Part shown: positions 1-64,000 of the stretch, one piece after another | Position numbering within the stretch: position 1 is the first letter of the stretch | Layout of the letters: each line of letters begins with the position of its first letter | NCBI GenBank assembly: GCA_963555815.3 | Contig: CAUVWX020000001.1 | Span: 704,001 to 768,000, forward strand | Length of the DNA: 64,000 nucleotides | Reading direction: 5' to 3' | DNA from: a bacterium | Lineage (GTDB): Bacteria > UBA8248 > JACPRG01 > G963555815 | The notes under the pieces: model-generated | Database searches by the model: none | Seen by the model: only the letters and a program-made list of their open reading frames with translations | Told to the model about the DNA's origin: nothing | Translations under genes and position numbers: made by a program

Positions 1-2
1 AG

Positions 3-200
3 GCCCGCAAGTTTTTCCACGAAGTCTGTGACCCGACGTTGGAAGACTGGAAGGCATCAGTCATAGAGATTCGTAAAAAAACCACTAATCCGACAACCTT
101 CAAATCGGAGAGCGCGGAATCGCCGAGAAGCATTAGAGTCAAGCGTATATGTTCCGTCAGCAAGAAGACAACGCATGAAGAGACGGTATTGGCGGCGTAG
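3..200 (+). CDS. C-terminal part of hypothetical protein (possible HicB-like antitoxin partner), truncated by window edge
   Basis: Open frame from window start to TAG at 198-200 (ARKFFHEVCDPTLEDW...VLAA), ending 2 nt before the HicA-like ORF; low GC like its neighbour. Confidence 0.4.
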   Translation, partial: ARKFFHEVCDPTLEDWKASVIEIRKKTTNPTTFKSESAESPRSIRVKRICSVSKKTTHEETVLAA

Positions 201-202
201 AC

Positions 203-460
203 ATGTCCTCTTTTGGCAGAGTCAAGTTGACAACAGTTTGGAAGATGCTACAAAAATGTGCTTCCGATTACGAGGCCATTGAGGGAGAGCACTACTACGA
301 GATCAGATACAAAGGAAAAACCTTTCTCCGTTTGTCAACAAGTCCACACAAGAAGAATAAGAATCAGTCTGAAATTGAAATAGGCCATGTCAGACAGATG
401 GTTCGACACCTTGATATTGATTCTGCCTGTGCAAAAAAAGAATTGCCTGCCCTTAGGTAA
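203..460 (+). CDS. HicA-like (dsRBD-fold) toxin candidate
   Basis: 85 aa basic protein; GEH at the position of the HicA GSH motif and C-terminal H..EI..G.VR.M.R.L.I pattern. Confidence 0.5.
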   Translation: MSSFGRVKLTTVWKMLQKCASDYEAIEGEHYYEIRYKGKTFLRLSTSPHKKNKNQSEIEIGHVRQMVRHLDIDSACAKKELPALR

Positions 461-533
461 ACCGCCACTCTTAACCCCCTTCAAGCGCAAATCTCCTAAT
501 TGTTTTAAGGGGATTACGAAATGTTGTTTTGGG

Positions 534-974
534 TTATAATTCCCTAAAGGAAATATCAAGGTTCTTCCCAATGCTCTTTCGGCCCCAGCCACGCGCCCCG
601 TGGACGTGCGGCCACGCTCGGCGCGAGATTTTGGCGCTATCGAGCCATGTGCCTGGAAGCTGTTCAAGTCCGCACCTCGTCATGGCGCGTTCAAACGCTA
701 CGCGGTCGAATGCCGTATGGCTCACCAGTACCGAGCCACGCAAACGACGGCGTAACTCATCGCGCACTTCGGGCAGAGCGGGACTGCCCCTGGCGGTGGA
801 TTCGTCGATCCCGTGAATCTCGATGTTCCATGGGTCGAACCAATTCTCGGGATCGGTCAGGGTCTTCCATTGGTCTCGGATTTCGCCGTCTCGGACATGG
901 GCAACCCCAATTTGGCAGATGCTGGCGCGATCTGCGTTGGCGGTTTCCACGTCGATGAAATTGAACGTCAGCAT
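534..974 (-). pseudogene. DEDDh 3'-5' exonuclease (DNA pol III epsilon-like), C-terminally truncated
   Basis: MLTFNFIDVETANADRASICQIG (ExoI) and SHTAFD (ExoII) present; stops at ISFREL* where the ExoIII HxAxxD motif should be, at an abrupt switch to AT-rich DNA. Confidence 0.75.
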
Positions 975-1175
975 GCTTGGTCGTCCCGCGACATCATCTC
1001 CGTAGTATAACCAACGATACCGTCCGCGCCCACATCGCGCGCGAAGGTGCGCGATGTCTTCGGTTTGCGCGTGGAAGTTGTCCGGGTTCGCAGAGAGCCG
1101 GAAACCATGGGGAACCCGTCCTTCGCGCGGCCGGCACTTCAGCATCCGATGCACCGCTTAGAGGCCGAAGTCCGG

Positions 1176-1241
1176 ATGTCCCGCACCCTGGTCGGCAAGC
1201 TGCTCGGGCACCGACGACACGCCGCCACATGATACGCACGC
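1176..1241 (+). pseudogene. Tyrosine recombinase/integrase C-terminal remnant
   Basis: MSRTLVGKLLGHRRHAAT*YAR matches box II (LLGH...T..Y) with a stop just before the catalytic Tyr. Confidence 0.55.
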
Positions 1242-1508
1242 CCCTGCCTCCCCGGCACCGGCAGGCAGGTCCGACGACGACCGCCTTGTCGAGGCCGCCG
1301 AGCACGTCGGCAAAGCTATTGCGGCGGCGATGGTGGAACAGGGCGGGCCGGCCGCCGCAGGCACCAAGGCAATCGTGGAAAACGCGCCGGAAGGGGAAAT
1401 CGTTGTCGGGCGCGAGCGCTGGTTCCTCGTCAAAGAGAAACGGACGAATATAAAGGTTTCTACTCGAATGGAAGTGGATGAGTTTTATGTGCTTGAGCTT
1501 CTGGAGGA

Positions 1509-1730
1509 TCAAGCCTTTGCTTGACGCCGTTTCTCGGCCAATTTCTCTTGGCGCCGTTCCTCGGTCACCCGGATATAATCTTCAATCTGTTCCGGCGTCG
1601 GGACGGGCAAGCCGCCCTTGATATATTCTTCTGAAGACCAGGGGGTCCCATCCGCATGCCATACGAGTTGGCCCCATGGCTCAGCGAAGCGTTTTCCGAG
1701 TTCGTTTCCGGGAGTCATATCTGTATACAT
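1509..1730 (-). CDS. hypothetical protein
   Basis: 73 aa ATG ORF with protein-like composition (charged helical C-terminus); no family recognised. Confidence 0.35.
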   Translation of the reverse strand: MYTDMTPGNELGKRFAEPWGQLVWHADGTPWSSEEYIKGGLPVPTPEQIEDYIRVTEERRQEKLAEKRRQAKA

Positions 1731-1814
1731 AACGCTAGGGGTTGATGGAATGCGTGTTTTCCATGTCCCTTGGCGGTGGGATCAGAACTTCCGCCGCCGG
1801 AGGATGGCTATCGC

Positions 1815-2687
1815 TCAAAACCTGTATTTCATGGCGAGGCTCAATCCCCAGAACTGGATATCGTCTGTCTGTACCCCGTAGAGAATTGGATCACCGCCGG
1901 GGCCGGTGAGCGACGCATGGCTGCGAAGTTGGTCCCAGGATTTCCCGTCGACCTCGAATTCGCCGTAATCGGCCCAGCGAAACTTCAGCCCCAGCGTGAC
2001 CCGGTCGCGGAGCGGATAATCCACACCGCCGATCAACTGGTAACCGAACACATCATCCGAAAACATCTCTTTGGCGACGGTGGCCGTTCCGGCAAGAGGC
2101 CCCTCCAACTCCGTAGACCGCGTGAAGTTGGCGGAATAATCAAGCGAGACGTGTGACCAGCCAAATCCCACTCCGACATACGGTGTAAACTTCGTGTCGA
2201 TGGGGATGGGGATGTCATAATAACCATTGACGAAGATATTGTGGGATCCAAGGCCGCCGAGCCTGGCGGAAGAGGTGATAACTTCCCTAAAAGCTTTCAA
2301 GTTCGTCACGCCATCGAACGAGGACTCGTTCTCATCGTCATGGGCCGTGGTGCGATAGAAATACTCCCCCTCGATTCTGAAGTCTCTGAAGCGGTAGCCC
2401 AACGCGAGGCCGGACAAGACGCCTGCAGCCCCGTCAAACGCGTTCTTCCAGCCGTTCCCGCGTGTCGAACAACCGGCATTGCTCGGATCACCTCCGAGGA
2501 ACCCATCGCACGCTGAGCTGGAGAGGAAATCGTTGTCCTGGCCGGATAGCGTGACCTCCGGAGAGATCGCCAGCCCCAGCTCCAGGCCGCCATACCATCC
2601 GTTCGACTCGGCGGCGTTGGCGGACAGTAACGGCATCGTCGCCAGGAAAAGAGCGACCGCTCCCAACTTCATCCTTAATGATTTCAT
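1815..2687 (-). CDS. outer-membrane beta-barrel protein (opacity/OmpA-TM-like)
   Basis: GGAGGAG RBS then MKSLRMKLGAVALFLA signal peptide; GWYGGLELG, FRIEGEY, PYVGVGFG strands; terminal YRF. Confidence 0.85.
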   Translation of the reverse strand: MKSLRMKLGAVALFLATMPLLSANAAESNGWYGGLELGLAISPEVTLSGQDNDFLSSSACDGFLGGDPSNAGCSTRGNGWKNAFDGAAGVLSGLALGYRFRDFRIEGEYFYRTTAHDDENESSFDGVTNLKAFREVITSSARLGGLGSHNIFVNGYYDIPIPIDTKFTPYVGVGFGWSHVSLDYSANFTRSTELEGPLAGTATVAKEMFSDDVFGYQLIGGVDYPLRDRVTLGLKFRWADYGEFEVDGKSWDQLRSHASLTGPGGDPILYGVQTDDIQFWGLSLAMKYRF

Positions 2688-2999
2688 CCTGAAACTCCTC
2701 CTCCCCGATGGGCGGTTCTGCTCATGCCGAAGGCTCGCCAGCCGTGCCGCCCGAAGCACGCGCAAACCCAACATCGACGAAGTAGGACTCGACCCCGCCG
2801 CCCGTTTCGTGTCCGCTCCCGCCATCATTTCTATTATCTCCGAAAACAGCACGCACGTGCAAGACCCGCCGCCCCCGCGACATCGACCATGGCATGAGTG
2901 ACCCCCAACGATGACCAGGCCGGTGCGCATTATGCGACGGGCGCGTGGCCGGGCGGAACCAGGCCGGCGACATCGCCGCAAACGCCATGCGTTCCACCG

Positions 3000-3227
3000 T
3001 CATCGCCGGCGCCCTGCGATGATCTTCCCGCCCCCTTCCGTTGGGTGGACCACCTTGACGTCGCCGAAACGGACGAAGTACATGTTGTCGCCGACGTCGC
3101 CCATGTGACAAACAGGCTGGTGGATCCCCACCTGCTTCACCACCACGTGCTGGGCCACCAGGGCCAGGTCTTCCTCACTGAGGGATAGCAAGAGGGCGAT
3201 CTGGCGAAGCTCGGAAGCTAGACTCAT
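3000..3227 (-). pseudogene. cyclic-nucleotide-binding domain fragment
   Basis: LRQIALLLSLSEEDL...GDVGDNMYFVRFGDVKV is a cNMP N-terminus; the expected GAGD continuation is in a shifted frame and then lost. Confidence 0.7.
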
Positions 3228-3520
3228 AGGGAAGGTCCCGTCAGGACAGGAGTTGTGGGATGTACACCTCGACCAAGAACACGTTTGTAGCCTATCAAGA
3301 CCACCCAAAGCAAAATTTCCGCACATTTTTTTTTCATATACCACCTTTCCCCCCTGCCCATCAACCCTGGGGGGATCTCCCGGCGATTGAGATGGATGAG
3401 GCGTTGGGCAAGAGAAACCCCTGAGGGACGAAAGGGGCCCTTTCATCTTGACAGGGTGTGAGATATCCATAGGTTATAGGGACCAAAGGGACTTCTAGGG
3501 AATATGGAAGAGGTGGGCTA

Positions 3521-4777
3521 ATGGGGAGAGAAATGCGCTGGGCCACCGGGGTTGCGGTGGTCCTCCTTCTGCTGAGCGGATGCGGACCTGGCGCCTCCTC
3601 TTCAGACACACTTTCCGGAATCATCACGGTGGCGCCGGAGTTTGGAACCGAGGCCCCGGCGAGGGGGCTCCTTCTAATCGTTGCTCGGCCTTCGGCTCCG
3701 GGAGCTGAGGGCCCCTCTTCGGAACCCCCCCTGGCCCTGCAACGGATCCGGGACCCCAAATTTCCCCTCACCTATTACCTCAGCCGCGAAGACCGGCTAA
3801 ATCCCTCGGACCCCGAGGACCGATTCACCGGACCCGTCTATATCCAGGTTTTCCTGGACGGGAGAGGGGTAGCGGATCGTAGCGATTCGGTTCGCCTCGA
3901 GGGAAGTCACGAAAGAAACCCGGTCTGGGTGGGAGACCACGAGGCGCATGTTGTCCTTCGAAAACGCCAGGAAGCGGGCGTTCCGCGTTGGGTGTCGGAG
4001 GTCGTTGCTTTGGGAAACCGGCGACCTCGGGGCCGCGCGCACCCGGAGGGACCTCCCCCTGAGCGGGCGGAGACGGCGACTTTAGGCCGGGGTGTCTCTG
4101 GGACGATTCGCCTGGCCTCTGATCTGAGAGAGGCGGTCTCCCCTGGGGCGGTTCTCTTCATCATCCTGAGACAGGGAGGGGGTCCACCCCTGGCGGTTAA
4201 ACGGGTCTCACAACCACGGTTCCCCCTCGCATATTCCGTGGGGGAGGAAGATCGCATGATCGCCGAAGAAGGGGCCTTCGAGGGGTCCGTAGACATTGTG
4301 GCGCGCCTGGACCGGGACGGGGTGGCCGGGCCGCCCGAGCCCGGGGACCTGGAGGGACGCTTGCAAGGGGCAGTCATCGGGAACCAGGAGGTCAACATCG
4401 TCATTGACAATCGCTTTGGTGCAGTTGAATCGCCGACCTTGGGCCGGACGGTCTCTGGAACGATTCAACTCTCCCCCGAGCTGCGGCAAGAAATCTCTCC
4501 TGAGGCCGTGCTCTTCATCATCCTGAGACAGGGGAGAGGGCCACCCTTGGCGGTGAAGCGGATCTTCCAACCGCAGTTCCCACTGGCGTATTCCGTGGGG
4601 GCGGAAGATCGCATGGCGGCGCGGGGGCGGGCCTTTGAGGGGCCTGTGGAGGTGGTGGCCCGTCTGGACCGGGACGGAACGGCCGGGTTGCCTGGGCCAG
4701 GGGACCTGGAGGGACGCTTAGAAGGGGTGGTTATCGGGGACGGGGAGGTGAACGTCCTCATCAATAGGCAGTATTAA
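3521..4777 (+). CDS. lipoprotein with three CcmI/CycH C-terminal-like Ig domains
   Basis: Lipobox LSGC; three repeats of SG.I.L..LFIILR..GPPLAVKR..FPL.Y...EDRM...ARLDRDG...PGDLEG. Confidence 0.7.
   Translation: MGREMRWATGVAVVLLLLSGCGPGASSSDTLSGIITVAPEFGTEAPARGLLLIVARPSAPGAEGPSSEPPLALQRIRDPKFPLTYYLSREDRLNPSDPEDRFTGPVYIQVFLDGRGVADRSDSVRLEGSHERNPVWVGDHEAHVVLRKRQEAGVPRWVSEVVALGNRRPRGRAHPEGPPPERAETATLGRGVSGTIRLASDLREAVSPGAVLFIILRQGGGPPLAVKRVSQPRFPLAYSVGEEDRMIAEEGAFEGSVDIVARLDRDGVAGPPEPGDLEGRLQGAVIGNQEVNIVIDNRFGAVESPTLGRTVSGTIQLSPELRQEISPEAVLFIILRQGRGPPLAVKRIFQPQFPLAYSVGAEDRMAARGRAFEGPVEVVARLDRDGTAGLPGPGDLEGRLEGVVIGDGEVNVLINRQY
4078..4765 (+). repeat. intragenic tandem duplication, two units of about 330 bp spaced 357 bp
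   Basis: Shared nucleotide blocks (ctcttcatcatcctgagacaggg, ctggaccgggacgg, ggggacctggagggacgctt) at 357-bp offset. Confidence 0.85.
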
Positions 4778-4851
4778 TCGATTTTAAACGGATTAAAGGG
4801 TTTCGAGCAGCAGACTATAGTCTGAATTCTGGAAGGAATTTCAGCGGTGGG

Positions 4852-4935
4852 GCCGAAGTGGCGGAATTGGTAGACGCGCTAGGTTCAGGGTCTAGTGGGG
4901 GCAACCCCGTGGGAGTTCGAGTCTCCCCTTCGGCA
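4852..4935 (+). tRNA. tRNA-Leu (anticodon CAG)
   Basis: GCCGAAG/CTTCGGC acceptor stem, D-loop GGAATTGGTAGAC, anticodon arm CTAGG-TTCAGGG-TCTAG, long variable arm, GTTCGAG T-loop; CCA not perfectly encoded (ACCC). Confidence 0.95.
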
Positions 4936-4956
4936 CCCATTCGCCAATCGGTGAGA

Positions 4957-4985
4957 TTGTCCTTCCAATCCATGTAAAATATGAT
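4957..4985 (+). promoter_or_regulatory. sigma70-like promoter of hppA leader
   Basis: TTGTCC-N17-TATGAT. Confidence 0.5.
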
Positions 4986-4991
4986 TTAGTG

Positions 4992-5092
4992 TCTGGTGGA
5001 CAGGAGGCGAAGGCCACCGGTCGCTCTTGAGCGACGGGTGAGACCCTAAGGAGCTTTGAGGACGTCGGTCCGCCGGAGACGTCCTCCTTTTT
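4992..5092 (+). ncRNA. candidate cis-regulatory leader (attenuator/riboswitch-like) upstream of hppA
   Basis: Successive hairpins GGTGG..CCACC, GTCGCTC/GAGCGAC, GGG-TGAGA-CCC followed by an intrinsic terminator 45 nt before the ATG. Confidence 0.45.
5058..5092 (+). terminator. intrinsic terminator in hppA 5' leader
   Basis: GAGGACGTC-N11-GACGTCCTC followed by CTTTTT. Confidence 0.7.
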
Positions 5093-5136
5093 GTACCCAA
5101 CGAGAAAGTTTATCTCTAGAGGAAAAAAAGCGCCGA

Positions 5137-7656
5137 ATGAAGCGACACGGTCAGGTCAGACGCTATCTCCCCCCGTTGATCGGGCTTGGCTTCCTGCTTT
5201 TGGCCTACGCCGTTGCGTCGAGTCAGGGGACGTCAGCCGCGACCCATGGCGTAGAAAGGGCCTTTCATGTCTTTAGCTTTCTGAGCGACCCCCTGTTTAC
5301 CCCCCTTGAGCGTTTTGCCCTCTTCACCGTCCTGGCGGTCGCCCTGGCGGGGCTTGCCTATGCGGCCCTTCTGGCAAGGCAGATTCGGAGTGCTGACAAC
5401 GGGACAGAGAAGATGCAGCAAGTCGCTATGGCCATTCGCACCGGCGCTAATTCGTACCTGGCCCGGCAGCTGAAGACGGTCGTCCTCCTCGTCCTCGTCC
5501 TCACGGCCATTCTCTATTTCGTCGCCGTGGGCTCGGCGGGCCAGGAGGTCGCAGCGGGGCGGGCCTTTGCCTTCCTGATGGGGGCCACCTTCTCCGGCAT
5601 GGTGGGCTTCGTGGGGATGCGCTTTGCGACGACGGGAAATCTCCGGGTGGCCTCTGCCGCGCGTCATAGCTTTGGGGGGGCCCTTCAGCTGGGCTACAGG
5701 ACGGGGACCATCACGGGGATGCTGACAGACGGCCTCGGGCTTCTTGGGGGGACCATTATCTTTATGGCTTTCGGGGAGAGGGCCTTCGAGGTCCTCTTGG
5801 GGTTTGGTTTTGGCGCGACGCTTCTCGCCCTCTTCATGCGTGTCGGCGGCGGGATCTACACCAAAGGGGCAGACGTCGGGGCCGACCTCGTCGGCAAGAT
5901 CGAGAAAGACATCCCCGAGGACGACCCCCGAAACGCGGCCACCATCGCCGACAACGTCGGGGACAACGTGGGGGACTGCGCCGGTATGGCGGCGGACATC
6001 TTCGAGTCTTATGAGGTGACCATTGTGGCCGCCATGATCCTCGGCTGGGCGAGCTTCGGCCACAAAGGGGTCATCTTTCCCCTCTTGGTGAGGGCGACGG
6101 GGGTCGTGGCCTCTATCATCGGGACCTATCTGGTGCGGGCCGGTGACAAGGGGGACGTGAAGGCGGCCATGCGCTCCATCAACGTGGGCTTCTGGGTCTC
6201 CTCGGTCATCTCCGTCATCGGTTTTTTTCTGATCGGCTTTTACTACCTGAATTTCACTGAGCAGGATCTTCGCATCCTGGTCCAGCTCCGGGGCGAGGAC
6301 GTCCTTCAGATCATGCACGTGGGGCTCGACATGCGGCCTGCGTGGACGACCTTCATCGGGATTCTCCTGGCCATCGCCCTGAATCGGTCCACGGAGTATT
6401 TCACGGGGACCCAATTCTCTCCGGTCAAAGGGCTCGCCAAGGCTTGCCAGACAGGACACGCCACCAACATCATTCAGGGGTTTGCCGTCGGTTATGAGAG
6501 CGCCGTCTCGGCCATTCTGGTGATTGCGGCTGCCATCTTCGGTTCGGTATTGGTTTATCAGGGGACCTCGCCCATCTTTGTGGCCTATGGCGTTGCCATG
6601 TGCGGGATCGGGATGCTGACCCTCACGGGCAACACCCTCTCCATGGATGTATTCGGTCCTGTGGCCGACAACGCCAACGGCATCGGGGAGATGGCTTACG
6701 ACCGAGAGGAGATGGGGGAGAAGAACTACAAGGAAGCCCGCCAGACCCTGGCTGATCTGGACGCCGTCGGCAACACGACCAAGGCCATCACCAAGGGGAT
6801 CGCCATTGGCTCCGCGGTCATCGCAGCGGTGTCCCTCTTTGCAAGCTTCGTTACTATCTTGGCGGGGGGATCGGAGGGGGCGGTGGGGCAGATCAGCTTG
6901 GCGCAGTATTACGAGGGGGCCGCAAAGCTCTCGGTCGCCATCCCGGAGGTCTTCATCGGCCTCCTCATTGGGGGGGCCATCCCCTTCCTCTTCAGCTCCA
7001 TGTTGATCCGCGCTGTGGGACGCGCGGGCGCTCTCATCGTTAGGGAGGTTCGCGCTCAGTTCAGGGATAAGGAGATATGGGAAGGGACTAAGACCCCCGA
7101 CTATGGCCGCGTCGTTGGGATCTGCACGGCCACGGCCCAGAAGGAGCTCATCGGCCCGGGACTTCTCGCCATCCTGACGCCGGTGCTGGTGGGATTCCTG
7201 CTGGGGCCTTTTGCCCTGGGCGGTTTTCTGGCCGGACTCATCCTCTCTGGGCAGCTCCTAGCCGTCTTTATGGCCAACGCGGGAGGGGCCTGGGACAACG
7301 CCAAGAAGATCATTGAGGACGGCCTCTATGGCGGAAAGGGCAGTGAGTCCCACAAGGCCGGGGTGACCGGAGACACCGTCGGAGACCCTCTCAAGGACAC
7401 CGCCGGTCCGGCCATCAACCCTCTCATCAAGGTCATGAACCTGGTCTCTCTTCTGGCCCTGCCGCTCGTACTCAGGTACAACATCACCCAGGGAGTGAGC
7501 CCCGGCGCCATCTCCTGGACCGTCATCGGCATTGCTCTGCTGGCCATCCTGTGGGCGGTTTGGCAATCCCGGCGGGAGACGGCGGAGATGCACCTGATGG
7601 AGGTTGCGGGGGAAGACCAAGCACCCGCAGGAAGCTCTCCTCCTTCCGAGGCTTGA
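5137..7656 (+). CDS. hppA: membrane-bound ion-translocating pyrophosphatase, K+-independent signature
   Basis: GGGIYTKGADVGADLVGK, EDDPRN, DNVGDNVGD, GNTTKA (Lys = K+-independent), GDTVGDPLKDTAGP; ATG at 5137. Confidence 0.95.
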   Translation: MKRHGQVRRYLPPLIGLGFLLLAYAVASSQGTSAATHGVERAFHVFSFLSDPLFTPLERFALFTVLAVALAGLAYAALLARQIRSADNGTEKMQQVAMAIRTGANSYLARQLKTVVLLVLVLTAILYFVAVGSAGQEVAAGRAFAFLMGATFSGMVGFVGMRFATTGNLRVASAARHSFGGALQLGYRTGTITGMLTDGLGLLGGTIIFMAFGERAFEVLLGFGFGATLLALFMRVGGGIYTKGADVGADLVGKIEKDIPEDDPRNAATIADNVGDNVGDCAGMAADIFESYEVTIVAAMILGWASFGHKGVIFPLLVRATGVVASIIGTYLVRAGDKGDVKAAMRSINVGFWVSSVISVIGFFLIGFYYLNFTEQDLRILVQLRGEDVLQIMHVGLDMRPAWTTFIGILLAIALNRSTEYFTGTQFSPVKGLAKACQTGHATNIIQGFAVGYESAVSAILVIAAAIFGSVLVYQGTSPIFVAYGVAMCGIGMLTLTGNTLSMDVFGPVADNANGIGEMAYDREEMGEKNYKEARQTLADLDAVGNTTKAITKGIAIGSAVIAAVSLFASFVTILAGGSEGAVGQISLAQYYEGAAKLSVAIPEVFIGLLIGGAIPFLFSSMLIRAVGRAGALIVREVRAQFRDKEIWEGTKTPDYGRVVGICTATAQKELIGPGLLAILTPVLVGFLLGPFALGGFLAGLILSGQLLAVFMANAGGAWDNAKKIIEDGLYGGKGSESHKAGVTGDTVGDPLKDTAGPAINPLIKVMNLVSLLALPLVLRYNITQGVSPGAISWTVIGIALLAILWAVWQSRRETAEMHLMEVAGEDQAPAGSSPPSEA

Positions 7657-7691
7657 CGAAGGGAACCAGCCGCTTAAGAGGGAGAGGTGGT

Positions 7692-8582
7692 ATGGTCGCT
7701 GAGTCCAGGTATCACCGTTCTTGGCACTATCGCGTGATGGCGGAGCAGCCGGAGTTGCTCGCGGAATTTCCCGCCGAGATGCTCCCTCCCGCCACCCTCA
7801 AAAAGCTCAAAGAGACGCCCAGCCTCGCCCTCGGGGAGATCGCCGGCCGGGACGCCATTGCCGCCATCATCCAACTTGTGGAGGAGGGAAAGGTGGGGGC
7901 GGTCTTGCCGACCGTGGCCTACAATGGGGCCCAGTGTGGGGAACTCGAAAGCATTTACCATGCTCAGGAAATCCTGTCCAAGCGCCTGGGGAAAGATCGG
8001 CTCTTCGAGCCCCTGTTCCTCGGTTCTCCCAAGTTCTGGCAGGCCCTCACCCTTCGCTTTGTGGACGAGCTGCAAGAGCGCTTTGGTTTCTTCACCCCCT
8101 ACGTGGGCTGTCATCTTTACGTCCACGCCGTCCGGATCCCTCTAGCGAAGAAGCTGGGCTGTCGGTTCATCATCTCGGGAGAGCGGGAATCCCATGACGG
8201 GGCTGTGAAGCTCACCCAAACCCCGGCTGTGCTTGACGCCTACCGGAATGCCGTGGCCGAGTTTGGGCTGGAACTCCTTCAACCCCTGCGGGATGTGGAA
8301 CGGGGAGGGGCGGTGGTCGAGATCCTGAAGGAGGATTGGGCCCAGGGAAAACGCCAACTCCGTTGCGCCCTCAGCGGCAACTACAAAGACTCAGACGGGT
8401 GCGTGGATTTCGGAGAAGGACGCCGATTCAGCGACGAGAAGTCCCGCCACTTCCTTGACGCCTACGCCGTCCCCCTGACCCGAAGGATCCTGACCAAGCT
8501 CTGCCGGGGAGAGCAGGTGGGTTATGAAGCCGAAGCGGCCGCCTGCCTTGCCGCCTTAAAGGGCGTTCCCGCCTGCAGTTGA
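7692..8582 (+). CDS. hypothetical protein, adenine-nucleotide alpha-hydrolase (PP-loop)-like
   Basis: GGAGAGG RBS; IAGRDA resembles PP-loop SGGxDS; GCHLYVH, ISGERESH motifs. Confidence 0.6.
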   Translation: MVAESRYHRSWHYRVMAEQPELLAEFPAEMLPPATLKKLKETPSLALGEIAGRDAIAAIIQLVEEGKVGAVLPTVAYNGAQCGELESIYHAQEILSKRLGKDRLFEPLFLGSPKFWQALTLRFVDELQERFGFFTPYVGCHLYVHAVRIPLAKKLGCRFIISGERESHDGAVKLTQTPAVLDAYRNAVAEFGLELLQPLRDVERGGAVVEILKEDWAQGKRQLRCALSGNYKDSDGCVDFGEGRRFSDEKSRHFLDAYAVPLTRRILTKLCRGEQVGYEAEAAACLAALKGVPACS

Positions 8583-8742
8583 CGCGCTCCCCTGGACCGA
8601 GACCAAATGGTTCAGAGAACGAGATAAAGATCCGCACGTCTTCCTAGAACCAGGAGGGGGGTTGGAAGGCGCTCGCCTTAGGCGGGGTGTTACCTTCATA
8701 TGAACCCCCACCTCCCGCAGGGGTGGTACCGCTTCTACCTTC

Positions 8743-9063
8743 TCAAGTGCCCCACGCCTCAAGCCCCCCCTTGAGGGCCGAGACCTTGAGATAACCCTTT
8801 TCCATCAGTCTGACCACCGAACCGGCGGACGAGCCTTCGCCCCCTCAGGTACAGTAGAGGACAATATGCTGCTCCGGGCTTAAGATCTCATGGCGTTGGT
8901 CGAGTTCTTCTTTGGGGATGGAGATGGCCCCCGACACGTGGCGGCTTCGGAAGCTCTCAGTGCTCCGCGCGTCCACGATGACCAGGTCGGCGCCCTTCCG
9001 CCTGAGTTCTTGGACTTCCAGGGGGATGATTCGGGAAATCTGTTCAGCGGTTACCGTCGTCAT
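8743..9063 (-). CDS. rhodanese-domain selenoprotein (C-T-U), read through UGA at 8845-8847
   Basis: AAAGGAGG RBS, MTTVTAEQ...IVDAR..F...HVSGAISIP...IVLYCT-UGA-GGEGSSAGSVVRLMEKGYLKVSALKGGLEAWGT*; the rhodanese C-terminal half (LKGGLEAW) lies in frame after the UGA. Confidence 0.88.
8809..8832 (-). promoter_or_regulatory. bacterial SECIS-like hairpin (rhodanese)
   Basis: CCGCCG-GTT-CGGTGG stem-loop; GGT at +22 to +24 after the UGA. Confidence 0.7.
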
Positions 9064-9387
9064 TCGAAATACCCTCCTTTCTGAATAACCCATCCTTCTG
9101 CATGAGCGATGGATGGCGAGAGATACGCCCTTGCCTATCCCTCCCTTACCTCCTCCCCCAGGCCTCGGTGAGGGCAGAAGGTTCCTCGAAGGAACCCTTT
9201 CTTCGGACCCCGATCCAGACTCGCACGAATAAGCTAACCATCTCATTGTCTCATGGTCTCTCAAATGACAAGGTGCTATCTAACGATAGTGTCCTGATTT
9301 CAGGGGTCAGACCGTTCGGCCCAAAAGGGAAGTCGAGGTATGCCTGGATTCGGTGCTGATAACGTCTAGCGTCAAAAGGAGGCATCC

Positions 9388-9795
9388 ATGAGGCGAGCTT
9401 TAATTCTCTCGCTGCCCTTGGCGGTGGGGATCGTGGTGGGGATGATAGGTGATCGGGTTTTCAGTGGCCAACGCGAGCCGATGAAGCGGACCATCCTCCT
9501 CAAAACAGATCTGGCCGGGCTGGAGGGGAAAGAAGGGATTGTGTTGCTCACAGAGTTCAATCCCCAGGCCACTACGGGAAGACACTATCACCACGGCCAC
9601 GAGTTTGCGCACGTCTTGGAAGGCTCTGGGACCTTCGAGGTGGAAGGAAAAACCGTCATCTTTAAGCCGGGGGACACCTTCCATATCCCTCCCAACCAGG
9701 TGCACAATGTCAAGAACAACGGCACGGCCCCGGTGAGGGCCCTGGTGTTCGTCATTCACGAAAAGGGCGAGCCCATCGCTGTCCCGGAGAAGTAG
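9388..9795 (+). CDS. exported cupin-domain protein
   Basis: AGGAGG RBS, hydrophobic N-terminus, GRHYHHGHEFAHVLEG and PGDTFHIPPNQVHNVKN cupin motifs. Confidence 0.9.
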   Translation: MRRALILSLPLAVGIVVGMIGDRVFSGQREPMKRTILLKTDLAGLEGKEGIVLLTEFNPQATTGRHYHHGHEFAHVLEGSGTFEVEGKTVIFKPGDTFHIPPNQVHNVKNNGTAPVRALVFVIHEKGEPIAVPEK

Positions 9796-9909
9796 TTGAA
9801 CCAGCAAACACGCCGAAGATTCCCGATGAAGTGGCCGTCTTTCCAGCGGCCGTTCCATTGCCCACACCCCGTCTTGACACACCGGAAAGGGCGGGTTACA
9901 TTTGGCCCA

Positions 9910-11127
9910 ATGCGAAGTGAAGGGTGGTCCTCAAAGGTGTTTCGTTTCCCCTACTCGTTTTCTTCTCCCATTGCCTGGCGAGGGGTCCTGGTCTTTCTTC
10001 TCCTTATTGCGCTCCTCGTCCCCGTTTTCTCTGTGTCAGCCCAGGAGGCCGAAGAGGCTGAGGAAGAGCCCCCCTACCAATCGGCCTTCATGATAGAGGC
10101 TGAAACGGGGCATATCCTTTTCGCCCACGAGCCTGACCAAAGACTGCTCCCCGCCTCCATCGTGAAGATGATGCTGATGCTAATCGTGATGGAGATGGCG
10201 GAGCGCGGAGAGGCCGACCTCGACGCGCCGATCCGGACCTCTGCTGACGCCAGTCGCATCGGTGGATCCCAGGTCTTCCTGAAGGACGGCGAGGTGTTCC
10301 CCTTGCGGGAGCTTCTGAAGGCTGTGGTGATCGCGTCGGCCAACGATGCCGCTGTGGCTATCGCCGAAGGAGTTGTTGGGGCGACCGAGGAATTTGTGGA
10401 GATCATGAACGAGCGAGCCGAGGAGCTTGGAATGACGGGGACCCGCTACACCAATGTCCACGGTCTCCCCGCAGGGCCAAGGCAGGAGGAAAATTTTACG
10501 ACGGCCAGAGACATCGCCCTCCTTGCCCAGCAGCTCACCCGTTTTCCTCTCCTGCTGGAGTGGGGGTCCACCTTCCGGGACGAGTTTCGGAACGGTGAGT
10601 TCACCCTCTACAACACGAACGACCTGGTTCGGACCTTTTCCGGCGTGGACGGCTTCAAGACAGGCCATCTCGAAGAGGCCGGCTTCAATCTGTCCGCCAC
10701 GGCCGATAGAGGCGGGCTTCGCCTCATCTCGGTGGTCCTTGGAAGCCCCTCTTCCTCCGCCCGCTTCAAGGCGACGAGGGGTCTTCTTGCAAGGGGGTTT
10801 CGCCGCTATAAGAAGGTCACTCTCTTTTCAGAAGGGGACCCGGTTGGAGACGCCGTCCTCGTCGCCAAAGGGGAAAAGAGGGCGACGACGCTCACCGTCG
10901 GGGAGCCCGTGAAATTCGTCATCCAGCGCAAGGACGAAAGCCGGATCACCACCCGACGGAAACTCCCCGAGCCCCTGGAGGCCCCCCTTGCAAAGGGACA
11001 AAGGGTCGGGGAGCTTGAGATTATCGTCGGGGACCAGGTGATTAAAACCGCGCCCCTCCTGGCCAGCGAAGAGATCGGCCAGGCGAGTCTCATTAGAAGG
11101 TTCATCGACTTCTTTAACTTTAGGTAG
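9910..11127 (+). CDS. dacA: D-alanyl-D-alanine carboxypeptidase (peptidase S11, PBP5 C-terminal domain)
   Basis: PASIVKMM (SxxK), SANDAA (SxN), KTG; start uncertain. Confidence 0.9.
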   Translation: MRSEGWSSKVFRFPYSFSSPIAWRGVLVFLLLIALLVPVFSVSAQEAEEAEEEPPYQSAFMIEAETGHILFAHEPDQRLLPASIVKMMLMLIVMEMAERGEADLDAPIRTSADASRIGGSQVFLKDGEVFPLRELLKAVVIASANDAAVAIAEGVVGATEEFVEIMNERAEELGMTGTRYTNVHGLPAGPRQEENFTTARDIALLAQQLTRFPLLLEWGSTFRDEFRNGEFTLYNTNDLVRTFSGVDGFKTGHLEEAGFNLSATADRGGLRLISVVLGSPSSSARFKATRGLLARGFRRYKKVTLFSEGDPVGDAVLVAKGEKRATTLTVGEPVKFVIQRKDESRITTRRKLPEPLEAPLAKGQRVGELEIIVGDQVIKTAPLLASEEIGQASLIRRFIDFFNFR

Positions 11128-11157
11128 GTTTCCCTCCTCCTTTCTGATATCTCCCCC

Positions 11158-12300
11158 ATGGCACAGGAAGATATTCGCTTGGCCCGGCTCATCGCCGAGG
11201 AGATCGGCGAGGGCAGAATGACCTTCGCCGACTTCATGGAGCGAGCCCTCTATCACCCAACGCTCGGCTACTACATGAGGCAAGAGCCTCCGGGGGGCCG
11301 CGCGCAGGATTACTATACGAGCCCCGAGGTGGGCCGCCTCTTTGGGAGTTGTCTTGCGCGACAGCTCGGGGAGATGTGGCGTCTCCTCGGTCGGCCCGAG
11401 CCCTTCTTCTTGGTGGAGCTGGGGGCGGGGCGGGGTCTTCTCAGCGAAGACGTCCTGAGGGCCCTTGAAGAGGACAGAGAGTGTCTTGACGCGACCTCCT
11501 GGGTGCTGGTTGAGGTGAGCCCCGCCAGGCTAAGCGAGGCACGTCAGCGGCTCCTCTTGTCTTCGCGGCAGGAAAAGATTTTCGTCGAAGACCTGAGCGG
11601 ATGGGAGCCCCCTGAAGCGGGCGCCGCCTGCTTTTTCTCCAACGAGCTCCTCGATGCCCTTCCGGTCCACAGGGTCTGCCAGGAGGGCTCGCGCCTCCGG
11701 GAGATCTACGTCAGACAAGAAGGGGGGAGATTCTATGAGGAGGCGGGTGAACCCTCGAGCCCGGAGTTGGAATCCTACCTGCAGGATCTTCACATGAAGC
11801 TCCCCGAGGGGGTGAGGACCGAGATTTGCCTAAAGACCATTGAGTGGATGAAGGAAGTGGGCAGGAAGCTCAAACGAGGATTCATCATCACCATTGACTA
11901 CGGCCACCCGGCAACGGAACTCTATTCGCTCCTCAGGCCCCAGGGGACTCTTGTTTGCTATTACCGGCACACCGCCCACGAGAACCCCTACGTCCGGGTG
12001 GGGGGCCAAGACATCACGGCCCATGTGGATTTCACCCACCTCGCCCGGGCCGGGAGGGAAGCGGGGGTTCAGCTGACGGGATTCACCGACCAGCTCCACT
12101 TTCTCATGGGCCTGGGCGCCCCGGAGCTTGCCTCGAAGGTTTTTGGGGGAGACACCCTCCGCCAGTCTCTGGCCCTAAAAACCCTCCTTTTGCCGGGGGG
12201 GCTCGGGGGGACGATGAAGATCCTCATCCAGCACAAGGGGGATTTTTCCGGCGCCCTCTCGGGCCTGAAGTCTTCTCCCTTTAGAAATAGTGAGTTATAG
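11158..12300 (+). CDS. SAM-dependent methyltransferase, MidA/NDUFAF7 family
   Basis: FADFMERALYHPTLGYY, DYYTSPEV, VELGAGRG, SNELLDALPVH, IDYG, QDITAHVDF. Confidence 0.92.
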   Translation: MAQEDIRLARLIAEEIGEGRMTFADFMERALYHPTLGYYMRQEPPGGRAQDYYTSPEVGRLFGSCLARQLGEMWRLLGRPEPFFLVELGAGRGLLSEDVLRALEEDRECLDATSWVLVEVSPARLSEARQRLLLSSRQEKIFVEDLSGWEPPEAGAACFFSNELLDALPVHRVCQEGSRLREIYVRQEGGRFYEEAGEPSSPELESYLQDLHMKLPEGVRTEICLKTIEWMKEVGRKLKRGFIITIDYGHPATELYSLLRPQGTLVCYYRHTAHENPYVRVGGQDITAHVDFTHLARAGREAGVQLTGFTDQLHFLMGLGAPELASKVFGGDTLRQSLALKTLLLPGGLGGTMKILIQHKGDFSGALSGLKSSPFRNSEL

Positions 12301-12343
12301 GATGGACCGGGGTTTTGGCCCCTCACCCTAAGACGATTTGGCC

Positions 12344-12372
12344 TTGACAGGAAAAGAAGCAAGGGCTAAATT
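12344..12372 (+). promoter_or_regulatory. sigma70 promoter of Rrf2 regulator
   Basis: TTGACA-N17-TAAATT. Confidence 0.6.
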
Positions 12373-12421
12373 TTTGATATCTCCGGCCGATTAAGTCGTA
12401 CTTAGGACAAGGAGTCATCCC

Positions 12422-13123
12422 GTGCAGATGCAGATCAGTCGTCGAGTGGACTACGCCCTCAGGGCAATGGGGGTTTTGGCGGCCCAGCCCCCGGGGAAGG
12501 TCACGAATCTCTCCGAGATTGCTCAGGCAGGGGGGATTCCGAGCCGGTTTCTTGAGAAGATCATGAGGCCGCTTGTGAACCACGGCTACGTCAAGGCCCA
12601 CCTTGGCCCCAGGGGGGGATACACCATCGCCCGCAAGGCGGATGAGATCACCTTCAAGGAGGTCATTGAGTCCGTCGAGGGCCCTATCGCCGTCAACGAG
12701 TGCATCCCCTTTGCGGAGGCCTGCACTCAGTCGGCACATTGTTATCAGCTGCCCATCTGGAGAAAGCTCCAGGGGGCCATTGAGGAAATGCTCCTTGAGC
12801 ATACGATTGGGGAATTGGTCAGCCAGTCGGCCGGGTGGCGGAACGGCCAGGAGCCCTGGAAACGGGAGGAATTTCTATCGCCCTCTTTGGTTGTAGAGGG
12901 TGAGGGGTCAACCAAGCCCGGGTCAGGCTTACGCCAGGCCCGGCCTAGAAACCTCGGAGGACCTCCCTTGGGAAGCGAAACGAGCGAGGCCGTCATGGTG
13001 GGAATGTTGAAGCTTAATCCCACGCCGGGAAGCAGGACAGGCTTTCTGGGGAACCCATCCGAGGAGAGGGGGGGAACAAAAGGTGAGATGCCCAAAATGC
13101 GAGGGCCTGATGATCCCCTTTAA
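12422..13123 (+). CDS. Rrf2-family transcriptional regulator (three Cys, IscR/NsrR-like)
   Basis: SRRVDYALRAM, GPRGGYTIAR, ESVEGPI, C-x6-C-x5-C; about 95 aa low-complexity tail of doubtful function. Confidence 0.88.
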   Translation: MQMQISRRVDYALRAMGVLAAQPPGKVTNLSEIAQAGGIPSRFLEKIMRPLVNHGYVKAHLGPRGGYTIARKADEITFKEVIESVEGPIAVNECIPFAEACTQSAHCYQLPIWRKLQGAIEEMLLEHTIGELVSQSAGWRNGQEPWKREEFLSPSLVVEGEGSTKPGSGLRQARPRNLGGPPLGSETSEAVMVGMLKLNPTPGSRTGFLGNPSEERGGTKGEMPKMRGPDDPL

Positions 13124-13292
13124 GCATTATGGTTTTGGATCGGATTTGGCTGGGTCATTTTACGGATGGCACTGTATTCACTGCGGAGAGATCTTGGACG
13201 CGGTCATCGTCGAAAACCGCGCCCAGGCCCAGATGGCCATAGGGGGCAAGGAGCCTGTGGTCCTCAAGCGGAGGCGGGTTGTGATCCGCTGA
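13083..13292 (+). CDS. small zinc-ribbon protein
   Basis: MRCPKCEGLM...WHCIHCGEILDAVIVENR, strong RBS, followed by terminator. Confidence 0.8.
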   Translation: MRCPKCEGLMIPFKHYGFGSDLAGSFYGWHCIHCGEILDAVIVENRAQAQMAIGGKEPVVLKRRRVVIR

Positions 13293-13322
13293 GGGTCTGG
13301 AAGAAGGGATTTTTAGAAGGCG

Positions 13323-13352
13323 AGGCCCCTGGGAGAAACCCCGGGGGCTTTT
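13323..13352 (+). terminator. intrinsic terminator
   Basis: GCCCCTGGG-loop-CCCGGGGGC-TTTT. Confidence 0.65.
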
Positions 13353-13568
13353 CCTTTGTGGGCAGAAATTGAACTTTTAGTGATTAGTCCGGTCGGTCGG
13401 GCGAGGGTGTGGTCACGAAGAAGCTGATTAAGATGAAGACCAGGATTTTCTTCACCGGTTCTCCCCCCCAATAGAAACCGGCCGTCAATTCCCAGGTCAA
13501 GGTCGAAGCCTAAAAATTTGGCCACAAATCAGCGGTTTTGGTCAAGGCCTTTTCGCCCGGGGGAGGCC

Positions 13569-14567
13569 CTATTTCTCCCCTGATGGGGCCTCTTCCCTTC
13601 TCTCAAGCTCCCTGAGAAGGGGGGTCTTATAGATCTGGCGATCCAGTGAACGGTGGCGGGGCGTGAAGGGCTCCGCCCCCCGGTCCCGCTCCACGGCCCT
13701 CTCGAATATCTGGACCTTGGCGTCCAGGTCGTCGGCGTAGTGGAGGGCCAGGGCCTCCAGGGTCTGGGGGACTCGGGGGGAGTTCCACTCGGGACGCCCC
13801 TGGTGGCTCAAGACGAGATGTTCAAGCTCTACGAGATCTTCCTCAGGGAAATCTGGTATTTCTTTTGCCTTCTCCCGGACCATGTCTCGCCCCTGGATGA
13901 TGTGGCCGATGAGGCGGCCGGAGGTCGTGTAGTGGGTCTCCCCCTCGAAGGAGAGCTCCTTCAGCTTCCCGATGTCGTGGAGAATGGCGCCTGCAAGGAG
14001 GAGGTCCCGGCGGACAGGGTATTTCTCGGCGAGATAAAGACAGGTCCGCGTCACTGAGAGGGTGTGCTCAAGGAGCCCCCCGACGAAGGGGTGGTGGTGA
14101 TATTGGGAGGCGGGGGCCCTGCAGAAAGCCTCCCGGTGGCCCGACAAAAGTTCGAGCACGAGATCCTTGATGGGAGCAGAGAAGGTTTCTCCAATCCCCA
14201 CGATCTCTGACCACATGGCCTCGACATCGTAAGCGGTCCTCTCTTCGAAATGGTCCTCTTTAAAGCCATAGGCCCGGTCCTCTTCGGTCACCCGGCGGAT
14301 CTTTTTCAGGACGAGCTGAGGGGTCTCCTGATAAAGCTCCACCTGGCCTGCGACGGCGACGAAATCCCCCCGGGTCAGATCCTCCCCATCCCCGTAGTCC
14401 CACACCTTGGCCTGGATTTCACCCGTTTTGTCCTTCAGCTTGAGGTCAAGATAGGGTTTGCCGCCCCGGGTTTCCTTGACCTGGATGAAGCTGATGCGGA
14501 AAAAGCCGTTGATGTGTTCCTTGGGCTTCAGGTCCGCTACATATTTGAGGTGAGTCCCGTCAGACAT
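13569..14567 (-). CDS. yhaM: 3'-5' exoribonuclease YhaM family (OB fold + HD)
   Basis: GKPYLDLKLKDKTGEI OB fold; HHPFVGGLLEHT, LHDIGK, HYADDLDAK. Confidence 0.9.
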   Translation of the reverse strand: MSDGTHLKYVADLKPKEHINGFFRISFIQVKETRGGKPYLDLKLKDKTGEIQAKVWDYGDGEDLTRGDFVAVAGQVELYQETPQLVLKKIRRVTEEDRAYGFKEDHFEERTAYDVEAMWSEIVGIGETFSAPIKDLVLELLSGHREAFCRAPASQYHHHPFVGGLLEHTLSVTRTCLYLAEKYPVRRDLLLAGAILHDIGKLKELSFEGETHYTTSGRLIGHIIQGRDMVREKAKEIPDFPEEDLVELEHLVLSHQGRPEWNSPRVPQTLEALALHYADDLDAKVQIFERAVERDRGAEPFTPRHRSLDRQIYKTPLLRELERREEAPSGEK

Positions 14568-14570
14568 CGG

Positions 14571-14984
14571 TTATCTCGTAGATTGGGTCTCGACAAGCTC
14601 GATCAGAACGCCTGAGGCGGTCTTCGGGTGAAAGAAGCAGATGAGATGTCCGAGGATCCCCGGGCGAGGCTCTGGGTCGATGGGCTGAAGGCCCTTCTCA
14701 ACGAGGGTTTTCATGGCGGCCCGGATATCCTCCACCTGGTAGGCCAAGTGGTGAAGCCCTTCCCCGCGCTTTTTAAGAAAGCGGCCCAGGACGCTCTCTT
14801 CTCTGAGGGGGGCGAGGAACTCTATCACGCTGTCTCCGATCTCCACGAGTGCGGCGTCGACCTCACCGTTAAAGTTCGGATGGCGGCTTCGGACCTTTCC
14901 ACCAAGGGCGGACTCGTAGAGGGAGACGGTCGCCTCGAGATCTCGGACGCCCACCCCGATGTGATCCAGCTTTCCCAGTTTCAT
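14571..14984 (-). CDS. mce: methylmalonyl-CoA epimerase (VOC family)
   Basis: LDHIGVGV, GEGLHHLAYQV, FFHPKTASGVLIELVE. Confidence 0.85.
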   Translation of the reverse strand: MKLGKLDHIGVGVRDLEATVSLYESALGGKVRSRHPNFNGEVDAALVEIGDSVIEFLAPLREESVLGRFLKKRGEGLHHLAYQVEDIRAAMKTLVEKGLQPIDPEPRPGILGHLICFFHPKTASGVLIELVETQSTR

Positions 14985-15015
14985 CCTCAGGCCTTTCAGG
15001 GATCAAATTCAGGTC

Positions 15016-16089
15016 TCATCCTTCCGAGGCCAGACGGGGCGATTCATTTCGCCACACCTCGGGCGTCTCGCCCAGTTTTGGCCGGACGATCCCCCTCTCC
15101 GTAATGATGGCGTCCACCAGCGAGGCCGGTGTGATGTCAAAAGCGGGGTTGAACACCTCCACCCCCTCGGGGCAGATGCGTTTTCCTCCGATGTGCGTCA
15201 CTTCCTCGGGCGCCCTCTCCTCGATGGGGATTTCCTCTCCGGACGGAAGACTAAAATCGATGGTCGAAAGGGGCGCCGCCACATAAAAGGGGAGACTGTT
15301 TTCCCGGGCGAGGACGGCCACCGTGTAGGTCCCGATCTTGTTGGCCACATCCCCATTCCGTGCGATGCGGTCCGCCCCGACGATGACGGCGTGGACGTCG
15401 CCGCGCCGCATGCAATAGCCGGCCATGTTGTCCGTGATGAGAACGATCGGGATCCCCTCCTTCTTGAGCTCCCAGGCGGTGAGGCGGGAGCCCTGAAGAA
15501 AGGGGCGGGTTTCGTCTACATAGACCAGGGAGAGCTTTCCCTGCCGGAAGGCAGAGCGAATGACCCCCCCCGCCGTCCCGTATCCCGCTGTGGCCAAAGA
15601 CCCGGCGTTGCAATGGGTCAGAAGCCGGGACCCGGCCGACAGGAGCGAGGCGCCTTGTTCCCCAATCCTGTGGTTGATGGCGATATCCTCCTCCTTGACC
15701 CGGTGGGCCTCCGCGAGGAGCCGGTCTGCGAACCCCTGAGTCCCCGCCCCGGACGCCAGGGCATTGCGGGCGGTCTGCAGGAGACGATGGGCGGCCCAGG
15801 CGAGGTTGACAGCGGTCGGCCGTGTTCCCTTGAGGGACTCGGCGGCCCTCTCCAGGTGGAGCAGAAGATCCTGGGGCGTTCGGTCTGAGACCTCCTTCGC
15901 TGCCAGGGCCATCCCATAGGCCGCCGCCACTCCGATAGCCGGGGCCCCCCGGACGACCATGGTGCGAATCGCCTCGCCCACTTCCCCACAGTCCCTGCAC
16001 GAGATGTAGGTCTCCTCCCCCGGCAGCTTCCTCTGGTCGAGGAGGAGGAGGGCGCCCTCCCGGAATTCAAGAGTTTGGACATTCGACAT
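15016..16089 (-). CDS. mtnA: S-methyl-5-thioribose-1-phosphate isomerase
   Basis: LLDQRKLP, MVVRGAPAIG, RPTAVNL, LTHCNAGSLAT, DETRP, NKIGTY. Confidence 0.96.
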   Translation of the reverse strand: MSNVQTLEFREGALLLLDQRKLPGEETYISCRDCGEVGEAIRTMVVRGAPAIGVAAAYGMALAAKEVSDRTPQDLLLHLERAAESLKGTRPTAVNLAWAAHRLLQTARNALASGAGTQGFADRLLAEAHRVKEEDIAINHRIGEQGASLLSAGSRLLTHCNAGSLATAGYGTAGGVIRSAFRQGKLSLVYVDETRPFLQGSRLTAWELKKEGIPIVLITDNMAGYCMRRGDVHAVIVGADRIARNGDVANKIGTYTVAVLARENSLPFYVAAPLSTIDFSLPSGEEIPIEERAPEEVTHIGGKRICPEGVEVFNPAFDITPASLVDAIITERGIVRPKLGETPEVWRNESPRLASEG

Positions 16090-16178
16090 GGGTTGAATCC
16101 ACTCTCCAGACGGTGTTGTGTTCAGACTCCGATTGGTTTTGTCGAGGGCGCCCCCTCTTTGCCTTTTCCGGGCGTTCC

Positions 16179-16655
16179 TCATTCCTGCGGTTCCTCGTCT
16201 GGGGTGTTCTGCTGCTCTTCCATGTCCAGCATGCGGAGGTGGGTCTCCAGCATGGCACGGAGGTTGAGGATGAACTGCTTTCTTCGCCTGATGAGATCCG
16301 TCAGGTCATCGGTCACGTTTTTGACCTGAAAGCGGGAGGAGTGGATGATCTCGTCGGCCTTCAGGTTGGCGTTTCTCAGGACGAGTTCGGCCTCCTTCTT
16401 GGCGTGGAGGGTGATCTCCTCCTTCATGACCTGGGCGGAGAGGAGGGTCTTCTTCAGGTTGGCCTCGTTTTCCCGATAGCCTCCCGTCTCCTGCTGGTGC
16501 TTGGCGAGATCGTCCTTCAAGCGGGCGTTCTCCCGACCCAGCTCATCCAGCTCCTCGGCCACCATCTCGAGGAAGGCGTCCACCTCCTGAGGGTCAAAAC
16601 CCCGAAACTTGACTGTAAACCTCTGTTGCCGGACATCAACTGGCGCGATCTTCAT
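16179..16655 (-). CDS. divIVA: DivIVA domain protein
   Basis: MKIAPVDVRQQRF...FRGFDPQEVDAFL plus coiled coil. Confidence 0.9.
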   Translation of the reverse strand: MKIAPVDVRQQRFTVKFRGFDPQEVDAFLEMVAEELDELGRENARLKDDLAKHQQETGGYRENEANLKKTLLSAQVMKEEITLHAKKEAELVLRNANLKADEIIHSSRFQVKNVTDDLTDLIRRRKQFILNLRAMLETHLRMLDMEEQQNTPDEEPQE

Positions 16656-16685
16656 GCGCCTCTCTCCTTGAGGCTGTTCCATCTT

Positions 16686-16982
16686 CTACCTCAATTGAAA
16701 CGCCAGATCCCTTAATGAGGACACCGCAAAGGACTGAAGAAAGATGATGATGAGAATGACGATGAGAGGAGAAAAATCGATCCCGTATCCGAAGGGAAGA
16801 CGGGTTCGAATGGGATACAGGATGGGCTCCGTGATCGCGTAGAGGATCTGGACAAGGGAGTTGTAGGGGTCCGGGCTGAACCAGGAGATGATGGCCCGAA
16901 TAACGATAATGAACATGTAGATCCTGAGGATGATGCCGAGAATGGTGGCGATGGCCCCAAGAAGGTTTCCCAAGATAAACAC
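16686..16982 (-). CDS. yggT: YggT family membrane protein
   Basis: ISWFSPDPYN...ITEPIL.PIR...GIDFSP. Confidence 0.93.
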   Translation of the reverse strand: MFILGNLLGAIATILGIILRIYMFIIVIRAIISWFSPDPYNSLVQILYAITEPILYPIRTRLPFGYGIDFSPLIVILIIIFLQSFAVSSLRDLAFQLR

Positions 16983-16985
16983 AGT

Positions 16986-17801
16986 TTACTCCCTGCGGCC
17001 CAGTTCCTGGGAGCGGCGGGTGGCCGCCTCCACCGCGTCGATGAGAGAGCTCCGAAGAGACCCCGCCTCCAGGGCCTCCAAACCCGCGACGGTGGTCCCC
17101 CCAGGGGAGGACACCATCTCCTTGATCTGGCTGGGATGTCTTCCGGTCTCCAGGACCATCTGGGCGGTCCCGGCCACTGTTTGGGCCGCCAGGGTCAACG
17201 CCACCTCGCGCGGGAGGCCCATCTTGACCCCCCCGTCGGCCAGGGCCTCCACCACGACCGCCACAAAGGCGGGGCCGCTGCCCGAGAGGCCAGTGACCGC
17301 GTCCATCAGGCCTTCCTCGACCTCCAGGGCCTGGCCCACGGAATTGAGGATGGTCACTACCAGGTCCAGATCCTTTTTATTTGCCTTGCTCCCCAGGGCC
17401 ACCCCCGCCGCCCCCCTTCCGATGAGGGCCGGCGTGTTGGGCATCACCCTAATCACCCGCCCTCGACCGCCGAGACCCTCTTCGACAACGCGAATGGGGA
17501 CGCCCGCGGCGATGGTGACGACGAGCTGATCGTCCTTCACCACACCGGAGAGACCTCTCAAGGCGCTGGTCATCTGCTGTGGCTTAATCGCCAGGAGGAT
17601 GACCTCGGCCCCTTTCGCCGCCTGGGCGTTATCCGGGCAGACCAAAACCTGATAGGTCTTGCGAAGGGACTCCAGGCGAGCCGGGAGAACGTCCGAGACC
17701 AGGATACTTGAGGGGGGGATAGAGTCCGCGCGAATGAGACCCCCGATAAGGGCCTCGCCCATGTTGCCCCCGCCGATGACGGCAAGGTGCCCATTTTTCA
17801 A
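16986..17801 (-). CDS. proC: pyrroline-5-carboxylate reductase
   Basis: [33 protein letters not shown] start after AGAGGG. Confidence 0.95.
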
Positions 17802-17835
17802 TATCCCTCTTGTCTTTCGCTGAGGCAATTTGGAC

Positions 17836-18528
17836 TCACTCCCGGGGGCCGAAGATGGCCGATCCGATCCGAACCGAAGTGGCCCCCTCCTCAATGGCGA
17901 CCTCGAAATCAGCCGTCATTCCCATCGAGAGCTCCTGGACCTCGTGAAAGCCCTTGTCGACGAGGTTGTCTCGAAGCCTTCGAAGGGCTTGAAACCAGGG
18001 GCGGCTTTCCTCCGGACGCTTGGGACGGGGGGGCATGGTCATCAGGCCTCGCAGTTGAAGATGGGGAAGGCCCCTGAGGGCCTCTGCCAGGACCGGGACC
18101 TCTTCAGGCCGGCAGCCGTGCTTGCCGCTCTCCCCCGCCACGTTGACCTGGAGAAGGACGTCCATCTTAGTTCCCTCGGCCTGTGCGCAACGCGCCAGGG
18201 TCTCGATGAGGGGAAGGCTGTCAACCGAGTGGATGAGCTCGAAGAGCCCAACGACGCGGCGGACCTTGTTTCGCTGGAGATGGCCGACCAGATGCCACCG
18301 GGGCCGAAGACCCTCCCCGTCCAGCTGGGCGGCCTTCTGCACCGCCTCTTGGACCCGGTTTTCTCCGAACCACTGGACGCCCGCCTCGAGGGCCTCCCGG
18401 ATGAGGGGAACAGGGACCGTCTTCGTGACACTGATCAGTCGGACCTCATCCGGCCCTCGGCCAGCCCTGCGGGCGGCGTCGGTGATCCGGGCCCGGACCT
18501 CCACCAGATTATCAGCGATCTGCCCCAT
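17836..18528 (-). CDS. yggS: PLP homeostasis protein YggS
   Basis: [42 protein letters not shown]. Confidence 0.95.
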
Positions 18529-18758
18529 TTCCTAAGACCAGCTGAACCCTACGCGATAGTTTATCTCATAATTGCCCGTTGGGGCCCGTGCAAAAGGTAT
18601 TTTATAGAGTGTCGGGAATTATTCTCCCATGAGGCCTGTTTGCCTATCCATGGGATTGGGATAGTGTTTCTTTTGTGCTTTTCGTATAATTGATGAAAAA
18701 TAAGAGTTCTTACCTCCTTATTGTTAAGCGATTATAGCTCCAAGCGAGGGGGAGTGTC

Positions 18759-20847
18759 ATGCAGATATCTCTACGGGCTTGAAGCATACCGATGGTTTTT
18801 TTGCTCTTCTTGGCTGCTTGTGCCGGACAGCGGGGCACCACCACTGTGGACGTAGGCGGGCACGAGGTGTCCTGTGTGGAGCCTCCAGCTGAGGCGAGGC
18901 GGACCCTAAAGCTCAGCGCCAACGTGGAAGGAATCGCGGGGATCGCCGGGGCTGGAGGCTCCATCGAAACCAAATGGCAGCGGATTCGAGGGGTTTCGCC
19001 AAGGGGGGCAGACTTCGACGTTATCTCCTACCAGCCCTGCTTGGCTTACGCACAGGGTCTTCTCTTTCAGGATGCTTATGAGCAGATGCTCTACGGCGCT
19101 GCCCAGCCTGCAGGCGAGGACGGCGGTTCCTTTCGAAAGAAATGGGTCCTGACGGGGAACGTCTTTGTGGAAGGGAAAACGGGCCAGGCGGTTGAGGGTG
19201 CCGAGATAGAGCTCACACTGGAACCTCTTCGGTTTACCGCCACGGGCGCAGACGGGGCCTTCTGCGTCACCATGCTGGGACGGGACGAGGGACGCACGGC
19301 CTCGTTGCGTGTCCGAAAAGATGGTTTTGAACTTTACACGAGGAGTTCTATTCGGCTGACGCCGACCTTGGGGGCCCTGGACATTCCGCTTGTGCCTGTC
19401 CTCCCCACCTTCTTCTGTTGAGGGGCGGATCTATGACCCCGCCGATCCGGACCGAGGGGTCGAAGGGGCAGAGGTCGCGGTGGAGACCCGTCCGAGGGTC
19501 GTGGTTCGCTCCCTCTTGGAGGGCCGGTTCCGGGTGGAAATCCCCAGCGAAGCCGAGAATGAACCCCTGACCCTTCAGGTGAGGAAAGGGGGTTTTAACA
19601 CCTTCAAACAGGATTTCCGTTTCGAGCGCAAGATGGCTCCGATAGATATCGCCCTCGTCCGCGAGGCCTTCGTCTTCCGGGGCGTCATCGTGGCCGGCGA
19701 CCAGCAGGGACAGCCGGTGGAGGGGGCCCAGGTGACCCTATCGCTGGATCCCCCCGTTCGGGTCCGCACCAAGAGCGACGGGGGCTTTCTCTTCAAAATT
19801 CCCCAGGAGTATAACGACCAGTTTCGCTCTCTCCGGGTGGAGAAAGAGGGCTATGAGATCGCTATGGGGGATTTCCGGTTGCAGCAAGAGGGCCAGCAGA
19901 TCGAGGTCACCCTGGAGCGGGAACAGGCATACGGCCTCTACGAAGATGGGTTGAGCTTCATGAAGGAGGGGAAATTTCGCGCGGCCGCCGAGGCCTTCGC
20001 CGACGCCAACCATCAGTGGGGCCGTGCCCTGGAAGAGCAAGACTCCTTTGACCAGGCGGTCGAGAAGTACAGGCGGGCCACCGAGCTGGACTCCAACCGT
20101 TCCGATTACGAGCTCGCCCTCGCTCAAACCCTTCGAGCGCTGCAGAATCTGCAAGAGGCCACTGCACACTACGAGCGCGCACTGGAGATCAAGCCCGATC
20201 TCTTTGAAGCCTGCAAGCAACTGGCCGATGTCCTTTTTGACCGGGGGGCACAGTCGAACGACACGGCACTGGTGGAAAGAGCCATCGAGACCCGTCAGCG
20301 GTGTCAGGCCCTCGAGGAACAAGGCTTTGCACCCTCCGGGGAAGAAAGCCCCGTGCCCTTCAGGGCTCAAAAAGAAGACCCCTTCCAGGTGGCCGGGATT
20401 GTCCCCTCTCCAGAGTCCAATTCCCTGGGCGTTCTAAAGACGCTGGAAGGCCAGGTGGTCCCCTTGGAGGCGTTTCGGGGGAGGGTGGTCCTTTTGACTT
20501 TCTGGGCCACCTGGTGCGGCCCCTGCCGAGAGCAGATGGCCTTGCTGGAGAGTCTCTACCGTCAGTTCGAGGGAGAAGATTTCACCGTCCTCGCCGTCTC
20601 CATCGGCGCTGAGGGCCCTGGGCCCGTCAGGGGCTTTGCAGAAGAGTTGAATTTCACCTTTCCCATCTTCCACGATTCCCAGAAGGAACTGGCCTCCCAG
20701 TTCGGCGTAGCGAGCTTGCCGACCACGCACCTCATCGACCGCGAGGGGAGAGTCCTCGGGCATGTTACCGGACGCCGCGAGTGGGACACGGGGTCGATGC
20801 GAGCCCTCTTGAAGTCTCTCCTCGACGAGGGAAGGGGGGATGGGTAG
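18759..20847 (+). pseudogene. lipoprotein with carboxypeptidase-regulatory-like domains + TPR + TlpA/ResA thioredoxin domain; disrupted
   Basis: RBS + ATG 18759, in-frame TGA at 18780 inside the signal peptide, lipobox LAAC, frameshift near 19415 (PTFFC* vs SVEGRIYD); C-terminal FWATWCGPC. The 19390-20847 part is open. Confidence 0.75.
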
Positions 20848-20868
20848 AATCCCTGTTTCAGCATCAAA

Positions 20869-21960
20869 ATGATGGACAGCCGGTTGAGGGCAGTGGGTGT
20901 GGATAGCTTGTCCTATCAGCTTACTGAGCGCCATCAGCGGGTCCTCATGGCGGTTATCCGCAGTTTTGTGGAGGGGGCCGAGCCTGTAGGTTCGCGTACG
21001 CTCTCCCGGAGCCATCTGCGGGAGCTGAGCCCGGCCACCATCCGAAATGTTATGGCGGACCTCGAAGAAATGGGGTACCTCGATCAACCCCACCATTCTG
21101 CAGGCCGGGTTTCCACGGAAAAGGCCTATCGTCTTTACGTGAACAGCTTGGGGCCTCTCCCCGTGGTCTCCAGGGCGGACACGGATTGGATTCGGAAGGG
21201 ATATCCTAAGCGCGTCCGCTCTGTGGGTGAGCTAATGGACTCCACCTCCAAGGTCCTTTCGACCATGACCCGGCAGGCCAGTCTCGTATTTCTCTCCAAT
21301 TTGTCCAAGACCGTCTTCAAACAGGTTCGGTTCATCAAGCGACATCCCTTTCGGGCTCTCGTGGTCTTGGTGTCTCAGGGGGGGTTGGTGGAGCACAAGG
21401 CCATCCAGCTGGATGAGGATCTCTCCCAGGACTACTTGGACAAGGTGGCCACCTATCTCAACGAAGAGTACTCCGGGATGAGCCTCCGGCAGGTCCGCCA
21501 GAAGATCTATCTCAGGATGGAAGAGCAGAAGAGACAGTTCGACGTACTCTACCGCGAGGCCTTGAAACTCAGTCAGAAGGCTTTTCTCGAGGACGAGGGG
21601 GAAGAAGAGGACACCATCTACCTCGGAGGGGCCTACCATATCCTCACTCAGCCCGAATTCAAGGCCGACGTCGGCAAGATGAGGGCCCTCTTTGAAACCT
21701 TCGAGGAGAAGAGCAGGCTCATGGCTATCCTGGACAAGTGCCTGGCCTCCAGAGGGATGACGGTCTTCATCGGATCGGAAAACGAGATTGCGTCGATGGA
21801 GGATTGCGCCCTCATTGCACGGACCTACGGGGATGAGGAAGCCCTCCTGGGAACCCTTGGGGTCGTGGGGCCAAAGCGCATGGAGTACCCCCGGATCATG
21901 GCCTTGGTGGATCACACGGCCCGGACCCTCAGCCACCTCCTCGCCGTAAGCGCCTTTTAG
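20869..21960 (+). CDS. hrcA: heat-inducible transcription repressor
   Basis: EPVGSRTL, SPATIRNVMADLEEMGYLDQPHHSAGR, GVVGPKRMEY. Confidence 0.96.
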   Translation: MMDSRLRAVGVDSLSYQLTERHQRVLMAVIRSFVEGAEPVGSRTLSRSHLRELSPATIRNVMADLEEMGYLDQPHHSAGRVSTEKAYRLYVNSLGPLPVVSRADTDWIRKGYPKRVRSVGELMDSTSKVLSTMTRQASLVFLSNLSKTVFKQVRFIKRHPFRALVVLVSQGGLVEHKAIQLDEDLSQDYLDKVATYLNEEYSGMSLRQVRQKIYLRMEEQKRQFDVLYREALKLSQKAFLEDEGEEEDTIYLGGAYHILTQPEFKADVGKMRALFETFEEKSRLMAILDKCLASRGMTVFIGSENEIASMEDCALIARTYGDEEALLGTLGVVGPKRMEYPRIMALVDHTARTLSHLLAVSAF

Positions 21961-22032
21961 AGATCTCGCTGAAGAATCAACTGAAGAGATCCTCCTTTCA
22001 GGTCGAAGAGCGCGTCTTCGTAGGAGTTCCCC

Positions 22033-22701
22033 ATGAAGTCAGAGGATCAGGGACAAGAGGAGAATCCCCTCCCAAAAATCTCGGGCAGGTCCGTCTCTGA
22101 GCCACATGAGACCGCGCCGGGCGAGACAGAACCTGCTCCTGCTGACCCCGCCCTGGCTCTTGAGGCCAAGACTAAAGAGGTCGAGGCCCTCCAAGAGCAA
22201 CTCCTTCGCCTTCGGGCCGATTTCGACAATTTCAGGAAGCGCGGGACCCGAGAGAGGGAAGAACAGCGCCTTTCCACCGCAGAGCAGCTCATTCGGGTGA
22301 TCCTTCCCACTCTGGACAACCTGGAAAGGGCCGTCGAGGCGTTTTCTGATTCCGAGCCCTCGGCCATGCGGGAGGGGCTCGAGCTCATCCTGAAGGGTCT
22401 TCGAGAGGCCCTCGAGCGTGAAGGTCTTGCCGTCATCCCGGCCCTCCACCATCCCTTTGACCCCTCCCGCCATGAGGCGGTCCGGGTTATTGAGACGGGG
22501 GACCATCCTGAGGGCCTGGTCCTCGAGGAGGCCCAAAGGGGGTATTGTCTGAAGGACCGAGTCGTCCGGCCCGCCCGAGTGGTCGTGGCCAAAAACCCCC
22601 AACAGGAAGGAAGAGACATCCGGCTTTGGCTCTCTTTGCTGGGAGTCCCGCACACAAAAAGCAAGGGCATCAGAGGTTCTTCATTCTCCGGTGCCGGGTG
22701 A
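22033..22701 (+). CDS. grpE: nucleotide exchange factor GrpE
   Basis: LRLRADFDNFRKR, FDPSRHEAV, QRGY..KDRVVRPARVVV. Confidence 0.93.
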   Translation: MKSEDQGQEENPLPKISGRSVSEPHETAPGETEPAPADPALALEAKTKEVEALQEQLLRLRADFDNFRKRGTREREEQRLSTAEQLIRVILPTLDNLERAVEAFSDSEPSAMREGLELILKGLREALEREGLAVIPALHHPFDPSRHEAVRVIETGDHPEGLVLEEAQRGYCLKDRVVRPARVVVAKNPQQEGRDIRLWLSLLGVPHTKSKGIRGSSFSGAG

Positions 22702-22744
22702 GAAGACTTCGGGCGGGCGGGACTGGCTCCGAGGAGATCGCCGA

Positions 22745-24007
22745 GTGAAAGTCCTCGTCATCGGGGGTGGGGGAAGAGAGCACGCCCTCGTGTGGAAGAT
22801 CCGCCAGAGCCCCCTCGTGGATGAGGTTTTCGTCGCGCCCGGAAACGCGGGCACCGCCGCCGTGGGGCGCAATCTGGAGATCTCGGCCGGGGACATCGAG
22901 GGCCTCCTTGATTTTGCCCGCGCCGAAGGGATAGGGCTCACCGTTGTTGGGCCTGAGGCCCCCCTCATGGAGGGGGTGGTGGACCGCTTTCAGGCCGAGG
23001 GGCTCCTCATCTTTGGGCCGAAACGGGAGCCAGCCCAAATCGAGGGCTCGAAAAGCTTCGCAAAGTCCCTGATGGGCCGGGCCGGGGTCCCAACGGCCGG
23101 GCACCAGGTTTTTTCCAAAATGGAAGAGGCCCTCGCGTATGTCAGGGGACTCCCCCCGGGAGGGCTCGTCGTCAAAGCCGACGGCCTCGCCGCGGGAAAG
23201 GGCGTCATGGTGTGTTCGTCCACAGAGGAAGCCGGAGAGGCGCTTCGAAGACTCATGGAAGAGAGAAGTCTTGAGGCCGCTTGCCAAAAAGTTGTCGTCG
23301 AAGAACGTCTCTTTGGGAAAGAGCTTTCCGTCTTCTCCTTCTGTGACGGGGCGAGGGTGGTCTTGCTGGGTTCCGCGCAGGATTACAAACCCATCGGCGA
23401 TGGGGACACAGGACCTAACACGGGCGGCATGGGGGCGTATTCTCCCGTACCCTGGGTGGGGGGTGAACTTGTGGAAGAGATCGTCTCGACCCGTCACCGA
23501 CCGGTGGCCCAGGCCCTTTCTGAACAGGAGACCCCTTATCAGGGGATGCTCTACGGGGGGTTCATGATCACCGAAGAGGGCCCGAAGGTCCTTGAGTTCA
23601 ACGCCCGGTTTGGAGACCCGGAGACTCAGCCCCTCCTCCTTCGCCTCGAGGAAGATCTTTTGCCCTGGCTTCTGACAACCGCCGAGGGGAGGCTGGAGGA
23701 GCGAAAAATCCGTCTCAGGAAGGAGGCCGCCGTCTGCGTCGTCATGGCCTCCCAGGGATACCCGGGGAAATATGAGACGGGAAAAGAGATCTCGGGTCTT
23801 GATGAAATTGCAGAGAGGGAGGACGTGGTCGTCTTTCACGCCGGGACTGTCCAGAAGGGTGATCGAGTGCTGACGGCGGGAGGCCGGGTCTTGGGGGTGA
23901 CCGCACTTGGGAAGGACCTTTCGTCGGCCCGCTCCCTTGCCTATGAGGCGGTCTCAAAGATCTCTTTTGAAGGGGCCTACGTCCGCAAGGATATCGGGAA
24001 GTTGTAG
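22745..24007 (+). CDS. purD: phosphoribosylamine-glycine ligase
   Basis: VLVIGGGGREHAL, VKADGLAAGKGV, GPNTGGMGAYSP, EFNARFGDPE. Confidence 0.97.
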   Translation: MKVLVIGGGGREHALVWKIRQSPLVDEVFVAPGNAGTAAVGRNLEISAGDIEGLLDFARAEGIGLTVVGPEAPLMEGVVDRFQAEGLLIFGPKREPAQIEGSKSFAKSLMGRAGVPTAGHQVFSKMEEALAYVRGLPPGGLVVKADGLAAGKGVMVCSSTEEAGEALRRLMEERSLEAACQKVVVEERLFGKELSVFSFCDGARVVLLGSAQDYKPIGDGDTGPNTGGMGAYSPVPWVGGELVEEIVSTRHRPVAQALSEQETPYQGMLYGGFMITEEGPKVLEFNARFGDPETQPLLLRLEEDLLPWLLTTAEGRLEERKIRLRKEAAVCVVMASQGYPGKYETGKEISGLDEIAEREDVVVFHAGTVQKGDRVLTAGGRVLGVTALGKDLSSARSLAYEAVSKISFEGAYVRKDIGKL

Positions 24008-24051
24008 CGGGGTGAAAGTGGGTCTTGGGATGGTGAGCGCGAGGCCCCGGA

Positions 24052-24468
24052 GTGAGTGACCACCATAAGAGCGCAAGGTTGTCCGCTAGGCTCTGGGAAG
24101 AATCTCTAGAGCGTCTGGGATATCTTGTCGCCCAAGGCGATTTTCAAGAAGCCGAGACCCTGGCCCTTCGCCTCAAGGAGGAGAGAGAGAAAGAAAACCT
24201 CTGGCCTCCGGCCGCCCTCGACGGGCTTCCCCTCTACGTCTTTGAGCCAGCTGACGGCGGGGAGGGGAATCTCAAGCTGGGGAAGTGGGTGGACGCCCTA
24301 AATCGCCTCATGCACAAGACCGTCGAGGGGGAATTTCAAGAGGTGGCCCGCGTTGCGGGCGTGATGAAGGGCTACGCTGACGCCTACACGTCTCTCGTGA
24401 AGCCCAAGAAAACACTTGCCGAAAAGCTCCCCGGCCTCACCTGCCGTCTCTCCCCACGGTCGTCCTAA
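24052..24468 (+). CDS. hypothetical protein
   Basis: 138 aa ORF following purD, genome-like codon usage. Confidence 0.6.
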   Translation: MSDHHKSARLSARLWEESLERLGYLVAQGDFQEAETLALRLKEEREKENLWPPAALDGLPLYVFEPADGGEGNLKLGKWVDALNRLMHKTVEGEFQEVARVAGVMKGYADAYTSLVKPKKTLAEKLPGLTCRLSPRSS

Positions 24469-24603
24469 ATCAAGGGCCCTTTGGCCCCCAAAAGGCCAGA
24501 TTTTCAGCCTCGACGCGGGTTTTTTCGACTCTTCCTCAAATGGAAAGCGCCCTTAAAAAATAAAAGACTCTCCCTGCCGGGCCTTTCTGCTGCCGGAGGG
24601 TCC

Positions 24604-25392
24604 TCAGAGATCATAGGGGACCATCTCCCGGCCGATCTCCACCCCGGGCCCAAAGGTCTTTTGGGCGTCCTGAAGGAGGGACTTCTCCTCATCCGGCGTC
24701 TTGGCTGCGATGTGAACCAGGATAAGCCGTTTCGCCCTTGCTTGGGCCGCAAGCTCTCCCGCTTCCTCCCCCGACGAGTGGCCCCGAAGGTCCTCGCCCG
24801 GGGCCCGGGTCGCCTCCATTACCAGGGTGTCTGCCTCAAGGGCGAGCCGCACCAAACTCTCGCACGGCGCGGTATCAGATGAGTAGGCGAGGGAACGGCC
24901 AGAGGAGTCCTCAAACCGAAGGGCGGTAACCTCCGCGTCCCCATGAGAGACCGGCGAGACAGTGACTCGATAGGTTTCTGCCTCCACCGCCAGGTGCCTC
25001 TCCCGAAGGTCCAGTTCTTCTATTCGAAGCTCGAAGGGGAGTTTTTTCTCCTTTCGAAAATCGAAAAGACGGGCAAGCTCCTCCAAGAGGGTGCAGCTCT
25101 CAGGAGGAGCCAGGACCCAGAGGCGCTCCTGTCGCGTGGGCCGGTACGTCGAAAGGGAGTGGAGAAGGGAGGGAAACCCATAGGTGTGGTCCACGTGGGC
25201 GTGGGTCACGATCACCCGCTTGAGGTCCACGGGGTCCAGTCCGAGGCGGAGGATTTTCTGTATGGGGCTGGCTGAGCAGTCGATGAGCGTGAGCTCTCCC
25301 CCCAGGCGGACCAGGAGAGAGGTGTTGTCCCGCTTCGCCATAGGCCGGGCGGAGGAGGTGCCAAGAAGGAAAAACTGAGTCCTGTCCGCCAA
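24604..25392 (-). CDS. RNase Z-like metallo-beta-lactamase hydrolase
   Basis: LLGTSS, THAHVDH, YSSDT, MEAT, GHSS, LILVH. Confidence 0.85.
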   Translation of the reverse strand: MADRTQFFLLGTSSARPMAKRDNTSLLVRLGGELTLIDCSASPIQKILRLGLDPVDLKRVIVTHAHVDHTYGFPSLLHSLSTYRPTRQERLWVLAPPESCTLLEELARLFDFRKEKKLPFELRIEELDLRERHLAVEAETYRVTVSPVSHGDAEVTALRFEDSSGRSLAYSSDTAPCESLVRLALEADTLVMEATRAPGEDLRGHSSGEEAGELAAQARAKRLILVHIAAKTPDEEKSLLQDAQKTFGPGVEIGREMVPYDL

Positions 25393-25570
25393 AGTTCCCT
25401 CGTGAGAAGCAAAGGGGGGATGAGTCAGGAAACGTGGGGAGCCTGAAAGCTATCAGGAGAGGTGGGGCCTGTCAACGCTCCAGGGCCCCGCGGAGCCTAG
25501 AAACCTTTTTGTCATAATTTTATCACAGATACATGGCTTTTTGACTTATTTTGGCGGATTTTAGATTGGA

Positions 25571-25597
25571 CTAGCAAGCTGAGCCGTAGAGTGCTAA
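25571..25597 (+). promoter_or_regulatory. CIRCE element (HrcA operator) upstream of groES
   Basis: CTAGCAAGC-N9-GAGTGCTAA versus consensus TTAGCACTC-N9-GAGTGCTAA; right arm perfect; hrcA in window. Confidence 0.8.
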
Positions 25598-25698
25598 TAT
25601 GGCAAATAAGCTTATGTATCAGTTGTGGGGCGCCGAGTCCTTGACGGGACACAGCGCCCCTAAAATGTTGGTTCAGCAAGGTTCACCCGTCTAGGAGG

Positions 25699-27632
<1,934 letters not shown>

Positions 27633-27653
27633 GGTAGGGTCCTTCAATTTGAG

Positions 27654-27689
27654 GCCCGCGCCCCCGTATGGGGTGCGGGCTTTTTTTTT
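27654..27689 (+). terminator. intrinsic terminator after groEL
   Basis: GCCCGCGCCCC-loop-GGGGTGCGGGC-T9. Confidence 0.9.
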
Positions 27690-27852
27690 GCGAACATAAC
27701 AGGGTGGAAGTGCGGTGAGAAGGGGACGCTTCATTCATGGGCGAGAGGCGACACGCAGGAGATTGACGGCAATTTGAACAGGGGGGCGATTGGGTCTATA
27801 TTCTATATAGTAAAGGGGTTAGCACACTGTCTTTTCGGTAAGAAGGGGCACC

Positions 27853-28887
27853 ATGAGAAGTTGGACTCTTTATCTCTCCATGCTTATCTCGGTCCTCCTT
27901 CACGGGCTTGTGCCGGTTTTTTTGCTCGTCCTCGCGAAAGTCACCTTTGAGCGCGAACTCCCGGAGGAACGAAGGCCCATTCAGGTCCGGGTCCTCGTGC
28001 CAGACGTGGCAGAGGGGGCCCTTCACGAGGCGGGGCTCTCTGGATTGACCTCCAGAAAGACCCCGGAGACCCCCACCCTGGTCCGCGAGGACAAGACGGC
28101 TCCGGAGGAAAGGAGCACCCCCCCTGTCCTGACGCCCTCGGCCGAGGACTCCATCGAGAGAGAGCAACCCCTTGAACCGGCCCCTCCGGCCATTGCCCTG
28201 CTGGATGTGGAGGTCCCAGATGAAGAGAGAGCACCTCCCGTCCTGACACCCCTGGCCGAGGACCCCGTGGCCAGGGTGTTGCCCGAGGCGGTCCCACCTC
28301 CGGCCCTCGTACCCATAGAGCCTGACGAAAAGCCCAGAGAAGTTTCCCCTCCCTTGGAAGCCCCAGAGGACCAAGAACTCTCCTCATTCGAGGTGCCGCC
28401 GACCCCTTCCGAGGCCTCCCTGTCCAGCGAGGTCACCCCCCCTCGGAGTCTCGCGGAGCTCTCCACCAAGGAGATCATTGAAAGGTACGCCACAGAGGAG
28501 CCCCCCTCTCGCGAGGAGCCTGAGGAAAGCCAGCCAGATCTGGCCTCAATAGGCAAGGGGGAAGTGGAGGATCTCTCCCTGGACACTCCAGACCCTCTCT
28601 TTCAGACCTACTTCGCGAAAATTCGCCTCAAGATTCAGCGAGAGCTTCACTATCCTTCTGAGGCGGAGAGGCAGCAGATTCAGGGACAATCCCTGGTCCG
28701 GTTCGTCCTCGTGGCGAGCGGAGATGTGGCGAAACTCAGGGTCCTGGATCCCTCAGGCCACCCCATTCTGGATGAAGCCAGTATCTCCGCCATTCGCAAC
28801 GCCTCTCCCTTTGGGCCCTTCCCGGACAACATCCGCGCGAAATGGCGCCAGCTGCCCATCAGGGCTAAATTTAGATTCGGGCAATAA
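27853..28887 (+). CDS. TonB-family protein
   Basis: N-terminal TM with SVLLH, Pro/Glu-rich linker, YPSEA..QG..VRF...SGHPILDEA C-terminal domain. Confidence 0.85.
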   Translation: MRSWTLYLSMLISVLLHGLVPVFLLVLAKVTFERELPEERRPIQVRVLVPDVAEGALHEAGLSGLTSRKTPETPTLVREDKTAPEERSTPPVLTPSAEDSIEREQPLEPAPPAIALLDVEVPDEERAPPVLTPLAEDPVARVLPEAVPPPALVPIEPDEKPREVSPPLEAPEDQELSSFEVPPTPSEASLSSEVTPPRSLAELSTKEIIERYATEEPPSREEPEESQPDLASIGKGEVEDLSLDTPDPLFQTYFAKIRLKIQRELHYPSEAERQQIQGQSLVRFVLVASGDVAKLRVLDPSGHPILDEASISAIRNASPFGPFPDNIRAKWRQLPIRAKFRFGQ

Positions 28888-28900
28888 AACACTCTTGTCC

Positions 28901-29320
28901 GTGAACCGGTTTTCCATTGTGCCCACGACGGCCGATCTTGCCATTGAGGCCTTCGGAGGGACGCTGAAGGAGCTTTTCGCCCAGCTCGGCCTTGGCCTCT
29001 TCAGCATCATGTGCGACCTGGAGACTGTGCGGCCCAGGGAGACACTGGAGGTAGCGGTCGAGGCCCCGAGCCGGGAAGCCCTCCTCGTTAACTGGGTGAA
29101 CGAGCTCATTTATCTCCACGAGGTGAATCAGTTTTTCGCTTGCAAGGTTCGGGTGGGTCAGATGACGGACAAGGAGATTAAAGCGGAGCTTCTGGGGGAA
29201 AAGGTGGACCCAGAGCGCCATGCTCTTCTCACCGAGGTCAAGGCCGCGACCTACCACGAGCTGACCCTCGAGCAGGTGGCGTCGCAAGGCTGGCGGGCCT
29301 ACGTCCTGGTGGACATCTAG
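28901..29320 (+). CDS. archease
   Basis: TTADLAIEAFG, LLVNWVNELIY, EVKAATYH, VLVDI. Confidence 0.92.
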   Translation: MNRFSIVPTTADLAIEAFGGTLKELFAQLGLGLFSIMCDLETVRPRETLEVAVEAPSREALLVNWVNELIYLHEVNQFFACKVRVGQMTDKEIKAELLGEKVDPERHALLTEVKAATYHELTLEQVASQGWRAYVLVDI

Positions 29321-29333
29321 GGGAAAGGAAGGA

Positions 29334-30782
29334 ATGGAAGTCCCCATCGTCAAGTTGGACGATTATCGCTACGAGATCCCCAAGAGTTATAAGCCGGAGA
29401 TGAGGGTCCCGGGGCGGGTCTACGCCAACGAGAAGATGCTCAAAGACATCTTGAAGGACCGGTGTCTGGAGCAGGTCGCCAATGGGGCAACGTTGCCGGG
29501 GATCGTCGAGGCCTCTATTGCCATGCCGGACATCCACTTCGGCTATGGGCTCCCCATTGGAGGGGTGGTGGCGACCGATGTGGGCGAGGGGGGGGTCGTG
29601 AGCCCCGGAGGGGTCGGCTTTGACATCAACTGTGGGGTCAGGCTCCTTCGAACTCATCTTCACGTGGACGACGTGGGGAAACGCCTAAGAGACCTTGTGC
29701 AGGCCCTCTATCACGGGGTCCCGGCAGGGGTGGGCTCTAGACGCGACCTGAGTCTTGGCCCGGCTGACATGGCCGGCGTCCTCACGAAAGGGGCGAAGTG
29801 GGCCGTTGAGCAGGGCTATGGAAGCTCAGCGGATCTTCCCCACATCGAGTCTGAGGGGGCCCTCCCAGGTGCGGATCCCGATCAGGTGAGCCAAAAAGCC
29901 CTTGAGCGCGGCCGGCGCCAGGTGGGGACCCTCGGGTCCGGAAATCACTTCCTGGAGATCCAGATGGTCGATACCGTCTATGACGATCGGATAGGAGACG
30001 CCTTCGGCCTCTTCCCGGGGGAGATCGTCGTCATGATCCACACGGGCTCAAGGGGTTTTGGACACCAGGTGTGCACGGACCATCTGGCCCTCATGGAGAG
30101 GGTCATGACGAAGTACGACATCCGGCTCCCTGACCGCCAGCTCGCCTGCGCGCCTCTCAGCTCCCAGGAAGGGCAGAGTTACCTGGGGGCCATGCGGGCT
30201 GCCGCCAACTTCGCCTTTGCAAACCGACAGTGCATCCGGGGGGCGATTGAGAAGGCCTTCCTTAAGACCCTCCAAATTTCTCCCCGGGACCTTGGAATGA
30301 TCACCCTCTATGACGTGGCCCACAACATCGTCAAGGAGGAAGAGCACCAGGTGGGCGGAAAGCCCCGCCGTCTTGCCGTTCACCGTAAGGGGGCGACCCG
30401 GGCCTTTCCCCCGGGACATGGCGAGATCCCGGAGGACTACCGCGCGGTGGGCCAGCCCGTCCTCATCCCCGGCGATATGGGGCGCTACTCCTTCGTCCTG
30501 GCGGGGACGGCGGGCTCGATGGCCGAGTGTTTTGGGAGCACGTGCCACGGGGCCGGAAGGAGGCTGAGCCGCCACGCCGCGAGGAAGGCCGCCAGGGGAA
30601 GAAATCTGCACCGGGAGATGGAGGACCGGGGGGTCATCGTGATGGCCTCGGGGCGGGCGACCGTGGCGGAAGAGATGCCCGAGGCCTACAAAGATGTGGC
30701 CGACGTGGTGGACGTGGTGGACCGGGCCGGGATTGCGGCCAAAGTGGCCCGCCTTCGGCCCATCGGATGTGTAAAGGGGTGA
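29334..30782 (+). CDS. rtcB: RNA ligase RtcB (archaeal/eukaryal-type)
   Basis: MPDIHFGYG, GFDINCGVR, GSGNHFLE, HTGSRG, YDVAHN, HRKGAT, CHGAGR, EEMPEAYK. Confidence 0.97.
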   Translation: MEVPIVKLDDYRYEIPKSYKPEMRVPGRVYANEKMLKDILKDRCLEQVANGATLPGIVEASIAMPDIHFGYGLPIGGVVATDVGEGGVVSPGGVGFDINCGVRLLRTHLHVDDVGKRLRDLVQALYHGVPAGVGSRRDLSLGPADMAGVLTKGAKWAVEQGYGSSADLPHIESEGALPGADPDQVSQKALERGRRQVGTLGSGNHFLEIQMVDTVYDDRIGDAFGLFPGEIVVMIHTGSRGFGHQVCTDHLALMERVMTKYDIRLPDRQLACAPLSSQEGQSYLGAMRAAANFAFANRQCIRGAIEKAFLKTLQISPRDLGMITLYDVAHNIVKEEEHQVGGKPRRLAVHRKGATRAFPPGHGEIPEDYRAVGQPVLIPGDMGRYSFVLAGTAGSMAECFGSTCHGAGRRLSRHAARKAARGRNLHREMEDRGVIVMASGRATVAEEMPEAYKDVADVVDVVDRAGIAAKVARLRPIGCVKG

Positions 30783-30822
30783 GTTTTCTGGCCTTTATGA
30801 AAGATTGAGTACTAGTGTTGGG

Positions 30823-30851
30823 TGAATCTTTTTGAAAAAAGGAGGGTCTAA
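30823..30851 (+). promoter_or_regulatory. ECF-sigma-type promoter upstream of MerT-like selenoprotein
   Basis: TGAATC-N17-GTCTAA, same motif and spacing as at 42667, 55858, 57863. Confidence 0.65.
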
Positions 30852-30933
30852 TATAATGGGAGACTCTTCAGAAGTTGGCTCCTCTGGAACTGAGTTATCA
30901 AAGGGCAGCTAGCCCTTATAGAGAAAGAATTCA

Positions 30934-31287
30934 ATGAGTAGAGGAAAATTCGCCTTTGTCGGCTTGGTGTTATCGAGCCTTGTCTCTAGCGCCTGCTGAA
31001 TTGGCCCTGCTCTGGCCCTAGGTCTTGGGGCCTCGACGTTGGGCGCGGTAGGCAGCCTGATGGCTGTTTACCGTCCCTACTTCATCTCTCTCGCCGTCCT
31101 ATCACTGGCTTGGACGTTTTACCGGGCCTTCAGGCCGAAGCTGATGGTTGCACGGGGAAAAGGCATCCGAGCGGTCCTGGCCGCCCTTCGGCCCACGCAG
31201 CGGGAAGCGCCCGTCTTCCTGGGGGCTGGGCTCGTTATTTTGCTGGTCCTCTTCCCCTATTGGGGAAGGCCTCTATTCTTGGGCTAA
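30934..31287 (+). CDS. MerT-like metal transporter selenoprotein (S-A-C-U-I-G-P), read through UGA at 30997-30999
   Basis: MSRGKFAFVGLVLSSLVSSAC-UGA-IGPALALGLGAS...YRPYFI...; matches MerT TM1 (A/S)xCCxGP and RPYF motifs; in frame with ORF 31039-31287. Confidence 0.88.
31014..31032 (+). promoter_or_regulatory. bacterial SECIS-like hairpin (MerT-like)
   Basis: GGCCCTAG-GTC-TTGGGGCC; apical AGGTCT as in E. coli fdhF SECIS; GGT at +22 to +24 after the UGA. Confidence 0.78.
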
Positions 31288-31423
31288 CGGGTCCGGAGAA
31301 ATAGCGCCAAGGAATTGGGATAGAAGTCTGAGCGAACAGAAAAATCCCTGAAAAAATTATCCTCCCTTTAAAAATTTAAAAATTAACCCTTTGGGTCCCT
31401 GGAGCCAGGAAATGCAGGGGGAG

Positions 31424-32837
31424 CTATTGGGGGGCCCGGCGCATCTTGAACTCTTGGTCCGGGTGCATGAGGATCCAGTGGTAGAAGCGTTTTAGGAGGA
31501 ACTGAAAATGCCTTCGGGAGCGGATCCCAAGGAGGTTCTTGAAAAAGATATGGGGCCGAAGATAGAAGAGGAGGAAAGCCTTTCGTTGAAGGCTCTTGAG
31601 CTCCTTACGTGTCGTGCCCTCGGGGACATAGGCCGCGTTCATGAAATAAAAGCGCCGCCAGTCCACCTTGTCGAGCTCCCCTTGCGCCTCGATCTGGCGG
31701 TGGCTCTCTGTGCCGGGCAGGGGGAGGTAGGTGAAAAAGTTGGCCCGCGTGAGGTCAAGCTGCCTGGAGAAGCGGATGGTCTGCTCCATCTCCGCTCTCG
31801 TCTCTCCGGGATAGCCCAGAATGAAGAAGCCGGCCACTTCCATCCCCGCCGCTCTCACCATCTTGAGGTTTGTCCGAATCTTCTCGACCGTGAGACTCTT
31901 CTTCATGAGGGTCAGCACGCGGTCCGATCCTGATTCGATTCCAACCGAGATGAGATAGACCCCCGCCCGCTTCATGAGTTTCAGGAGGTCTGGGTCTACC
32001 CGGTCGAGGCGAATCCCGTTGGGGGTGGCCATGCTGATGTCCAGCTTTTCAGCGATTATCCGGGAGAAGAAGTCGCGGGCGTATTTCTTGTCCAGGGTGA
32101 AGTTGTCATCGATGAGGTGAAATTCGCGGATGCCGTAATCGTGATAGAGGAGCTTGATCTCCCCCAGCACGTGGTCAACGCTTCGGCGGCGGAGCTTGGT
32201 CCCCGCCGAGCCGCAGAAGGTGCAAAGGTAGGGGCAGCCCCGGGTCGCCATGATGGGGGCGATGGGGTAGCGCTTGTAGTAGGCCCCGTGCTGGGCTTCA
32301 GGATAGAGGTCAGGGCGAATGAGGTCCCAGGCGGGAATGCCGAGGCTGTCGAGTTCCTGGACCTCCATTTTGGGGTTCACATGGGTAGAGCCGTTCTGGC
32401 GCCAAACGAGGCCCGGGACCTCTCCGAAGTTGGGCCTCTCCTTTCCCAGCTCTTCTAGGAATAGGGGGAAGCCGATCTCCGCCTCGCCAGAGAAGGCGAA
32501 ATCCAGGCTTGGGCCCAAAAACTCCATCGTCTCCTGGGGGACGGCGGTGGGATGAGGTCCCCCGAGGACGGTGAGGGTCTTCGGGCTGGCCTGTTTCGCC
32601 TGAGAGGAGGAGGTCTCGGATATTGACCATATCGAAGGTGTAGCATTGGACGCCCACGACATCGGGACGTCTCTCCCGAACCACCTCTCCAAAGTCGATG
32701 ACATCCACCCGCTCCCGGATGCAGTCGAAGATCTCGACCTCGTGCTGGCCCCGGATGGCGGTGGCGAGGTACCCCAGGCCGATAGAAGGCTGGATGTGGT
32801 CGCTCAGGTTGTAGGGTTTGACCAGGAGGACTTTCAT
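31424..32837 (-). pseudogene. B12-binding radical SAM protein, frameshifted (or sequencing error)
   Basis: N-terminal PSIGLGYLA..PDVVGV in one frame, GGPHPT...RGCPYLCTFC in another; +1 shift in a CTCCTCCTC tract near 32605. Confidence 0.8.
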
Positions 32838-33041
32838 CTTCCCCTCAGTTCCTCATCGAGACAAGATCCCGCCCAAGGTCAACCGCCCCCTTCGAGCAGG
32901 GGCCTGCAAATACAAAACTATCGCATTTTACCCCTTTTCCCTTTTTATCCAAGGAAATTTTTGACCCCTTCGCCGTCAAGGCCGTGTTATCCTCCGCCGG
33001 ATCTCTAATCCTGCCTGGATATCTATCCCCGAGGAGGGGCC

Positions 33042-33971
33042 ATGCGGATCCTAGTCACAGGAGGGGCCGGGTTCATCGGCTCTCACGTGGTGGACGGCTA
33101 TCTGGCCGAAGGTCACGAGGTGTGCGTCGTCGACGACCTCTCCCATGGCCAGGAAGCCCATTTGAACCCCCAGGCCCAGTTTCATCGGGTGGACCTCTTA
33201 GATTTCAAGTCCTTGGAGAAGGTCTTCAGGGAGAAGCAACCTGAGATTCTTAACCATCACGCCGCCAGTGTGGATGTCCGAGAAGCAGTCGAAGACCCCC
33301 TCTTCGATGCCCGGGTGAATATCCTGGGCTCTCTCCATCTCCTTGAACTCTCGCGCCGATATGGGGTTCAAAAAGTCATCTATATCTCCTCTGGAGGGGC
33401 CATCTATGGTGAGCCCGACACCCTCCCTGTCCGAGAAGATCATCCCATCCGCCCCCTCTCCCCCTACGGGGCCTCCAAATATGCCGTTGAGCCCTATCTC
33501 TCCCTATACGGCCGGCTCTTCGGCCTTCGATTTACGGTCCTTCGCTATCCCAACGTCTACGGTCCAAGACAAGACCCCCGCGGTGAGGCGGGGGTTGTGG
33601 CCATCTTCTGTCGCCAGATGTTTTCGGGCGAGCGGCCCACCATCTTTGGGGACGGAACAAAGACTCGGGACTACGTCTACGTGGAGGACATCGTCCGGGC
33701 GAATCTCCAGGCCCTTGGCCCGAAAGGGGAGATGGAGGCTTTTAATCTGGGCTGGGGAAGAGAAATAAGTGACCTAGAGGTTTTCAAAGCCGCCCGGGAA
33801 GCCCTTGGAGTCGAGGTAGAGCCCGTCTTCGGGGAGCCGAGGCTGGGTGAGGTCAGCCGGATCTGCCTTGATGCCCAGAGGGCGCAAAAAGTGCTCGACT
33901 GGAAGCCTCTTATTCCCTTCCGGGAGGGGGTTCGAAAAACGGTCTCCTATTTCAAGTCCCTTCAAGAATAA
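33042..33971 (+). CDS. NAD-dependent epimerase/dehydratase (GalE-like SDR)
   Basis: VTGGAGFIGSH, YGASK, RYPNVYGPRQ. Confidence 0.93.
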   Translation: MRILVTGGAGFIGSHVVDGYLAEGHEVCVVDDLSHGQEAHLNPQAQFHRVDLLDFKSLEKVFREKQPEILNHHAASVDVREAVEDPLFDARVNILGSLHLLELSRRYGVQKVIYISSGGAIYGEPDTLPVREDHPIRPLSPYGASKYAVEPYLSLYGRLFGLRFTVLRYPNVYGPRQDPRGEAGVVAIFCRQMFSGERPTIFGDGTKTRDYVYVEDIVRANLQALGPKGEMEAFNLGWGREISDLEVFKAAREALGVEVEPVFGEPRLGEVSRICLDAQRAQKVLDWKPLIPFREGVRKTVSYFKSLQE

Positions 33972-34005
33972 CGGGCCGCTTCCTTCAGTCGCTCGCACAC
34001 TTTCA

Positions 34006-34863
34006 TCAATCTGTCCCTCGGCCTCTTCGCTCTAAATACCTCTTCAACCCCTCCTCCCACGGCGCTAAGGGCTCAAAGCCAAGCCCCTTCCATTTCTGGT
34101 TCTCCAGGACCGAATAGGCGGGACGACGAGCCGGGGCCCCGAAGTCTCTGCTGGAGGTGGCAGAAAGATTGGGCGAGAGGTCCTCAACTTCGAAAATGGC
34201 CCGGGCGAAGTCGAACCAGGAAGTCGAGCCACTGTTCGTGAGGTGGTAGGTCCCGAACGGGATCCCCTCAACAAATTTTAGCGCGGCGGCCGCCAGGTCT
34301 CCGGTGAAGGTGGGAGAGGTCACCTGGTCCGAGACCACGCAGATGGATTTTTTGTCTCTCGCCAGGCGGAGCATGGTCTCGACAAAATTTCCTCTTGAGC
34401 CTGAGGCGCCAAAGAGGGCCGAGGTCCGGACGATGAAATGTTGCTCCCAAGTGGCCCGTATCAAAGACTCCCCGAGAAGCTTGCTGGCCCCGTAGATGCT
34501 GAGGGGGCGGGGGGGGTCCTCCTCCAGGTATGGGGTTCCTTTCAGGCCGTCGAAGACGTAATCGGTGCTGAAGTGGACGAGGGGACAGCCGAGCTCGCGG
34601 CAGACCTCGGCGAGATTTCTAACGGCAAAGGCGTTCACTGAAAAGGCCGAGGCCATCTCCTTCTCGCAGTCGTCCACCCGGTTGAAGGCGGTCGTGTTGA
34701 TGACGATGGAGGGAGAAAGCCGGACGAGAATCTCTCTCACCCGGGCGAAGTCGAGGACATTGAGTTCGGGACGGCAAAAAGCGCGGAGAGACTTTTTGGG
34801 CAGCAGCTTTTGGAGGTCCTGGCCGAGCTGGCCCCCGGCGCCGATGAGCGCGATGGACCCCAT
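34006..34863 (-). CDS. rfbD: dTDP-4-dehydrorhamnose reductase
   Basis: GAGGQLG, STDYVFDG, YGASKLLGE, DQVTSPT, ARRPAYSVL. Confidence 0.94.
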   Translation of the reverse strand: MGSIALIGAGGQLGQDLQKLLPKKSLRAFCRPELNVLDFARVREILVRLSPSIVINTTAFNRVDDCEKEMASAFSVNAFAVRNLAEVCRELGCPLVHFSTDYVFDGLKGTPYLEEDPPRPLSIYGASKLLGESLIRATWEQHFIVRTSALFGASGSRGNFVETMLRLARDKKSICVVSDQVTSPTFTGDLAAAALKFVEGIPFGTYHLTNSGSTSWFDFARAIFEVEDLSPNLSATSSRDFGAPARRPAYSVLENQKWKGLGFEPLAPWEEGLKRYLERRGRGTD

Positions 34864-35241
34864 TTTTAAAGTCTTCTCGCCCAATCTTCAGGTCCCCCAA
34901 GGGGTGATTTTCACGTCCGCCCTGATTTTCCCATAAAATGGTTGATTAAAAAGAGACTAAATGGGGCAGTAGGGTGAATCATATAGCCACACCTATATGG
35001 TCATCTAGGCCACTATGGCTATCAAAAAAACCTAATATATTGGAAAACTTATTGAAAAATAAGGAGTTTTATTTTCCGGCCTAAGTCGGCACACTTTTTG
35101 CTGCATCAAACAGTCAGTCAGCCCTGCAACTTTCAGAATAAAGGGGACCTTTCTGCGCGCTGTGACTATCGTGTCGCACCTTGGCCTCTCGGCCCCCAGT
35201 GGTCTCGCACCTGAAAAGTGGAGGCGAGCCAGATTGGACCC

Positions 35242-38200
35242 ATGAATCGCCGTTGGCTGCCCAAATTCTCCGTGAAGTGGCGTCGGGGCTATCGCTCCAT
35301 CACGCTGACAGTTGTGATCGGCCTCGTCATATCGGCCATTGCCTTCTTGATGCTGAGGCACTTGGAGGAGTCCCAGAGTCGAGGAGTCTTCGAACAGGCT
35401 GCCCTGGACCGGATCAGCGCCATCCAACGGGAAATCGGAAGGGCTCTCACGCTCGTTCAGTCCACCGCCGCCTTCTATAACTCCTCGGTGTTCGTGGCAC
35501 GAGAAGAATTTCGCACATTCGTGTCGCCCTCCCTCAAGCAAGTCCCGGGAATCCAAGCGATCGAGTGGGTACCGCGGGTCCGGGATTCCGAGCGGGCGAC
35601 ATACGAGGAGGAGGCACGCCCCCACCTTCCTAGGTTCGAGTTCACCGAACAAGACAGCCAAGGCAATCTGATCCGCGCGGGTCGCCGCCCCGAGTACTTC
35701 CCCGTGTACTACGTCGAGCCCCACGAGGGCAACAAGGCTGCCCTGGGGTTCGATCTCGCCTCGGATGCGGTGCGCTTTCAGGCCATCGAAAGGGCACGCG
35801 ACAGCGGCCAGATGGCGGCGACAAGCCGCATTACCCTCGCTTTGGAGACAGAGGATCAAATCGCCTTTCTCATCTTGCAGCCCGTCTATCGGAAAGAGTT
35901 CGAAGTCGAATCTACCTTCAGAGGGGGGCCGATCGATCGTGTCGCACAGCGACGCGAAAATCTGATTGGGTTCATCCTCGGCACTTATCGTATCGGTGAG
36001 ATCGTCAATGAATCGTTAAGCCGCTTCCAGGCGGAGGGTATGGACCTGGACATTCACGCATACGACACCACCGCTCCAAGCGTCAGCAACCTCCTCTATT
36101 CCACAGCGAGTGAGGCGGGCAGGCCACTCAGCGAGGAGGAGGTGCTGCTCAGTTCCAGCTTTAAATTTGAGCGGACCATTGAGGTGGCGGGACGCAAATG
36201 GACGATTATCGCCACCCCCGCAAGAGGTAGCAATCTGCCGTCCCAATCCATGCTCCCGTGGGGAGCGCTCGCCTTGGGGCTCGCCTTTACAGGAATCGCT
36301 GCCACCTATCTTCGGTCGATCCACCGCCATACGGACCGAACCGAGGAGGCGAACCTGGCACTCAGCACGGAGGTCGCCGAGCGTAAGCGGGTGGAGGAAG
36401 AAAGAAAGGGGCTCAGTGAAGAATTAGACCGGGAACACCAAGACCTCAAGAAGGTTCAGCGCTTACTGGGGAGCCTGGTGGAAAATGCCGGGGATCCCAT
36501 TGTCACAATGGATATAGATGGTCGCATCACCTCCTGGAACAGCGCAGCCATGTCTGTCTTCGGATATACGAAGGAGGAGGTTCTAGGTAAGTCCCTCTTT
36601 CTCGTCTTACCTCATGCCCCAACGGAGGATCGTAGAACCTTGCTCGAGAGAGTTTTGGATGGCGAGGTAATAAAAAATTATGAGGTCCAGCGGACGAGGA
36701 AGGACAGCACCCTGGTGCATGTGTCCTTCACCCTATCCCCCGTTCGGAGTGCCGATGGAGCGGTTGTCGGCGTATCGGGCATCTATAGGGACATCACCGA
36801 GCCCAAGCGGGCGGAGGAGGAAATCAAAAGGCTCAATGATGAATTAGAAAATAAACTTAAACGTCGCTCCGAAGACCTCCAGGAGGCCGAGGCTTACCTG
36901 CAGAACCTGGTGGAAAACGCCGGGGACCCCATCATCGCGAGCAATATGGAGGATCGCATCACATCCTGGAACCCCGCAGCTATGGCTATTTTCGGATATA
37001 CGAAAGAAGAAGCTCTAGGCAAACCCATCTCTCTGATCAGATCGGCGGAGGAAGCGGAAAAGATCACGGGCCTCCTCGAAGCTGTCAAAAATGGTGAAGT
37101 GATAACAATCGACGAAGCCCCCCGGTTGAGGAAGGACCGGACGCTGGTGGATATGACCCTCACCTTATCCCCTATCCGGGATGCTAAGGGTGCGATCGTC
37201 GGGATATCGGGCGTCTATAAAGACATCACCGAGCGAAAACGGGCGGAGGAGTTACTTCGGGCAAGCGAGGAACGGACGCGCCTAACCGTTGACGCGGCGT
37301 ATGACGCCTTCATCACCATTGATGCCAATGGCTTGATCGCGGGTTGGAACCACCAAGCCGAGGTCACCTTCGGTTGGTCCCGCGAAGAAGCGCTTGGGCA
37401 ACTCTTGGCCGAGACAATTATTCCTCCGCGATACCGAGATGCGCATACGCAAGGTATCAAACACTTTCTGGCTACTGGCGAAGGCCCCCTATTGAATAAG
37501 CGAGTCGAGATTACAGCCTTACACCGGGATGGACACGAGGTTCCTGTGTCGTTAACGATTACTCCTATTCGGTTGGGAGACAGTTACATCTTCAGCGCCT
37601 TTGCGCAGGACATCAGCGGGCGCAAGGGGGAGGAAGAGCTCACAAAATATTTGGAGGAATTGGTACATTCTAACATGGAGCTACAGAAGGCGCAGACGCA
37701 GCTCCTGCATGCAGAGAAGTTGTCGTCTATAGGAACTCTCGTCGCGGGCGTCTCGTACGAGATCATGAACCCCCTGACCATTGTCACCCTGCAGCTCCAC
37801 ATGCTCCAATCGGAGATCGAATCCCAAAAGCCGGAAGAGATACGCAGTTCCTGCGACATCATGAAAACACAGGTCGAGCGGATCCTGGGGATCACCCAAA
37901 ACCTCTTGCAGTTTGCCCGCCAGCGGAAACCAGAGGTCAAGCCGCTCCGCGCCGAAAACATTCTGGAGCAGGTGGTGAGGCTCCTCGAATACCAGTACCG
38001 AGCTGATAGCGTGGAAGTGGTTCGGGAGTACGCCCCTGACGTCCCTGAAATCGATGGAGACGAGGATCAACTTGGGCAGGTCTTTTTCAATTTTTTGGCA
38101 AACGCCAGGTACGCCATGCCCAAAGGGGGACAGATCACCCTGGGCACCCAGTCCTGCTCCCGGGACGGGGCACCCTGGGTGCGGATTACCGTAAAAGACA

Positions 38201-38445
38201 CTGGAACGGGGATTCCGAGTGACGTTCAGAAACGGATATTTGACCCCTTTTTTACGACAAAACCCGAGGGAAAAGGGACGGGGCTTGGCCTCTCAATCTC
38301 CTACGGGATCATCAAAGACCACGGTGGAGACATAGAGGTGCAGAGCAGAGAGGGCAAGGGAACGACCTTCCTGGTTGAACTTCCGGCAAGCGGCGGGCGG
38401 GAAAGCCAGGAAAGCGAAAAATCTCGTGGAGGAGCGTGCCCATGA
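35242..38445 (+). CDS. CHASE + three PAS sensor histidine kinase (H-box His replaced by Tyr)
   Basis: CHASE (IEWVPRV, YYVEP..GNKAALGFDL), PAS repeats (ITSWN, DITE), HATPase (DTGTGI, FDPFFTTK, GTGLGL); H-box reads GVSYEIMNP. Confidence 0.9.
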   Translation: MNRRWLPKFSVKWRRGYRSITLTVVIGLVISAIAFLMLRHLEESQSRGVFEQAALDRISAIQREIGRALTLVQSTAAFYNSSVFVAREEFRTFVSPSLKQVPGIQAIEWVPRVRDSERATYEEEARPHLPRFEFTEQDSQGNLIRAGRRPEYFPVYYVEPHEGNKAALGFDLASDAVRFQAIERARDSGQMAATSRITLALETEDQIAFLILQPVYRKEFEVESTFRGGPIDRVAQRRENLIGFILGTYRIGEIVNESLSRFQAEGMDLDIHAYDTTAPSVSNLLYSTASEAGRPLSEEEVLLSSSFKFERTIEVAGRKWTIIATPARGSNLPSQSMLPWGALALGLAFTGIAATYLRSIHRHTDRTEEANLALSTEVAERKRVEEERKGLSEELDREHQDLKKVQRLLGSLVENAGDPIVTMDIDGRITSWNSAAMSVFGYTKEEVLGKSLFLVLPHAPTEDRRTLLERVLDGEVIKNYEVQRTRKDSTLVHVSFTLSPVRSADGAVVGVSGIYRDITEPKRAEEEIKRLNDELENKLKRRSEDLQEAEAYLQNLVENAGDPIIASNMEDRITSWNPAAMAIFGYTKEEALGKPISLIRSAEEAEKITGLLEAVKNGEVITIDEAPRLRKDRTLVDMTLTLSPIRDAKGAIVGISGVYKDITERKRAEELLRASEERTRLTVDAAYDAFITIDANGLIAGWNHQAEVTFGWSREEALGQLLAETIIPPRYRDAHTQGIKHFLATGEGPLLNKRVEITALHRDGHEVPVSLTITPIRLGDSYIFSAFAQDISGRKGEEELTKYLEELVHSNMELQKAQTQLLHAEKLSSIGTLVAGVSYEIMNPLTIVTLQLHMLQSEIESQKPEEIRSSCDIMKTQVERILGITQNLLQFARQRKPEVKPLRAENILEQVVRLLEYQYRADSVEVVREYAPDVPEIDGDEDQLGQVFFNFLANARYAMPKGGQITLGTQSCSRDGAPWVRITVKDTGTGIPSDVQKRIFDPFFTTKPEGKGTGLGLSISYGIIKDHGGDIEVQSREGKGTTFLVELPASGGRESQESEKSRGGACP

Positions 38446-38801
38446 AAAAAATCCTAGTCGTGGACGATGAGCTTCTTATCTGCCAGTCCATAGAGAAATG
38501 GCTTAAGAAAGAGGGTTACGAGGTCATCACCGCCACCCGGGGCGAGGAAGCACTCTCCAAGCTGGAGACCGAGCGCCCCCTTGTGATGCTCCTCGATGTC
38601 CGAATGCCCGAGATGGACGGGATGGAAGTCCTAGCCCGGGCGAAGGCGGAGCACCCCTCTCTTAAGATTATTATGCTGACGGGAGTTGCAGACGAGTGGC
38701 TGGCCCACACGGCCATTTCGATGGGGGCGGCTGACTACATCACCAAACCGCCTGAGCCCAAGCATCTGAAGGAGAAAATCGATTCCCTGCTGTCAGAGTG
38801 A
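38442..38801 (+). CDS. single-domain response regulator
   Basis: ILVVDDE, LLDVRMP, MLTG, YITKP. Confidence 0.93.
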   Translation: MKKILVVDDELLICQSIEKWLKKEGYEVITATRGEEALSKLETERPLVMLLDVRMPEMDGMEVLARAKAEHPSLKIIMLTGVADEWLAHTAISMGAADYITKPPEPKHLKEKIDSLLSE

Positions 38802-39223
38802 AGGTTTTCAGACCTGAGTAAGGACGTGTCCGCTTGCCAGAGGGCCGAAAAGCTGGAGTCTTTTCAGTGAGAAGATTGTGTTCTCTCGTCCGAGGCAAGG
38901 GCCCTTCGAAATACGGGCCCGGAGGAGGTAAGGCGCCTGATGAGGGTGATGGGCCCCTGCTTCTTCAAAGGCGCTCTCTCCAAGCTTCGGGCCCTGGAGG
39001 GGATGGTTGTCACCCGCCCCGGTAATTTCCCCTTGACATATTGGTTCAAAATGGCTTTGCGCAAATATTTTACGCTTGCGTATCCCCGTGGGGGAATTAT
39101 ATTTTTCAATCTGTGGTTATATATTCTGTAGCAATATATTCTGGATTTGTTTTGTTCATGGCTCGAAGTTCCGAAATTGCACGTCGCCTTAGGGGGCACT
39201 TGTAAAGCATAGGGTGAGCGGAC

Positions 39224-40633
39224 ATGTTCAGGATACGTGTCGCGGTCATATCACTCCTCAGCCTTTTCGCGCTGTTTCTCCTGACTTTTTTCTTTATTAC
39301 CGTGGCCCATGCCCAGGAGGAAATGTACCTGGACGGGAGCCAGTATGGCAACGCGACCCTGACCCTACCGCAATCCTCCGTTAACTTAGAAGCGGTTCTC
39401 GCCGACAATCCGAACTACGAGTTGCTCTCGACGTACAACGAGGCGTCCCGGTTTCAAAGGATGGGGAGGCCAGTGGGCCGGCTGGACATTCTCCTGGCCA
39501 ACGGTCGGATGACGTTTTGCACGGCCTCCGTGGTTTCTTAGGATCACGTCATCACCAACTCCCACTGTTTGCCCGGTAACCATCCTTCTCCGCCCACTGA
39601 GGCGAGTTTGCTGATGAACTACCTAGAGGTGGGTGACCCGGGGTCAACCGTCCGGTATTCCGTCGACATCACGCCCGTGGAACAAAACAGGGAGCTGGAT
39701 TACGCGATCCTTCGGGTTGAGGGTAATCCAGCCGCCCAGTTTGGGAAGGTGGCCCTGCGATCCCGGGACCCTAATCCGGGCGAAGCTCTGCTCGTGATTC
39801 ACCACCCGGCGGGTTTGCCGAAACATGTGACGCGGGGGGGTTGCCGGGCGAGGACCCCCAAGGCCCTTTCTGGTAATAACGTCCTCCATCTTTGCGATAC
39901 GCTGCCGGGGAGCTCCGGTGCGCCAGTCTTTTCCGAAGAAGATGGCGATTTCGTGGGCCTTCACTTTGCCGGCGGGACCGCCCCGGGTGCCGGCCTGTCC
40001 AATTTCGCCAAGCGGTCCCGGCTGATCGTCGAGCGGAGCCAGATCCTCGAGGGGGTGGTTGCGGAAGTTGCTGAGGTGGAGGGTCCCGTCACCGACCCCT
40101 CCCCACTGGCGGCGGTCGAAGAGAGCGTTCCCGAGTTGTCTAGCGCTGGCTTAGCCACCATTCTCGCGCCGCTCAGGATCGGGCAATCGATGCGGGATGC
40201 GCGAAGGGCACTTGCTGGCAAGGGGAAGTTTGACTTTTCCCCTGAGTTTGGGACGTTCCTCGTATACTCAGCGGAGCTGTTTGGGAGAGAATTTCAGGGA
40301 AAGCAGTACTTTCAAGAGGACGAATTTTACCGCTTTGAATTCAATCGCATCGAGACCTACGAGGGGGCCATGGGCATCGCGAACCTGTGGGCGCCTTGCG
40401 AGCGGCTGGACGAAGTTGCGGTGGATGCCCTGATCTCTACCTTTGGCGCTCCGATTTAGTTCGGAGAACCAGAAGCTTCAGGTTTGGAATTAATATCTAA
40501 AGTACGATTTAAATCGGATGTAGGATTGGTGCTGGAGTGGGAAATGGTCCGCTCTCGGAGCTTGGATAATTCAACCGTTCCACCCCACTGGGACGCTGAA
40601 TGCCAATACCATCTACGGAATGCGTTCGAGTAA
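39224..40633 (+). pseudogene. secreted trypsin-like serine protease with two in-frame TAG codons
   Basis: Signal peptide; CTASVVS-TAG(39539)-DHVITNSHC, ELDYAIL, GSSGAP; second TAG at 40457 followed by an open frame to TAA 40631. Confidence 0.75.
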
Positions 40634-40891
40634 TTGGTAGTCATTTTGATAGCTTAACGAATTGCAAATCCAACGTTGACGGCGAGACTTGATCCTGACA
40701 CAGTGGAATGTAAACCTGCCTGTTCCAGAGATTGGGCGGGTCCGGGAGACCCGGTTTCCTCGAAGGGGGGGCTCGGCTGACCGGGGCGGCGTTGACAGAA
40801 CAACTCCTATCAAAGGGAATTTTCCATGGCCTGAGGCTGTTTAGAAGGACGGGAGAGCGCGCGCTGTTCTCCTTCAAGGAGGGGAAATTTC

Positions 40892-41650
40892 ATGGACTGC
40901 CACGAGGCCCAGGGCTTCTTCGCCCTGTATCTTGACGGAGAGATGGACGCCCGAACGGCCCTCTCTCTTCAGGGTCATGTGGAGGACTGCCCGACCTGTG
41001 GGGGGATCCTGGCGAGAGAGATAGATTTACGGGAGGTTATTCGGGACCACCTAAGCTCTGTCACCGCCCCGGCCCCCTTCAAGCGCGCTGTCCAAAAGGC
41101 CCTCCGGCGTTAGAGGGAAGGCTGGGTCCGCTTCTCTCGCCCCTGGCAGGTGGCCGCCGCCATCCCCATTTTGGTCCTCGCGGTCGGCGCCTTCGTTCGT
41201 TTCGAGAGGCAGGATCTTCGGAGGATCGTCAAGGGCTCGGCCATCAGTCATCAGCTGTACGGCACGGAAGAAGACCCGCTTGAATTTCGGGCGGTCAAAG
41301 AGGACCTCCTCCTTCCCCAATACGAGAAACGACTGCCTTTTGAAGTAGCCCTTCCGACCTTCACAGAGACTGGGGCCCAGCTTGTCGGGGGACGCCTCTG
41401 CCTCCTCAATGACCAACAGGGCGCTCATACCCTCTATCAAAGGGGAACAGGACGGCTCTCTCTCTTCACCATTGACCAGAAGGGGGCCCGGCTACCCACC
41501 TGGGGAGGAAAGAAGATAGGGGGACGGACCGTTTTCTTTGAAGAATCCCAGGGGAACCAGGTGGCCATCTGGGAGGAGGGAAACTTCCTCTACACCGTGG
41601 TCGGCAAGGATCTTAAGCCCTTCCTCACCAAGGCCCTCCGAGACAACTGA
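40892..41650 (+). pseudogene. zf-HC2 transmembrane anti-sigma factor with in-frame TAG
   Basis: MDCHE...YLDGE...HVEDCPTC; TAG at 41111 in frame with TM and periplasmic domain (LVGGRLC). Confidence 0.8.
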
Positions 41651-41657
41651 CGCCCTT

Positions 41658-42014
41658 TTAGTCCTTTTCTATCTCGCCGAGCTGCTGGCGGGCCTTCTCA
41701 TACTCCGCACGAAGGCCCCGAAGGATCTCCTGGGACGTCTCCTCGGGGATGGGCCTATCGGGCTCCTCTTGACAGATTTTCTTGACCTTCTCCAGGGAGT
41801 CGAGGAGATCCTGGCAGGCTGAGCAGTCGCCCAGGCGCCCCTTCATCCGCCTCATAATGCGAGGGTCGAGCTCTCGATCCATAAACTCGGACAAGAGCGG
41901 GAAGGCCTCTTTGCATTGGAAGAACCCTGGCCACTTTCGGGTGAATGGAAAGACCGTTCGAAGGATCATGCGAATCACACCCATCTTTTTCCTGACGCCC
42001 TCAGTCCGTTCCAC
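41658..42014 (-). CDS. soluble zf-HC2 anti-sigma factor
   Basis: CKEAFPLLSEFMDREL...RLGDCSAC (His of HxxxCxxC replaced by Arg); directly downstream of ECF sigma. Confidence 0.75.
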   Translation of the reverse strand: MERTEGVRKKMGVIRMILRTVFPFTRKWPGFFQCKEAFPLLSEFMDRELDPRIMRRMKGRLGDCSACQDLLDSLEKVKKICQEEPDRPIPEETSQEILRGLRAEYEKARQQLGEIEKD

Positions 42015-42576
42015 GGCAGGACTGAAGCTCCTTTCGAAGGAAAAGCCTCGCCCGGTGGAGGCGCGATTTAACGGCCGCCACCGAGAGGTCCAAGATCTCC
42101 GCTACTTCCCTGGCCGAGCGCTCCTCGCGGTCCCGAAGGAGGAGGACCGCTCGATATTCTTCGGGCAACTGGCCGATGGCTTCAAGGATTTTCTGTTTCC
42201 CCTCCTTTTGTAAAAGGATCTCACCCGGGTCCGGGGTATACGGGTGTGTTTCCACATCCTGCCAGAACTCCTCCAGCGTTGAAGGGTCGACGGGCACCTC
42301 CCGTTCCTTCTCCTGACGCTTCAGGAAGGTGTTCACGGCGATCCGGGAAAGCCAGGTCCCGAGCTTCGCCTCACCCCTAAAATTCTTCAGTCCCCGAAAG
42401 GCCCGAAGGAAGGTCTCCTGAAGGTGATCCCGGGCTTTGTCCTCATCCCGGCACATCCTATAGAGGGGGTTATAGAGGGAGGTCTGGTAGCGGCGGACCA
42501 CTTCGTCGAAGACCTCGACCTCGCCCTGCCGAAACCGTTCCAGGACCTCATCGTCTCTGACCTCTAACGCTTCGAC
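42001..42576 (-). CDS. ECF sigma-70 factor (canonical start codon missing)
   Basis: DDEVLERFRQGE..FDEVVRRYQ, LQETFLRAF, TWLSRIAVN, EVAEILDLSVAAVKSRLHRAR; RBS AAGGGAGG is followed by GTC at 42576, first canonical start GTG 42501. Confidence 0.85.
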   Translation of the reverse strand, partial: VEALEVRDDEVLERFRQGEVEVFDEVVRRYQTSLYNPLYRMCRDEDKARDHLQETFLRAFRGLKNFRGEAKLGTWLSRIAVNTFLKRQEKEREVPVDPSTLEEFWQDVETHPYTPDPGEILLQKEGKQKILEAIGQLPEEYRAVLLLRDREERSAREVAEILDLSVAAVKSRLHRARLFLRKELQSCRGTD

Positions 42577-42666
42577 GGAGATATCCTCCCTTCAACATCA
42601 CGCTCCATGGCCTTCTATTTTACCCCCATCCTTCGGGCAGCACACCCTATAGAATGTCCTATTGTA

Positions 42667-42695
42667 CTAGATCCGTTTCTTTCCAAAAGGATTCA
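42667..42695 (-). promoter_or_regulatory. putative autoregulatory ECF promoter
   Basis: TGAATC-N17-ATCTAG upstream of the ECF sigma gene. Confidence 0.65.
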
Positions 42696-42807
42696 TCCGG
42701 TGTATAAAACTTCGAGCTTTGTAGGCTTATTTTACTTGCAACATTAAATAAAACAGATGGTTTGATGGAAAGGCCCCGGACGACTTCACGTCGAGGAGGG
42801 AAAACCC

Positions 42808-43680
42808 CTGCACATATTCCCAAAGACGGGGTGGGCGGGCCTGGCGGCAGCCGTTATCCTGCTTTTCTCATCCCCCCCAACCTTTGCCTTTGAAGAAGAC
42901 CTCCTCGTCCGCCAGGGCTCAGCGCCCCAAGCGGGTCTCACCCTCGACGAGCCGCTTTTGCTCAGCCAGAACGAAGAGGCCCCCGGGCCCGGCCCCGTCC
43001 CAAGGGTGAGAGGCTACTTCCTCGACACCTTTCCAAGACACCTTCTGCAAGGTGCCCAAAAATCCTTTTTCGGTCGAAACCTGGCCATCCTGGCCATCGC
43101 CGGCGTAGCCACCGGCGCCCTCCTGGCCGTGGACAACGACATCCGGGACTACTTCCAAGACGAGCGGCCCATCGGCCGGACTGCCCGAACGGTGGGGGAT
43201 CGGCTTGGTCTAGCGTCGACTCTCTTTGGCCTTGCAGGGGTCACCTATGGGGTGGGAGAAGCCCTCGATCACCGTGGTCTGGCCAAATCGGGCGAGATCT
43301 TCATTGAGGGTCTCTCCCTAACGGGGGTGGCCACCGCCGTCCTGAAGGTCGCCACCCAACGTGAGCGTCCCAATAACAGCAACACCCTCTCTTTTCCCTC
43401 AGCTCACGCCTCGGGCTCTTTCGCCTTTGCCGCCATGCTGGACAGTCGGTTTGGCCACAAGGCAGGGCTTCCGGCCTACCTGGCCGCCGGCTTCGTTGCT
43501 CTTTCCCGTCTCCAGAAGGACAAACACTTTATTTCGGACACCTTCTTTGGCGCCGCCCTCGGGACCGTTGTGGGATACGCCGTGGAGAGGCTTAACCGGG
43601 GTGAGGGAAACGGCCGGTTCGTCATTGTCCCTCTTGTGGGTCCCGAGGAGGTGGGTGTCCAAGTGGGCTTTCGCTTTTGA
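42808..43680 (+). CDS. PAP2-family phosphatase with signal peptide
   Basis: KVATQRERP, SFPSAHA, SRLQKDKHFISD; frame extends upstream to CTG at 42808 after a GAGGAGGG RBS. Confidence 0.85.
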   Translation: MHIFPKTGWAGLAAAVILLFSSPPTFAFEEDLLVRQGSAPQAGLTLDEPLLLSQNEEAPGPGPVPRVRGYFLDTFPRHLLQGAQKSFFGRNLAILAIAGVATGALLAVDNDIRDYFQDERPIGRTARTVGDRLGLASTLFGLAGVTYGVGEALDHRGLAKSGEIFIEGLSLTGVATAVLKVATQRERPNNSNTLSFPSAHASGSFAFAAMLDSRFGHKAGLPAYLAAGFVALSRLQKDKHFISDTFFGAALGTVVGYAVERLNRGEGNGRFVIVPLVGPEEVGVQVGFRF

Positions 43681-43880
43681 GCCCTTATGTGCGGGACCGG
43701 GGCTCCCCTGTCATCCTTCCGCAGGGGAGCCCCGTTGAGGGTTTTGCCGGGTCCATCCACAAGGACATTCGGCGAGGCCTGAAGTTTGCCAAAATTTGGG
43801 GATCGGCCAAATTCGACGGCCAAAGGGTGAGCCGCGACCATGTCCTCCAGGACCAAGATGTAGTGGAATTGCACGTGTGA
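43677..43880 (+). pseudogene. isolated TGS domain (DRG/OBG-GTPase C-terminus) remnant
   Basis: FAGSIHKD...FAKIWGSAKFDGQRVSRDHVLQDQDVVELH with no upstream GTPase domain. Confidence 0.7.
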
Positions 43881-44085
43881 GGACCCAGCCGATCGCCCTT
43901 AACAAGGCTCGCCCGTCCCCCACCAGGGGCTTGATTTATCTACTGAATAAGATCCGTGAAGCCGGAGGCTGTGTTGACGGACTCCCGAGGAGCCAGTACA
44001 ATGGGTGAAAGGCTAGCCAATTGACTTCCTTATATATATCTAAGCATCATTTGGGTTTCTCCCCTTGGTCAATGGGGTCATGGGA

Positions 44086-44955
44086 ATGTCTCGTAAGGTC
44101 AAAAAGGCCGTCTTTCCGGTGGCCGGGCTGGGGACCCGATTTCTTCCCGTCACCAAGGCCTCGCCCAAGGAGATGCTCCCCTTGGTCGATAAACCCCTCA
44201 TCCAGTATGCGGTTGAGGAGGCCGTTGCCGCGGGGATTCAGGAGATTGTATTCATCACGGGGCGGGGAAAACGGGCTATTGAGGACCATTTTGATATCTC
44301 TGTGGAGCTTGAGCAGTCCCTGGAGCAGCGGGGGGAGCTGGATCGCCTGGAGGAGGTCCGGCGGATCTCGAACTTGGCGGACTGCATCTATATCCGACAG
44401 AAGGAGCCCCTTGGCCTTGGCCACGCCATCCTTTGCGCCCGGGATGTTGTGGGAGATGAACCCTTTGCAGTCCTCCTGGGAGACGACATTATAGACGGAG
44501 AACGGCCGGCCATTGGTCAGGCCATCGAGGTCTTCGAGACCCGGGGCGGGCCTGTCGTGGCCGTCGAGCCTCTTCCCGAGGAACACCTCAGCGCATACGG
44601 CGTCATTGACGGGGAACCCCTGGGAGACGGCCTTCACCGGATTCGGGATCTCGTGGAGAAGCCGGCTTCGGGGGAGGCCCCCTCGAATCTGGCCGTCATC
44701 GGTCGTTATGTCTTAACGCCCGAGATCTTTGGTTATCTCGGGAGTGCCTCGCCAGACGGGCGGGGCGAGATCCAACTGACGGAAGGACTGAGGGCCCTGG
44801 CGAGGGCCCAGACCCTCTATGGGTTTCAATTTGAGGGAAAGCGCTACGACGCTGGAAACGTCCGGGGGTTCCTGGAGGCCACAGTGGAGTTCGCCCTCAA
44901 GCGCCCGGACCTGAGAGAGGCCTTCGGGTCCTATCTGAAGGACCTGAAACTATAG
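44086..44955 (+). CDS. galU: UTP-glucose-1-phosphate uridylyltransferase
   Basis: KAVFPVAGLGTRFLP.TKA.PKEMLP, RQKEPLGLGHA, GEIQLT. Confidence 0.96.
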   Translation: MSRKVKKAVFPVAGLGTRFLPVTKASPKEMLPLVDKPLIQYAVEEAVAAGIQEIVFITGRGKRAIEDHFDISVELEQSLEQRGELDRLEEVRRISNLADCIYIRQKEPLGLGHAILCARDVVGDEPFAVLLGDDIIDGERPAIGQAIEVFETRGGPVVAVEPLPEEHLSAYGVIDGEPLGDGLHRIRDLVEKPASGEAPSNLAVIGRYVLTPEIFGYLGSASPDGRGEIQLTEGLRALARAQTLYGFQFEGKRYDAGNVRGFLEATVEFALKRPDLREAFGSYLKDLKL

Positions 44956-45164
44956 TTGAGTTTTCGGAAAGCGCCGAGCGGTGCACTGAGATGACATCTT
45001 CATCCGAGGACCCTGTCCCAGCCAGCCCTGACCCGCCCCCACCTGTCCTCCGTCTTATTCCCTCCCAAACGCTATCCTGTCTCCGGCTGAGAGGTCTGTC
45101 CGGCCGCCTTGGGAGTGGCTGGGGGGTTCCTGGCCGGGACCTGCTCGACGGCAGGGGTGAGTAA

Positions 45165-46214
45165 ATGGAGGCCTCTTTCCTCATTCGGCTTGCCCTCTTT
45201 TTTCTTCTCCTGGGTCTGTCAGCCTTTTTCTCGGCTTCAGAGGCCAGCCTCTTCTCTCTGAGGCGGGCTCGGCTGGAACACCTGAAGAAGCAGGGGTTTT
45301 CCGTGGCGGAGGTCATCTCGGACCTTCTCGCTCGTCCCCGCCGGCTCATCATCTCCATCCTCATCGGAAACGAGATGGTGAATATCGCGATGTCAGCCAT
45401 CGCCGTTTCCCTCATCTTCTTGTGGCTGGGAGAGACCCGGAGGTGGGTGGCCGTTCTTATCATGGCGCCGATCCTCATGCTTTTTGGGGAGATCACGCCG
45501 AAGACCCTGGCCCTCATGCGCCCGGAGTGGACCTCACGTCTGGTGGCCAGGCCCATTACGCTCTTCTCCCTGGTGATCACCCCGCTTCGCTGGGTCTTTC
45601 GCCACGCCTCCGAAGGCCTCCTTCGGGCCTTCGGGGGAGGGGTGCGGCCCCCAGAGAACATCATCATGGAGGACGAATTCCGAAGCCTGGTGGATATGGG
45701 ACTCGAGGAGGGGGAAATCGAGGAAGACGAGCGGCGGATGATCCACAACGTCTTTGAGTTGGGCGAGACGCTGGTCTCTGACATTATGGTGCCCCGGACG
45801 GACATCTTCCTTCTCTCCTACAATCTGGGACTCCCCGAGATCCTGGAGGCCATTAAGAAAAATCCATTTTCGCGAATCCCCGTCTATCGAAACCATCCCG
45901 ATAACATCGTCGGCATCCTCTATACAAAAGACCTGCTGAGCCTCGTGAGGCGGCCTTTTGCGGCGGACCGAGGGGGCCACCGTCTTCCTCTTCGGGAGCC
46001 CTACTTCATCCCGCCCAGCAAGCGGGTGGACGACCTCTTTCAGGATTTTCAGCAGAAGCGGACCCACGTGGCGCTCGTGGTGGATGAATTTGGGAACCTC
46101 GCTGGCGTGATCAGCATGGAAGATGTCCTGAAGGAGCTCTTCGGCAAGATGGAGGGGAACCATGAGGGGAAGGCTCGCCGGGACCTCGAAACCCTCGAGG
46201 CTACTGGATTATGA
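45165..46214 (+). CDS. CNNM/DUF21 + CBS hemolysin-family protein (no CorC C-terminal domain)
   Basis: SAFFSASEASLFS, FGEITPKT, FSRIPVY, VVDEFG. Confidence 0.9.
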   Translation: MEASFLIRLALFFLLLGLSAFFSASEASLFSLRRARLEHLKKQGFSVAEVISDLLARPRRLIISILIGNEMVNIAMSAIAVSLIFLWLGETRRWVAVLIMAPILMLFGEITPKTLALMRPEWTSRLVARPITLFSLVITPLRWVFRHASEGLLRAFGGGVRPPENIIMEDEFRSLVDMGLEEGEIEEDERRMIHNVFELGETLVSDIMVPRTDIFLLSYNLGLPEILEAIKKNPFSRIPVYRNHPDNIVGILYTKDLLSLVRRPFAADRGGHRLPLREPYFIPPSKRVDDLFQDFQQKRTHVALVVDEFGNLAGVISMEDVLKELFGKMEGNHEGKARRDLETLEATGL

Positions 46215-47470
46215 CCCTTTTCCTCATCCTCTCCATTATGGCCTTCTGTTTGGCGGTGGAGTTTTTCTTCGCGGGGACGGAGCTGGCCATGGTGGCCGCC
46301 GACCGCATTCGTCTCCGCCATCGGGCCGAAGCAGGGGGGAAGGGGGAAAAGCTGGCGCTTGAGCTGCTTGAACGTCCCGAGTGGCTTATGGCCACCACCC
46401 TCACCTGCCACAATGTTGCATTCGTCACCAACGTGACTCTGGGAACGGTCCTCATACTGCAATGGGTGGGTCCTCAATACGGGGAACTCGTGACCCTTCT
46501 TATTCTCTCCCCCTTCCTCCTCGTCCTCGGAGAGATCGTGCCGAAGAGCCTTTTCCAGCAGCAGGCCGATCGGATTGCCCCCAAAGCCGCCTATGTGGTC
46601 TGGTTTGCCTCGCGCCTTCTTTATCCCGTGATTTTCCTCATCAGTCGAGTGACGGGGGGGCTCCTTCGGCGCTCCGAGCGAGAGAATCTCCCTTTCGTGA
46701 CCCGGGAGGAGCTCAACCTGATGCTCCAGACGACCAGCCGCGGAGGGGACGTCAAGGCCGAGGAGCGGCGCATGATCCACCGGATCTTCACCTTTGGAAA
46801 CACGACGGCCCGGGAAGCCATGGTCCCTATGGTGGAGGTCGTGGCCGTCCCCGAGACGGCCAGCGTGGAGGACATTGTGGCCAAGATGGAGGAAAAGGGT
46901 TACTCCCGTATCCCCGTCTATCAGGAGCGGGTCCAGAACATCGTTGGGGTGGTGAATGTCTTTGATGTGCTCACCCTCTCCCCCGAGGAGCAGAGCCCGA
47001 AGGGGATCGTTCAACCGGTCTACTACGTTCCTGAATCCATGCGGGCCGACGACCTCCTCCGGGCCTTGGAGGAGCGTGGGGAGAACCTGGCAGTGGTGGT
47101 GGACGAGTATGGGGGGAGCATCGGGATCGTGACGGTGGAGGACCTCCTAGAGGAAATCGTGGGGGAAATACAGGACGAGTTTGAGACCGAGATCAAACAA
47201 TATTATCGGCTGCCGGACGGCTCCTTTCTTATAAAGGCCAGGATGGAGGTGGACGCCATCAATGAAGAATTGGGGCTTCAGATCCCCAAGGGTTCCTACG
47301 AGACCCTGGCGGGGTACATCACGACCCACCTGGAGCGCATCCCACGACCCGGCGAGGTGCTGCGGTCGTCTGGTCTTGAGCTGACGGTCGTTTACGCCAC
47401 ATCAAAGAGCGTGAAAGAGGTGCGGGTGCGTCGCCTTCCCCCGGAGGCTGGACAGGCTAGAAACTCTTAG
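46211..47470 (+). CDS. CNNM/DUF21 + CBS + CorC-HlyC hemolysin-family protein
   Basis: [42 protein letters not shown]. Confidence 0.92.
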
Positions 47471-47718
47471 CCCTCGACTGCCCCTTAACAAGTCTTCTTC
47501 GTTCGAGGAAATCCACGGAATTGAGGCCGATCCCCACCACGTCAAACTGCGGCTCCATCCTCTTTCCCTCTTCGGGCCGCCATGCGGAAGAGGAGTGGGT
47601 GAAAAGGGGCGGGAAGCCCGCAGCGCTTTGACTTTTAGTGGATTTCCTCTATAGTGAAAACTATCTTTATAAAGCCAGGAGGGATTAAAGGTGCTGTTTT
47701 TCCATCCTTTGGGGCATT

Positions 47719-48912
47719 TTGAGCGTGGATTACTCTGATCTCAGATTTGCTGAACGCATCCTCCTGGGTCCTGGCCCCAGCACGGCCGATCCGCGCGTCC
47801 TTCGGGCCATGAATACACCGATCCTTGGCTACCTGGACCCGGATTACCAGAGGACCATGCAGGACGTGGTGGAACTCCTTCGCTACACCTTTCAAACCCA
47901 AAACGAGGCCACCTTTCCGGTTCAAGGGACCGGCTTTTCGGGCATGGACGCCTGTCTTGGGAGCCTCATTGAGCCCGAAGACAAGGTCATCATCGCCGTC
48001 AACGGCTTCTTCGGGGGGCGCATGTGTGAGATGGCGGAGCGTTATGGCGCCCGCGTGGTTCGCCTGGACCAGGAGTGGGGGAAGGCTTTCCCCACCGAAG
48101 TCATCGAAGAGGCCCTTCGAAAGCATTCCGACGCCAAGCTCTTCGCCCTCATCCACGCAGAGACCTCGACGGGGGTGCGCCAGCCCCTGGATGGGATCGG
48201 CCAGCTCTGTCAGGAATGCGGCCCCCTCTTTCTCGTTGACGCGGTGACCTCTCTTGGCGGGTGCCCCCTTTACGTGGACGCGTGGGGGATTGACATCTGC
48301 TACAGTGGGTCTCAGAAGTGCCTGGGCTGCCCCCCCGGAATGGCCCCTTTGACCATTAATGAGCGGGCCCTGGGCGTCATGGCGGAACGGCGGCGCAAGC
48401 CGGCCTCTTATTATCTCGACCTTTCTCTTATCAAGGATTATTGGAACGAGAAGCGTGTCTATCATCACACGGGTCCCGCGGCGATGGTCTATGGCCTGAG
48501 GGAGGCCCTGAGGATCTTGGCGGAGGAGGAGCTGGAGAACCGGTGGCAGCGTCACGCCAAAAACGCCTCCGCTCTTTGGGCTGGGCTCGAGGCCCTGGAC
48601 CTAGAGCTGTTCGCAGACAAAGACTGTCGCCTCCCCAGCCTGACGACGGTTCGCCTAAAAGAAACCATGGAGGATGCTCCTCTGCGAAGGCGCCTTCTTC
48701 GTGAGTTCAATCTGGAGGTGGGGGGAGGGCTGGGGCCCATCGCCGGGCAGATCTGGCGTATCGGCCTCATGGGTTATGCCTCCACCAGGCGAAATGTCAT
48801 GTATTTCTTCTCGGCCCTAGAGTCCCTCTTACAGGATCTGGGTTCCCTGAAAGAGGTGGGTCAGGGTCTTGCCGCCGCCCAGGGGGTCTACCTGGACCAA
48901 AAGGGCGGTTGA
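47719..48912 (+). CDS. alanine-glyoxylate/serine-pyruvate aminotransferase (class V)
   Basis: [41 protein letters not shown]. Confidence 0.93.
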
Positions 48913-48922
48913 GGAGGACTCC

Positions 48923-49147
48923 ATGTTTGGTCTTGGGATGACGGAACTTCTCATCATCTTGCTCGTCGTTGTCGTTATCTTCGGCGCGAGAAGGCTTCCG
49001 GAGATCGGGGGCGGCCTTGGAAAGGCCATCCGCAACTTCAGGAAGGGGGCCTCGGGCCAGGATACGGGCAAGGAGAATGAGGGGGAGCCATCTGAGATAG
49101 AAGAGAAGACGGTGAAGACGCAGGGAGGGGATCCAAAGAAGACCTGA
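48923..49147 (+). CDS. tatA: twin-arginine translocase TatA
   Basis: [13 protein letters not shown]...[33 protein letters not shown]. Confidence 0.93.
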
Positions 49148-49204
49148 GATGCATGAATCACGTGGGTTTTTCTCCTTGGGTGTTTTCAGCGTGAAAGATA
49201 AGCC

Positions 49205-50431
49205 ATGAAGGATTTCTTTAAAGTCGCCACGCCGGCCGAGGTCTTAGCCCTCGTCCCGGAGTTCGAGCCCCTTTCGACCGAGTCGGTCCCTGTGCCGGAG
49301 GCCCTCGGAAGGGTCACTGCCCAGGACATCCTCTCCCCCGTCAACCTCCCTGATTTTAGCCGGTCCACCATGGACGGATTCGCCGTGATGGCTCAGGACA
49401 CCACCGGGGCCAGTGAGGGCTCTCCCATCGAATTCAATCTGATGGGGGAGGTCCTAATGGGAGAGGTCCCGAAGGTCAAGGTGGGCGCGGGTCAGGCGGC
49501 CCGGATCTACACGGGCGGCATGATGCCCGACGGCGCTGACGCGGTCGTTATGGATGAATACGTCAACGTCGTCGATGACTCCCTCATCGGGGTGATGCGG
49601 GTTGCCGCGCCGGGGGGGAACATGATCCACGTCGGACAGGACATCGCCGAGGGGCAGGTGGTCATCCACGCAGGAGACGTCCTTCGCCCCCAGGAGCTCG
49701 GTGCCCTCTCGGGCCTGGGGATCACAGAGGTGACGGTCTACCGAAAACCCCGGGTCGCCATCTTCGCCACGGGCGATGAAATCGTGGACCCCTCTGAGAA
49801 CCCCGGCCCCGGCCAGATCCGGGACATCAACCGCTTCACCCTGAGCGCCCTCACGACAGAAGCGGGTGGCATCTCCGTGCCCCTCGGCATTGTGAAGGAC
49901 GACGAGGCGGCACTAAAGGAGAAGGTCCGGGGGGCCTTGGAGTCCTGCGACATGGTCCTCCTCTCTGGGGGGAGCTCCATGGGCCGCCGGGACTACAGCG
50001 TTGACGTCATCAATTCCATGGGGGCTCCCGGGGTGCTCATCCACGGGGTCTCCATTAAACCGGGGAAGCCCCTCATCTTCGGGCGGGTGGGAAAAAAGCC
50101 CGTCATTGGAGTCCCTGGACACCCCGCTTCCAACATGATGGTCTTTCAGGTCTTCATCAAACCCGTACTCCACCGAATCGGAGGGCGGCCTCTCAAGCCC
50201 TCCAGCCCCTTGGCTGAGGCCACTCTGACCCGGAATGTCCCATCAGCCCCAGGCAGAGAGGACTACATTCGCGTCCGCCTGGAAAAGAGAGACGGAAAGC
50301 TCCTGGCCCATCCGGTCCTGGGAAGCTCCGGCATGATCTCCACTATGGTGAAGGCCGATGGGTTCATCATCATCGGGTTCGATGAGGAGGGGGTCGCCGA
50401 GGGCAAGCAGGTCCCGGTGTACTCTTTCTGA
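49205..50431 (+). CDS. moeA: molybdopterin molybdotransferase
   Basis: RSTMDGFAV, TGDEI, SGGSSMG, IKPGKP, GVPGHP. Confidence 0.93.
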   Translation: MKDFFKVATPAEVLALVPEFEPLSTESVPVPEALGRVTAQDILSPVNLPDFSRSTMDGFAVMAQDTTGASEGSPIEFNLMGEVLMGEVPKVKVGAGQAARIYTGGMMPDGADAVVMDEYVNVVDDSLIGVMRVAAPGGNMIHVGQDIAEGQVVIHAGDVLRPQELGALSGLGITEVTVYRKPRVAIFATGDEIVDPSENPGPGQIRDINRFTLSALTTEAGGISVPLGIVKDDEAALKEKVRGALESCDMVLLSGGSSMGRRDYSVDVINSMGAPGVLIHGVSIKPGKPLIFGRVGKKPVIGVPGHPASNMMVFQVFIKPVLHRIGGRPLKPSSPLAEATLTRNVPSAPGREDYIRVRLEKRDGKLLAHPVLGSSGMISTMVKADGFIIIGFDEEGVAEGKQVPVYSF

Positions 50432-50502
50432 ACCCCGGGCACCGGGGTTCTGGGCCCCCGAGGGCCAAAAATTCCTGTTGAGCCGTGATGAAGGTGTCAC
50501 CG

Positions 50503-52446
50503 ATGAAAGATCGCCGAATCTATATCGACCGGATGCCGCTGGAGAAAGCCCTCCCCCTCTTCCTCAACGCAGTGGCCGTCCCAAGTCCGATTCCGACGGA
50601 GACGGTCCCCGTGGAGGAAAGCCTGGGGCGCATCACCGGGGCCCCCCTTCACGCCCGGGTCTCTTCCCCCCACTACCATGCGGCGGCGATGGACGGCGCT
50701 GCAGTTCGGTCCCAGGACACCGTCGGGGCCGGAGAGGGCCACCCCCTCACTCTCAAAATGGGCCAGGAGGCCTTCTATCTGGACACGGGAGACCCGCTCC
50801 CTGAGGGGACCGACGCCGTCATCATGATCGAGAACATCCAACCCCACGGGAAGGACGCCATTGAGATCATGGCCTCGGTCGCCCCTTGGCAGCACGTGAG
50901 GACCATGGGAGAGGACATTGTGGCCTCTCAGCTCATCCTTCCGCCAGGACACCGCATCCGCCCCCACGATGTGGGGGCCCTCCTGGCGGGGGGATTGACT
51001 CACATCCCGGTTCGCCGACGGCCGCGGGTGGTCGTGATCCCGACCGGGACCGAGCTGGTCCAGCCTGGCAGCCCTTTAAAGCCCGGGGACATCATCGAGA
51101 CCAACTCCCGCATGCTTGGGAACTTCGCCCGGGAATGGGGGGCCGAGTGGGTCCCTCACCCCATCGTCCGGGACGACTATGAGTCCCTGAAGGCGGCAGT
51201 GAGCCAGGCCGTAAAGTCCTGCGATGTGGTAGTGGTCAACGCCGGTTCCTCCGCAGGGTCAGAGGACTACACGGTGCACGTCTTTGAGGAACTGGGGGAG
51301 GTGCTTCAGCACGGAGTGGGCATCGCCCCCGGGCAGCCTACGATCCTGGGGGTCATCTCGGGAAAGCCTGTGATGGGCTGCCCAGGTTTTCCCGTCTCGG
51401 CGGCCGTCATCTTCGTGGAGTTCATGCGGCCTCTCTTGGCAAGGCTCCTCGGCGTCGCCACACCTCAGGGTGTGAAGATTCGGGCGACAGTGGCCCGAAA
51501 GCTCCCCTCCAAGCTTGGGCTTCTCGATCTCGTCCGGGTTAAGGTGGGGCGGGTGAACGGTCGGGCCGTCGCCCTGCCTCTTTCCCGCGGCGCTTCCCTG
51601 ACCACCTCCCTGGCCGAGGCCGACGGGGTGATCCGGATCCCGCAAAATTCCGAGGGCATAGAGCAGGGGCGAGAGGTGGAGGTAGAGCTCTTCCGGGACC
51701 CTCACGAGATCGAGGGGAATATCCTCTTCACGGGAAGCCACGACATGGCTCTCGACCTGTTGGCGACTTCCCTCCGGGAGGAGTCTCCCGGGACGACCCT
51801 CTCTAAAGCTCCCATGGGGAGCCTTGATGGGCTCCTTGCCCTCAAACGGGGGGAGGCCCATCTCGCCGGCTCCCATCTCCTGGACCCCGAGACCGGGGAG
51901 TACAATTTCCCCACCCTTCGCAAGTATTTCGAGCCGGGCCAGATGACCGTGGTCCAGTTCGTCTACCGGCAACAGGGGCTCATCGTGCCTTCGGGAAACC
52001 CCAAGGGGATAAAGAGCGTGGAGGACCTCGTCCGGCCCGACGTGCAATTCATCAATCGACAACGGGGCGCCGGGACCCGCGTCCTTCTTGAGCACAAGCT
52101 GGGTGAACTCGGATTAGACCCCCGTCGGATCTCCGGCTACCATCGAATCGCCACGACCCATATGGCCCTCGCGGCCGCCGTTGTGAGCCGGAGCGCCGAC
52201 GTGGGCCTGGGGGTGATCGCCGCCGCCATGGCCCTGGGTCTTGATTTCATCCCTGTGGGTTGGGAGCGTTACGATCTGGTCATCCCGCGGGACTTTCTAG
52301 AGCTCTCCCTCCTGAGGCCCCTCCTTCAGATCCTTCGCACCCCGGCCTTCCAAAAGAAGGTGGAAGCGATGGGGGGATACAGTGTGGCCCGGATGGGAGA
52401 CCTCCTGGAGGCGGACCCCGGTCCCTTTGAAGGGGGGAGCCTGTGA
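50503..52446 (+). CDS. MoeA fused to periplasmic-binding-like (PBP) domain
   Basis: AAMDG, PTGTEL, NAGSSAGSED; C-terminal GSHD, NRQRGAGTR, ERYDLV. Confidence 0.92.
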   Translation: MKDRRIYIDRMPLEKALPLFLNAVAVPSPIPTETVPVEESLGRITGAPLHARVSSPHYHAAAMDGAAVRSQDTVGAGEGHPLTLKMGQEAFYLDTGDPLPEGTDAVIMIENIQPHGKDAIEIMASVAPWQHVRTMGEDIVASQLILPPGHRIRPHDVGALLAGGLTHIPVRRRPRVVVIPTGTELVQPGSPLKPGDIIETNSRMLGNFAREWGAEWVPHPIVRDDYESLKAAVSQAVKSCDVVVVNAGSSAGSEDYTVHVFEELGEVLQHGVGIAPGQPTILGVISGKPVMGCPGFPVSAAVIFVEFMRPLLARLLGVATPQGVKIRATVARKLPSKLGLLDLVRVKVGRVNGRAVALPLSRGASLTTSLAEADGVIRIPQNSEGIEQGREVEVELFRDPHEIEGNILFTGSHDMALDLLATSLREESPGTTLSKAPMGSLDGLLALKRGEAHLAGSHLLDPETGEYNFPTLRKYFEPGQMTVVQFVYRQQGLIVPSGNPKGIKSVEDLVRPDVQFINRQRGAGTRVLLEHKLGELGLDPRRISGYHRIATTHMALAAAVVSRSADVGLGVIAAAMALGLDFIPVGWERYDLVIPRDFLELSLLRPLLQILRTPAFQKKVEAMGGYSVARMGDLLEADPGPFEGGSL

Positions 52447-53300
52447 GAGCTGACTTCCTGGGGAGGACTGTGATGGGCGCTAGCCCCTTGAAAATTTTTA
52501 GCCTGACGGCCTCCCTCCTCCTCGGTCTTCTTTGGGGATCGGAGGTGTCGCTTGCGGGCCTCACCCCCGAGCAAGTCGAGCTGGTGCCCCTGACAGTCAG
52601 GGAACTGGTCCTGGACCCCCGCAGCAACCAGCCCGTCCTCCTTCTCCATGACGAGGACGGCGATCGAGTCCTTCCCGTGTGGATAGGGACCTCTGAGGCC
52701 AACGCCATTATGCTCGAGCTGAGGAACGTCACCACGCCTCGGCCCATGACTCATGACCTCATCAGGAACATCCTTGAGGGGGTGGACGCCGAGGTGGTCC
52801 GGGTCGTCATCCACGATGTCCGGCAGAGCACCTACCTCGGCCAGATCGTCCTTGAGGTGGAGGAGTCTGAGGTCATCGTGGACAGCCGCCCGAGCGACGC
52901 CATCGCCCTTGCTCTCCGCGTTAAGGCGCCCATCTTCGCCTCAACCAAGGTCCTCAACCGGGCCCAGCAGCTGGAGGAATTCCAGGCCATTCGAACGAAC
53001 GTCCTCGGGAAATATGGCTTGACCCTGCAGGAGCTGACGCCGGACTTGGCGAGCCACTTCAAGGGGGTGGAGCCGGGAGGCATCCTTGTGGCCGATGTGC
53101 GCACAAATAGCAGCGCCTCTCGGGATGGCCTGAGACGCGGGGACCTCATTCACCGCGTGAACGAAGCGCAGGTTGCCAGTGTGGAGGAATTTCTCCAGGC
53201 TCTAAGCGTGGCTCAAGAGACCGGGAGCGTAGAGTTCGCCTTCTCGCGGGACGACCGTCTCCACACCATTGCCATAACGGATGTGGCCGATCTCCAGTAG
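52443..53300 (+). CDS. bifunctional nuclease (DUF151) domain fused to PDZ domain
   Basis: LPVWIG..EANAI, RPMTHDL, DSRPSDAIALALR; then GLTLQELTP...GLRRGDLI..VN. Confidence 0.85.
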   Translation: MRADFLGRTVMGASPLKIFSLTASLLLGLLWGSEVSLAGLTPEQVELVPLTVRELVLDPRSNQPVLLLHDEDGDRVLPVWIGTSEANAIMLELRNVTTPRPMTHDLIRNILEGVDAEVVRVVIHDVRQSTYLGQIVLEVEESEVIVDSRPSDAIALALRVKAPIFASTKVLNRAQQLEEFQAIRTNVLGKYGLTLQELTPDLASHFKGVEPGGILVADVRTNSSASRDGLRRGDLIHRVNEAQVASVEEFLQALSVAQETGSVEFAFSRDDRLHTIAITDVADLQ

Positions 53301-53386
53301 CGGGATTTGCTTCGCCTAGAACAGGGTCGAGCTGACCCTGATTCTATTCGAGGAGTTTTTGGGGCCTTTGTCTCACCCTTGACGAT

Positions 53387-53866
53387 ATGCGCGTCCTTTT
53401 TGTCTGCACAGGGAATTTATGTCGAAGCCCTCTGGCTGAGGTCGCCCTGAAAAGGATCCTCCAGACGGCGGGGAAGAACGACGTTCAGGTCTCCTCGACA
53501 GGCGTCTGGGCCGGGAAGGGACTTCCTCCCCCTGAGGAGGCGATCCAGGTGGCCCAGGAGATGGAACTGGATCTCTCGACCCACCTCTCTCGCCCCATTT
53601 CAGAGGACCTTGTCAGATCGGCGGATTGGATTCTCGTCATGGCCCCCGAGCACGAAGAAGATCTCAGGGACCATTATCCGAACCTCGCGTGTCGCGTCGA
53701 GGGGCTTGCCGCCTACTTGGCCGAAGGGAAAATTTTGGCCATCCCCGATCCCTTGGGCTATCCCCTGAAGGTCTACCGGGCGTGCTATGACCAGATCGAG
53801 CGGGCCGTACGCGCCTTTTTTGAGCAGGAACTTGACGCCACGCCTGGCAAGGGCCAAAGGGCATAA
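53387..53866 (+). CDS. low-molecular-weight protein tyrosine/arginine phosphatase
   Basis: VCTGNLCRSP, IPDPLG. Confidence 0.93.
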   Translation: MRVLFVCTGNLCRSPLAEVALKRILQTAGKNDVQVSSTGVWAGKGLPPPEEAIQVAQEMELDLSTHLSRPISEDLVRSADWILVMAPEHEEDLRDHYPNLACRVEGLAAYLAEGKILAIPDPLGYPLKVYRACYDQIERAVRAFFEQELDATPGKGQRA

Positions 53867-53869
53867 AAA

Positions 53870-54793
53870 ATGCCTCTTCAGAGCGTGACGATCCGCGTCC
53901 CGGCCACGGCCGCAAACCTGGGGCCGGGTTTTGACAGCCTGGGGATTGCGCTGTGCCTCTACAACCATGTCACCCTCGAGGTTTCCCAGGCGGACTCCAT
54001 TGAGGTCAGCGGAGAGGGGGCCGGGAGCCTCCCTCGAGACAAGAGCAACATTGTGGCAAAGGCCGTGGCGGAAGTCTTTGGCCAGACGGGACGAGAGCGG
54101 CCAGCCCTCCATCTCAGGCTTGAGAACGAGATCCCGCTTGCCCGGGGCCTGGGGAGCAGCGCAGCGGCACGGGTCGGAGCCATCCTGGCCGCGCGTCACT
54201 TCCTTGAGGGACCCACCGACCCCCCCTCCCTCATTCCCCTGGCAGCCTCCCTGGAGGGGCACCCGGACAATGTGGCGCCCGCCCTCTTGGGGGGACTCAT
54301 CGTTGTGGCGGAGGGAAAAGAGGGGATCCATTGGAGCCAGGCCCCTCTCTCTCCTGCCGTTCGTTTTGTGGTCGCTGTCCCTGAATTTGAGGTCTCCACC
54401 CAAAAGGCCCGCCAGGCCCTTCCAGAGAGCGTCCCCTTTGAGGATGCTGTCTTCAATCTCCAGCGGACAGCGCTACTGGTGACGGCCCTGGGCCAAGGGC
54501 AAGGGGCTCTCATCGGCAGGGCCATGGAGGACCGCCTCCATCAACCCCACCGGGCCCATCTCATGGGGCCCCTCGAAGAGGTCTTTCGGGCGGCGAGGGA
54601 GGCCGGGGCCGCCGGGGTCGCCCTCAGCGGCGCGGGGCCGAGCGTCCTGGCACTTTCAACGGGCGGGGATGGCCCTCCAAAGACTATCGGGGAGGCCATG
54701 AGGGAGGTCTACAAGTCCCGTGGGATTAAGTGTCGAAGCCTCGTCCTCGATGTGGACCGCGAGGGGGCAAAGATTCTGGCGGAGGAGAAATGA
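53870..54793 (+). CDS. thrB: homoserine kinase
   Basis: VPATAANLGPGFD, IPLARGLGSSAA, EGHPDN, SGAGPS. Confidence 0.96.
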   Translation: MPLQSVTIRVPATAANLGPGFDSLGIALCLYNHVTLEVSQADSIEVSGEGAGSLPRDKSNIVAKAVAEVFGQTGRERPALHLRLENEIPLARGLGSSAAARVGAILAARHFLEGPTDPPSLIPLAASLEGHPDNVAPALLGGLIVVAEGKEGIHWSQAPLSPAVRFVVAVPEFEVSTQKARQALPESVPFEDAVFNLQRTALLVTALGQGQGALIGRAMEDRLHQPHRAHLMGPLEEVFRAAREAGAAGVALSGAGPSVLALSTGGDGPPKTIGEAMREVYKSRGIKCRSLVLDVDREGAKILAEEK

Positions 54794-55209
54794 GCGCAAG
54801 ATCTTTTGAGATCACAGTCTCGACCCGAGGCTTTGGCGAGCCCCATGACCTAACCGATGAGGTGGCCCGACGGCTCAAAGAGAGCGGGCTTCAGGCCGGG
54901 ACCGTCACCGTCTTCGTCCCGGGCTCGACTGCAGGGGTGACGACCATAGAGTATGAAGACGGCGCCCTGAAGGACCTCGAGGAGGCTTTTTGTCGGATGG
55001 CCCCCCAGGACATCCCCTACGCCCATGACGCCAGGTGGGGGGACGGGAACGGCTTCGCCCACGTCCGGGCGGCGCTCCTCGGCCCCTCCGTCGCCGTCCC
55101 CTTTCAGAATGGCTTTTTGCTCCTTGGCACCTGGCAGCAGATTGTCCTCCTCGACTTCGACAACCGGCCGAGAAGGCGGCGGGTCATCTTTCAAGTCGTA
55201 GGGGAATAA
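54790..55209 (+). CDS. yjbQ: YjbQ/UPF0047 family protein
   Basis: GSTAGVTTIEYE, DGNGFAHVRA, LGTWQQI, DFDNRPR. Confidence 0.92.
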   Translation: MSARSFEITVSTRGFGEPHDLTDEVARRLKESGLQAGTVTVFVPGSTAGVTTIEYEDGALKDLEEAFCRMAPQDIPYAHDARWGDGNGFAHVRAALLGPSVAVPFQNGFLLLGTWQQIVLLDFDNRPRRRRVIFQVVGE

Positions 55210-55247
55210 ACTAGCTTTTCTGAGGATCATCTTTTTTACAGAGCGTT

Positions 55248-55282
55248 AAAAAGCCCCGCCGAAGTTTCGGAGGGGTTTTTTT
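55248..55282. terminator. bidirectional intrinsic terminator
   Basis: A5-GCCCCGCCGAA/TTCGGAGGGGT-T6 between convergent genes. Confidence 0.75.
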
Positions 55283-55400
55283 CATGCAGAAACGCCCTGA
55301 AGTTTTCGTAACCTTCAGGGCGTCTGATATGGGGGCCCGGACCAGCGAGGGGGGCGAACTTCAAGAGGCCCCTGCCTCATCCGGTCCGGGTGGGGAGCCG

Positions 55401-55700
55401 TTAGCCTGAGAGACCCCGAGTAAGGGTCGCCATCTCCTTGGCGATGTTTCCCCGGAGACCTTGGAAAGTTTCGAAGGTTTTCTGGTTTCTCTCGTAGTCC
55501 GTTGGCACCGAGCCATACAGGGGGTGCCACAGGAGGGGCTTCTGGACTGAAGCTGTCTCGCTGGGGACGTAGTTCTCAGAGTCGATCGTGTTCACGGCGC
55601 CAGGGGTAGTGTGCCCCTTGAGGTCAACGGCGAGGGCCGGAGCCACGGACACCATGCTGATCGCGGCTGCCAGAGCAATACCAGTCAGAAAGCGCTTCAT
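55401..55700 (-). CDS. small secreted protein, paralog 1
   Basis: AAGGAGA RBS, signal peptide MKRFLTGIALAAAISMVSVAPALA, TIDSENYVP...PLLWHP motif. Confidence 0.85.
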   Translation of the reverse strand: MKRFLTGIALAAAISMVSVAPALAVDLKGHTTPGAVNTIDSENYVPSETASVQKPLLWHPLYGSVPTDYERNQKTFETFQGLRGNIAKEMATLTRGLSG

Positions 55701-55857
55701 TTCGAGTTCTCCTTTCGTGCCCCCTTCATGGGGGCGTTGGGTTTTTTTCCACCACCGGACGATTAACCTGATTTGGGGTCCTGGCCTTGGGTTCCCTTAA
55801 TGCCCCGGAGCGTTGGGTCGGCAGGGTTTTTATTCTCTGCTTTCCCTTTCATCCAGC

Positions 55858-55886
55858 TTAGACACGGGGGTGGGCAGAAGGGTTCA
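55858..55886 (-). promoter_or_regulatory. ECF-sigma-type promoter
   Basis: TGAACC-N17-GTCTAA. Confidence 0.65.
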
Positions 55887-56271
55887 GAAAAAGCGGAGGA
55901 AATTTTGCGGGATCCCTTGAAATGGTCCTAGAGGAGAGCTTTCCCGGAAAGGAAGATAACCCCACTCATGGGGGTTTCCCCCTGGGGGGATGGGTGTTAG
56001 GGGTTTCGGTCCTCAAAAGGGGGGGGCTATTTTACGGAGATTCGTCCTACTATGGGATTGAGTGACCTGCCGCTCAAGGCTAGGCGGGACACCAGGAAGG
56101 AGTACTCCCCCGCCTCGACAAAGCAGAGACTGGCTACCCCGCCCGGTATTACGTTAGTGGTGGCATAGATCCCCTTGTCACTTTGCTGGAAGAAAAGGGC
56201 GTGCTAACGAAGGCCGAGGTCTCAGCCAAAATCAAGGAGCTTAAGGAAACAAAGGCGAAGGGGAGTTAGTT

Positions 56272-56961
56272 ATGAGAGCGGCTCTTGTGATCGTTCTAAC
56301 GTCAATCCTATCGACCCTAACACCATTCCTTCCAGCTTGGGGCCAGTCTGAGAGTGAAACCTTCCCGTATGCGCACGATTTTATTTTAAGCCTTTCATAT
56401 GCGAAGGCCGGTTTAGATCACGAACATAACATTCAAAGGCCTACCTATTTGGAGCTTTTGAATACAACCAAGCTCGCAATAGCAGAGTACGAGAAAGCAG
56501 CTCGAACCCTCGAAGAATATACCCACAGCAATAATGAGGTAATTCAAGTGGGATCTGATGGAGCGTTATTAACCTACGTTCAGTTAATTGAAACTGATAG
56601 GGGAATTCTTGCTGAAATTCAGAATCTCTCTCGTTCTGAATCTCCTGCATTTGATTATGGTGCGTTCGTTGACAGCGTTTCCGATCTTATGGTTGAGCAG
56701 GAGCAAGCGTGGAAGAATCTTCTTCCCGCCGCCGTCTCTGTAACCTACGTGCTTAGAGAGAGTTTGGAGGAAGGCGAAGGACTTGATCGGCTAGGCATCA
56801 CAACCGAGGAGAGGGAAGAATTGATTCGCCTCATCGAAATGTCATTTGGTGAATCAGTGAAAGGGGGTCAGAAGGCAAGCCAGGAAGCAGTTGTGGGTGC
56901 GGCCGCTACGCTTTATGAATTTCTGTCACAACCAGGGTGGAAGGGATTAGACGAGGAATAA
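56272..56961 (+). CDS. secreted hypothetical protein (lower GC)
   Basis: GGGGAG RBS, signal peptide, helical acidic body; lies between the two cassette copies. Confidence 0.75.
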   Translation: MRAALVIVLTSILSTLTPFLPAWGQSESETFPYAHDFILSLSYAKAGLDHEHNIQRPTYLELLNTTKLAIAEYEKAARTLEEYTHSNNEVIQVGSDGALLTYVQLIETDRGILAEIQNLSRSESPAFDYGAFVDSVSDLMVEQEQAWKNLLPAAVSVTYVLRESLEEGEGLDRLGITTEEREELIRLIEMSFGESVKGGQKASQEAVVGAAATLYEFLSQPGWKGLDEE

Positions 56962-57330
56962 CCGCCAATTCGGACGCCTTGATCATCTCCTAAGAATCCC
57001 TGGCGTCTTATCAGGCCAGGGGGCAAGAAACGATGAAAGCGGCGTCAGGATGGAATGGAAAACCCTGTTGCCTTCTTCGCTAAATTCAAGGTGAAGCGAG
57101 AGGACGACCCAAAAGAACGAGTGATTGACGTTGAGGCTAACAGGGAGGACCCGGGGAGTTTTGTGAGGGGAGGGAAGATAGCCCCGCCGAAGTTTAGGGG
57201 GCCTTTTTTCATGCAGAAACGCCCTGAAGTTTTCGTAACCTTCAGGGCGTCTGATATGGGGGCCCGGACCGTAGGGGGGGGCAAGTTCTAATGGGCCCCA
57301 GCCTCATCCGGTCCGGGTGGGAGGCCGTTA

Positions 57331-57705
57331 TTAGCCTTCGGTACTCAGGATCTGAATTGCGGCGAGGTAATCGGCGAATCCGTGAAGGCCGCGGAACGCC
57401 TCGCCGATCTCCATGTCACGCCCCGAGATGGCACCAAAGCGGGGGTGCCAGAGGAGGGGCTGACGGACTGAAGCCGCCTCGCTGGGGACGTAGTTCTCAG
57501 AGTCGATCGTCCCCACGACGCCAAACCTGGTGTCCCACAGAGGGGCCTTTACTTCAGAAGAGGCCTTGGGGACGTAGTTCTCAGAGTCGATCGTGTTCAC
57601 GGCGCCAGGGGTAGTGTGCCCCTTGAGGTCAACGGCGAGGGCCGGAGCCACGGACACCATGCTGATCGCGGCTGCCAGAGCAATACCAGTCAGAAAGCGC
57701 TTCAT
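57331..57705 (-). CDS. small secreted protein, paralog 2 (two TIDSENYVP modules)
   Basis: First 46 codons identical to paralog 1; extra 28-aa module; divergent C-terminus. Confidence 0.85.
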   Translation of the reverse strand: MKRFLTGIALAAAISMVSVAPALAVDLKGHTTPGAVNTIDSENYVPKASSEVKAPLWDTRFGVVGTIDSENYVPSEAASVRQPLLWHPRFGAISGRDMEIGEAFRGLHGFADYLAAIQILSTEG

Positions 57706-57862
57706 TTCGAGTTCTCCTTTCGTGCCCCCTTCATGGGGGCGTTGGGTTTTTTTCCACCACCGGACGATTAACCTGATTTGGGGTCCTGGCCTTGGGTTCC
57801 CTTAATGCCCCGGAGCGTTGGGTCGGCAGGGTTTTTATTCTCTGCTTTCCCTTTCATCCAGC

Positions 57863-57891
57863 TTAGACACGGGGGTGGGCAGAAGGATTCA
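57863..57891 (-). promoter_or_regulatory. ECF-sigma-type promoter
   Basis: TGAATC-N17-GTCTAA. Confidence 0.65.
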
Positions 57892-57944
57892 GAAAAAGTG
57901 GAGAAATTCGGCGAAAGGCCTGAAATGGCCCGCGGGATGAAGAC

Positions 57945-59081
57945 CTAGGACTGGCGCTTTTCCGGAGCGGTGTCGGCCCTGGAGGGCTTGCTCCCCGTGC
58001 TTGCGCGGGCGGCCTCCAGGGGGAAGACGCGATACTCCGCCGAACAGGGGGGGCCATGGCTAAGGTGGAGGGTTCGCTCTGAGAGGTCCATCAGGAGGGA
58101 GCCGACCGATTCGAGCTGCTCGGCGGCGGGGAGATGGAGGTTCGGGTGGCGGCAGATGCTATGGGGGTGATTCATGTGGTCGCGAAAGAGGGCTTTCAGG
58201 GTCTTGAGATCAATCCGCCCGGGCATCTTTCCGCAGATCTCCCAAGCCCGTTGAGATCGGAGGGGGGAGTCCGGAAAGCGCTGGACGCCGACGTCTTGGT
58301 GAGAGAATTCGGGATGGACGAAGTGGTTGCAGTGGACGAGGAGACCTTCTCCCGGCTTCAGGACCCTCACGGCCTCGGGGTCGGCCTCTAGGTCTAAGGC
58401 CTCTCCCTTGGCGTGGGCCAGGAGGTAGTTCCCGGAGGAACAGCGTTGGGCTTCCTCGATGAGTCGCCTCGCTTCAGGCACGCTCTCGGCCCCATAGACG
58501 GCCCGCAGGAGGACGTGGGCCGGGACCCCCACCTGACCCCGGTCGAGGTCTGTCACCATGGCGTTGAAGCAAACTCCGAGGCCTGCGTCATTAAAGCCCG
58601 CCTTGGCCAGGAGACCGGCCTCGACAAAGGTGGCGAAGGCGGGCCTCCCCTCCGGCTCGGCAAAGAGAAGGACCGAGCTCTCCCGGGCCGTTGTCGTCCA
58701 GTCCCAGTTCTGGGCCAGGAGGGTGTGGCCGTCTCGGGTTGCAGCGGGGAGGACGGCGACCGCGGTGCAGCCTTGGAGGCACCCTGCCTTCAAGAGGATC
58801 TCGGTCCGAAGGTTCAGGGCCAGGACGGTCTCCAAAGAGACCCCACTCCCCTCGGCAATCCCCTCAAGTTCTTTCAGAATAGAGGGGTCAAAGGCCTCGA
58901 TGGTGGGCAGGAACTCTCGGGCGAGGCGGCTGGCCGACCGAAGGTCCATTCCGGCATAATGCCGGAAGGAACGCTCGCAGGCCCGAAGGGCAAGTTGGAT
59001 CTGGACCCTGGCCCCCTTGCCATACTGGCGCCCGAGTTCAAAAGGGCTTCCTGAGGCGGAAAGGATGGGAAAGAAGCTCAT
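57945..59081 (-). CDS. C45 family autoproteolytic acyltransferase/peptidase
   Basis: ELEGIAEG, LNLRTEI, GCT cleavage site, AQNWDW, GFNDAGLGVCFN, HCNHF, SICRH. Confidence 0.9.
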   Translation of the reverse strand: MSFFPILSASGSPFELGRQYGKGARVQIQLALRACERSFRHYAGMDLRSASRLAREFLPTIEAFDPSILKELEGIAEGSGVSLETVLALNLRTEILLKAGCLQGCTAVAVLPAATRDGHTLLAQNWDWTTTARESSVLLFAEPEGRPAFATFVEAGLLAKAGFNDAGLGVCFNAMVTDLDRGQVGVPAHVLLRAVYGAESVPEARRLIEEAQRCSSGNYLLAHAKGEALDLEADPEAVRVLKPGEGLLVHCNHFVHPEFSHQDVGVQRFPDSPLRSQRAWEICGKMPGRIDLKTLKALFRDHMNHPHSICRHPNLHLPAAEQLESVGSLLMDLSERTLHLSHGPPCSAEYRVFPLEAARASTGSKPSRADTAPEKRQS

Positions 59082-59235
59082 CGAAGAGATCCCTTGACCG
59101 AGGTGGCTGATCCGCCCCTAGTATATCACCGCCCCCGTGAAGGGGCCGAAGGGGCCTGAAGCCTTCAGGCTCTTCGACTGGAACAAGATGTGTTCATGGG
59201 ATTCCGTTTCTCGGCCGGCGTGGAGGAGTAAAAAG

Positions 59236-59655
59236 ATGGGCCAGGCATTGGTGGATTGGATCCACATCGGCTCCGTGGTCGTAGCAGCCGGGGGAGTCGC
59301 CTTTATCCGCTTCGTCCTCATGCCCGCGGCGAAGGACCTCAACCCCGATTCCGCCAAAACCCTGATGGCGACCGTCTCTCGCAGGTTCCAGGGCGTCCTC
59401 TGGACCGCTATCACGCTCCTGGCTCTGACTGGGGTCCACAAGGTCGTGAACGGCCGTCCGTTGGAGGGGGCCTACGGGGTGTTTCTCCTGACGAAGATCG
59501 TCCTTGCGGCCACCGTCTTCGCCATCGCCTTGGGCACCACCCTTCCCTACCGTTTCCTTGAAGGCATGCAGAAAAATCGCGCCCGTTGGATGATCATCAA
59601 CCTCATCCTCATCGCCGTTATCATCTACTTGGGCATGTGGGTGAAGCAGATCTGA
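59236..59655 (+). CDS. four-TM membrane protein (CopD/DUF4149-like)
   Basis: WIH..GG..F..FVL.P, YG..LLTKI.L; GGAGGAG RBS. Confidence 0.7.
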   Translation: MGQALVDWIHIGSVVVAAGGVAFIRFVLMPAAKDLNPDSAKTLMATVSRRFQGVLWTAITLLALTGVHKVVNGRPLEGAYGVFLLTKIVLAATVFAIALGTTLPYRFLEGMQKNRARWMIINLILIAVIIYLGMWVKQI

Positions 59656-59724
59656 GACAGCCCCATCAGGTCCGATACGAGCAAGTCCCCCAAGGGACCG
59701 GGCACTTAGGGTGTCAGGGCCTGG

Positions 59725-60972
59725 CTAGGGGGTCCCCGGCACCTGCTCCAGGGTGGGGGCGAAGGTGTGATCTTTTCCGGCGACGAGGATGATCTCCTCC
59801 TCGACAGGCAAATACTCTTGCGGTGGCCTCACCTGGATCACGCGGGTCCCAACAGGGAGAGAAAGTTTTTTGACACTGCAGTGTCTGTTGAGCTCGTTTC
59901 GGTCGATCACGATGCAAGTTCCACGGGGGAGCCGAAAGCGAACAGCGACCAACTCCCTTCGAGGCTGGGATTGCCTGGGGGCTGTTCCGGCCTTTGGGAT
60001 TTTGACCAGGGCCACCTGAATGGAGCGGATCTCCTCCGGTTCCAGGGAGACCTTGATTTTGAAATTCTTATGCCCAGGGGTCTCTATGACGATGCGATGG
60101 GCGCCGGGCAACAGCGAAAGCTCGCGGGGCCGGTCGTAGTAGATCTCCAAGCCCACTCGGACTTTGGCGCCCTCAGGCAGCGGTGGAAACGTCACGGTTG
60201 CTTTTCTTGGAACAGGTTGCCTCGTCCCAGGTGGAGCAGGAGATGAGGCGATATTAGTCCGAGCAGGTTCTTCTAGATCCTCCTTCAAAAGAGTGTCCGC
60301 ATGAAAGCTCCCGTCCCTCACAAATTCTCCGATCATATCGTTGAACGCCAACTGTAGGACTCTTCCATATTCGTCGTCTCGGGCAGAGAGTGCTCTGGAG
60401 GAGTAAGTCCCCCTGTACGTATTTTCCCAAATCACCCTTTTCATCTCTTGATCCACGAAGGCTAAATTGAGGGTAACCCTTCCCTTGAAATCGCCCTTGC
60501 CCGAGACCAGATCGACATCCACATCTACCTGAAATTCCTGGATATTTCCTTCAAGGGCCCACCTTGAGTTTCCGGAAGAGAATCCCTTTGTGCCCAGCAA
60601 TCGGACCATGGTGTCCTGCATGAGAGACTGCGGGTCCTGAGTCAAGACGACCGGGCCGACTGACACCTTTCCAACCTGTTTGATTCCCACGGTTGGGCTT
60701 TGAACACCTTTAAAGCCCTTGATTTCTAGGGGAACGCCGTCCCCCTCATCGGTTATCACGGAATCCGGGACCTGGGGCAACTCTATTTCGACGTAATTCG
60801 GGATGCGGCCCACGCCGTGGGCACAGGCGGAGACAATGACCGTCAGGAGAAGGAGGAGCCCCCCACGTGTCAGCGGATGACGCTTGGTTCGGGAGGAGAG
60901 AAGAGAGGAGCGCCTGGCGGTCTCACTCGCCACATCATCTTTTGGCAGGTGTTCTGCACTTTGGGGTTCCAT
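59725..60972 (-). CDS. lipoprotein (YajG-like N-terminal domain, PEGA-like C-terminal domains)
   Basis: Lipobox VSAC; LEGNIQEFQV...IWENTYRG; PEGAKV, LLPGAHRIVIETPGH; start uncertain. Confidence 0.6.
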   Translation of the reverse strand: MEPQSAEHLPKDDVASETARRSSLLSSRTKRHPLTRGGLLLLLTVIVSACAHGVGRIPNYVEIELPQVPDSVITDEGDGVPLEIKGFKGVQSPTVGIKQVGKVSVGPVVLTQDPQSLMQDTMVRLLGTKGFSSGNSRWALEGNIQEFQVDVDVDLVSGKGDFKGRVTLNLAFVDQEMKRVIWENTYRGTYSSRALSARDDEYGRVLQLAFNDMIGEFVRDGSFHADTLLKEDLEEPARTNIASSPAPPGTRQPVPRKATVTFPPLPEGAKVRVGLEIYYDRPRELSLLPGAHRIVIETPGHKNFKIKVSLEPEEIRSIQVALVKIPKAGTAPRQSQPRRELVAVRFRLPRGTCIVIDRNELNRHCSVKKLSLPVGTRVIQVRPPQEYLPVEEEIILVAGKDHTFAPTLEQVPGTP

Positions 60973-61123
60973 CTTTATCGTTCCTAAGGCTTGGGGTTTT
61001 TTGATGGCGCAACCCTCAACCCCCAAAGACGACGAGAAGAGAGAGGTTTCTCCCTTGTCGATGGTGCCTCCTACGAGACCAACGGGGCTCTTTTATCCAT
61101 ACGAAGGTCTGAAAGGCCCCTCT

Positions 61124-61853
61124 CTACCAATGCAAGGAAACTCCCGCAACAAACGAATTGACCAAAAAGTCTTGGTCGTAGGATCCGACCTGATCTCCCA
61201 CGGCTATGCCACCCACACTGGTCTGAAGGGGAGTAGGAGCGTTCAAGTTGAAGTATGAAAATCTGTACGCCCCGAAAATGGCAATCTCTCCCAGACCGAA
61301 TTTCAGGAGAAAGAGCTTGGCTCCCGCCTCAGCTTGGACTCCCCCGGCGACCGAGGTGTCCTCTACCTTGAGCGTGAGTCCAGGAGTCACAGAGGCTTGT
61401 GATTCTTCTGTGATCGCCACAAAGAGCGCGCGGTCCAAAGCCGACATAGGGTTGAAACCTCCCACGGGGAAAGCCCACGCTCCCCAGAATACCGGGAAAA
61501 CGCACCAACGCGTTAAACCCAACTGTATAGACGTCTACGTCAACCCGGGTGCTCCCGTTGGAGAGCACCAGATCAGGGGCCATATACCCGGCGTCCATCT
61601 CCGCCCCAAACTAGGGGAGGGCTTCGAACCAGAAGCCGACCTTCTCGCCGAAGATCGCCGTCTCATCGGGTTGAGTGGCCCCAAGGGTGACCGTGAAGTC
61701 ACCTCCCTCCACCGGGGAGCGCGCCTCGTCCGTGAGGATACCGTAACCGCCATAAGCTGCAATGAACGGCTCTGCAGAGGCTGGCGGAGTGTAAAAGAGG
61801 AGACTCGCCGCTATAAAGAATGCTGCAATGAGCCCACTCACCCATTTTTTCAT
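61124..61853 (-). pseudogene. outer-membrane beta-barrel protein, nonsense + frameshift
   Basis: Signal peptide, ALP-TAG(61611)-FGAEMD in frame, then frameshift at PYVGFGP/ALFVA near 61430; terminal LHW. Confidence 0.8.
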
Positions 61854-61997
61854 GAGAGATCCTCCTCAGTCCTTGGGTGATTTCAACACCGGCTTATAAA
61901 GAACCATCACCATTTTAGTCGGTGGAGCAAATCAGGTCGAGGAGTTTCCCCCTGCGGCCACGTCAGATCCGTTGAAAAGTTAGAGATCGAAAAATCC

Positions 61998-62093
61998 TGG
62001 CGGAAGCGCGTGGGAGTCGAACCCACCGCCCGGGGTTTAGACCGGGACGCTGGATTTGAAGTCCAGGAGGGCCACCGGGTCCTATGCGCTTCC
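61998..62093 (-). tRNA. selC: tRNA-Sec (anticodon UCA)
   Basis: 8-bp acceptor GGAAGCGC/GCGCTTCC, G discriminator + CCA, anticodon arm CTGGA-CTTCAAA-TCCAG, long variable arm, 96 nt. Confidence 0.96.
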
Positions 62094-62271
62094 CCTCATC
62101 TCTTCAATTGCGCTGAAAATTGTGAAACAAGGTATCACGTGGGACAGCCTCTCGCAAGCCGATCGGATTTTCTTATACTACGAATCACGCGGGATTTCAG
62201 GACAGGGGATCCGAGAGTCTAAGCGGCCTTCTCGGTGGCTGTGGGAAGGGACGCGAGTCTTGGGTGGGCCC

Positions 62272-62967
62272 TTAACGCACATCCGGGTAGAGGCGCTTAA
62301 GTATTCTGGGGGAGACCCCGACGAGATGGCCCAGGGTCACAGCCCACATGATTATGAGCGTCCGCCCTACCCCCATCCTGTCCCACCGCCGACTTGAACT
62401 CGCGACGTGGGCGGAAAGGAGCCTCACCTTTCCCCTTCGCCTCAGGCGCGTCATCAGGTCCGCGTCCTCCAGTATCTCCAACTCCCGGTACCCCCCCAGG
62501 GCCAAGAAATCCTCCTGGCGGATGAATGGGGCCTGGTCCCCGTAGATGGTGCCGAGCCAGCGGGCCCTCTGGTTTGCGAAAAAGGACAGGGCACCGTAGA
62601 AGAGGCCGGGCTTATCGAGCTTGATACGAAAGGCGCCTCCGACAGTTCGGGGGTCCTGAAGGGTTTTGCGAATCTGGGAGAAGGCGTTTGAGGGGAGGAG
62701 GGTATCGGCGTGGAGGAAGAGGAGGACATCTCCCTTTGCATGGCGGGCTCCGGTGTTCATCTGGGATGCGCGGCCACGGGACGCCGTGAGGACCTTGGCG
62801 AAGGGGGATGCCTCCTTACGGCTTCTGTCCTCGCTCCCCCCGTCGACGACGATGACCTCCTGCCCTTTGTCAAGGTCCTGGAGGTGGCCGAGCGTCCGCG
62901 CAATCGTCTTCTCCTCGTTCAGGATGGGGACGATGATGGAAATGACCCCTTCAGACGATGTGGGCAT
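62272..62967 (-). CDS. GT2 glycosyltransferase, TIGR04283-like (rSAM/selenodomain-associated)
   Basis: ISIIVPILNEE, VVDGGS.D, GRASQMN.GA, LFLHADT, YGDQ, ILED, SSRRW. Confidence 0.85.
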   Translation of the reverse strand: MPTSSEGVISIIVPILNEEKTIARTLGHLQDLDKGQEVIVVDGGSEDRSRKEASPFAKVLTASRGRASQMNTGARHAKGDVLLFLHADTLLPSNAFSQIRKTLQDPRTVGGAFRIKLDKPGLFYGALSFFANQRARWLGTIYGDQAPFIRQEDFLALGGYRELEILEDADLMTRLRRRGKVRLLSAHVASSSRRWDRMGVGRTLIIMWAVTLGHLVGVSPRILKRLYPDVR

Positions 62968-63099
62968 CAGGAGACCCCGTTTGGTTTTTTCCCATGCGGC
63001 TTCACAAGATTCAGGGAAGCGTTGACATCTCCGGTGCGATGGTGAGCCTGGTCATGCCAGCAGGAGAAGCGGGACAACACGTTGGACCTATCTTCTTTA

Positions 63100-63990
63100 T
63101 CAGCCGCTCTTCAGGAGGAAGGCGTGGAACGCCTGGCAGATGGGGGTCCGGTAGCGGACCTTGTGGTGGGCGATATAAAAATATCGAGTCAGGGAGGCCC
63201 CTGCGATGGCCACCTCCTTGAGCAGCCCCATCTCCAGATCACTCCTCACGGCGAACCGGGAGATGATAGAGGTTCCCACTCCCGCCTTGACGCCCTCCCG
63301 GACGGCCTCACTGCTCCCCATCTCGGCCACCACCTGAAGGCGGCGGGCATCCAGGCCCAGATCTTGAAGCTTCTCCTCCATCGTCCTTCGGGAGCCCGAT
63401 CCCTCCTCTCGCAGGATGAAGGGGTGGTCCGTCAGGTTCCGGACACCCACTTTCCCTTTGGCCGCCCAGGGATGTTGGGGGTGGACGACCAGGATCAGCT
63501 CATCCTCTCGGAAGGTCTCGAAGACGAGATGGGCCTCATCCATCCGGGCCCCGACGACGCCAAGCTCGATCTTTCCCTCCAGGACCCCATGGCAGATGGA
63601 GGCCGAGTCGCCGATCTGAAGGCTGATGCCCACGTGGGGATGGCGCCTCTTGAACTCGCCGATGAGGGGTGGGAGGAGATATTCCCCTGGAATGGTGCTC
63701 CCCCCCAGTCGCAGGGTCCCCTTCATGGCCCCGGTGAACTGCTGAAGGGCCTGGATAGCTTCTTGGCGAAGCGCCAGGATCTGGTGAGCGTAATCGTAAA
63801 GGATCTTCCCCGCCTGGGTGAGGGCCACCTCCCGGCCCAGGCGGTCAAAGAGGCGAAGGCCAAAGGCGTCCTCCAGGGACTTGATGTGACCGCTGGCGGT
63901 CGGTTGGGTCAGGGAGATGGCTTCGGCCGCCTTGGAGAAGCTCTTGAGGTCGGCGACCTTGCAGAAGAGCTCAAGCTGGCGGATGTCCAT
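63100..63990 (-). CDS. LysR-family regulator (CysL-like / selenium-metabolism-associated type)
   Basis: SFSKAAE..LTQPT.S.HI..LE HTH; GGSTIPGEYLLP, REEGSGSR, GSSEAV. Confidence 0.9.
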   Translation of the reverse strand: MDIRQLELFCKVADLKSFSKAAEAISLTQPTASGHIKSLEDAFGLRLFDRLGREVALTQAGKILYDYAHQILALRQEAIQALQQFTGAMKGTLRLGGSTIPGEYLLPPLIGEFKRRHPHVGISLQIGDSASICHGVLEGKIELGVVGARMDEAHLVFETFREDELILVVHPQHPWAAKGKVGVRNLTDHPFILREEGSGSRRTMEEKLQDLGLDARRLQVVAEMGSSEAVREGVKAGVGTSIISRFAVRSDLEMGLLKEVAIAGASLTRYFYIAHHKVRYRTPICQAFHAFLLKSG

Positions 63991-64000
63991 GAGTCACTTC

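Follow-up and report, generated by a model that had tools for sequence, protein, structure and literature searches.

The cyanobactin precursor PatE is a multi-core RiPP precursor in which a constant N-terminus is combined with repeated units and hypervariable cores. In Sinorhizobium meliloti, the mapped promoter of the ECF26 type has a GAAT..GTCTAA layout (PMC6180224, Table 1), and the RpoE1 system, as far as it is presented there, is autoregulated and governs a small regulon with a signal-peptide-bearing hypothetical protein among its top targets. In the cpxP/CpxQ system of E. coli, as outlined in PMC4817254, an envelope-stress promoter drives the gene of a small periplasmic protein, and a small RNA is derived from the 3' UTR of its transcript. 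Prokaryotic paralogs are also known to evolve in concert, such that segments are more alike within than between genomes (cases described in PMC6053082). The locus examined here, a pair of cassettes (A and B) in a stretch of 64,000 nucleotides (the window) of a bacterial genome (G000), can be set beside each of these systems; a literature search by general terms found no paper on it. We hypothesize that A and B are two old tandem paralogs whose flanks are homogenised by gene conversion and whose products are exported acidic repeat proteins acting as envelope-stress effectors of an ECF sigma factor, an explanation toward which we lean, if only modestly.

The cassettes are direct repeats on the minus strand (Table 1), and exact repeat comparison gives them a 320-nt identical tract and a 67-nt identical 3' block, along with one 28-aa module that only copy B has, confirming with exact coordinates the arrangement described by the sequence-only reading. 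A and B agree in every base of their first 46 codons, and the 27-nt segment encoding TIDSENYVP occurs three times without change. The repeats are better registered as x3-[GW][HD][TP]x[PFY]G-..-TIDSENYVP, with about 1.5 units in A and about 2.5 in B. The end of the 320-bp block falls within the -35 element, where A and B differ by one base, and the 67-bp block is the core of a repeated 3' UTR of about 150 nt with three hairpins, the last of which, in copy A, faces the convergent thrB-UPF0047 genes. The 3' UTRs are much more structured than shuffled sequences (z -2.8 to -6.1; -5.2 for the 150-nt UTR of A and -2.8 for that of B). The leaders are not (z -0.03 and -0.77), and the idea that they form a structured RNA or riboswitch was rejected on these values and on the absence of an Rfam match; no cassette RNA region matched Rfam above the gathering threshold. 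The 2.08-Mb genome holds no third copy, and A/B is one of 13 repeat pairs in it of at least 250 nt and at least 97% identity.

Table 1. Positions of the cassette features and of associated genes and motifs in the window.
Feature	Position	Strand	Remarks
Copy A ORF	55401-55700	-	99 aa; residues 1-24 a predicted signal peptide (AxA site), then ~1.5 repeats and an amphipathic C-terminal segment
Copy B ORF	57331-57705	-	124 aa; signal peptide as in A, ~2.5 repeats, amphipathic tail
320-nt identical tract	55562-55881 = 57567-57886		exact repeat comparison
27-nt TIDSENYVP segment	55563-55589, 57568-57594, 57484-57510		identical
Leader, copy A	55701-55851	-	~150 nt; hairpin ahead of AAAGGAG ribosome site
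Leader, copy B	57706-57856	-	identical to leader of A
Predicted ECF-sigma promoter, copy A	55858-55886	-	TGAAYC..N17..GTCTAA
Predicted ECF-sigma promoter, copy B	57863-57891	-	conserved in G001
Hairpin H1, copy A	55334-55390	-	folding; covariance-model match
67-bp block, copy A	55277-55343	-	C-rich linker and hairpin H2 (55292-55323)
67-bp block, copy B	57204-57270		identical to that of A (exact repeat comparison)
Terminator-like hairpin, copy A	55252-55281	both	T-runs on each strand; by inspection
3' UTR, copy B	57180-57330	-	H1 57263-57317, H2 57219-57250, terminator-like hairpin
Gene fragment	56030-56191	-	C-terminal fragment of a multi-paralog secreted, weakly cupredoxin-like gene
229-aa ORF	56272-56961	+	signal-like N-terminus, 47% GC, no Pfam/NCBIfam match at cut-off
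ECF sigma gene	42001-42501	-	only full-length ECF-sized match among 5 sigma matches
Weaker motif copy	~42667-42697		upstream of the ECF sigma gene

Contigs from runs X1, X2, X5 and X6, which belong to four studies, cover both payloads and the spacer between them. The shared block forms a single unitig of about double depth (12.6 versus 4.6-7.7 in X1; 9.6 versus 4.2-6.6 in X2), and this unitig branches at the tract end in both runs. One of the four runs is possibly the source sample, and no public contig spans the whole two-copy stretch, as might be expected had an assembly collapse or chimera produced the pair; against this reading stand the contigs of four studies, the branch points, the doubled depth and the presence of the duplicated 3' block in a second species (genome G001), and we give it practically no credence.

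Comparison of strains reveals which parts of the cassettes vary. Between X5 and the window, 10 of 274 nt differ in the shared block and 1 of 391 nt in the two payloads (Fisher p=0.0009), with 3 differences in the 690 nt of the 229-aa spacer gene, and two database proteins, P0004 and P0006, depart from the copy A sequence nowhere outside residues 12-44. The shared tract is 320 nt long in the window, 256 nt in X1 (55626-55881) and 274 nt in X5 (55578-55851), the last length being less certain, as copy B in X5 has a depth of 2 and assemblers can drop low-depth alleles; the tracts end at differing places in X1, X2 and X5. A copy-B-specific contig of X5 carries the L33 allele, as does copy A there, while both window copies carry P33. 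In the 3' block, four columns place the two copies of a genome together, no column unites copies of like position, and one column pairs them crosswise. The A promoter shares its -10 element and spacer with that of B; in other strains the A promoter region has a different sequence, with differences at 55852-55877 in X5 and X6. In X9, one contig joins the tail of A to the DNA upstream of B and so represents a single-copy recombinant, and word shares in three runs of the same sample (0.37-0.38) match those expected from a 2005-nt deletion (0.374). Genome G001 retains an intact B, while its A site consists of the promoter, the last few codons and the hairpins, with no ORF.

Gene conversion of the flanks, proposed by the sequence-only reading, is thus supported by the strain-specific tract ends, by variants common to both copies within a genome and by the single-copy recombinant. 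The strain and G001 comparisons indicate that conversion and deletion act on the flanks and that the payloads are stable; since single-copy states exist, A and B are not an obligate pair. The accompanying idea of a diversifying payload did not hold, as strains hardly differ in the payloads and dN/dS across the mature regions is 0.26-0.68; at the strain level, the supposed picture of constant flanks and variable cores is reversed. As in the concerted evolution described in PMC6053082, segments are more alike within than between genomes; unlike the cases described there, the process here is segmental, lies on both sides of a diverged core within tiny orphan genes, and shows up as polymorphism among strains.

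Both proteins carry, by inspection, a Sec-type signal (K/R start, hydrophobic core, AxA at residues 22-24, no Cys, no twin Arg), which makes the secretion suggested by the sequence-only reading plausible at the level of this pattern. The predicted mature proteins have 75 (A) and 100 (B) residues, with a pI of 6.1 and 5.0, respectively, and consist of 28-residue imperfect repeats and an amphipathic tail; each contains 2-3 His, no Cys and 1-2 Met, and no dibasic sites. That the ORFs are coding is indicated by the ribosome site, in-frame indels and a dN/dS of 0.40 between copy B and its G001 ortholog (87% identical), to be compared with a background of 0.27 over eight flanking genes. This ratio is 0.26 in the repeats, 0.42 in the tail and 1.11 in the signal peptide, the last on four changes only; the payloads are under purifying selection. 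Between the tails of A and B, dS is about 1.3 and dN/dS 0.68 (from a manual alignment, near saturation), and to judge from this divergence the tails are those of old paralogs.

No protein family was recognised at first reading, and this stands: neither A nor B has a Pfam or NCBIfam match at the cut-off, and no Pfam curlin match was found that would point to a curli-type amyloid subunit, the CsgG-like matches in the genome lying far from the locus. An Atlas search returned hypothetical proteins only (best score 0.89); a word-index search gave four clusters of relatives among 20 candidates, all from the same genus, and no longer forms of A or B occurred among 7996 scored candidates. Relatives were present in 2 of 61 genomes, and a search of species genomes found one locus, that of G001. 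HMMER over 1.84 billion representatives found three genus members and two long repeat proteins with Ig and C2 domains; the latter two were dropped as homologs because their scores are sums of weak matches. JGI metagenomes gave 0/608 pattern matches for the pair, and 80 metagenome promoter-motif loci contained neither a protein match nor an H1 match. In the searches run, the proteins have no relatives outside this genus. An AlphaFold prediction of the pair (pLDDT 35, from five sequences) is uninformative on the fold and was of too low quality to be used in a search by structure.

These sequences bear on the roles first suggested for the pair, as multi-core precursor, kin signal or metal-binding peptide, none of which found support. 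A multi-core RiPP, bacteriocin or kin-recognition precursor, with a constant leader and hypervariable cores, would fit the signal peptide followed by repeats, the varying module number, the C45 peptidase gene directly upstream of B and a single PqqD/RRE gene about 32 kb away in G001. However, the payloads are conserved between strains (1/391 nt) and between species (module dN/dS 0.26), YcaO is absent from both of the genomes searched and PqqD/RRE from G000, only remnants of the C45 gene are left in G001, where B is intact, the proteins are net acidic without dibasic sites or Cys, and the existence of single-copy states means that the pair is not obligate. No dedicated tailoring gene was found among the neighbours; in the genome searches, which covered YcaO and PqqD/RRE, YcaO occurred in 0/2 genomes and RRE in 1/2, that of G001. 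Unlike PatE, then, A and B have a Sec signal instead of a leader, lack detected tailoring genes and have conserved cores, and we regard a precursor role as improbable.

An extracellular copper- or metal-binding peptide is a still poorer candidate: WHP motifs occur in the repeats, and the neighbourhood includes CopD-like and weakly cupredoxin-like genes, but each mature protein offers only 2-3 His, no Cys and 1-2 Met, one repeat has D in place of H, and both neighbour matches lie below the cut-off. With RF-G or LY-G at the ends of the repeats and F-x-G-L-[RH]-G in the tails, the proteins show what we take to be a resemblance to the ends of RFamide and tachykinin-related peptides. This likeness of short sequences is what speaks for a mimic of animal amidated peptides, but no basic cleavage residue follows the Gly, dibasic sites are absent, motifs of 3-5 residues arise by chance and no host association has been established, so that a mimic is scarcely credible.

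A more informative feature lies upstream. A bipartite motif, TGAAYC-N17/18-GTCTAA, was found via a weak DNA match elsewhere in the genome and stands 157 nt above both start codons. All eight strict matches in the genome have a spacer of 17-18 and an upstream T that was absent from the search pattern. Exact pattern matches number 7, 3, 6, 0 and 0 in G000, G001, G002, G003 and G004, with none in the reversed controls, and a weight matrix gave 16 matches (eight of them training sites or their duplicate) versus 3 in the reversed genome. Five controls with a permuted -35 element gave 1-2 matches in four cases and 10 in the other, more than the real 8; this control and the zero counts in G003 and G004 weigh against the explanation we favour.

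A weaker copy of the motif (19.6 bits by the weight matrix in G000) precedes the ECF sigma gene of the window, and in G002 an exact site precedes an ECF sigma gene that is followed by a zf-HC2 anti-sigma gene. The ECF sigma factor encoded in the window, whose best NCBIfam match (PRK11922) is below the cut-off, is on this pattern likely the cognate sigma that reads the motif. Other sites precede genes for a predicted lipoprotein, membrane or secreted proteins, an FHA/trypsin-like protein and redox enzymes, and a thioredoxin in G002; as targets in relatives include thioredoxin, the response could be to redox rather than to envelope stress. The comparison with the ECF26-type regulon of S. meliloti concerns the GAAT..N..GTCT layout, the autoregulation given for RpoE1 in PMC6180224, the small regulon with its signal-peptide-bearing hypothetical target and the sub-threshold PRK11922 match. 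The -35 element here is TGAAYC in place of GGAATA, and the anti-sigma factor in relatives is a soluble-looking zf-HC2 protein. What appears new in this predicted arrangement is an ECF-sigma-type promoter before both copies and also before the ECF sigma gene, which would place an orphan secreted pair, under segmental gene conversion, in an ECF regulon.

Between the cassettes, G001 has an intact 160-aa member of the family to which the C-terminal gene fragment of the window belongs; the 229-aa ORF was not found in the G001 locus and is likely an insertion. The sister genera represented by G002, G003 and G005 possess a different family, A4, of multicopy secreted acidic proteins of 90-120 aa without Cys, several members of which lie behind the same promoter motif, and we count this in favour of the envelope-effector explanation. 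A4 and the A/B pair are alike in size, acidity, absence of Cys, promoter motif, one near-identical pair and an EAFxG-like segment. Homology between them was not significant, profile scores being matched by 4-6 of 60 shuffles, and an AlphaFold prediction for A4 (pLDDT 45) was too poor for a fold search.

In the same three genomes, which represent two sister genera, the promoter motif is found on that side of a CopD-like gene where the cassettes have it, and beyond it comes a structured, C-rich stretch of about 210 nt with, by inspection, no shared start-to-stop ORF and with no Rfam match. These RNAs are mutually homologous (BLAST E about 1e-9), and 7 of 55 pairs are changed on both sides, a value reached by 0/500 shuffles, with only three sequences compared and the structure derived from them. 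A hairpin in G002 has 10-bp arms that are the same as those of H1. In a search of 84 kb with a covariance model built from the relatives only, the top four of 79 matches were the four cassette hairpins, each on the expected strand (E 0.014-0.085); among 21 promoter loci, the model placed the cassette hairpin first of 7 matches.

These observations, together with the promoter and hairpins left without an ORF at the A site of G001, raise the possibility that the RNA is the conserved function, such that an ECF-driven structured small RNA of the family gained a protein-coding insert in this genus, and each cassette now gives rise to a regulatory 3' RNA as well as a secreted protein. Against this, neither RNA model listed the cassettes in a genome-wide search of G000 or G001, the full-length model scored them at about 5 bits, and nhmmer missed them. 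Shuffles reached the observed score against the relatives' RNA in 66-411 of 500 cases for the leader, which is thus no closer than shuffles, and in 3-258 of 500 for the 3' part, and a joint H1 alignment of seven sequences showed no covariation. The RNA was not found in G004 or G006, and in the relatives the CopD-like gene is separated from the promoter by other genes and has only 37-43% identity. None of the five genomes searched yielded Hfq (the control was detected in 5/14). The UPF0047 neighbourhoods of G003, G004 and G006 held no cassette of the A/B kind.

Homology of H1 to the relatives' RNA is therefore suggestive, not significant genome-wide, and we put it at a little better than even; a separate RNA function is less likely than hairpin homology, and we hold the idea of the RNA as the conserved function to be possible but on the unlikely side. 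It is compatible with the envelope-effector explanation and shifts what matters most. More doubtful still is the specific history in which an undescribed ECF-dependent small RNA gained the ORF of a secreted protein between its leader and 3' hairpin in one genus; if true, a gene without homologs would have been born inside a small RNA gene, with ORF-less, ORF-bearing, duplicated, recombined and ORF-deleted states present in living relatives. The ECF promoter and the possible link to the ORF-less RNA both went unremarked in the sequence-only reading.

Under the explanation we favour, that of envelope-stress effectors of the ECF sigma factor, this factor would switch on two monocistronic transcripts, each comprising promoter, 150-nt leader, ORF, the H1 and H2 hairpins and a terminator. 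The products would be exported by Sec and released by signal peptidase I; except for short hairpin repeats and the amphipathic tail, the mature proteins probably remain unfolded. By analogy, one might guess at a protective role in the envelope, for example through binding of stressed proteins or of the membrane. For the 3' hairpins, stabilisation of the mRNA would be the minimum role, and they may also be liberated as a small RNA, while ongoing recombination would keep the control regions alike. CpxQ is Hfq-dependent. The layout proposed here, with its putative release of a 3' RNA, is that of cpxP/CpxQ (PMC4817254), with the differences that no Hfq was found here, that the sequences are unrelated and that CpxP is under a two-component system, compared with a predicted ECF sigma factor in this case.

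For this lineage, which is known from assembled genomes, the analysis gives an orphan secreted protein a regulatory address in the form of a predicted ECF regulon and its motif. The locus is also a clean and easily misread case: the flanks are identical and the core between them is diverged, yet this records conversion between old paralogs rather than diversification of a payload. The analysis has further brought to light an ORF-less structured RNA without an Rfam match and a second secreted family without a Pfam match. Should the link to the RNA be borne out, this locus would illustrate how a stress transcript that yields both protein and RNA can arise from a non-coding one.

Several other genes lie between and beside the two cassettes, which encode small, predicted-secreted orphan proteins. 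Only a gene fragment, lying between the cassettes and closely resembling the copy on C2, represents in the window a family of secreted, weakly cupredoxin-like proteins that counts at least four further paralogs elsewhere in the genome. The low-GC ORF, whose N-terminus is signal-like, is kept between strains and absent from the locus of G001, a second genome of the genus, in which only short remnants of the C45 gene are left. Toward the window end, the outer-membrane beta-barrel gene appears split, its G001 counterpart being an intact ORF of 242 aa, and the glycosyltransferase and the LysR regulator both score above the NCBIfam cut-off.

The predicted ECF-type promoter found upstream of both cassettes also occurs elsewhere in the genome. 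The two genes faced by a back-to-back pair of copies at L013 encode a membrane protein of 102 aa and an FHA/trypsin-like protein. The L014 region contains two such promoters and a 961-nt duplication, which carries a broken pyridoxamine-oxidase-like gene and flanks a globin gene together with a dehydrogenase-like gene that is likewise broken. For the exact motif in the window immediately 3' of a 482-aa ORF, no clear target ORF was found.

Locations of the features discussed (G000, genome holding the window; G002, G003 and G005, relatives from sister genera)
Feature	Genome	Location	Strand
Cupredoxin-like member (fragment)	G000	window 56030-56191	
Cupredoxin-like member		L005:10266-10748	
Cupredoxin-like copy		C2:631029-631322	
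229-aa ORF	G000	window 56272-56961	
C45 autoproteolytic acyltransferase/hydrolase	G000	window 57945-59081	
Beta-barrel gene	G000	window 61124-61853	
TIGR04283 glycosyltransferase and selenium-metabolism-associated LysR regulator	G000	window 62272-63990	
Exact ECF-type motif	G000	window 30823-30851	
Back-to-back promoters (L013)	G000	C1:1014506-1014544	
Duplication region (L014)	G000	C1:108545-112514	
A4 family	G002, G003	L019, L020, L026, L032-L035, L037	
A4 family	G005	L027	
Structured sequence behind ECF-type promoter	G002	L070:88-322	-
Structured sequence behind ECF-type promoter	G003	L079:681-932	+
Structured sequence behind ECF-type promoter	G005	L078:3378-3631	-

The sister genera possess a multicopy, unnamed family (A4) of acidic secreted proteins of 90-120 aa, for which no Pfam match was found. 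Several copies are preceded by the ECF motif and two by a different, sigma-70-like upstream region. In G005, the reading frame of the copy is interrupted by a stop codon. The same relatives carry, behind ECF-type promoters, a structured, C-rich sequence of about 210 nt in which inspection showed no shared ORF and which returned no match in an Rfam search. The three sequences display seven compensatory pairs. We regard it as a candidate new small RNA.
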